Positions 1-38,357 of a DNA stretch of 38,357 bases are shown here, in pieces. Numbering within the stretch: position 1 is the first letter of the stretch; each line of letters opens with the position of its first letter. Under the pieces are notes generated by a model. That model was not told the origin of the DNA and searched no databases. It saw only the letters and a list, made by a program, of their open reading frames with translations. The position numbers and the translations under genes are program-made. Origin of the DNA: a virus (lineage: Duplodnaviria; Caudoviricetes); IMG/VR virus record IMGVR_UViG_3300007735_000699, positions 1 to 38,357 of that record. One strand, written 5' to 3'.

Positions 1-127
1 GGCAGCGTTCGCGCCGCTTTGACAAGCTCACCGACGCTAGAACCTGGAGGGACGAGACACGCCGGCGTAAGCAGATGGGTGGAATGGCTCACCTCCTGCC
101 CGTGAACCTCACGCTGACCGAGTTCAC
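1..127. repeat. Terminal direct repeat, identical to 38231-38357; indicates a circular or circularly permuted genome of ~38,230 bp
   Basis: ggcagcgttc...accgagttcac occurs at both ends; 127 nt is a typical assembler k-mer overlap. Confidence 0.95.
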
Positions 128-1046
128 TCGCAGGTGGCTAGAGGCGAAGGTTCCTGAACTCTCACCCAACACGGTTCGGGGGTATGACTTCTTGCTGAAC
201 CGCCACGTCCTTCCGTTCTTGGGATCGTTCCAGCTCTCCGAGCTGCGCCCGAGCGTGGTCGCTCAATGGCAGGACGAGCGGTTGGCTGACGGGTGCGGGC
301 GGCGTTCCATCGCTCAGGCCCAAGCCCTTCTCTCGACTATCTGCCGGGCGGCGGTTGCTAGGGAACTGATGCAGGCGAACCCTTGCGATCCCATCGCTGC
401 GCCCAAGCGAACGAAGAAGTCCGTGATACCGCTGAACCCTTACGAAGTCGAAGCAATCCGTGACCATATGTTCTCCGAGGATCAGGTGATGGAGGCAACC
501 CTTGTCTCGGTGATGGCATACGCCGGGCTTCGCCCCTCCGAAGCGTTCGCCCTTACTTGGGAGGACTTGGCTAACGACCGCATACGAGTCACGAAGAAGG
601 TGGTAGAGGGAGAGGTGGTGCCTTACACCAAGACGCAGGTTCCTCGCAGCGTGACGGTGCGCGGGCCGCTCCAGGGCGACCTGACCGAGCTGGCAATCCT
701 GATGGACTACCCCCATAGTAAGGAGCTGATCTTCGCCCGCCCCGACGGTAAGCCAATGACCCGCACCGATATTGGGAACTTCCGGCGCAGGGTATTCAGC
801 CCCGCCCGACTTGCCGCTGACCGCCCAGACGCTACGCCCTACCACCTGCGCCATTCGTTTGCCTCAATGCTGATAGTCGAAGGCGAACTCTCGCTGCCCG
901 AGATCGCCGTCGAGTGTGGACACGATCTGGCAACGCTCGTCAAGAACTACGCGCACGTCGTTCAGGGTGCGAACAACAACATTTCTTTCGCTGAACAGAT
1001 TCGGGAAGCCCGCGAACAAAAAACAAAGAGTCAGGCGGCGGCATAG
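1..1046 (+). CDS. int: Tyrosine integrase, C-terminal part; true start at 38161 across the junction, ~371 aa
   Basis: AGLRPSEAFAL (R), KT (K), YHLRHSFAS (HxxR), GHD...YAH (H, catalytic Y); SAM-like core-binding domain; in frame with the ATG at 38161. Confidence 0.95.
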   Translation, partial: QRSRRFDKLTDARTWRDETRRRKQMGGMAHLLPVNLTLTEFTRRWLEAKVPELSPNTVRGYDFLLNRHVLPFLGSFQLSELRPSVVAQWQDERLADGCGRRSIAQAQALLSTICRAAVARELMQANPCDPIAAPKRTKKSVIPLNPYEVEAIRDHMFSEDQVMEATLVSVMAYAGLRPSEAFALTWEDLANDRIRVTKKVVEGEVVPYTKTQVPRSVTVRGPLQGDLTELAILMDYPHSKELIFARPDGKPMTRTDIGNFRRRVFSPARLAADRPDATPYHLRHSFASMLIVEGELSLPEIAVECGHDLATLVKNYAHVVQGANNNISFAEQIREAREQKTKSQAAA

Positions 1047-1320
1047 GGAATGTTCGCGTGGCGTTGTCGGAAGAGTTGCAGACCCCCCGTATTCCGTCCG
1101 GCAAGGTGGGTAAAACCCCTGCTAATGATGAAAGGTGGACGACGGGACTCGAACCCGCGACCTCCCGGACCACAACCGAGAGAGGTTGGGAAATGGGAGA
1201 TAGCGTGGGAATGGCGCAACGCTTCGTGGAGCGCCACAAACCGCTTGCCCAAGCGAGATCGTGGAACGCTGATCGGTCAATGGGAATGGCCCGCGTTTCC
1301 CAGAAGTCCAATCCATTCCC
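1046..1320. repeat. GGGAATG(G) repeats flanking the attP core; candidate integrase arm-type sites
   Basis: GGGAATG 1046-1052, TGGGAAATGGGA 1187-1198, TGGGAATGGC 1206-1215 and 1281-1290, inverted CCATTCCC 1313-1320. Confidence 0.55.
1134..1180 (-). other. attP: attP core: 3' half of a tRNA-His(GTG) gene (anticodon arm, T arm, acceptor 3' strand)
   Basis: Minus strand reads CTCGG-TTGTGGT-CCGGG AGGTC GCGGG-TTCGAGT-CCCGT CGTCCACC; no D arm or 5' acceptor strand upstream; lies directly downstream of int. Confidence 0.85.
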
Positions 1321-1441
1321 CTGACGATGTTCGCGCCCCGTTGTCGGTCGCCTCTGAACTCAATGTGTGTTCCGAGTGCGGGGCGACCACCGTTCAGACC
1401 CCTGACGGGTGGCGCTGCGACCGCTGCGGGGTGGCTTTCTG

Positions 1442-1945
1442 ATGATCGCTATGCTTGCGGTTGCGACCGCTCTTGCGCTGCCCGCACCAGCTCAGGCCGA
1501 GTGTCAGCACCCCGCCTACCCCGAGATCAACGCCGCGCACAAGCGTTGGGTTCATCGCCTTTACCACAACCCCTGGCTCCCGAAGAAGGCGGTCGCTAAA
1601 CACCGTCGCCTTTACCAATGCGCCCCCTCTGCGGCGCAGCGTCGAGCGATGGCCCGCCGCTGGCGGATCGTCAAGCACCCGACTAGGGGCGTAGCGATCC
1701 CGAACTATGGCACTTGGATAAACGTCGGTAGGTGCGAAGCCCCCGGCCCCGGAAGGTGGGGCGTGTGGTGGTCATTCAAGGGCAGCACCTACTCGGGAGG
1801 ACTTGGCTTCTACAACCAAAGTTGGCTTGCCTTTCGCCCCGATGGTGCGCCGTTCTCAGCGGGCGATGCGACTTGGCGGCAGCAGATGCAGGCCGCTAAC
1901 AATCTTTGGGCCTCTGTGGGTTGGGGCTGGGGGTGCGGAGGGTGA
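1442..1945 (+). CDS. Secreted Rpf-like (resuscitation-promoting factor / transglycosylase-like) protein
   Basis: Signal peptide MIAMLAVATALALPAPAQA; W..VGRCE...YSGGLGF...SW...A.DAT..QQM..A...W.C resembles the Rpf domain pattern. Confidence 0.75.
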   Translation: MIAMLAVATALALPAPAQAECQHPAYPEINAAHKRWVHRLYHNPWLPKKAVAKHRRLYQCAPSAAQRRAMARRWRIVKHPTRGVAIPNYGTWINVGRCEAPGPGRWGVWWSFKGSTYSGGLGFYNQSWLAFRPDGAPFSAGDATWRQQMQAANNLWASVGWGWGCGG

Positions 1946-2028
1946 GCAAGGAAGCAATCGGAGCCTTGCTTAGTGGAATCTTTGCCGCGCTACTTCTCGC
2001 CGCCATCTTCTTTGGGTGGGGAATGTGA
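1942..2028 (+). CDS. 28-aa single-TM micropeptide, not in the ORF track
   Basis: GTG overlaps the upstream TGA; MSKEAIGALLSGIFAALLLAAIFFGWGM; its stop overlaps the next GTG. Confidence 0.6.
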   Translation: MSKEAIGALLSGIFAALLLAAIFFGWGM

Positions 2029-2258
2029 GCAAGCGCAAGACAGCGCAGGGCGGGCCGAAGAAGCAGGAGCCAGAGTCCAAGCGGCGCTGGGTAATCCTGA
2101 ACGCCAAGACCAATAAGCCAATGCTCGGCAACGACGAGGGTGTGAGCAACGAAGACAAAGCTCACCGCCTCTCTGACTCGTATCTAATGGAGACAATCGT
2201 GGTGCCGCTTTGGGAATGGAGAGGGGAACCCGACCCGGACGCTGATCCCGACGAGTGA
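2025..2258 (+). CDS. Hypothetical protein
   Basis: GTGA-coupled to its neighbours on both sides. Confidence 0.6.
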   Translation: MSKRKTAQGGPKKQEPESKRRWVILNAKTNKPMLGNDEGVSNEDKAHRLSDSYLMETIVVPLWEWRGEPDPDADPDE

Positions 2259-2656
2259 GCGTCGGTCGCCGCATAGATTCCCTGCTTGCAGGTATGGCGA
2301 TAGTTGCTGAGGGCAAGGCATCTTCCCTCACCCCTTCTATCTCGGGAGGTGAGCGCGACTTCTCCCCCCGATCTACCGGCGACTCGATGCACGATGAATG
2401 GGCCGGACTCTTCGCTCGACTCGCAGACCTGGCTGAAGTAGAAGCCGAACGATTCAGGGGCGGCGCTGCCTTTCGTCCCTCTCCCCGTGAAGACAAGGAG
2501 CTGCGGAACGCCCGCATACTTGTATTCGAGGATCGGCATAGCCTCTTCGTGGCCTACGTCACGGGAGTCTCAGAGGATACGGTTCGCTCAGTAAGGCAGA
2601 AGGCAGGGAGAAACCCGATCAGCGGCAGGTTATCTGCGGAGTTTGCGGAAGAGTGA
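2255..2656 (+). CDS. Hypothetical protein, possible C-terminal HTH
   Basis: Coupled start; VAYVTGVSEDTVRSVR is HTH-like. Confidence 0.55.
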   Translation: MSVGRRIDSLLAGMAIVAEGKASSLTPSISGGERDFSPRSTGDSMHDEWAGLFARLADLAEVEAERFRGGAAFRPSPREDKELRNARILVFEDRHSLFVAYVTGVSEDTVRSVRQKAGRNPISGRLSAEFAEE

Positions 2657-2888
2657 CTATCCCTTATATAAGACTCTCTAACGGAGGTGGTAATCTACGC
2701 CTGAACTTGGGGAGTAGTGCGCCCATTCGCACCCCCCGGCATAGTCGTATCCACCCTATGCCCCTTGCCAATAGCGGCACCTCCGGCTTGGCGATCACGC
2801 CTCCCGTAAGGACAGCTCCCGTCAGTAGCGCCGTCGCACTATGCGGCGCGACGACCGTTGGCGCAGCCCCCGTCAGGGGGTAAGGCTT

Positions 2889-3452
2889 ATGAGTAAGACA
2901 CCCGCCACCACCAAGAAGAAGAACCCGGCAGGGCCGGCGTGGTCGGTCGAGGATCGGGAAGAAGCTCTCGCCCTACTCGCCCTCTACAACGGGACAGCGA
3001 CCACCGCTGCCGCCGAGATGACCACGCTCAAAGGTAAGGAACTCTCACCTGCCACCCTGCGCTCCTGGAAGTCCCGTCACAGGGATAGATACGAAGAGAT
3101 AAGGGAAGACCTTCAGCGGCGGGTGAAGTCCCGCTCAGCGGAGAACCACGCCCGTCTAGCGGAGCGTGCCGCTGCGGTAGTGGACAACCTTCTCGAACGG
3201 TTGGAGCAAGAGGGTCACGAAATCCCGATCAGCCAAGTCCCGACCGCTGCCCGGTCAATCGCTACGGTTGCCGGTATCCATACTGATAAGGCCCGCGACC
3301 TGCGCGGCGACCCCACCGTAATCCAGCACCAGCGGCTAGATTGGAACGCCCTTCAGCGATCCCTCCAAGCGAAGGGTGTGGAGGTAGTGATCGAGTCCAC
3401 CGCCGAAGAGATCACCGAAGCAGAGGAAGTCACGAATGAAGACACCGACTAG
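2889..3452 (+). CDS. terS: Putative terminase small subunit (N-terminal HTH plus helical body)
   Basis: WSVEDREEALALL...AAAEM...PATLRSWK HTH followed by a helical region and GI.TDK...L.G.PT motif typical of TerS-like proteins. Confidence 0.55.
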   Translation: MSKTPATTKKKNPAGPAWSVEDREEALALLALYNGTATTAAAEMTTLKGKELSPATLRSWKSRHRDRYEEIREDLQRRVKSRSAENHARLAERAAAVVDNLLERLEQEGHEIPISQVPTAARSIATVAGIHTDKARDLRGDPTVIQHQRLDWNALQRSLQAKGVEVVIESTAEEITEAEEVTNEDTD

Positions 3453-3663
3453 CGGCACCCAGAACTTCAGAGTCTCGCCCAAGTGGGGCGGCATCTGCGC
3501 TAAGTGCAGGTCCGACCTCACGATCCGCACCCGACTCGACGGAAGAACCCGGTCCAAGCAGAACTCCAACGGGAGAATCTACTGCTCGAACCGGGCCTGC
3601 CTTCACTTCACCCACCCCCACCCGACCGGGTGGAAGCTCAACCGGGGTGGCCTACTCCCCTGA
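3436..3663 (+). CDS. Small zinc-binding protein
   Basis: CAKC...YCSNRAC; overlaps the end of terS. Confidence 0.5.
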   Translation: MKTPTSGTQNFRVSPKWGGICAKCRSDLTIRTRLDGRTRSKQNSNGRIYCSNRACLHFTHPHPTGWKLNRGGLLP

Positions 3664-3912
3664 GTTTCGCCGCGCCTCTTCCTCCAGCTCGGCGGCGATT
3701 TCTTCCCGAGTCCTCACCCTTCGCTTCGTCTTCTGCCAATGCTCGACGAACGCCTTCACTTCGTCAGCGTCCCAGATTCGCCCGCACCGCAGGGTAGCCA
3801 GCGGTTCAGGGAATCCAGGGCGGTCGGTCAGGTATTGGGCCATCGCTTTCGTCAGCACGTTTTCGTGCCTTATTTCGTAGAGGCTACATAGCCTCGGTTT
3901 AGAGTCGGTCAA
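3652..3912 (-). CDS. AlpA/excisionase-like DNA-binding protein; last gene of the leftward cassette
   Basis: RPGFPEPLATLRCGRIWDADEVKAF is an AlpA-type winged-HTH motif. Confidence 0.65.
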   Translation of the reverse strand: MTDSKPRLCSLYEIRHENVLTKAMAQYLTDRPGFPEPLATLRCGRIWDADEVKAFVEHWQKTKRRVRTREEIAAELEEEARRNSGE

Positions 3913-3985
3913 GAAACCCTCCGATCAGGTAGAGAACAAGGCAGTAGCCGACACCGAACAGGAAACAGTAAGCGCCTTCGGTCAC
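3899..3985 (-). CDS. 28-aa TM micropeptide (paralogue 2)
   Basis: GTG start coupled to the previous TGA; MTEGAYCFLFGVGYCLVLYLIGGFLDRL. Confidence 0.55.
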   Translation of the reverse strand: MTEGAYCFLFGVGYCLVLYLIGGFLDRL

Positions 3986-4062
3986 GACAGCACCACCCCC
4001 ACGACGTAGAGAAGAACGGATAGGCCAACGCCTACTCCGAGACAGAGGATCGGTTCGCTCAT
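3982..4062 (-). CDS. 26-aa TM micropeptide (paralogue 1)
   Basis: ATGA overlap, GGAGGT upstream; MSEPILCLGVGVGLSVLLYVVGVVLS. Confidence 0.55.
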   Translation of the reverse strand: MSEPILCLGVGVGLSVLLYVVGVVLS

Positions 4063-4286
4063 ACCTCCACCTCCACCCCGTTCGCGGCGAGGATTTCTTC
4101 GTCACTTGGATCGGCTCCGCAGCTCTCGCAGGAATAGGAAAAGAAATCCCATTCCCCGTTCGACGCGTCCACGTGTGCCACCTTGCCCCCGTCAAGGGCA
4201 AGAGGCACGTCAACCAGATACCGAGCCGCAAGCGTCCCGATCTCGGAGCAACTTGGACACTTGATCTCGTCGTGTGCGATCTTCAT
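4059..4286 (-). CDS. Zinc-ribbon protein
   Basis: MKIAHDEIKCPSC...YSCESCG; ATGA coupling and GGAGG SD; start is later than the one in the ORF track. Confidence 0.7.
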   Translation of the reverse strand: MKIAHDEIKCPSCSEIGTLAARYLVDVPLALDGGKVAHVDASNGEWDFFSYSCESCGADPSDEEILAANGVEVEV

Positions 4287-4471
4287 TGCTTCCCTCCATT
4301 CTTGTTTTCGATTAGCAGCACCGCCGCCACCCCCACGAAGAAGGCAGCGGCGATACCCGTCACAACCAGAGTCACCGGCATAACGCCGGCGTGAACCTCC
4401 TGCGGAAACACCGCCCCGGTCAAGACCAGGGCGATGCAACCGAAGAGTTTGGGCGGGGTGGTCGGGTTCAC
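4283..4471 (-). CDS. Small two-TM membrane protein
   Basis: Two hydrophobic stretches; coupled starts and stops. Confidence 0.65.
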   Translation of the reverse strand: MNPTTPPKLFGCIALVLTGAVFPQEVHAGVMPVTLVVTGIAAAFFVGVAAVLLIENKNGGKQ

Positions 4472-4656
4472 TTGCCCCTCCCCTCCCTCTTCTTATTGCG
4501 GCGGGCAATCTCAGCCTGAACCGCCTGAACACCTTTGGCATACTCCGCCGCGTCCTTTGCGAACCGCTCGGCCTGCTCTGCGTAGTCCTCGACCTTATCG
4601 GCCAGCCACTTATCGCCAGCCTCAGCCAACTCTTTTCTGTCGGTTATTATGAACAC
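4468..4656 (-). CDS. Small coiled-coil protein
   Basis: GTG start after SD GGAAGAGGTGAATA. Confidence 0.7.
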   Translation of the reverse strand: MFIITDRKELAEAGDKWLADKVEDYAEQAERFAKDAAEYAKGVQAVQAEIARRNKKREGRGK

Positions 4657-4675
4657 TATTCACCTCTTCCTATTC

Positions 4676-4751
4676 ACCTACCGAGCTTATTCCCGATAGG
4701 TAGGGCGCAACCCCGGACTCGAACCGGGGCGCGGGCCTGGAACCCTTACGC
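4676..4751 (-). ncRNA. tRNA-like three-way junction copy E (4705-4751) plus AAUAAG-loop hairpin (4676-4701)
   Basis: GCGTAA/GGG-TTCCAGG-CCC/GCG/CCCCGG-TTCGAGT-CCGGGG/TTGCGC, then ACCTATCGGG-AATAAG-CTCGGTAGGT. Confidence 0.75.
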
Positions 4752-5015
4752 GATTTCACTTCCGAACGGGACCGCTTGTATGCCACACCCGCCGGCATAC
4801 GAACGGTATCCCTCCACCGACTTCTCCCCCTCTTGGGTCAGCCAAGCGCCGGGCCTACTCTGGTCCAGCTCCACCAGCCCGGCATCTTCCGCCCGCCCCA
4901 AGTCTTCTTCTGGGTGGTATGGATTCTCGCTCAGCCACCATTGGTCGGAAAGGTCGGGACCGTAATCCCGCACCGTGACCAACAGATGCCTCAGATCGTA
5001 AATATCTTCGTGCAT
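4746..5015 (-). CDS. Hypothetical protein, possibly winged-helix
   Basis: ATG after GAATAGGAAGAGGTGAAGAA; ...AEDAGLVE...WLTQEG is a wHTH-like tail. Confidence 0.65.
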   Translation of the reverse strand: MHEDIYDLRHLLVTVRDYGPDLSDQWWLSENPYHPEEDLGRAEDAGLVELDQSRPGAWLTQEGEKSVEGYRSYAGGCGIQAVPFGSEIA

Positions 5016-5053
5016 TTCTTCACCTCTTCCTATTCGCTTTGACTTACCCCTAC

Positions 5054-5062
5054 ACCGTAGCA
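5054..5062 (-). promoter_or_regulatory. Extended -10 promoter P3 (TGcTACGGT)
   Basis: Same TGnTACGGTG as at 6594-6603; lies ~40 nt upstream of an ATG in an intergenic gap; no clear -35. Confidence 0.5.
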
Positions 5063-5088
5063 TATTGCCCGGCGTAGCGTCGCCACCC

Positions 5089-5715
5089 TTAGAAGGGTAT
5101 GGCGACCTCTTCAGCGGTTGCTACCGCCGTCAAGACTTCCCGCTTCGCGTCCGGGGTCTTACTCAGAAGCTCGACCACCGCCTCTACGCTCCGCTTGGGT
5201 TTCCGATCCTCACCCCGCACCGCTTCGCGCACCTTCTCCGCTTCCCCTTCGACCAGACTTAGCAGCGGTTCCTCTTCGCCCGCTTCGATCATTGGGGTAG
5301 CCTTCACCTGCGCCGCCGTGAACACCGGCCAGGGATAGAACCCCGGCCCTTTCGTGATATACCCGGCAGCTCCGGCCCCTTTCGGGATCGCTGCGCCCCA
5401 CCTCTTCCATTCTGCGAAGGTTCCGACCACCTCCCCCGGCACCTGCCACGCTATGAGCGCGGCATTAGTAGGGGTAGCGTCCGGGTGTAGTCGTATGGCC
5501 TTCAGGATCAGGGGCGCGGCCCGCTCGGGGTCTTCCTCTATCCATTCGACCATCTCCCGCAACCGGGCGGAATGTTCCAACCGCGCCGCCCTCTTCTCCG
5601 CTTTCGTGCGGAAAGAATGCAGCGGGCGCTTCGCACTTCCACCCGCTGCCCGGTATGAATCGCGCAGGGCGTGGCGCTCTTCCTCTTCGATGAGCTGCGC
5701 GGCGGTCTTAGGCAT
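5089..5715 (-). CDS. ArdC-like N-terminal ssDNA-binding domain protein (anti-restriction candidate)
   Basis: NAALIAWQ....VGTFAEWKRWGAAIPKGA resembles the ArdC/DUF1738 N..L..Q...TF..W...G..V.KG motif; start MPKTAA overlaps the upstream stop. Confidence 0.65.
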   Translation of the reverse strand: MPKTAAQLIEEEERHALRDSYRAAGGSAKRPLHSFRTKAEKRAARLEHSARLREMVEWIEEDPERAAPLILKAIRLHPDATPTNAALIAWQVPGEVVGTFAEWKRWGAAIPKGAGAAGYITKGPGFYPWPVFTAAQVKATPMIEAGEEEPLLSLVEGEAEKVREAVRGEDRKPKRSVEAVVELLSKTPDAKREVLTAVATAEEVAIPF

Positions 5716-6034
5716 CGTCGCCCTCCAGCGGGGGGCAATGCCCGGTCCTGCACCCCGCCGTGTCCATCTCGGAGAGGTCGCCATAAATCCGCCCGCAGTT
5801 TTCGCAGGGATACCCCTCCACCTTCTCGACCGTATCCCCCGCCGTATAGCGGGCAATATCTTCCATCTCCACGAAATCGCCTACCCCGGGCGTGTATTCG
5901 ACTTCTACCGTGAAGTCACCGCGCACGAATACCGAACGCACCGATAGCACCTCACCCGTTCCCCCCTCCTCATCGCGCACGATATCGCCGGGGCGCAGGT
6001 CTTCTGCCTTTATTCTTCTCACTTCTCTGCTCAT
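5708..6034 (-). CDS. Small protein with SH3-like barrel and C-terminal zinc knuckle
   Basis: KAEDLRPGDIV...GEVLSV; CENC...GC...C; SD GAAAGGTGG. Confidence 0.65.
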   Translation of the reverse strand: MSREVRRIKAEDLRPGDIVRDEEGGTGEVLSVRSVFVRGDFTVEVEYTPGVGDFVEMEDIARYTAGDTVEKVEGYPCENCGRIYGDLSEMDTAGCRTGHCPPLEGDDA

Positions 6035-6055
6035 CTCTTCCACCTTTCCTAGTCA

Positions 6056-6134
6056 CCCGCCCGGCCCTATTGCCGAACGGGAAACCCGCGCCGCCGGGAT
6101 CGAACCGGCTAGGGGCATCGAACCCCGGCGCAGG
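6056..6134 (-). ncRNA. tRNA-like three-way junction copy D (6085-6134) plus AAUAGG-loop hairpin (6056-6081)
   Basis: CCTGCGCC/GGGG-TTCGATG-CCCC/TA/GCCGG-TTCGATC-CCGGC/GGCGCGGG, then CCCGTTCGGC-AATAGG-GCCGGGCGGG. Confidence 0.8.
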
Positions 6135-6142
6135 GGGGGGCG

Positions 6143-6541
6143 CTAATCCTCTTCCCCGTATAGCTCCTCATATGCGGTATCCGTGATCTCGATAGCGATT
6201 TCGTGGATCACCGCGTCGCACATTCCCTCCGGGGTATTGCGCTCCATCTGGAGAACCGGCTCGACGTTGGCGAGCGCTGGAGAATCGGCGACTAGGGCGA
6301 TTTTCTCCCCGGTATATACCGGGACGGCCCCTTCTGCTACCTCCCCCAAGTTCTCGGGAGAGTTTCCCCCCTCAATCCATTCGATCACCGTTTCTACTAC
6401 CCCAACCGCCCAATCTCGGAGGGTATTGCCCCCGTAAAGCTCGGACGCGTCAAGGTAATCCCACGCCACCCGCTGCGCCGGGGTGATCTCCCCCGCCTTC
6501 TCCCGCTCTTCGCGGCTCCACCTTTTTAGCTCTTCGCTCAT
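6143..6541 (-). CDS. Ocr (T7 gp0.3)-like acidic DNA-mimic protein
   Basis: Very acidic; LGEVAEGAVPVYTGEKIALVAD resembles Ocr [22 protein letters not shown]; acidic C-terminal helix; SD GAAGAGGTGAGAAGA. Confidence 0.65.
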   Translation of the reverse strand: MSEELKRWSREEREKAGEITPAQRVAWDYLDASELYGGNTLRDWAVGVVETVIEWIEGGNSPENLGEVAEGAVPVYTGEKIALVADSPALANVEPVLQMERNTPEGMCDAVIHEIAIEITDTAYEELYGEED

Positions 6542-6594
6542 TCTTCTCACCTCTTCCCGGGGTCTTCGCCCCTTCGCTTTTCTATTCACTCTGC

Positions 6595-6623
6595 ACCGTA
6601 TCAAAAACACCGGCGGCACGCAA
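6595..6623 (-). promoter_or_regulatory. Sigma70-type promoter P2 for the ocr-like gene, overlapping a terminator-like hairpin
   Basis: TTGCGT-N17-TACGGT with extended TG; overlapped by CGGCGGC-loop-GCCGCCG-GTGTTTTT. Confidence 0.6.
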
Positions 6624-6648
6624 TCCCGCCGCCGTTCACCTCTTCCAC

Positions 6649-6825
6649 CTATGCCGCCCGGCTACCCTTCGCCGGTATCAGATACCCGCCCCGGATCAGC
6701 TCTCGCCGCCGCTCGATGCATCGCCGGCAAGCCCCAGGGCCGCGCACCGCCCCCCGCCCGCATACCCGGCAGGGGTGGTATTCGCTCAAGAATCGGGCAA
6801 CCTGCGCCCGCTCACCTTTTCGCAC
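6649..6825 (-). CDS. 58-aa basic zinc-finger protein, not in the ORF track
   Basis: GTG after GGAAGAGGTGAGCAA; MRKGERAQVARFLSEYHPCRVCGRGAVRGPGACRRCIERR... Confidence 0.65.
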   Translation of the reverse strand: MRKGERAQVARFLSEYHPCRVCGRGAVRGPGACRRCIERRRELIRGGYLIPAKGSRAA

Positions 6826-6847
6826 TTGCTCACCTCTTCCCTATTCC

Positions 6848-6924
6848 CCCGCCCGGGCCTATTCCCGGACGGGTAAAGCGCGGGCCGGGACTCGAACCCG
6901 GCGCGGGCCTAAACCCGCCGCGCT
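6848..6924 (-). ncRNA. tRNA-like three-way junction copy C (6877-6924) plus AAUAGG-loop hairpin (6848-6873)
   Basis: AGCGCGG/CGGG-TTTAGG-CCCG/C/GCCGGG-TTCGAGT-CCCGGC/CCGCGCT, then CCCGTCCGGG-AATAGG-CCCGGGCGGG. Confidence 0.8.
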
Positions 6925-6933
6925 ACCGCCGCC

Positions 6934-7167
6934 CTATTCGGGGCGAATGTATGCCCCCCGCGACCACGACGGGGGCAAGCTCGCCCGTCCGGGGCGCTCG
7001 TCCCATTGCACTAGGAATGCGGGGCGAGCGGTGAACGGGGGCAGATTCTCTCCCCCTAGCGTGCGCGTGATCCTCTCCCCATAATCCGGGGCGGGATCGG
7101 TTATCACCTGCACGATCTGCCCCGCCGCGTTGCCCGTCCAATGCGCTACCCGTGAACCCGTTTTCAT
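6934..7167 (-). CDS. Small SH3/Tudor-like hypothetical protein
   Basis: MKTGSRVAHW...GQIVQV...FLVQWD; strong SD GAAGAGGTGAAGA. Confidence 0.7.
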   Translation of the reverse strand: MKTGSRVAHWTGNAAGQIVQVITDPAPDYGERITRTLGGENLPPFTARPAFLVQWDERPGRASLPPSWSRGAYIRPE

Positions 7168-7187
7168 TCTTCACCTCTTCCATTCCA

Positions 7188-7259
7188 CCTCGCCCCTATT
7201 GGCGAGGAATACCGCGCCCCGGACTCGAACCGGGAACCGGGCCTAATCCCGGCGCGGCA
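7188..7259 (-). ncRNA. tRNA-like three-way junction copy B (7210-7259) plus AAUAGG-loop hairpin (7188-7207)
   Basis: TGCCGCGC/CGGG-ATTAGG-CCCG/GTT/CCCGG-TTCGAGT-CCGGG/GCGCGGTA, then CCTCGCC-AATAGG-GGCGAGG. Confidence 0.8.
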
Positions 7260-7265
7260 GGTTTG

Positions 7266-7481
7266 CTACGCGTTCCGATTGGCAACCCGCGCCGCAACCT
7301 CCGGCGTGGTCACGAAAACATCGGTTGCGATGAGATCACCCGCGCCAATCAGCTCGTCAATGACGCGCTCAATGCCCGCGCCGTATAGATCCCCTAGCCA
7401 TTCCCGCTCACAATAGAGGCCGTTCGATTCCCAATCGTGAACCTTTCGCATTACCTGCGCCGCCGTTACCTTCTCGCTCAT
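7266..7481 (-). CDS. Small hypothetical protein
   Basis: ATG after GAAAGGTGAAAGTT. Confidence 0.7.
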   Translation of the reverse strand: MSEKVTAAQVMRKVHDWESNGLYCEREWLGDLYGAGIERVIDELIGAGDLIATDVFVTTPEVAARVANRNA

Positions 7482-7502
7482 AACTTTCACCTTTCGATTT
7501 CA

Positions 7503-7575
7503 CCCCCGCCCTATTGCGGGAGAGTATCGCGCCCCGGTCACGATCCGGGCGCGGGCCTCTAAGCCCGGCGCGATA
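7503..7575 (-). ncRNA. tRNA-like three-way junction copy A (7525-7575) plus AAUAGG-loop hairpin (7503-7522)
   Basis: TATCGCGC/CGGG-CTTAGAGG-CCCG/CG/CCCGG-ATCGTGA-CCGGG/GCGCGATA, then CTCCCGC-AATAGG-GCGGGGG. Confidence 0.75.
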
Positions 7576-7585
7576 TGGCTATCCC

Positions 7586-7861
7586 CTAGCCCCGGGGATA
7601 GAGCTCGCGCGGGGCGAGCTGGTCGCCGCAATCCTCGCAAACGCGGGGCGGCGCGAAATCGAATTCCGGCTCCCGCTCCCGCTCCCGCTTGTCTTCTGCG
7701 AGATCGGCAAGGGTAAGAATCTCCCCCCGGAAACTCTCCCCGCCGAATGCAGACTCGTCTAGACCCTCGTCTAGGTCTATGGCTTTCTGCATGCAATAGG
7801 CGCAGAAGAATCCCTCTTCATTGCGGTATCCCTCTACCCGGCTATCTGCGGTGCGTGACAT
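7586..7861 (-). CDS. Acidic zinc-binding protein; first gene of the early cassette
   Basis: FCAYC...VCEDCG; acidic; SD GGAAGGGG. Confidence 0.7.
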   Translation of the reverse strand: MSRTADSRVEGYRNEEGFFCAYCMQKAIDLDEGLDESAFGGESFRGEILTLADLAEDKREREREPEFDFAPPRVCEDCGDQLAPRELYPRG

Positions 7862-7881
7862 TGTGAACCCCTTCCATTTAC

Positions 7882-7938
7882 GCCGCGCCCTATTGCGCGA
7901 CTAGGTGAACCCTAGCACACTATGCGGCGGATAGGCAA
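7882..7938 (-). promoter_or_regulatory. Promoter P1 of the leftward cassette and 5'-terminal AAUAGG-loop hairpin
   Basis: TTGCCT-N18-TAGGGT with extended TG (7909-7938); GTCGCGC-AATAGG-GCGCGGC (7882-7901) begins at the predicted +1. Confidence 0.65.
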
Positions 7939-8371
7939 CCGCCCGCGTCCCAATAGATAAGACCCTCCCCTATTGCCCCCCTATATAAGAGGGGCGCAGG
8001 GTATAGGGGAGAAATCGAATAGCGGGGGCGGATCGGATCGGGGGCGGCGGGATACGCGTCACGCCCCGCGCCGCGCAGATAAAAAGGGGAGGCAGCTCTA
8101 GCCCCGGCCCCCGCTACCCGCGCCCCCCGTTAGGTAACCGGGAGGTCACGCACGCCCGCCCCGCGCCTAGAGGCAATACCCCCCGCGCACTAGGGGAGAA
8201 CACTAGGGGCCGGGCATACCCGATACCCCCCCCGGTTGCGCGTGCAGGGGGAGGGGGGAGGGGCGCGGCCCCGCCGGCGCTCATATAACTAATCGGTCCC
8301 GCATAGAGATTTTACCCCCCAAAGACCCCCCCTGCGCTCCCCGCAGGCCGACCCCAGAAAGGACACGCTTG

Positions 8372-8536
8372 ATGCCCGTCAGTAAGGGTGGATTCAGCTC
8401 GGATAAACAGCGTAGGTATATCTACGCAGCGGCAGCCAATGGCGAAGCGTGGGCGCGGAAGTTTCTGAAAGATCACGGCCATACGGCTCCGAAGGTGCGT
8501 CGAGGCGGATCATTGAAGGTCAGGAGGAAGAAGTGA
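8372..8536 (+). CDS. 54-aa small basic protein, not in the ORF track
   Basis: SD AGAAAGGA; MPVSKGGFSSDKQRRYIYAA... Confidence 0.65.
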   Translation: MPVSKGGFSSDKQRRYIYAAAANGEAWARKFLKDHGHTAPKVRRGGSLKVRRKK

Positions 8537-8682
8537 AACCCCCCTGGCTACGCAAGCGCCCGAAGGTCAAGCGCAAGCCCCTCACGAAAGTTCAGAAGGC
8601 AGATGCGAAGGCCCGCGCAAAGCGGGCGGGTCGCCCCTACCCGAACCTTGTGGACAATATGGCGGCAGGGCGGAGGAAGTAA
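8533..8682 (+). CDS. Small basic phage protein
   Basis: GTGA coupling; AKARAKRAGRPYPNLVDN. Confidence 0.6.
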   Translation: MKPPWLRKRPKVKRKPLTKVQKADAKARAKRAGRPYPNLVDNMAAGRRK

Positions 8683-9947
8683 TGCCCGGCCCACTCGCAG
8701 GCGGTGGCAAGGGTGCCGCTAAAAAAGCTCGCAAGATTGCTAAGAAGCACCCGAATCTTACGGGCGCACAAGTTGCTTCTCGCGTCCGGCTCGCTCCCGG
8801 TTATGTTGCTGCTAGAGATGTGCCAGGCGGGGAGGCAGTAGCGCAGCGTCAGCGTAGGAAGATCAAGACGGCCTACCGCATAATCCGCCAATCTGGACCG
8901 AATCTCAGCGCCTACTCAGGCACGCAGCGAACTGCTGCCGAGCTTGCCTACCGTATAGGTAAGGAAATGGGAGTTATGCCCTCTCTGCTTATGGGCCTTA
9001 TGGAGATCGAGTCGGGCTTTGATCCAAACGCTCTCTCTAGCGCAAGCGCGGGTGGACTTACTCAGTTCATTCCTAGCACCGCAGCCTCTTACAACGTTCG
9101 CTACGGCAACTCTCCCGCCGCGATGGAATCGCAGGTTCGTGGAGCTGCCCGCTACCTCAAAGACTTGGGCCTGAAAGACGATGTAAGGCTTGCCCTTGCG
9201 TCCTACAACGCCGGCCCCGGCAACCCCCAAGCAGCAGGCGATTACCCCGAGAACGTTCTTGCTGCCGCGCAGGGCTACCGCGATCTAGACCGGCCCGCAC
9301 TTATCCCTGCGGTCAAGGCCGCTCGCTCAACCTTGCGCGAGATGGATCAGCCACTTCCGAAGATCACGGTCAGAGCGAAGCCAACTAAGACCGCCACGAT
9401 TATCAAGATTGGAAAGATTGCTCAAAACAAATATGGCCTGACGGTTTCTGAAAACGCAGCCTTCGATGGCGGCGTTACCCCAACTTCAGGTCACGCTGAG
9501 AATAGCTTTCACTATTCCAACTCGGCAATAGATGTTTCGGGTGATCCCGCGCAGATGATGGCCTTTGACAAGTTCGTAGCCCGTAAATACGGCGGCGACC
9601 TTGAAGAACTCTTTTACGATCCTGGCGTGAACATAGACAACGGACAACCCACTTCGCCAATCGGAGGTCACAGCGACCACGTTCACGTTGCAGAAACAAC
9701 GGGTGCTAACACGGGCTACTACGGTCCAATGACCGGCAGCGGTATGGTTTCCTCTGGCAGCGGGTCAATGGGCGATAGCGCGGCATCTGGAGGCTCTGGG
9801 GGGGCTATGACAGAGGCCGAGCGCCGCCGCCGCCGCCGTGTGCGGGCAATCCAGAATCAACCGCTTCCGACCGTCGCAAGCCCGACCCCGGACGGTTCCA
9901 CTAGCAGCCTTCGTTCACTCGCCAAGAAATACGGCGTAACGATATGA
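8682..9947 (+). CDS. Lytic transglycosylase (SLT) fused to a putative zinc peptidase (M15-like) domain
   Basis: IESGFDPNALS...AGGLTQFIPST...ALASYNAGPG (SLT motifs I-III); SFHY...AIDV...GHSDHVHVA. Confidence 0.85.
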   Translation: MPGPLAGGGKGAAKKARKIAKKHPNLTGAQVASRVRLAPGYVAARDVPGGEAVAQRQRRKIKTAYRIIRQSGPNLSAYSGTQRTAAELAYRIGKEMGVMPSLLMGLMEIESGFDPNALSSASAGGLTQFIPSTAASYNVRYGNSPAAMESQVRGAARYLKDLGLKDDVRLALASYNAGPGNPQAAGDYPENVLAAAQGYRDLDRPALIPAVKAARSTLREMDQPLPKITVRAKPTKTATIIKIGKIAQNKYGLTVSENAAFDGGVTPTSGHAENSFHYSNSAIDVSGDPAQMMAFDKFVARKYGGDLEELFYDPGVNIDNGQPTSPIGGHSDHVHVAETTGANTGYYGPMTGSGMVSSGSGSMGDSAASGGSGGAMTEAERRRRRRVRAIQNQPLPTVASPTPDGSTSSLRSLAKKYGVTI

Positions 9948-11413
9948 GCCAGCGCCTCACGGTGCGGGTGAAGGGGGGCAAGCCTGACCCTGAGAGCCTG
10001 CGAAAGATAGAAGAGTTCAATCGAGTTCTTCAAGCCAACCCTCTCTACGCTTATGTTCCGCACGATAAGCAGATGGACTTTCACGCCTCTACTGACAAGT
10101 TGAAGGCGTTCATCGGAGGAAACAGGTCGGGCAAGACCACCGCTGCGATCCTTGATTGTCTGATTCAGTCAGTTGATGAAGAGTTCCTGCCCGACAATCT
10201 GAAGCCCTACAAGCACCACCAGGGCGAGTTCTATTGCCGCATTGTCTCCCCAGACTTCACCTCCACGATGGAAGGCGTGATCTTCCACAAGATTCGCCAA
10301 TGGGTTCCCCGCGCAGCTCTAAAGGGCGGGTCTTGGGACAAGGCATACGATAAGCAGCGCCGGGTTCTCAGGTTCGCAAACGGTTCGTGGTGGGACTTCC
10401 TTACTTATGAGCAGGACTTGGACAAGTTCTCGGGAGCTGCCCTACACCGCGTTTGCTACGACGAGGAACCGCCTGGAGATAAGGGCGAAGCGATTCGGCA
10501 AGAGTGCCGCGCTCGACTTGTGGACTTCGGAGGCGACGAAGTATTTGCCTTCACCCCGCTTCTCGGACTCTCTTGGGCTTACGACGCAATCTGGGAGCGC
10601 CGGCACGACGACGATGTGACCGTAGTGCAGGTGGATATGGACGATAACCCCCACCTTGACCAAGACGCTAAGAAGGACTTCTTGGCTGGCCTCACTAAAG
10701 AAGAGGCTGAAGCTCGTAAGTCCGGCAAGTTCGTTCACTTCTCAGGTTTGTTCTACCCCGAGTATTCCGACGAAACCCATCTGCGCGATGCGCCTACCCG
10801 AGATTACCTGAAGGGGCAGGATATAGTCGTGGGCATTGACCCCGGCTTCCGCCGAACAGGAGTCGTCTGGGTTGCCTTTGACAACGACAATGGGGCGTTC
10901 GTCTTTGACGAGTTCTACCCGCAGGAGATGGTCGTAGGGCCGATCTCCGACGCAATCAAGGACCGCAACGAGTTCTGGGGCGTGGACCCTATCTATGTGA
11001 TTGACCCCTCCGCCCGCAACCGCGCCACGATCCACGCAGAAGGCGTAGAGGCTGAGTTTGCCCGCGAAGGTATCTATTGCGAACACGGGCAGAACGACCG
11101 CGCTTCGGGCATCTTGGAAGTAAAGGCAAGGCTCCAGCAACACCGACTCGTTTTTTCGTCCGATTGCCGAAACATACTTTGGGAGATATCGCGCTACCGC
11201 CGTGACCCTCGCTCTAACGACGAGTTCGCGGCCATAAAGAGGGACGATCACCTTCTCGACGCGATGCGATACGCGATTATGGCCCGCGCTTGGGGCAATC
11301 TCGCACCGAATGTAGGACGACAGAGGCGACGGGGATTCAACCCGAACTATGAAGCGCCCTGGAGTCCACCTCAGAAAACTGAACAACAAGGCCCGTTAGG
11401 AGTATTCACTTGA
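9944..11413 (+). CDS. terL: Terminase large subunit
   Basis: Q motif HDKQ, Walker A GGNRSGKT, Walker B VCYDEEP, coupling motif FTP, nuclease GIDPG...DDHLLDAMRY. Confidence 0.95.
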   Translation: MSQRLTVRVKGGKPDPESLRKIEEFNRVLQANPLYAYVPHDKQMDFHASTDKLKAFIGGNRSGKTTAAILDCLIQSVDEEFLPDNLKPYKHHQGEFYCRIVSPDFTSTMEGVIFHKIRQWVPRAALKGGSWDKAYDKQRRVLRFANGSWWDFLTYEQDLDKFSGAALHRVCYDEEPPGDKGEAIRQECRARLVDFGGDEVFAFTPLLGLSWAYDAIWERRHDDDVTVVQVDMDDNPHLDQDAKKDFLAGLTKEEAEARKSGKFVHFSGLFYPEYSDETHLRDAPTRDYLKGQDIVVGIDPGFRRTGVVWVAFDNDNGAFVFDEFYPQEMVVGPISDAIKDRNEFWGVDPIYVIDPSARNRATIHAEGVEAEFAREGIYCEHGQNDRASGILEVKARLQQHRLVFSSDCRNILWEISRYRRDPRSNDEFAAIKRDDHLLDAMRYAIMARAWGNLAPNVGRQRRRGFNPNYEAPWSPPQKTEQQGPLGVFT

Positions 11414-11712
11414 AGCCCAAGATCGTAGAAACCGCCGAAAAGGTTCCCGCCCGTTGCATCGTCAGCTCGGAAGTAGATGGCCCGTTCATTGACACCGGCA
11501 CTTACGCCGGCGAGATGGACCCTTATATCTACCTCTCGGTTGCCTACGTCACCGAAGTAGCCCGTGATCTTCTTGGAATGGTTCCAAAGAAGGAAGTTGA
11601 AGACTTGCAGGAACAGGTCAATGCCCTGAAGGTCAAGCTCGGAAAGATGGAAAAGGTAGAGGACGCGGTAAAGGTGATCCAAGAGTTTGAGACTGAACAG
11701 GTTCTAGCGTGA
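11410..11712 (+). CDS. Hypothetical protein with C-terminal coiled coil
   Basis: Coupled to terL and to the next gene. Confidence 0.65.
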   Translation: MKPKIVETAEKVPARCIVSSEVDGPFIDTGTYAGEMDPYIYLSVAYVTEVARDLLGMVPKKEVEDLQEQVNALKVKLGKMEKVEDAVKVIQEFETEQVLA

Positions 11713-11999
11713 TCGCGGCCCTAGCGATTCTTGCCGTCCTCTCGATCTCCCTTGTTGCCCTTGTCGCATATCGCTTTCGTATTGCGGATCAGAACTTTGA
11801 GGCGATTCTTGCTGCCACTCAGAACCTCTTGCAAGACACGCAGCGCGAGAGGGAAGCGCAGGCCAAGCAAGTCTCCGAACTACTCAACCGAATACAGGCT
11901 CCCGATGTTGCGCCGTATGTAGAAACGGGTGAGTTTGGAAAGCAGCACGTTTCATTCGATAACGACGAAGATTTCTGGCAGACCAAAGATAAGGACTAA
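11709..11999 (+). CDS. Membrane-anchored coiled-coil protein
   Basis: N-terminal TM helix; coupled starts and stops. Confidence 0.65.
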   Translation: MIAALAILAVLSISLVALVAYRFRIADQNFEAILAATQNLLQDTQREREAQAKQVSELLNRIQAPDVAPYVETGEFGKQHVSFDNDEDFWQTKDKD

Positions 12000-14005
12000 T
12001 GGCCGAAGCTCCGATTGACAACACGAATCTCAATGAAGATCAGAAGGTTCCTGCCAAAGTGCAGGAACGCATTTCGCGTGGACGCAACCGTATGCGCCAG
12101 GGGTCGGCCAAGCGCAACGAGTGTCTGAAGTTCTGGCGCTCGGAGCAGTATTTCTGGACGGATCAAAAGGGCAATCTCAACTCTCTCCCCACTACCACCA
12201 ACTACTACGAGCAATCAGGTAAGCCCCCGCAGCGTCAGCGCACCACCCGCAACCTGATATTTGACGTGGTAGAGCGTGAGGTCGCGCTTTCAACCAGCCG
12301 CGTCCCGTCTTACCAAGTTTCCCCTTCTACTACTGACCCCGAAGATATTGGCGCAGCTCGACTTGCCGAGAAGGTGGCCCTCTACGGCTACGACAAGTGG
12401 CATATCCGCGCCGCTACCGAAGAGGTAGTTCGCTACGCGGTAATCGCAGACGAAGGTTTCGCTTGGCCCTACTTTGACAATCAGGTTGGCCCGTTCATCA
12501 AGGGTGCCAACGTCGGGATTGGCGATGTTCGTATCCGCGTCTTCGGCCCGAATGAGGTCTATTGGGAGCCGGGGCTGAACTTTGAGGATTCCCGTTGGCA
12601 CGCCGTAGAGCAGGCCCGCGATCCCGAAACGATTTATCAGATGGAGGGATATACCGGCGGCAAGCTCACCCCCGACGCGCAGGGCAGCGAGTCCCTTACC
12701 TCTGAGTCCACCCCCGAAGCCAAGCTCGTCCTAGTGACCGAGTATCTGGAGCGCCCCTGCCCCGAGTATCCGCAGGGTCGGTGGATCGTGATTGCCAATG
12801 GCCGAGTTGTAGTTCCTGAACGCCCCTACCCTTGCGCCGACTACGACGGTGAGCCGATTGACGAACCGATTCTCCACAAACTTTCCTACGCCCGTGACCC
12901 CGATTCCGACAGGGATCAAGGTCTAGTAAGGCACCTACTCGACGCACAGAGGACAATAAATGCAGCTGCCTCTAAGTCGGTTGAGTGGTTGGTGCTGGCG
13001 TTGAACCCGCAGTTGCTTATTCGCAACGGAGGACTTGCGAAGGGGCAGCGACTCACCGACGAGCCAGGGGCGGTATATAACGTCGTTGGCAACGGTGAGA
13101 TGGAATGGCGACCCGTTCCTCCCGTCCCGCAAGAGCTATTCCAGATCAAGGGACAGGCTGAGTCCGATATTGCCCGCATCGCAGCTCAGAACGATATTCC
13201 CGGCAACGTGGAATCCGCTCGGGGTATTCAGGCGCTTATTGAGCGCGACACCTCTCGGCGGGCCGCGTTCATAGCGAACCTTGCCGAGTTCCATTCGCGC
13301 CTTATGCGTCATTGTCTTTATCTAGTAGCCCGCCATTACACCGAAGAAAGGCTCCTGAAGATAAGGGGCCGGTTCGGGCCGGAGGCAATCCGTGACTTCA
13401 CGGGATCGCAGTTGCGCGGTCAGGTAGATGTTCGGGTCTTCCCCGACTCGATTGAGCCGCGCACTAAGCAGGCGATGGAGCAACGGATAATGAACTACGC
13501 CCAACTTGGGTGGGTTAGCCCTGAAGCGGCAATGGCCGCGATCAACTCAGGCACCGCCGAGGGTCTAGTTGAGTCCTACGAGCTTGACCTTGCCCGCGCC
13601 AACGATGTAATCCAGAAGATCAAGGAAGGTTCCTTTATGGAGGAACCGAGCCGGCGGGTATTCCCCGGCGAGGCAGTTGAAACTGACCCCGCTACGGGCG
13701 AGCAGATTCAGGTGGCCGAAGAGGTTCCCGGCTGGATTCCCCGACCGTTCGACAATGTTCGAGTCCACAAGCAGGTCTTTGAGGATTTTATGAAGACCAC
13801 CGACTACGACGCTTTGGACGAGGTGGGTAAGGAGGCAGCCGCCCTCTACTACGACACCTTGCTCAAACTTGAAGCCGAACAGACAGCCCGCGATCAAGCG
13901 GCGCAACAGCAGATGGCAGAAGGGCTTGGAATGAACAACGCCGCCAAGCCCCAACAGGCAGCCCCCCTACCGTCGCTGCCGGGCGCACAGACACCGCCCC
14001 AATAA
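11999..14005 (+). CDS. Portal protein (P22-like head-tail connector)
   Basis: 668 aa after terL; GLVRHLLDAQRTIN, PGAV, SARGIQALIE, ERLLKIRG, DVRV..DS..P motifs typical of this portal class; Q/P-rich tail. Confidence 0.85.
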   Translation: MAEAPIDNTNLNEDQKVPAKVQERISRGRNRMRQGSAKRNECLKFWRSEQYFWTDQKGNLNSLPTTTNYYEQSGKPPQRQRTTRNLIFDVVEREVALSTSRVPSYQVSPSTTDPEDIGAARLAEKVALYGYDKWHIRAATEEVVRYAVIADEGFAWPYFDNQVGPFIKGANVGIGDVRIRVFGPNEVYWEPGLNFEDSRWHAVEQARDPETIYQMEGYTGGKLTPDAQGSESLTSESTPEAKLVLVTEYLERPCPEYPQGRWIVIANGRVVVPERPYPCADYDGEPIDEPILHKLSYARDPDSDRDQGLVRHLLDAQRTINAAASKSVEWLVLALNPQLLIRNGGLAKGQRLTDEPGAVYNVVGNGEMEWRPVPPVPQELFQIKGQAESDIARIAAQNDIPGNVESARGIQALIERDTSRRAAFIANLAEFHSRLMRHCLYLVARHYTEERLLKIRGRFGPEAIRDFTGSQLRGQVDVRVFPDSIEPRTKQAMEQRIMNYAQLGWVSPEAAMAAINSGTAEGLVESYELDLARANDVIQKIKEGSFMEEPSRRVFPGEAVETDPATGEQIQVAEEVPGWIPRPFDNVRVHKQVFEDFMKTTDYDALDEVGKEAAALYYDTLLKLEAEQTARDQAAQQQMAEGLGMNNAAKPQQAAPLPSLPGAQTPPQ

Positions 14006-14082
14006 ATAAGACTTTCGCGGATCAGCGGCCCCTGCCAGATGCAGGGGGTTAGCCGCCCCGCTCCACAGGAAGGAAGCCAGAA

Positions 14083-14844
14083 ATGGCAGATACGGCCCCT
14101 GAGAATCAGGATCAGCCCCAGAATGAAACCGCCCCCGCACCAGAGTCCACAGAGGCTCCGAATACGGACCAGGCGAACACGGAAGAATCGGCACCAGCAT
14201 TTACCGATTCCTACAACCCCGACGAACTGCCGGAAGAAGCCCGAGCCGCTTACGACGCTGCCTACAAGAGATTGCAGGCGGATTACACCCGTAAGACTCA
14301 GGAAGTATCTTCGCAGCGCCGGGAGGCAGAGCAAGCGCAAGCGCTTGTATCAGCCCTGCGGAACCCAGCAACCCAAGCCCAAGCTCTTCAGATGCTCGGA
14401 CTCGAACTAGAGGACGACGGCGAAGACACAGGCTATGTGGACCCAGATGAACGCATTGACCGCTTGGAGCAAATGCTTACCGAGCGGGAGAAGCAGGTCG
14501 AAGAAGAGAAGCAGATGGAGCAAGAGGCTACTTTCATTGACTCTGAGCTTCAGCGACTCGCTAAGGCCGACAACCACAACCTAGACGATTCAGAGATTGA
14601 ACTGATCGTTTCGTTTGCGGTTGCAAATCGTCTGGACGATGGCCGCCCCAATGTGGAGGCAGGTTATCGTCAGCTTCAGGCTCTCTACTCAGAAGCTCAG
14701 AAGCGCCACATTGAGTCGAAGCGAAACGCTCCGGCACCGGGTATCGGATCAGCCGCAGAAAAGAAATGGCAACTCGATACTGAAGAAGGCCGCAAGGCGG
14801 CTATGGCGGAAATCGCCGCAGCCAACTTTGAGCAGTCTTCTTAG
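14083..14844 (+). CDS. Capsid scaffolding protein
   Basis: Acidic N-terminus, LQADYTRKTQE motif, coiled coil; lies between portal and capsid genes. Confidence 0.85.
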   Translation: MADTAPENQDQPQNETAPAPESTEAPNTDQANTEESAPAFTDSYNPDELPEEARAAYDAAYKRLQADYTRKTQEVSSQRREAEQAQALVSALRNPATQAQALQMLGLELEDDGEDTGYVDPDERIDRLEQMLTEREKQVEEEKQMEQEATFIDSELQRLAKADNHNLDDSEIELIVSFAVANRLDDGRPNVEAGYRQLQALYSEAQKRHIESKRNAPAPGIGSAAEKKWQLDTEEGRKAAMAEIAAANFEQSS

Positions 14845-14862
14845 TCAGGAGAATCAGAACAG

Positions 14863-16080
14863 ATGGCAGCGACTCTCACAGCGTATAACGACGCTCTGAA
14901 GCGCGTTTATACGCAAGACAGGCTGGAGTCGCAGCTTTATCAGGAAAATCCTTTCCTCGATAAGCTCGGCAAGTCCAGCCGCATCTCCATTGGTGAGGTA
15001 GCCCGTGTTCCGCTCCACGTTTCCCGTAATGGCGGTTTCACCGTTCTTCCGGGAGCCGGCGGAAACCTGAACGCCGCAGGCGAGCAGGGTATCAGCAAGG
15101 CTGAATACGGATACACCCACCAGCATCAGCAGATTCAGATTCAGGGATCGGTCCTCGACCAGGCTTCCGGCAACGCTAATACCGTTGCTGACGTTCTGGA
15201 GACTGAGGTTTCCGGCGCTCTGGACGACCTGCGTAAGCAGATCACCCGTCAGCTCTTCCAGGACGGTTCCGCAAAGATTGTCGCTTGCGGCACCACTTCT
15301 TCCAGCACTACGGTCACGCTGAACTCGACCGAAGGCGTAGAAGTTCTGGAGCGTGGTTGGCTCTTCCCCGGCCAGGTCATTGACATCGGCACCGCCGCTT
15401 CAGAGGCTTCGGTTGCAGATGCAAAGACCATTACCGCCGTATCAGAGTCCGGCCCCAGCATCACGATCAGCGGTTCCGCCGTCAGCACTTCGTCCTCGAA
15501 CTTCGTTTCGATTGCGAACGCTCGCGCCGGTGCAACCTCCTACGAGGCCAATGGTCTTCGTGGACTCGTTTCTACCTCCACTACTTTCGGAGGCGTTGAT
15601 CCGGCCACCTATTCTTGGTGGAAGGCAGCGAACGTGGACACCTCGACCACGACCCTCTCGCTGGAGGCTATGCTCACTCAGGAGCAGAAGATCAACCAGC
15701 GCGGAGCGAAGGCTGACTTCGTTCTGACCGGCCTGAAGCAGAGCCGGAAGTTCTACCAGCTCCTCCAGAATCAGGTCCGTTTCGTTTCTGGCGATAACGG
15801 CATCTCTAGTGGAGGCGTTGGCGCACAGGACGTTCCGAAGTGGAACGGCTTGGAAGTTCACCGTCACCCCGATTGCTACGACGAGGATATGTATTTCGGT
15901 TCTTTCAAGAACCTCTTCATCGTTGCAACCGCAAAGCCAAGTTGGCAGTCCGACGTGACCGGCGGCGAGATTCTGTCGTGGATTCAGGGAACTGATTCCT
16001 ACGGCGCGAAGCTCACCTACCGCTTCAACCTCGGCACCAACCGCCGCAACGCCTTCGCCCGTCTGGGCGCTCTGGCGTAG
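14863..16080 (+). CDS. Major capsid protein
   Basis: 405 aa after the scaffold; strong codon bias; followed by a hairpin; HK97-type layout inferred. Confidence 0.85.
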   Translation: MAATLTAYNDALKRVYTQDRLESQLYQENPFLDKLGKSSRISIGEVARVPLHVSRNGGFTVLPGAGGNLNAAGEQGISKAEYGYTHQHQQIQIQGSVLDQASGNANTVADVLETEVSGALDDLRKQITRQLFQDGSAKIVACGTTSSSTTVTLNSTEGVEVLERGWLFPGQVIDIGTAASEASVADAKTITAVSESGPSITISGSAVSTSSSNFVSIANARAGATSYEANGLRGLVSTSTTFGGVDPATYSWWKAANVDTSTTTLSLEAMLTQEQKINQRGAKADFVLTGLKQSRKFYQLLQNQVRFVSGDNGISSGGVGAQDVPKWNGLEVHRHPDCYDEDMYFGSFKNLFIVATAKPSWQSDVTGGEILSWIQGTDSYGAKLTYRFNLGTNRRNAFARLGALA

Positions 16081-16096
16081 CGCACAGCATCACCGA

Positions 16097-16124
16097 CCCC
16101 TCGCCGGCGTAAGTCGGCGGGGGG
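16097..16124 (+). terminator. GC-rich hairpin after the capsid gene
   Basis: CCCCTCGCCGGC-GTAA-GTCGGCGGGGGG; no U tract. Confidence 0.55.
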
Positions 16125-16148
16125 CACCCAACTTCAAGAAAGGAACCC

Positions 16149-16670
16149 GTGACCGTAGATAGGTTCGGACTTCTGCCCGCAAGCGTTCGAGCGAACGTGG
16201 AGCGCGAGCAGATGGTTGATAACCAACTTCATAAGGCAAAGGCGCTGGCGATTGCCCTGCGCGACCTTGACCCGAACCTTGAACTCGTTTTTTTCGGAGA
16301 GCGAGCAGAAGATATCTACGGGATCGTTCCTGGCCGGTGGCACGTCCGACGAAACAATAAGGACACCGGCGCACCCGATTCATACCTACCCATTCAGGGC
16401 CGCAAGGGGGAATATCGTGAGCCTGACTTTGGCGTGATTGACGACCTGCGCCGCAACGATCTCTGGCGCAAGGGCGCATTGGATCGCCTAGACCCATACG
16501 GCCACAAGGAAGCAGCTCGAACCGAGAAGGCCCGCCGCTTGGAGGCGGAGGCTCAGGCTGAAGAAGTAAGCGCCAACGCCCGCGCCGCTATGCGTGTGTC
16601 CGGCGATGGTGGAATGACCGCTCGTAAGTGGGGGCGTGGAAAGACGACTAAGGGAGTTGTTGGATCGTGA
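16149..16670 (+). CDS. Hypothetical protein in the virion module
   Basis: SD AGAAAGGA, GTG start. Confidence 0.7.
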   Translation: MTVDRFGLLPASVRANVEREQMVDNQLHKAKALAIALRDLDPNLELVFFGERAEDIYGIVPGRWHVRRNNKDTGAPDSYLPIQGRKGEYREPDFGVIDDLRRNDLWRKGALDRLDPYGHKEAARTEKARRLEAEAQAEEVSANARAAMRVSGDGGMTARKWGRGKTTKGVVGS

Positions 16671-17272
16671 ACCTTACTGACCTCACTACTGAACTTGGAG
16701 CGCGTGGCTTTGACTATCTCACCGAAGCCCGCCGGACCTACTTTCTCAATCAGGCATATCTAACCGATATTTGCGAGTCGGAGGAATGGCCGTTTCTGGA
16801 GGCAACTTCTACCGGAAGCTCTCCGCTGACCATTTCTGATTTGCGTGTAATCGAATCTGTGATTGACGAAGATCGGCAAGTCAAGCTCACGCCCCTTACT
16901 AGAAAGGCGATCACCGACCTTTCCCCCGATCTTACGCAGACGGGTAGCCCCGAGAGCTATTACCTCACGGGTGGCAATACGGTCAATACTTGGCCTGCTT
17001 CCACCAATACGCTCACGGTTCGCTACCACAAGGTTCCAACCGAGCTTTCCTCTCCAACCGATACCCCGCTGATTCCTTCCCGTTGGCAATACCTCATTGT
17101 CGAGGGCGCGGTCAAGCGGGCATACGAAGACGACGACGAATACGCCGCAGCGCAGGCCGCCGACGCACTTTTCCAAGTGCGCCTTCAGGCTATGCGTGAT
17201 TCTCTGCTACATCAGCAGCACGACCGCCCGAGCAGCTTCATTCTGCAAACGGATATTGAGCCGGCGGGCTAA
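16667..17272 (+). CDS. Head-tail adaptor (tail tubular A / P22 gp4-like)
   Basis: LNQAY..IC...WPFLE, G.P..YY, WP, DTPLIP.RW..LIV.GA pattern. Confidence 0.75.
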   Translation: MNLTDLTTELGARGFDYLTEARRTYFLNQAYLTDICESEEWPFLEATSTGSSPLTISDLRVIESVIDEDRQVKLTPLTRKAITDLSPDLTQTGSPESYYLTGGNTVNTWPASTNTLTVRYHKVPTELSSPTDTPLIPSRWQYLIVEGAVKRAYEDDDEYAAAQAADALFQVRLQAMRDSLLHQQHDRPSSFILQTDIEPAG

Positions 17273-18909
17273 TGCCTTACACACCGCAACTCGTTTCCAA
17301 CTTCGGAGGCGGGCTGAACCTAAGAGATAAGGCGGATACGGTAGCGCCAGGGCAAGCGATTGACGCGCTGAATGTGTTCTTCACCGAACGCGGATCGGTC
17401 ACGCAGCGCCCCGGCACCGGAGCGCTGAACGCGACCGCTCTTGGCACCGCGCCGAAAGGGTTGCTCTCTTATATAAGGACTTCTACTTCCGACCGCCAAC
17501 TTCTTGTCGGCGGCAACGGCAAGGCGTATGTTCTCAACACGACGGGAGCAACGGTCGGCACCGAGCTTACCGGCACCTCTGGCTATCCCTACACCTTCGA
17601 GCGATTCGGCACCCCCGGCACCGAGTATGCCTATGCCGCAAATGGGTATGACCCGATTGCTAGGTGGAATGGATCAGCGTGGACTTCCGGCTCTGCGTTG
17701 GCAAAGGTGGACGGAACAGGAAGTAGGGCTATGCCAAAGGGCGGCGTTATGGCAGTTGTCAATACACCGTCCTCTGTCTCCGGCCTTGCTCCGCGTATGG
17801 CCGTAGCCGGATTCACAACTTCAACGGGTGGGCCAAACGGTTCTACGACCAATCCCTCGTATGTTCATTTCTCAGATGTTCTTCCTCAAACCGACCCCAC
17901 CCCCGGCGGCACCGCTGAATCGTGGACTACAAGCAACTACATACAGCTCTCCCCTGGCGACGGCGAAAAGATCGCAGCCCTTGTAGCGTGGCGCGGATTC
18001 ATCTTTGCTTTCAAGCAGAGCAAGTTCTTTGTCTTCTACGGCGAAAGCCTTGACTCTTCCGGCAACCCCGTCTTCAACTATCGAGCGGTAGATGTGGGCG
18101 AGGGTGTCTCTGGCCCCTACGCAGTAGTTGCAGGTCGAGATGCCGTCTATTTCGCTAACGAGAACGGTGTCTTCCGCACCACCGGGCAGGACGTTCAGAA
18201 GGTGTCCGACCCTGTTGATCCGATCTTCTCGGGCAGCACCGCCGACTATTGGCAGGGCGGAACGCTTGCCAGAAACAAGACCGCAGATATGGCGCTTGGA
18301 ACTCACGGCGACCTTCTCTATGTGAGTTATTCGTCAGGTGGTTCCTACAACGACCGCACCCTTGTCTATGACACCGAAAAGAAATGGTGGTCGCTCTACG
18401 ACTTTGCCGCGTCCAGCTTTGGATTGTTCAAGGTATCCAACGACACTGAGCTTGTCTTCACGCGGGCGACGACTTCTAACCAAGTAATAAGGCATAACGC
18501 CTCTTACACGAACGATCTCGGCTCAGCAATCAGCGCCCGTTGGCGCAGCGGTTGGACAGACTTCGGCGTGAACTCTACGAAGGTAATCCGCGAGTCAAAG
18601 GTCTGGGGAGCGGGCAAGTGCTACTTCGCGCAGACCGCAGACTACGACAGCAGCGTAGGCGTATCGCAGGCAGTTGATTTCCAGCAGGCAGCTCTTACTA
18701 CTTGGGACGGTTCCACCTGGGGAGGCGGCTTGTGGGAATACCCGGTCGCGCTCGTTCAGCGAATGGTGCGACTTGCCTCTCGCGGCACCGTCTTCTCAAT
18801 GGTCTTTACGAACAGCGAACTCAACAAGACTTTCCAGATTTCCAGAATCCAGCACCACCTACGGGCAACTCGAATCCCGAGCGTCCGAGATACGGAGAAC
18901 CTAACGTGA
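17272..18909 (+). CDS. Tail nozzle / DNA-stabilisation protein (T7 gp12 / P22 gp10-like beta-propeller)
   Basis: NFGGGLN start, QRPG, GDGEKIAAL...FAFKQ, VYF..ENGVF; position after the adaptor. Confidence 0.75.
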   Translation: MPYTPQLVSNFGGGLNLRDKADTVAPGQAIDALNVFFTERGSVTQRPGTGALNATALGTAPKGLLSYIRTSTSDRQLLVGGNGKAYVLNTTGATVGTELTGTSGYPYTFERFGTPGTEYAYAANGYDPIARWNGSAWTSGSALAKVDGTGSRAMPKGGVMAVVNTPSSVSGLAPRMAVAGFTTSTGGPNGSTTNPSYVHFSDVLPQTDPTPGGTAESWTTSNYIQLSPGDGEKIAALVAWRGFIFAFKQSKFFVFYGESLDSSGNPVFNYRAVDVGEGVSGPYAVVAGRDAVYFANENGVFRTTGQDVQKVSDPVDPIFSGSTADYWQGGTLARNKTADMALGTHGDLLYVSYSSGGSYNDRTLVYDTEKKWWSLYDFAASSFGLFKVSNDTELVFTRATTSNQVIRHNASYTNDLGSAISARWRSGWTDFGVNSTKVIRESKVWGAGKCYFAQTADYDSSVGVSQAVDFQQAALTTWDGSTWGGGLWEYPVALVQRMVRLASRGTVFSMVFTNSELNKTFQISRIQHHLRATRIPSVRDTENLT

Positions 18910-19733
18910 CCCAGATTTCCCTCCCTCGCGGTTCAAGCGAGACAGGCACAAATGAATGGAACGATGTTTATTCCAATGACAACGCGATTACTACCGTCGT
19001 CAATGGTCAGTTGTCCAATGACAACCTTGATACCAATGCTGCGATTGCTCACTCTAAGCTCGCCAACGGAACCTCCGGCCAACTTCTCGTAGCCAACTCT
19101 TCCGGCGTGATTACCGCCACTTCCCTAAGCGGCGATGTTTCTTCGGTTGGAGGCACCGGCTCGGTCACAATCTCAAACGACGCGATTTCTTCGGCCAAGT
19201 TGTCAGACGCAACTGACGCTGAGATTACAGCGGGAACCAAGACTCAATCTAACCGCGCCGTCACCGCTGACCATATCCGCGATGGCGTAATCACTACGAC
19301 CAAGATGGCGGCTACGGCGTGGACGACCTACACCCCCACTTGGACGGCCTCTACAAACCCTGCGATTGGCAACGGAACTATCACCGACACAGGTGCATAT
19401 GTTCAGATTGGCAAGACGGTTCATTTCCGCCTGAAGATTACAATGGGTTCAACTACGACCTTCGGAAGCGGCGGTTTCTATGTCGGATTGCCCGTTGCTC
19501 ACAATCACGGCGTAGAGTCGCAGATTGGTCGAGTTCATTTGTTGGATTCAAGCGCTAACAGTCGCTACACGGCGGTTGCCTACACACACTCAGGAAGCTC
19601 TAGCAGCTTGTTCTTGTCCTATATCAACGCTGCCGCATCTCAAAACACTCTTTCTGGAATCACCGCTACCGCCCCCTTTACCTGGGCCGCGTCTGATGTT
19701 CTCTCGGTCACGGGAACTTACGAGGCCGCCTAG
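18906..19733 (+). CDS. Tail fibre/spike protein
   Basis: GTG coupled to the upstream TGA; VNGQL..DNL, AI.SAKL repeats, WTTYTPTW...[10 protein letters not shown]...GTYE C-terminal domain. Confidence 0.7.
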
Positions 19734-20704
19734 TGACCCTCCCGCTTCCCGGTCCCGTAGATGACCCGAAAGTTCAGGCATCTCTAGACAAGATTGCGCA
19801 GCAGTTTCCCGTCCAGGGAACGCCGGGAGCAGCGGCCACCGTCACGGTCGGCTCAACCACTACGGGAGCTGCGGGCAGTAGCGCGTCCGTCACCAACTCA
19901 GGCACCACCGCCGCTGCGGTTCTTCAGTTCACGATCCCGAGGGGCGATACCGGCGCGACGGGATCAACCGGCGCGACCGGCCCCGCAGGTCCGACCGGGC
20001 CTACCGGCGCTACCGGGGCCACAGGGCCGACGGGCAGCGCGGCTACGGTCGCTGCCGGAACTACGACTACGGGAGCTGCCGGGTCAAGCGCATCGGTAAC
20101 AAACTCAGGAACTTCCTCTGCCGCCGTATTCAACTTCACGATCCCACGCGGAGATACCGGCGCTACGGGCGCTACGGGGCCAACCGGCGCAACCGGCGCT
20201 ACCGGGCCAAAGGGAGATAAGGGCGACACGGGAGCCACCGGGCCGGACGGCTGCCCAACCGGGGCGCTTCTGCCCTACGCGGGTTCAACCGCCCCAACCA
20301 ACTTCCTAATATGCGATGGGTCGGTGGTTAGTCAGACCACCTACGCGGCCCTCTACGCGGTTATTTCTACGACCTACAACACGGGTGGCGAGGGGGCTGG
20401 CAACTTTCGCTTGCCAAACCTGAAGGGTCGCACCATCGTAGGTCGAGACTCGGGCGACACCGATTGGGACACGCTTGGCGAAACTCGCGGCTCCAAGACC
20501 CACACACTTACTACCGCTGAGATGCCTTCGCACTCTCACGACATTCTCTACGCGCAAGGCAACAACACGACCGCGACCGGCGCACAGCCACGAAGCAACT
20601 TGCAGTCCACAGGTGTCACCGACAGCACCGAAGCAACGGGTGGTGGTGGCGCTCACAACAACATTCAGCCCTCAATCGTCCTCAACTACATCATCAGAAC
20701 CTAA
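19733..20704 (+). CDS. Collagen-like tail fibre with phage tail-collar domain
   Basis: G-X-T collagen triplets; [18 protein letters not shown]...YAALYAVI...FRLPNLKGR; HNNIQP. Confidence 0.85.
19830..20170 (+). repeat. Internal duplication of a ~41-aa unit ([34 protein letters not shown]) separated by collagen repeats
   Basis: Two copies visible in the translation of 19733-20704. Confidence 0.85.
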
Positions 20705-20713
20705 CTCGGAGAT

Positions 20714-21454
20714 ATGGCTAATAAAAGACCACAAAACGCATCTTGGAAGCAGCGCCCCGCATACCGCCCTCTAAGTCAGATGGCGGGTAGAAAGCCGCCC
20801 CGACAGGTGGCGCAGCCTTCTATTACTGACCCCTGGAATAGCGATCCCGTGTATCAGAACAAGCTCGCGCAGGGTCAGGCTTCCCGCGATATGGCAAAGC
20901 TCGGACTTGCCACCAAGCAGAGTCAGGCAGAGCAGGCCGCAGGGTTCCAACTTCGCAAAAACGCCGACGGTTCCTACACCGCAGATGAATCTGCCTTCGC
21001 CTCAAACCCCTACACCCGCGCCGCGATGATGAAGTCAGCGTATGACACGCAGGCTCGACGGACGATGAACTCTAGCGCCGCTCGGGGGCAGCTCTACTCG
21101 GGCGCGATGGATCGGGCGGTTCAGGGCGATGCCGACGCATACACGGCCCAAAGAAGTAAGGCCATTCAAGATATGCAGAACCTTCTCGCTGATATTGGTC
21201 AGGGCAAGGCGCAGGCCGATCAGAGCTACAACGATATGCAGTCCAACGAGCAGTTGGCCGCAATCGAGCGGGCCTCAAAGAACGTGGACGCTTCTCAGTT
21301 TCCCGCGCCCACTCAACTCAAATCGCCTAAGCGATACCAATACCTAATCAACCAACTTCTGAAGAACGCGCCTGCCGGTAAGCAGCGAACGCAGGCAATC
21401 AAGTCCCTCATTCGACAGCGCAACGCAGCGCAGGAGCAAATGAACAATGGCTAA
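20714..21454 (+). CDS. Putative internal virion (ejection) protein
   Basis: A/Q-rich helical protein; AARGQLYSG motif; position after the tail genes. Confidence 0.6.
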   Translation: MANKRPQNASWKQRPAYRPLSQMAGRKPPRQVAQPSITDPWNSDPVYQNKLAQGQASRDMAKLGLATKQSQAEQAAGFQLRKNADGSYTADESAFASNPYTRAAMMKSAYDTQARRTMNSSAARGQLYSGAMDRAVQGDADAYTAQRSKAIQDMQNLLADIGQGKAQADQSYNDMQSNEQLAAIERASKNVDASQFPAPTQLKSPKRYQYLINQLLKNAPAGKQRTQAIKSLIRQRNAAQEQMNNG

Positions 21455-22379
21455 AAAAGCACCCCTCTACACGATGAACCCCAAGAACGCCGGGGCGCTT
21501 GGATACCCGACGAAGAAGGGTATGAACAAGATCATTCGCGGAATCGTTGGCGCGGAATACAACCCGCTTATGCGTGAGTTGAAGGCCAACCGTCGCGCTT
21601 CTGACTACCGCATAAACAAGGAACTTCCCGCGTGGTATCAGTCCTACCGCTCGCAGGTGGACACAATGGCGGGTAAAACCGCCCAGGACTACGCTGACCT
21701 TCAGAACCAGCTTGCTGGCTACGAAGATGCGACCAATGCCCGCGAGAACGCAGCTCGCTCGGATATGGCTTCTCGACTTGCGGCTGACGCTGCGGCAAGG
21801 GGTTCTAACACCAACCCGGCCAACTTTGATAACGCCGGCGCTGGTGCCGCTGCCGCTCGCGCCGGAGCAAGCGCCGCGATTATGGCGAACTTGGGTGGTC
21901 GCGCCGCTATTCGGGGTGACTATCTCGGAGATCGGGCAACCAACGTCGGCCTAGAGCGAAACGCCGCAATCAGCAACGAGAAGCTGCGCCGACAGAAGAT
22001 CGGTCAAGAGATTGCCCAGACCCGTAAGGATCGCGCTAACCGTCGTCTGGAAGTCATTCAGTCGCTTCTTGAAGGTGGCAATCAGTTCTACTTGGATAAG
22101 GCTTCTTTGGCCGAAACCATTCGGAACAACAATCTGGACTACGCCGCTTCAATGGCCGATGGTGGGAGCGGCGGCGGCAGTAGCGATAGTAAGACCACTC
22201 TCACCCCACGCCGAGGCGTATCTGCGCTTGAAGATATATACGGAGTCAAGCCATCAGATACCCCACCTTCAGCTAAAGAGCGTGATGCCATGATTGGGAA
22301 ACTTGTCAATCGGGGCTACCGCTATGAAAATGCCGTCGCTGCGGTCAATCGCTACATCGCTAAGTATGTGACGGGCTAA
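21447..22379 (+). CDS. Putative internal virion (ejection) protein
   Basis: Ala-rich coiled coil, LAETIRNN, G/S linker. Confidence 0.6.
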   Translation: MAKKAPLYTMNPKNAGALGYPTKKGMNKIIRGIVGAEYNPLMRELKANRRASDYRINKELPAWYQSYRSQVDTMAGKTAQDYADLQNQLAGYEDATNARENAARSDMASRLAADAAARGSNTNPANFDNAGAGAAAARAGASAAIMANLGGRAAIRGDYLGDRATNVGLERNAAISNEKLRRQKIGQEIAQTRKDRANRRLEVIQSLLEGGNQFYLDKASLAETIRNNNLDYAASMADGGSGGGSSDSKTTLTPRRGVSALEDIYGVKPSDTPPSAKERDAMIGKLVNRGYRYENAVAAVNRYIAKYVTG

Positions 22380-25300
22380 TGCCTAGAGCCTCTAGCGGCG
22401 GCGGAAAGAAAAAAGTCCGGCGTAAGCCGGCTTTATCTGGGTTCGTAAATGCCCGTGAAGCGGGAATGTATGGCGGCTCTGAAAAGCGCCAACGGCAAGT
22501 CGCTCAGCAAATCTCATCTAACCTTGCTGTCGGTCGAGCTGAACGCGCAAAGGTTCGTCGTTCTAACGCATTAGAGGCGTGGCGCAATAGCAACGGGCAG
22601 CTTGGCGAACTTAGTCCATCGCAAGAGGCCATAGTCATTCGTGATGCTGCCCGTAATGAAATGGGCGCTGATTGGAAGAATCTTCCCGGCGTTGATAAGG
22701 GCGGCAAGATAGTTCGTATGCCGCAGGTTGAGGCGCAAGTAAAGCAGCGCCGAGACTATGTTCAGTTCCAACGACTTCCGCAGGAAATCAAGAATATGGT
22801 CACAGCGGAAGCTGAAGCTCGGGCCTATAAGCAGGCGTTTCAACAGGGTAAGGCGCAGGGGGGATCGTCACAGCAACTAAATGAACTTCAGCGCAAGATG
22901 CAGGCGACCGCCAATGAAGCGCAAGCCCGTAAGTTGCAAGCCGCAGAGAAGGGTCTAGTTGGGCTAAAGCCCGATGGCAAGGTTGAATGGATCGGTCAGA
23001 ATCCCGACGTAAATCCCCTTTCTCTTGAAAATGTAATCGGAGAACTTATTCCCGATCAGCCCTGGGAAATCGCGCTGACCGTAGGCACCGTAGGTATTGG
23101 CTCTGCCGTTCGAGGCGCGTGGCGAGCTGGCAAGTTTGCGAAGATTGCCGCAGATGCTAAGAAACTAAAAGCCGCCGGTGACACCGCAAAAGTTGCCACT
23201 AAATCAAGGATTGCTGGCGCGGTTAGCAAAGTCACGGCCCCAATCACGGAATCGGCGGCAGGGCAGGCCACTAAACAAGGTGCTGCAAAAGTCGCTGATG
23301 CCACTACTTCGTTTGCTGCAGGCGCACCAAAGCCCGTTCGTGTTGCTGGTTCTGGCGTAGGAAAAACCGTAAAGGCTGCCGGCCAACACGTCGGACGGCG
23401 CAAGTATGCCTATCTTCTTGGCCCTGGGGCAACGGGCGTATATGGCGCTGCAAAGTCAGGCGACCTAAAAGATATAGTCACCGATCCAGCGCAGATGGGC
23501 GCAGCGGTAGTGAGCGGTGCCGTGTCAGATCCCGGTAAGACCGCAGAATCTACGATGGCCGGACTACTTGCCATTCCGGGTGTAATGGGCGAAATGCTTC
23601 TCAATCCCCTTCTCTCAGTCCGTCGAGCCGCCGGAACCGCAGTTGGCGCCGAGGACTACACAGGAAAGCAAATAGCCGCTCCGACTACGCAGATGGTGGA
23701 TAAACAGGTTTCGGGCCTGAAGGAATACCTAGATACGTTCACCTCTGGCGATGCCGAGAAGATGCGCCAAGCGGTAATAAATGAATACGGCGTGATCCCC
23801 GCCGCCTCCGTTCTTCCAATGGGAATCAAGCCGTTCGTCGGAGCTGGAAAGGCTGCGACTAAGGGAGCGCGTGTGGCGGCAGCCAGGGGACGAACTAAGT
23901 TCAAGAACGTCCCGTATGATCCCGAGCGCCCCATTTTTCTTGTAGGCGAGCGTCGTGGAGATCGCATCTCCGTAGCGATGAACTTTGGGCAGGCGATTCT
24001 TGGTAAGCGGATTGAAAAGGGACAGGCCAAGAAGGGTATTGACAAACAGGCCGCACGCGCTCGTCGTAGTCTTCCGATTGACGAGTATCCAAGTGAATAC
24101 ATACCGAACGATGCTGAACTGAAATCTGGGGTTAGACGGAAGCCAATAGTTGCAGAAGTGGGAGCTGACGCAGCCCTTTACGAAATCGTCAGTCTTGGGT
24201 TGCCCCGTGACGCTATTGCACTACGACGGTGGATTTCTGACCAGCTTCCCGCACAGAATAAGTTGGCCGAAGGAAGAGTTGAACCGCTTCGTGGAGATGC
24301 CATACCAAGAGAGTGGAGTCTTCGCTACCTGAATAAACACCTTGACGAGATCGTTGCAAATGACAACTTCTGGAACGCGGCGCAGCGTATTACCGATCAG
24401 ATCGCTCAATCGGTTGCAGAAGGTGGTCGGGGATATAGCCCACTCGCCAATGCCCGCGCAGTAGGCGAAACCAGAACCGATGGTCAGGGTAGGTTTGACC
24501 CAATACCCCAGCCCGAAGAGCGCGTTGGTCTGAGGACTCGACTTGCGACAGGAGAGCGCCTACGCGCTGATGCCGAGGCGAAGATTCTTGCTAAGGAAAA
24601 ACAACTGAAGGCAGTCCAGGGCAAGATTCGGGACGCTTCGCGTCGCGGCAATAGCGCAGAGTTGAAGGCGCTAGAGAAGAAGGCCAATCAGATTCAGCGC
24701 CGGCGCGACAATCTCGTAGGAGAGCTGAGGCAGATTGAGAAGACCGTAGCTCGTCAAGACCCAGCCGGGTTCCCCCTTACGCAAGCTGAGTTGGAGGGCA
24801 TTACGGATTGGACTACCGCCACCGAACACGGAGCAGTTCAGCGCGTTCTTTACGGAGAAACACGATCAAGCGAAGCAAACCCAGGGTTTCGTAAGCGAAC
24901 TCAATCTATTATTCGCCGCCTTGACGCAGCGTTTCGTAAGCAGCGCCCACTAGCGCGAGATATCGTCGTATATCACCGCTTCCCGCTTGAACGTGATCTC
25001 AATAGCCGCTTGATTCCCGAGGGACTTGGCGGAAGAAATCCCGGTTATCTCGCTACTTCATTCCGCGATATTCCTCGCTTTAGAGAAGCCGGCCAACTTG
25101 TAGAAATCAGAGTCCCGAAGGGCAGTCGGGTCATAAACGTTCCAGCAAACTTGAAGCGGAATCCATCAAACGAAAGCGAAGTCCTTCTACCTCGTGACAC
25201 CTACTTTGAGTGGATTGACGAAACCCCCGATGGCACCCTCATATACGAAGCCCGCACCCCAGACTTGCCGACCGCTAGAGCAGATGATGTCGCACTCAAC

Positions 25301-28105
25301 CGCCGTCGCGCAGAAGAGCTTTCCACGCTTGAAGCCGATCTCACCGCGACTCGCCAAGAAGCAAGAACCCTCCGTGAGCAAGAACGCGCCGCCGCCCGTG
25401 ACGATGTAGCGGCCCTGCGCGACGAGGCCAAGAGGCTTGGAACCCAAGTGCGAGAGGGTCGAGCGGGCCTTCGTGAGCCTGTATCCGATGCGGTCAAGAG
25501 GGAATACATCGCGGAAGTTCAGGCATACGCTGATTCCGTAGGCGTTCGCACCGACCGTTGGCTTGGGCAGCTTCCAGCCACCGTCAAGTCGGATATGAAC
25601 GTGATCGGCGGAATGGATAACTTGACCAATGTATCTCGGATTGGCAGACAAAAAGGCGAGAAGGCGCGAACGGGAGCATTGGCACGTCAGGGAAACATTG
25701 ACAACTCTTACGACGCGCTAATGAAAGCAAGCGTTGATATTCCCGTTGAACGCAAGTGGACCTTCAAGGCGATTGCTGACAGCCTGTTCCCTTATCGCTA
25801 CCGACCCGTTGAGGGTGTGGATCGCTATACGAGCCAAGAGATTGCGCGTCTTGTCACCGAAGGCCGCGTAGATTGGAACCGCTTTACCGCAGTTCCTTAC
25901 CAAGTTGAGAAGCGCATTGAAGACTTTATGCAGCGCACAGAAGACGCTACCTCAGCCGAACTTGCTGCGTTTGCCGATGACATCAACAGCCTTCTTGAAG
26001 AACATAAGCGTTTGTCGCCAAGTGAAGCTCGGATTCTGAATCCGATGCAGAAAGATTCTAAGCGCCGACCCCCCGAAGAAGCGTGGGCCGTAGCGGAAGA
26101 GAGCTTGAATACAACGCTTGATAATCAGCTTCGAGAGCGTCTAGCCAAATCCCAAACGCCTGAAGATGAAATCTCTCAGGTGATCCGAGAAGATAGGGCC
26201 GGTCGTGAATACAGCCTCTATCCGATTGAGAGGGTTCGAGAAGTTCAGAAACAACTTGCGCCAATGACAGGATTGACGGGGGCCGGAATGACAATAGCGA
26301 CGGTTTTCAACAAGGCAGCTTCGCTTCTCCTACTTGGAACCTCTCCCGTTTGGCTATCGCTTCAGTTTCTTGCTGAAACCTTGCAGGGCGCAAGTGCGAT
26401 TAGTGCAACGGGGCTTCCGACACCCGTTGCGATCTCTAAGGTTTGGTTTGGTAAGGCCGCTAGAGAGGCTAGGAAGCTAAGCCACGATGAACGTGTGGGC
26501 TTTATGGCCGCAGCGGGTGAAGCGCCAGGTATTGACCAGCCGCTAACGGGTATTCGCTCAGGCTTTGCTGAAGGTTTCATTCAGAACGCAGATAACTCGC
26601 TTGGCATCTTCAAGGCGTATGGGTTGCTAGAGGGCGCAAAGCGCCTAATGACCCTAAAGACACTTGGCGATATTGACCGTTGGAAAACTTCCGTGATCCG
26701 TCGAGGCGTAGCGGCTGAGTATGTGAATAAGCGCTTGAATAGCTTCGGGGCGAATATCAAAGCCACCTTTGACCTTCAAGATGCGATCTACAAGGAACTA
26801 AAAGATAAGTCACTTGAAGAGCAACTTCGCTACTTCGCTACTAACCCGAAAGCCAATGTTCAGCTCGCCAACTATATGCGCGACTTGATGGGCGATTGGT
26901 ATTACCTGACTAGTCTTGAACGCGCACCCGCAGCAATAGCGATGTTCTACCCCTATATCCGTATGAGCCTGCGCTACACCTTCTGGGGGCTGCCAAAGAA
27001 CCACCCCGTCAAGTGGGCGATTATGACTACGTTCGGGGCAGCGCAGGCAGAGCAGTTGCGCGATCTACTTCACGGCTCGCCAGGCTTCATCGCCAAATAT
27101 GCCCAGCCAGCGATTATGGGAGGCACCCCAACCGAAGATAATCCCTATGGAGTCACCTCTACGCTTGACTTTTCCCGAGTCGTGCCGGGCGCTAATGCGA
27201 TCATTGAGAATGTTCTTGGCAATAGCCCGGAGAAAACACCGCTTGCCATACTCAACCCTGTATTTCAAGCCGCTAACACGCTTGCTACGGGAACACAAGC
27301 GTTTGGCAACGATGTAAGCGGTGGTTTCAATGAGCAGGCGAAGGCCGCGTTGCTTTCGCTTCTGTCGTTGCCGATGCCCATTCGAGCTTTGGATCAGTTG
27401 AACATAACCTCTAATCCGTTGGGCAAAGCATTGAATGAAGGCGAGGGTCCAAACACGGAGGCATACAGACGGGGCATTGAGCGTGACCTGATTTCTCTCC
27501 TAGCTCCAGCCTATAAGCCAAAGAGCCTAAAAGCGGCTCGCACCGATATTGCTTACCAGGTTCTATTTGACCTTTCGGGCAAGATTTACGAGATGCAAGA
27601 TAAAGCCTATTCAGAGATCAAGCCTTTGGAAAATGCGATGCTAGAAGCAAAGGCACAAGGTAATGCTGCCGAGTTCAAGCGCTTGCAGCAACAAGCAATC
27701 GCTATGCGTAAAGAGGCTTATGCCACCTATCGTAAGGGACGTTTAGCGCAAGCGGAGCTTGACCGACTCGCCAAAGCCTACGGGCCTGATTGGTTCAAGA
27801 TTTCAAGCTCTAGGCGTAATAAGGCCATATCTGCAAATACTCAGGATTTATGGTTTGCCTACACCGGCAGTAAGCCTTTGACCATTGAGCAGTTTGACAA
27901 AATGCTTGCGCGAGTAATCAAGCGCAAGGAATACGGAGTTCCCGCCTATCGTCGTAAGGCTAAGCGGATACAAAATGCGTGGCTACCTATTGAGGATTGG
28001 CCCCAGGGCTTTGCCCCAATCCCAGAAGGTCGCTGGCAACCAAACCAAAAGCCCCTCTGGAAAGTCAATGAAGATAGAGGCCGTTGGACCCCAATCAACA
28101 ACTAA
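22379..28105 (+). CDS. Giant internal virion / ejection protein (1908 aa) with an embedded ADP-ribosyltransferase-like domain
   Basis: Size and position typical of podovirus ejection proteins; ART-like motifs at ~24770-25260. Confidence 0.75.
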   Translation: MPRASSGGGKKKVRRKPALSGFVNAREAGMYGGSEKRQRQVAQQISSNLAVGRAERAKVRRSNALEAWRNSNGQLGELSPSQEAIVIRDAARNEMGADWKNLPGVDKGGKIVRMPQVEAQVKQRRDYVQFQRLPQEIKNMVTAEAEARAYKQAFQQGKAQGGSSQQLNELQRKMQATANEAQARKLQAAEKGLVGLKPDGKVEWIGQNPDVNPLSLENVIGELIPDQPWEIALTVGTVGIGSAVRGAWRAGKFAKIAADAKKLKAAGDTAKVATKSRIAGAVSKVTAPITESAAGQATKQGAAKVADATTSFAAGAPKPVRVAGSGVGKTVKAAGQHVGRRKYAYLLGPGATGVYGAAKSGDLKDIVTDPAQMGAAVVSGAVSDPGKTAESTMAGLLAIPGVMGEMLLNPLLSVRRAAGTAVGAEDYTGKQIAAPTTQMVDKQVSGLKEYLDTFTSGDAEKMRQAVINEYGVIPAASVLPMGIKPFVGAGKAATKGARVAAARGRTKFKNVPYDPERPIFLVGERRGDRISVAMNFGQAILGKRIEKGQAKKGIDKQAARARRSLPIDEYPSEYIPNDAELKSGVRRKPIVAEVGADAALYEIVSLGLPRDAIALRRWISDQLPAQNKLAEGRVEPLRGDAIPREWSLRYLNKHLDEIVANDNFWNAAQRITDQIAQSVAEGGRGYSPLANARAVGETRTDGQGRFDPIPQPEERVGLRTRLATGERLRADAEAKILAKEKQLKAVQGKIRDASRRGNSAELKALEKKANQIQRRRDNLVGELRQIEKTVARQDPAGFPLTQAELEGITDWTTATEHGAVQRVLYGETRSSEANPGFRKRTQSIIRRLDAAFRKQRPLARDIVVYHRFPLERDLNSRLIPEGLGGRNPGYLATSFRDIPRFREAGQLVEIRVPKGSRVINVPANLKRNPSNESEVLLPRDTYFEWIDETPDGTLIYEARTPDLPTARADDVALNRRRAEELSTLEADLTATRQEARTLREQERAAARDDVAALRDEAKRLGTQVREGRAGLREPVSDAVKREYIAEVQAYADSVGVRTDRWLGQLPATVKSDMNVIGGMDNLTNVSRIGRQKGEKARTGALARQGNIDNSYDALMKASVDIPVERKWTFKAIADSLFPYRYRPVEGVDRYTSQEIARLVTEGRVDWNRFTAVPYQVEKRIEDFMQRTEDATSAELAAFADDINSLLEEHKRLSPSEARILNPMQKDSKRRPPEEAWAVAEESLNTTLDNQLRERLAKSQTPEDEISQVIREDRAGREYSLYPIERVREVQKQLAPMTGLTGAGMTIATVFNKAASLLLLGTSPVWLSLQFLAETLQGASAISATGLPTPVAISKVWFGKAAREARKLSHDERVGFMAAAGEAPGIDQPLTGIRSGFAEGFIQNADNSLGIFKAYGLLEGAKRLMTLKTLGDIDRWKTSVIRRGVAAEYVNKRLNSFGANIKATFDLQDAIYKELKDKSLEEQLRYFATNPKANVQLANYMRDLMGDWYYLTSLERAPAAIAMFYPYIRMSLRYTFWGLPKNHPVKWAIMTTFGAAQAEQLRDLLHGSPGFIAKYAQPAIMGGTPTEDNPYGVTSTLDFSRVVPGANAIIENVLGNSPEKTPLAILNPVFQAANTLATGTQAFGNDVSGGFNEQAKAALLSLLSLPMPIRALDQLNITSNPLGKALNEGEGPNTEAYRRGIERDLISLLAPAYKPKSLKAARTDIAYQVLFDLSGKIYEMQDKAYSEIKPLENAMLEAKAQGNAAEFKRLQQQAIAMRKEAYATYRKGRLAQAELDRLAKAYGPDWFKISSSRRNKAISANTQDLWFAYTGSKPLTIEQFDKMLARVIKRKEYGVPAYRRKAKRIQNAWLPIEDWPQGFAPIPEGRWQPNQKPLWKVNEDRGRWTPINN

Positions 28106-28128
28106 CCCCCCCTACCCAAGAAAGACAA

Positions 28129-28344
28129 ATGGCAGCCGCACGACCCCCCAGACACCCAGATCAAGACCGACTCTCATACCTCGAAACCGCAGTAGCCGTT
28201 CACGATACCCAGATTGAGGGTTTGGACGAGGACGTGCGCGATCTCAGCGAGGCTATCCGAGGCTTACGCCAAGCGATTATTGGCTTTGCCCTTACGGTTG
28301 CGGCAAGCGCCGCGATCCTAGTCTTTGGGATTAGCCGCGTCTGA
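28129..28344 (+). CDS. XhlA-like coiled-coil plus C-terminal TM protein (holin accessory candidate)
   Basis: DRLSYLE...coiled coil followed by a hydrophobic C-terminus. Confidence 0.6.
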   Translation: MAAARPPRHPDQDRLSYLETAVAVHDTQIEGLDEDVRDLSEAIRGLRQAIIGFALTVAASAAILVFGISRV

Positions 28345-28682
28345 TGGCCGCTTGGCAGACAAAGGCAGGTAAGAACCCTACGGGTGGACTCAATGCCGCC
28401 GGTCGAGCATCGCTTAGGGCGCAAGGACAGAACATAAAGCCGGGGGTCAAGAGCTATTCCTCTGCTTCCCCCGCTGATAAGCAGCGTTGGATCAGCTGGG
28501 CGCGTCGGTTCTACGCCAACCCCTCCGGCCCGCTGAAGGACGCTAAGGGCCGTCCGACCCGCCTAGCCCTTACCGCCCGAGCTTGGGGCGAACCCGTTCC
28601 CTCCACCCGCGCTCAGGCGCAATCCATCGCTCGTAAGGCGAAGGTGCGGCAGGCTCGGTTGAAATCCGTTCGTAGGGTCTGA
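28344..28682 (+). CDS. Small basic phage protein (DUF6321-like)
   Basis: AWQTKAGKNPTGGLNAAGRAS...KPGVK. Confidence 0.6.
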   Translation: MAAWQTKAGKNPTGGLNAAGRASLRAQGQNIKPGVKSYSSASPADKQRWISWARRFYANPSGPLKDAKGRPTRLALTARAWGEPVPSTRAQAQSIARKAKVRQARLKSVRRV

Positions 28683-28790
28683 TACCTTTCATCTCGTCGC
28701 GCAAGGCTTCACCTCCCTGCGTGATGGTGGATTCTTCCACCTTTTCTATTCCGACGAAGCCCCTGGCCTATTCCGGGGGCTTTGTCGTTT
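28683..28790 (+). ncRNA. Structured intergenic RNA ending in a terminator-like hairpin with a CCUAUU loop; candidate antisense regulator of the early cassette
   Basis: Hairpin with loop AGGCTTCACCTCCC; TCTTCCACCTTT; CTATTC; 15-bp stem 28752-28787 around CCTATT, followed by TTTCT. Confidence 0.55.
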
Positions 28791-28822
28791 CTGAACACCT
28801 ACTACCTCTCTAGGAGGCTCCA

Positions 28823-29185
28823 ATGGCTAAGAAGCCCGCCCGCAAGGGTGTATTCCCGCGTGGGGAAAAGGCGCAGCCCGCCCACGTTTATGCCGAGCGG
28901 ATCGCTCGCAAGTTCAACCTCTCCATAACTTCCGGCTATCGCAGCAAGGCTGAGAACGCAGCGGTCGGCGGTGCGCCCAACTCGTATCACACGCGAGGTC
29001 TTGCGTTTGATTTCGTCCCGCAGCGTTCCGGCGCGTGGGGACAGCTCGACCGCGCTAAGGCGTGGGCGTATGCCCGCTTCTCTGGCAACTTCGCAGAAGT
29101 CCTCTGGCGAGTCAGCGGTCACTACGATCACCTGCATATCGCGCTTGCTCCCGGCAAGGCTACCCCGAGCAGGCGGCGGTATTAG
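28823..29185 (+). CDS. Peptidase M15A-like (D-Ala-D-Ala carboxypeptidase fold) protein
   Basis: TSGYRS..ENAAVGGAPNSYH..GLAFD...HLHI; SD AGGAGG. Confidence 0.85.
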   Translation: MAKKPARKGVFPRGEKAQPAHVYAERIARKFNLSITSGYRSKAENAAVGGAPNSYHTRGLAFDFVPQRSGAWGQLDRAKAWAYARFSGNFAEVLWRVSGHYDHLHIALAPGKATPSRRRY

Positions 29186-29187
29186 AT

Positions 29188-29739
29188 ATGGCAGCCCTGA
29201 AGCGCAGGTTGCGCCGACTTCTCCGCAAGGTAGCGCGGGTGCGCCGGCAGATACGCCAAGCCAAGACGCGCCCGACAGATATTTCTGAAAACGGTGTTGC
29301 CTTTATTAGTGAGTTTGAGGGCTTTGAGCCGCGCCCACGCCCCGATCCCGTCGGGTATTGCACCGTTGGCTTTGGGCATCTTATTCGCTACGGAGCTTGT
29401 CGCCCAGAGGATCATAAGAAGTTCGGAACCCTAACGCTGAAGCAGGGACTCGATCTACTTCACTCTGATCTCAAAGAGTATTCGGACGGTATTAGAGACT
29501 CTGTAAGCGTTCCCCTGACCCAGAATCAGTTTGACGCTTTGGTTTCGTTTGCCTACAACAACGGTTTGGGCGCGTGGCTTTCCAGCACGTTGAGGCGCAA
29601 GATAAATGGCAAGGCTCCATCGTGGGAGATTCGCAGCGAGTTCTCCAAGTGGGTCAATGCCGGCACCCCCCCGCGCCCGCTCCCTGGATTGGTAAGGCGC
29701 AGGAAAGCCGAAGCAGACCTCTTTTACCAGAAGTCGTAG
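29188..29739 (+). CDS. Endolysin, GH24 lysozyme
   Basis: FEG.......DPVG..TVGFGH (E-D-T triad), LTQNQFDALVSFAYN.G, GLVRRRKAEADLF. Confidence 0.9.
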   Translation: MAALKRRLRRLLRKVARVRRQIRQAKTRPTDISENGVAFISEFEGFEPRPRPDPVGYCTVGFGHLIRYGACRPEDHKKFGTLTLKQGLDLLHSDLKEYSDGIRDSVSVPLTQNQFDALVSFAYNNGLGAWLSSTLRRKINGKAPSWEIRSEFSKWVNAGTPPRPLPGLVRRRKAEADLFYQKS

Positions 29740-29806
29740 TTTTCCGTCCGTTTAGCCTGCTTCTATTCATAGTGGCAGTTTTACCAAACCTATTAGGAGG
29801 ATTCGT

Positions 29807-29968
29807 ATGACCCCCAAGAAGAAGGTTGCCGCCGCAGGTATTGGCGGTGCAGTCACCACGATTCTGCTCTTCGTTCTCTCTCAGTTCAGCGTTGAGGTTC
29901 CTGGCGATGTAGGAGCCGCGATTGCAACCGTGATCTCGTTTGCCGCTGGATTCCTGAAGGCCGAGTAG
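29807..29968 (+). CDS. Putative holin, 53 aa with two TM helices, not in the ORF track
   Basis: SD AGGAGG; MTPKKKVAAAGIGGAVTTILLFVLSQFSVEVPGDVGAAIATVISFAAGFLKAE; follows the lysozyme gene. Confidence 0.7.
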   Translation: MTPKKKVAAAGIGGAVTTILLFVLSQFSVEVPGDVGAAIATVISFAAGFLKAE

Positions 29969-29970
29969 CC

Positions 29971-30273
29971 CTGAGCCACTATGCGAGGGGGAGGGCAAAA
30001 GAATATGCGGTGCGCGATTGCCTCATTGAACGGGGGTATGAAGTCGTGAGGGGCGCAGGCTCTAAGGGCGCTGACCTGATTGCGGGGCGCAACGGCAAGA
30101 CCTATGCCATTGAGGTCAAGAACACGAAGACCCTATGGAGTGGATTCGGCCCCGCTCGTCGTGCAGAGATGCGCCGTATGTGCAAGAACGCCGGGTGGGT
30201 TGGAGTGCTAGTCCACTTTGCCCCCGGCGAGTCCAAGCCTACTGTGGCCTTTGAGAATGTGTGGCCCGACTAA
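29971..30273 (+). CDS. Hjc-type Holliday junction resolvase (possible CTG start)
   Basis: Y.RG..KE...L...GYEV.RGAGSKG.DLIA......IEVK (PD-(D/E)XK, Hjc pattern). Confidence 0.75.
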   Translation: MSHYARGRAKEYAVRDCLIERGYEVVRGAGSKGADLIAGRNGKTYAIEVKNTKTLWSGFGPARRAEMRRMCKNAGWVGVLVHFAPGESKPTVAFENVWPD

Positions 30274-31526
30274 TGGCGGGAAAGCATAAATACGATTGGC
30301 CGTCTGACAAGGCGCTAACCGCGCTAGTTGAGAAGCTGGGGCAACACCAAGCCGCCTCTTCGCTAGGCGTTCCAAGGGCTACTCTTCAGTCGCGGTTGCA
30401 GGCTCGGGGGATTACCGCCACGAAGAAGAATGACAAGCTGCCACCGAAGCCCATTGACGATCCCGACCGCTTGAAGGTGACGCAGCTCGAAGCCGAGAAC
30501 AAGGCGATGCGGCGCGACCTGAAGGCTTACTCAGCGGCGCTCTCCGACCAGGAGGCGTTCTTTGAGCGGATCGTAGAGGCAACCAAGATGCCGGTGAAGA
30601 AGCCCGACTTCACCCGCAAGAAGCAATCCAAGAGCAAACCGAAAAACTCGGTAGTCCTACCAATCTTTGACCAGCAGTTCGGGCAGTTCGTCCGTGAAGA
30701 GGACACCCCCGGTAATAAGGGCAACTACTCGGTGGCAGAGTTTGATCGCCGCCTTGCTCGCTACGTCGAGGGTGTGAAGGGCGTAATCGCTGATCGTGCC
30801 GAGTCATACAACCTTGACGAGTTGATTATCGCTATGGGCGGCGATCATCTGGAAGGCGACGAGATATTCGCAGGTCAGGCGTGGCAGTTAGAACTTCACC
30901 CAATAGAGCAAGCGTGGCAGTTGGCGGGAAAAATGGAGGCCGCGCTACGCGATTTGACAACTTTCGCTATAACCCAAATCGGTATGAGGAAAGTAGCCGT
31001 GTATGGAGTGGACGACAATCACGGAAAGGTCGGAGGTAAGAAGTCCGGCGCACGTCCGGCTACCTACTCTTGGAACTATCTCTTCCTGAATCTTCTCGGG
31101 CTGCACCTCCGCGCTGAACCGATAGATCAGTTCGTAATCGAGCCAGGGGGCGCTCTCTTCTTCCGTTGCGCCGGCCATGAGTTTCAGTTGATCCACGGTC
31201 ACCAAATCCGCGGCTGGGCTGGACTTCCCTTTTATTCACTAACGAAGTTTGACGGGCGCTCTATTCGCTTGCACAGTCGTATCTATCGCTACTTGCTTAT
31301 GGGACACCACCACCAGCCCGCCACGATCCCTAACGGTTCAGGTGAAACCATTGTCTCCGGCGATTGGGTAGGTGCCAACAACCTTTCGGGAATGATTACC
31401 GCCGCTTCGCGCCCCCAGCAGAACGTCCTATTCGTCGCCCCTAAGTGGGGGATCGCAGGGGTTGAGCGCATCTACTTCACCGAAGCTGACGATGCCTACG
31501 AACCAACACCCATTTACGAAGTGTGA
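30273..31526 (+). CDS. Calcineurin-like metallophosphoesterase with N-terminal HTH
   Basis: D.Q.G, GDH.EG, DNHG, IHGH and GHHH motifs; AASSLGVPRATLQSRL HTH. Confidence 0.8.
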   Translation: MAGKHKYDWPSDKALTALVEKLGQHQAASSLGVPRATLQSRLQARGITATKKNDKLPPKPIDDPDRLKVTQLEAENKAMRRDLKAYSAALSDQEAFFERIVEATKMPVKKPDFTRKKQSKSKPKNSVVLPIFDQQFGQFVREEDTPGNKGNYSVAEFDRRLARYVEGVKGVIADRAESYNLDELIIAMGGDHLEGDEIFAGQAWQLELHPIEQAWQLAGKMEAALRDLTTFAITQIGMRKVAVYGVDDNHGKVGGKKSGARPATYSWNYLFLNLLGLHLRAEPIDQFVIEPGGALFFRCAGHEFQLIHGHQIRGWAGLPFYSLTKFDGRSIRLHSRIYRYLLMGHHHQPATIPNGSGETIVSGDWVGANNLSGMITAASRPQQNVLFVAPKWGIAGVERIYFTEADDAYEPTPIYEV

Positions 31527-31948
31527 GACTAGGAGGGCGTATGCGAGATCGAGAGTTTGAGAATGAGTTCCTGAACGCGGCAGCAAGGGAAGCCGCTATT
31601 GCCGGCCAAGCGCTTGAAGCGTTCAAGAGTCGAGTCTGGAAGCGATTGGATAAGGACGGCCCCGCCGAGTATGGCGGCGACGATGCCTACGCTACCCGTC
31701 CTCCAGGCGAGCTTGTCTCGGAAACGATGGAAGAGTCCGAAGATATTGCGGCGTGGTCGCTACTGACCGTTCAGCGCCTCTATGACTACGAGAGGGACGG
31801 AGAGATAGATCAAGAGATTGCTCACCTGATCCGTCTGAACCTTCTCTCTAGCGTGGCAGCAAGCCTGAAGGCACACGGCTTCCTGACCAACGCAAAGGGT
31901 TTGCTGAAGGAATACTCACGCAAGCCCGCAAGAACTTCAGGCGACTAG
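31523..31948 (+). CDS. Putative all-alpha NTP pyrophosphohydrolase (MazG/dUTPase-like)
   Basis: RL...G..EYG...E..EE..D pattern. Confidence 0.45.
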   Translation: MRLGGRMRDREFENEFLNAAAREAAIAGQALEAFKSRVWKRLDKDGPAEYGGDDAYATRPPGELVSETMEESEDIAAWSLLTVQRLYDYERDGEIDQEIAHLIRLNLLSSVAASLKAHGFLTNAKGLLKEYSRKPARTSGD

Positions 31949-32003
31949 CTGCGGCACCCCCCTTCGCCCAGCTCTTCACGCCTGATACACGCCCCCTGAC
32001 GCG

Positions 32004-32291
32004 CTACCCGCCCTCCTGCGCGTTGGGGGGCTTCTTTATTTCTCCTACGGTTTCGGCGCTTACATCGAGTTCTGACGACAGTTCACCCGTGAACCATACC
32101 CTCGGTAGCCCGGTCACTTCTGCGATCCCCATGATCTCTATCCACCTAGCCTGACGTTCGCCCTTTTCCACCCGAGCAAGGGTAGGTTGGGAAATCTGAA
32201 TCTTGTCGGCAAGCTCTTCCTGTGACAAGCCAGCATAGGCTCTGGCGGCTCTAACCCTTTTTCCTAGTTCTTCTGCACTCATTCCGACCAT
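32004..32291 (-). CDS. XRE-family HTH immunity repressor
   Basis: LGKRVRAARAYAGLSQEELADKIQISQPTLARVEKGER; divergent from the replication operon. Confidence 0.85.
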   Translation of the reverse strand: MVGMSAEELGKRVRAARAYAGLSQEELADKIQISQPTLARVEKGERQARWIEIMGIAEVTGLPRVWFTGELSSELDVSAETVGEIKKPPNAQEGG

Positions 32292-32524
32292 TCTGACACC
32301 CTCTCTCTTGGTAGTAGCGCGGGTCTGACGATTACAACAAACCCGCTATTTCCGGCTACCAAATCGGGGGTGATCTCGGCGGTTGCGACTTTTCCGCCGA
32401 AGAAGTTGGTAGGTTTCTCTTCGTTCTGAATGAAGACTATCAACTACTGCCTGATACTGCTTGCCCCCGCTTTCGGACTGATTGCTGCGGGCCTGCGTGA
32501 TTGGGCGAAGGGAGCAGCAAAGAA

Positions 32525-32722
32525 ATGGCAATAGAGGAACGGGTGGGTGCAACCACCAACAACGCGGCGGTAGATGCGTTGTTCGATGAAGTCGTGAAGC
32601 TTCGCAACGAGATGAACGATCTCAGGGAGCAAGTGGCGACTATCGCCAAGCTCTCGACCAAGCTCGCCAGGATCGTAGAACGGATTGAGCTTGTAGTGAG
32701 AAGGGGGCGGGCCAATGGCTAA
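32525..32722 (+). CDS. Small coiled-coil protein
   Basis: MAIEERV...; overlaps the next start. Confidence 0.55.
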   Translation: MAIEERVGATTNNAAVDALFDEVVKLRNEMNDLREQVATIAKLSTKLARIVERIELVVRRGRANG

Positions 32723-33236
32723 CTTCCAAGTCACTTGGGTAGGAGACAAGGTTCGGGAATACACGACGAAGGGCGGTCAGTCTTACAAGTCCTGCCGCCT
32801 TGCGGTTCGTGACGAGAATGGAAACCGCATTACCAAGCTCGAACTCTCGCGCCCTGCCGACCGGGAACTTCCGGCGGTAGGCGACGAGATCGCAGGTGGG
32901 ATCAAGCCCCACGCAAAGTTCGATGATCTTTCAGTCTTCGTAGAGGGGGCGACAGGAGAAGCGTCCACCACTACGAGCGGCGGGGGTTCTCTCTCTGCCC
33001 CCGCTGATACTTCAAGGGACGAGGCGATTGGTAAGCAGGTTGCCCTGAAGGTTGCGGGCATCGCCGTTGCGTCCTACATCGGGCAGGGTCTAATCAAGCC
33101 CGAAGAGTTCGGTGAGTATCTGGACAAGTTCACCCAGGCAGGTGTGGACACGCTGCGGGGGCGAGCGAAGTCGGAGGGCAAGCCAGAAGAGAAGTCCGAA
33201 GGGGGAACCGACCTTGACTCGGATATTCCCTTCTAG
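32715..33236 (+). CDS. Single-stranded DNA-binding protein (divergent)
   Basis: Beta-rich N-terminus and acidic DSDIPF C-terminal tail. Confidence 0.6.
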   Translation: MANFQVTWVGDKVREYTTKGGQSYKSCRLAVRDENGNRITKLELSRPADRELPAVGDEIAGGIKPHAKFDDLSVFVEGATGEASTTTSGGGSLSAPADTSRDEAIGKQVALKVAGIAVASYIGQGLIKPEEFGEYLDKFTQAGVDTLRGRAKSEGKPEEKSEGGTDLDSDIPF

Positions 33237-33317
33237 CCAACTGACCGCGCAGGAGCGTGAGGTAATGCAGGCGCTTCACGCTGAGTTCGTATTCGGCGGC
33301 TCGGGGAGGTGGGAGCG

Positions 33318-33503
33318 ATGAAGGCTGCCCACCACCTGAAGGAGCGCGAGATGCGGGGTAAGTGCCTTTGCTGGGATTGCCTTCGAGCTGAAGGCATAAC
33401 CCCTCCCCTCTCTATGCGCGGCAAGTCCCGTATCTACCCGACCGGCGAGGTGCCGAAGGGTGTGGGGTTTGACTTTGCCCCGTCCAAGAAGGCAGGTGCC
33501 TGA
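33318..33503 (+). CDS. Small zinc-binding protein
   Basis: SD GGAGGT; H...CLCWDC. Confidence 0.5.
   Translation: MKAAHHLKEREMRGKCLCWDCLRAEGITPPLSMRGKSRIYPTGEVPKGVGFDFAPSKKAGA

Positions 33504-38357: not shown

What the first reader, a model, noticed from the sequence alone, without database searches (positions are those of the whole stretch)
28683..28790. Candidate late antisense RNA complementary to the early-gene leaders
Seen on the plus strand after the structural genes: (i) a hairpin exposing CTTCACCTC (28707-28715), identical to the anti-SD strand at 7169-7177 and 5018-5026; (ii) TCTTCCACCTTT (28733-28744), identical to 6036-6047, the complement of a cassette RBS; (iii) CTATTC (28746-28751); (iv) a 15-bp terminator-like stem whose 6-nt loop CCTATT (28767-28772) is the exact complement of the AATAGG loops. 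Parts ii-iv occur in the same order as in the reverse complement of the early leaders. The G-U pairs of this stem work on the plus strand, whereas those of the early hairpins work on the minus strand, so the two RNAs have opposite polarity. Inference: a 3'-UTR-derived or lysogen-expressed sRNA that could kiss the AAUAGG loops and occlude the SDs, silencing the cassette in trans. Each match is short, so chance is not excluded.
Basis: partly seen in the sequence, partly recalled or inferred. Interest (0 to 1): 0.8.

Follow-up and report, generated by a model that had tools for sequence, protein, structure and literature searches.

The report
Phage RNA mirroring early-gene leaders
An uncultured temperate phage carries a conserved, roughly 95-base folded sequence behind a predicted promoter that is complementary to the ribosome-binding leader shared by its eight early genes, and distant relatives with different leaders carry matching different versions, so it is likely a small RNA that turns those genes down together, although no such RNA has been observed.

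Summary
28696-~28791 (+) folds into three hairpins (z -8). It starts 7 nt behind a sigma-70-type promoter of the same build as two early promoters, ends in a terminator-like stem, and is more conserved than its flanking genes. Its HP1 loop and a 14-16-nt stretch (parts ii+iii) are predicted to pair with the ribosome-binding sites of the eight early-cassette genes (mean -10.0 vs -1.8 kcal/mol for 26 other starts). In 5 of 8 cassette-bearing phage records (three lineages, this one included), a promoter-hairpin unit matches that phage's own leader and beats all 76-86 foreign candidates; 3 of 8 show none. Best reading (0.58): a trans-acting antisense RNA that blocks early ribosome-binding sites, working like P1/P7 c4 but not a C4 member. 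'Late' and loop-kissing are weakly supported. Energy alone is modest (6/200 and 4/200 shuffles; rank 11/1340 windows). No RNA data exist. Mycobacteriophage Adephagia's single reversed SAS also sits in a hairpin loop, which makes the open SAS question testable. The scan noted similar designs on other DNA.

The parts
28659..28688 (+). Predicted sigma-70/sigma-A-type promoter: -35 TTGAAA (28659-28664), 18-nt spacer, TG extension (28680-28681, shared with the upstream stop codon), -10 TACCTT (28683-28688)
   Evidence: One of only 4 TTG+TG+TA...T sites in the window, two of the others being early-cassette promoters. The relative keeps TTG, TG and TA...T while the variable letters change. Prediction only; the stricter scan did not list it.
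28696..28725 (+). HP1, predicted to start at +1; loop 28707-28715 is complementary to the early Shine-Dalgarno core
   Evidence: fold; hits; G-U to G-C and U-A to U-G in the relative; C28707T in two runs, wobble-compatible
28726..28751 (+). HP2 (28726-28741, 6 bp) plus single-stranded pyrimidine linker (28742-28751). 28733-28752 is predicted to form 14-16-bp helices with early ribosome-binding sites; the linker would be the toehold
28752..28792 (+). HP3, 15-bp terminator-like stem with loop CCTATT (28767-28772) and a short U-rich tail
   Evidence: identical in the relative
28344..28682 (+). Upstream gene, DUF6321 family
28823..29185 (+). Downstream gene, peptidase M15; an endolysin-family ORF follows (within 29062-29739)
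7909..7938 (-). Predicted first early-cassette promoter (same build as the element's promoter)
6595..6623 (-). Predicted internal early promoter
7861..7901 (-). Early leader 1: AATAGG hairpin (7882-7901) and ribosome-binding site; weakest predicted target (-5.4)
7481..7575 (-). Early leader: tRNA-like fold without anticodon arm (7525-7575), AATAGG hairpin (7503-7522), ribosome-binding site
7167..7259 (-). Early leader: tRNA-like fold (7210-7259), AATAGG hairpin (7188-7207), ribosome-binding site (predicted target 7169-7186)
6825..6924 (-). Early leader: tRNA-like fold (6877-6924; weak mascRNA match, E 0.046), AATAGG hairpin (6848-6873), ribosome-binding site
6541..6580 (-). Promoter-proximal early leader without hairpin; predicted target 6546-6553
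6034..6134 (-). Early leader: tRNA-like fold (6085-6134), AATAGG hairpin (6056-6081), ribosome-binding site (best predicted target, 6036-6051)
5015..5050 (-). Early leader without hairpin; predicted target 5018-5026
4656..4751 (-). Early leader: tRNA-like fold (4705-4751), AATAAG hairpin (4675-4702), ribosome-binding site

Best explanation
The conserved three-hairpin sequence at 28696-~28791 is likely the gene of a ~95-nt small RNA, predicted to be made from its own host-type promoter, that would base-pair in trans with the shared ribosome-binding leader of the phage's early cassette genes and so likely lower their translation together. Shown: the fold, its plus-strand G-U pairs, the promoter-like and terminator-like ends, the conservation, the complementarity, and matched promoter-hairpin units in two other lineages with different leaders. 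Inferred: the RNA is made; the HP1 loop docks on the Shine-Dalgarno core; the U/C-rich linker acts as toehold and displaces HP2 to give a 14-16-bp helix whose U residues read either A or G, which absorbs leader variation; ribosomes are excluded. The CCUAUU loop is at most an accessory contact. Likely purpose (inferred): a threshold that ends the early burst and keeps leaky cassette transcription quiet in the lysogen, and perhaps in a superinfecting phage with the same leader, as a layer beside the XRE repressor. HP3 would also keep this promoter from reading into the lysis genes.
For: Fold z -8. Promoter: 1 of 4 full-pattern sites in the window, chance 0.0002 per position, with +1 at the first paired base; the only promoter-plus-strong-hairpin site in the window and in G001. 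Conservation: 4 differences in 101 nt against about 14% in the aligned block (binomial p 0.0009); none in 28683-28797 in a strain with 71 differences over 28300-29200; an X8 contig fits only from 28692 on. Stem changes keep plus-strand pairing. Specificity: 8 early starts mean -10.0 vs 26 other starts -1.8 kcal/mol, p 1.7e-5; rank 1 of 693 sense-strand windows, and 1 of 591 in G001. Family: block-diagonal cross matrix for 6 elements x 6 leader sets. Among 91 promoter-hairpin candidates from 18 records, the best own candidate beats all 76-86 foreign ones in G000, G001, G005, G008 and G015. The phage looks temperate: integrase, attP matching a tRNA-His, XRE repressor.
Against: No transcript or binding evidence. 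Shuffles reach the observed energy in 6/200 and 4/200 cases. Over both strands the element ranks only 11 of 1340, and windows of an unrelated genome reach -13.7 against its -11.5: purine-rich leaders are easy to complement. 3 of 8 cassette records (G007, G019, G011) show no outlier (45%, 84% and 62% complete). The elements of other lineages are not homologous in sequence or position, and G005, G008 and G015 were first found by looking for complements. The candidate filter was set after seeing them. Only one full relative and three Logan strains cover the element itself, so there is no true loop-leader covariation at this locus. G018 has a promoter-driven CCTATT-type hairpin without matching leaders. 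In G001 both strands fold about equally. My energy model uses ungapped helices and ignores kissing geometry.
Confidence: 0.58

Rival explanations
1. It is only a cis element: a promoter with a short terminated leader (or a double terminator) in front of the lysis genes, like lambda pR'/tR' (recalled), and the matches to the leaders come from pyrimidine-rich terminator sequence or from an old inverted copy of a leader.
For: It lies directly before the M15 peptidase and endolysin genes. HP2 and HP3 both score as terminators. Shuffles keep three quarters of the binding energy (null mean -7.5 vs -10.0). Read on the minus strand, parts ii-iv have the order of a leader.
Against: Terminator loops need no fixed sequence, yet the HP1 and HP3 loops are kept or change wobble-compatibly. 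The G005, G008 and G015 units are next to the cassette end, not before lysis genes, and still match their own leaders.
Confidence: 0.18
2. The RNA exists and pairs with the leaders but raises or stabilises expression (it protects the 5' ends released at the tRNA-like folds, or blocks a nuclease) instead of repressing.
For: The leaders carry tRNA-like folds that suggest processing. A promoter of the early type would make the RNA at the same time as its targets.
Against: The predicted helices cover the Shine-Dalgarno sequence itself, which is unpaired in the free leaders; this normally blocks ribosomes.
Confidence: 0.07
3. The RNA's main targets are host mRNAs or another RNA (a general anti-Shine-Dalgarno mimic or sponge), and the match to the phage leaders is secondary.
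For: The HP1 loop resembles an anti-Shine-Dalgarno. G018 has a promoter-driven hairpin RNA candidate with no evident phage target.
Against: It binds the phage's 26 other starts poorly, and its sequence tracks each phage's private leader across lineages. Host targets were not tested; the host genome is not known.
Confidence: 0.08
4. The working unit is on the minus strand or in DNA: a further AATAGG hairpin that binds the same protein as the early hairpins (decoy or operator), or a recombination repeat of the PeSL type.
For: The minus strand also folds well (z -4.2 to -7.1). AATA.G is invariant in 11 of 11 leader hairpins whose stems covary, as expected of a protein site. ORFs behind the leaders are swapped between relatives.
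Against: HP3's two G-U pairs become mismatches on the minus strand. The promoter points the plus way. The minus-strand ORF 28570-28740 has a stop at codon 3 in the relative.
Confidence: 0.09

Closest known systems
c4 antisense RNA of phages P1 and P7 (Rfam C4; passages read in PMC5320573, and PMC12197685)
   Same: Small, three-stem-loop RNA of a temperate phage whose unpaired parts pair in trans at a ribosome-binding site; specificity differs between related phages.
   Different: No Rfam C4 match. Hairpins in series rather than the C4 motif. Predicted primary transcript rather than an RNase P product. About eight targets through a shared leader rather than the antirepressor mRNA. Untested.
Start-associated sequences (SAS/ESAS) of cluster K mycobacteriophages (PMC3203893, section 15 part 1 of 2 and passages read; PMC11373665, passages and section 19 read)
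   Same: A private asymmetric motif at the ribosome-binding site of non-structural genes, in one orientation, with a single reversed copy not at a gene start (four K1 phages). In Adephagia that copy lies in a 10-nt hairpin loop.
   Different: Different sequence and host class. Here the leaders add a tRNA-like fold and an AATAGG hairpin. SAS function is stated to be unknown. Pixie shows no reversed copy in the stretch read (18 forward, 0 reverse).
PeSL regulatory cassettes of T4-type phages RB49/phi1 (PMC2839356, abstract only)
   Same: Repeated regulatory units between small, shuffled early genes.
   Different: PeSLs are promoter plus terminator. Most units here are a tRNA-like fold plus hairpin plus ribosome-binding site. 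The abstract mentions no antisense partner.
mascRNA/menRNA-type tRNA-like folds (Rfam RF01684)
   Same: The early-leader folds have acceptor-, D- and T-arm-like parts and no anticodon arm.
   Different: The match is below the gathering score (29.2 vs 42.5 bits). It concerns the targets, not the antisense element; processing is untested.

Membership tests
C4 antisense RNA (P1/P7) | Match to the Rfam C4 covariance model | tested here: not met
   3 matches at E<=1 in the window, none C4, none at the element; none for L094 or the relatives' loci
C4 antisense RNA (P1/P7) | Two unpaired regions complementary to the target, one over the ribosome-binding site | tested here: met
   By prediction only: HP1 loop and 28733-28752
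C4 antisense RNA (P1/P7) | Matured from a precursor by RNase P | not testable with these tools
   A predicted +1 at the first helix base suggests a primary transcript
C4 antisense RNA (P1/P7) | Target is an antirepressor mRNA | tested here: not met
   Predicted targets are cassette ORFs with no PHROG or Pfam family; no antirepressor hit among the ORFs scanned
Intrinsic terminator | GC-rich stem followed by a U-rich tract | tested here: met
   HP2 and HP3 flagged; HP3's tail is short. This does not exclude the antisense role.
Trans-encoded antisense sRNA | Discrete transcript with its own promoter and terminator | tested here: inconclusive
   Both ends predicted; no RNA run was available
Trans-encoded antisense sRNA | Pairing-dependent regulation shown by compensatory mutants | not testable with these tools
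   Only cross-lineage matching
SAS/ESAS of cluster K phages | The 13-bp SAS consensus or the 17-bp ESAS inverted repeats | not tested
   The window was not scanned for the SAS motif; the leaders read have a different sequence
SAS/ESAS of cluster K phages | Repeated one-orientation motif at non-structural gene starts with a single reversed copy | tested here: met
   (same arrangement in the window, G005, G008; analogy, not homology)
PeSL | Each repeat is a sigma-70 promoter plus stem-loop terminator | tested here: not met
   Only 2 full promoter patterns in the cassette for 8 leaders
tRNA gene (early-leader folds) | Full cloverleaf with anticodon arm | tested here: not met
   ARAGORN finds 0 genes; T-arm pairs covary, 65 of 65 cells paired

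The most novel reading that the evidence does not exclude
Actinobacterial phages widely use a 'private leader plus matched anti-leader RNA' switch. Each phage stamps its variable early genes with its own extended ribosome-binding motif (here on messages punctuated by tRNA-like folds that host RNases would cut into single-gene units) and encodes one small RNA that reads the motif, so any gene that enters the cassette is put under control at once. The same switch would explain the start-associated sequences of cluster K mycobacteriophages, whose single reversed copy in Adephagia sits in a hairpin loop in the interval where late transcription is reported to begin.
Probability: 0.35. Interest if true: 0.87.

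Novelty: new variant of a known kind. Interest (0 to 1): 0.72.

Why it matters
If true, one RNA controls a whole, freely exchanged early-gene cassette through a shared leader: a one-to-many RNA operator that complements protein repression and could set RNA-level immunity groups. It also gives a direct test of a question left open in 2011 and still open in 2024, namely what the SAS motifs of cluster K mycobacteriophages bind (PMC3203893, PMC11373665). That test can be run with a cultured phage in M. smegmatis.

Tried and rejected
Expression: no RNA holder listed among 21 runs; no evidence either way. Rfam, ARAGORN: nothing at the element. Minus-strand ORF 28570-28740: rejected, stop at codon 3 in the relative. 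Pattern scans of viral contigs for leader or element motifs gave only the known relative: 0 of 16 loci related by inspection of contexts for 13 of them, 2 of 18 loci (one contig), 2 of 88 loci (one contig), plus 2 unrelated hairpins. DUF6321 relatives other than L001 lack the element (12 of 52 loci inspected downstream). The metagenome scan gave 2 loci of the same phage. G019 candidate (-32408): rejected, inside the terminase gene and own leaders not among its top 14 hits. G018 hairpin: no matching leaders. G007: two hairpins complementary to its leader (+12600, +10380) but no promoter-hairpin outlier. G011 (+26143): rank 4 against 85 foreign candidates, not significant. L272 has no cassette in the stretch read. 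Window +3631 and +5391 score better than the element but lie opposite minus-strand cassette sequence. An antiterminator pairing of 28694-28699 with the base of HP3 was seen by eye (6 bp) and is absent from the predicted folds. Literature: nine searches listed no paper whose title or abstract describes this element, tRNA-like early leaders, or an anti-SAS RNA; most subscription papers and all supplements (including Figs 14 and S3 of PMC3203893 and the RNA-seq figure of PMC11373665) were not seen.

Full report
Setting. The window is a whole circularly assembled phage record (127-nt terminal repeat) with terminase, portal, capsid and tail genes on +. It looks temperate: tyrosine integrase 75-1046, an attP-like half tRNA at 1131-1177 that matches a tRNA-His of a Solirubrobacterales MAG at 96% over 47 bp, and an XRE HTH gene at 32004-32291. 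Capsid relatives occur in 2 Solirubrobacterales MAGs (one of them, G024, is unpublished), so the host is likely of that order. A minus-strand cassette of small orphan genes lies at about 3.6-7.9 kb.

Observation. The plus strand folds into three hairpins, z -8.0 against -4.2 for the minus strand. HP3 has two G-U pairs usable only on +, and the early hairpins have theirs on -. Two refinements: part (ii) is half buried in a 6-bp hairpin, and (ii)+(iii) form one antisense stretch, 28733-28752. One of six early hairpins has AATAAG, which mismatches the CCTATT loop.

It looks like a gene. Upstream lies TTGAAA-18 nt-TG-a-TACCTT, with a predicted start at G28696, the first paired base of HP1. Only 4 sites in the window have this full pattern; two are early-cassette promoters (chance 0.0002 per position). 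A census for promoter pattern plus strong hairpin at +1 returns one site in the window and one in the relative G001, the element in both. G001 changes the variable letters of both hexamers but keeps TTG, TG and TA...T. The stricter scan did not list this promoter. HP3 is terminator-like, giving an RNA of about 95 nt.

It is conserved. Against G001 (86% over the aligned block) I counted 4 differences in 101 nt (binomial p 0.0009). Two are in the HP1 stem (G-U to G-C; U-A to U-G, valid only on +) and two in the HP2 loop. A Logan strain with 71 differences over 28300-29200 has none in 28683-28797 (X9 and X12 hold what looks like the same contig and count once). Runs X8 and X14 show one change, C28707T, which still pairs by wobble; the X8 contig diverges upstream of 28692 but keeps an extended -10. 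A minus-strand ORF over the element is not conserved.

It fits the early ribosome-binding sites. An accessibility-weighted scan of ungapped helices (my own script) puts early leaders at the top of the genome-wide list. The 8 early starts average -10.0 kcal/mol and 26 other starts -1.8 (p 1.7e-5). Co-folding gives -5.6 to -18.7 kcal/mol for the 8 leaders. Against this, composition does much of the work: 6 of 200 dinucleotide shuffles and 4 of 200 loop shuffles match the observed mean. The element ranks 11 of 1340 windows on both strands, and windows of G015 reach -13.7 against its -11.5. Among sense-strand windows it ranks 1 of 693, and 1 of 591 in G001 (the strand map is mine).

Relatives with other leaders. 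A capsid alignment brought 36 viral loci; 17 records were fetched whole or nearly so. Seven of them have an early cassette with a private leader motif. G005 and G008 (capsid 48-49%) keep the tRNA-like fold and an AATAAG hairpin but use another ribosome-binding motif; each has exactly one reversed copy, in a hairpin 6-7 nt behind a -10 element and before a terminator at the cassette end, on the cassette strand. G015 has a third motif and a two-hairpin unit on the opposite strand that ranks 1 of 1626 windows. The cross matrix is block-diagonal. Because these were found by looking for complements, I ran a filter that uses only a -10 element and a hairpin: 91 candidates in 18 records. The best own candidate beat all 76-86 candidates of other lineages in G000, G001, G005, G008 and G015, but not in G007, G019 or G011. 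The filter was set after I had seen the elements, so it is not fully blind. These units are analogous, not homologous. G018 is a counter-case: a promoter-preceded CCTATT-type loop with no matching leaders.

Mechanism. Inferred: host RNA polymerase makes the RNA from infection onward and in the lysogen, and late read-through may add to it. The HP1 loop docks on the Shine-Dalgarno core. The U/C linker is a toehold that displaces HP2 and forms 14-16 bp across the motif, with U reading A or G. Ribosomes are excluded, so the cassette is translated only while its mRNA outnumbers the RNA. Kissing by the CCUAUU loop is possible but unsupported outside G000/G001: no complementary loop was found in the partial G005 and G008 records. 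The invariant AATA.G loops on covarying stems (11 of 11) may equally be protein sites. Rivals are a plain lysis attenuator (0.18; the lambda pR' comparison is recalled), a minus-strand or DNA site (0.09), host targets (0.08) and activation (0.07).

Known systems. It would work like c4 RNA of P1/P7 (passages of PMC5320573, and PMC12197685) but fails the Rfam and target tests. The arrangement matches the SAS of cluster K mycobacteriophages, for which PMC3203893 (section 15, part 1 of 2) reports a single reversed copy in four phages and leaves open whether an RNA or protein binds. PMC11373665 still calls the role unknown and places the start of late transcription between genes 92 and 93. In Adephagia 16 forward and 1 reversed copy were found in the stretch read; the reversed one is in a 10-nt hairpin loop in that interval (z -3.8). 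Pixie has 18 forward and none reversed. PeSL cassettes (PMC2839356, abstract) resemble the shuffled cassette only. Nine paper searches listed nothing on this element; figures and supplements were not seen. Earlier notes of this scan describe the same design in other genomes (unchecked, one partly fell, not counted as support; one pointed to SAS/ESAS); none concerns this genome or look-alike DNA.

Verdict. Real, conserved and probably a small RNA gene; antisense control of the early cassette is the best explanation at 0.58. New variant of a known kind; interest 0.72.

Noticed in passing
window 4705-7575 (-); L134, L135, L137, L157, L162/L163: Five tRNA-like folds without anticodon arm sit between a stop codon and the next leader in the early cassette. 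Similar folds occur in G001, G005, G008, G015 and G019. T-arm pairs covary. They could be RNase P/Z punctuation marks that release single-gene mRNAs with a protective 5' hairpin (inferred).
   Followed up: partly
L261 33664-33714 (Adephagia JF704105, about 58663-58713): The single reversed SAS (1 of 17 matches) lies in the 10-nt loop of a strong hairpin between genes 92 and 93, where late transcription is reported to begin.
   Followed up: partly
window 1131-1177 (-): attP candidate behind the integrase: 47 bp, 96% identical to part of a tRNA-His gene of a Solirubrobacterales MAG (G023).
   Followed up: yes
window 32004-32291 (-): XRE-family HTH gene, likely the immunity repressor.
   Followed up: partly
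G018 42735-42860 (-), L161: Promoter-preceded double hairpin with a CCTATT-type loop behind the large virion protein gene, opposite in strand to the window's element; no target found.
   Followed up: partly
window 3535-3650 (-): Long conserved hairpin and a purine-rich arm at the end of the early cassette, likely its terminator; in a block 91% identical in the relative.
   Followed up: partly
window 34405-34433 (-): Fourth full promoter pattern, antisense within a plus-strand gene; role unknown.
   Followed up: no
window 3899-7861 vs L054: ORFs behind the conserved leaders are exchanged between the two close relatives, as in a shuffled cassette.
   Followed up: partly
window 29740-30000: Stretch before and within a small holin-like ORF is 92-98% conserved in the relative and holds short complements of the leader motif; no strong fold.
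   Followed up: no
window 1-127 / 38231-38357: Exact 127-nt terminal repeat (circular assembly), although CheckV gives 44% completeness.
   Followed up: no
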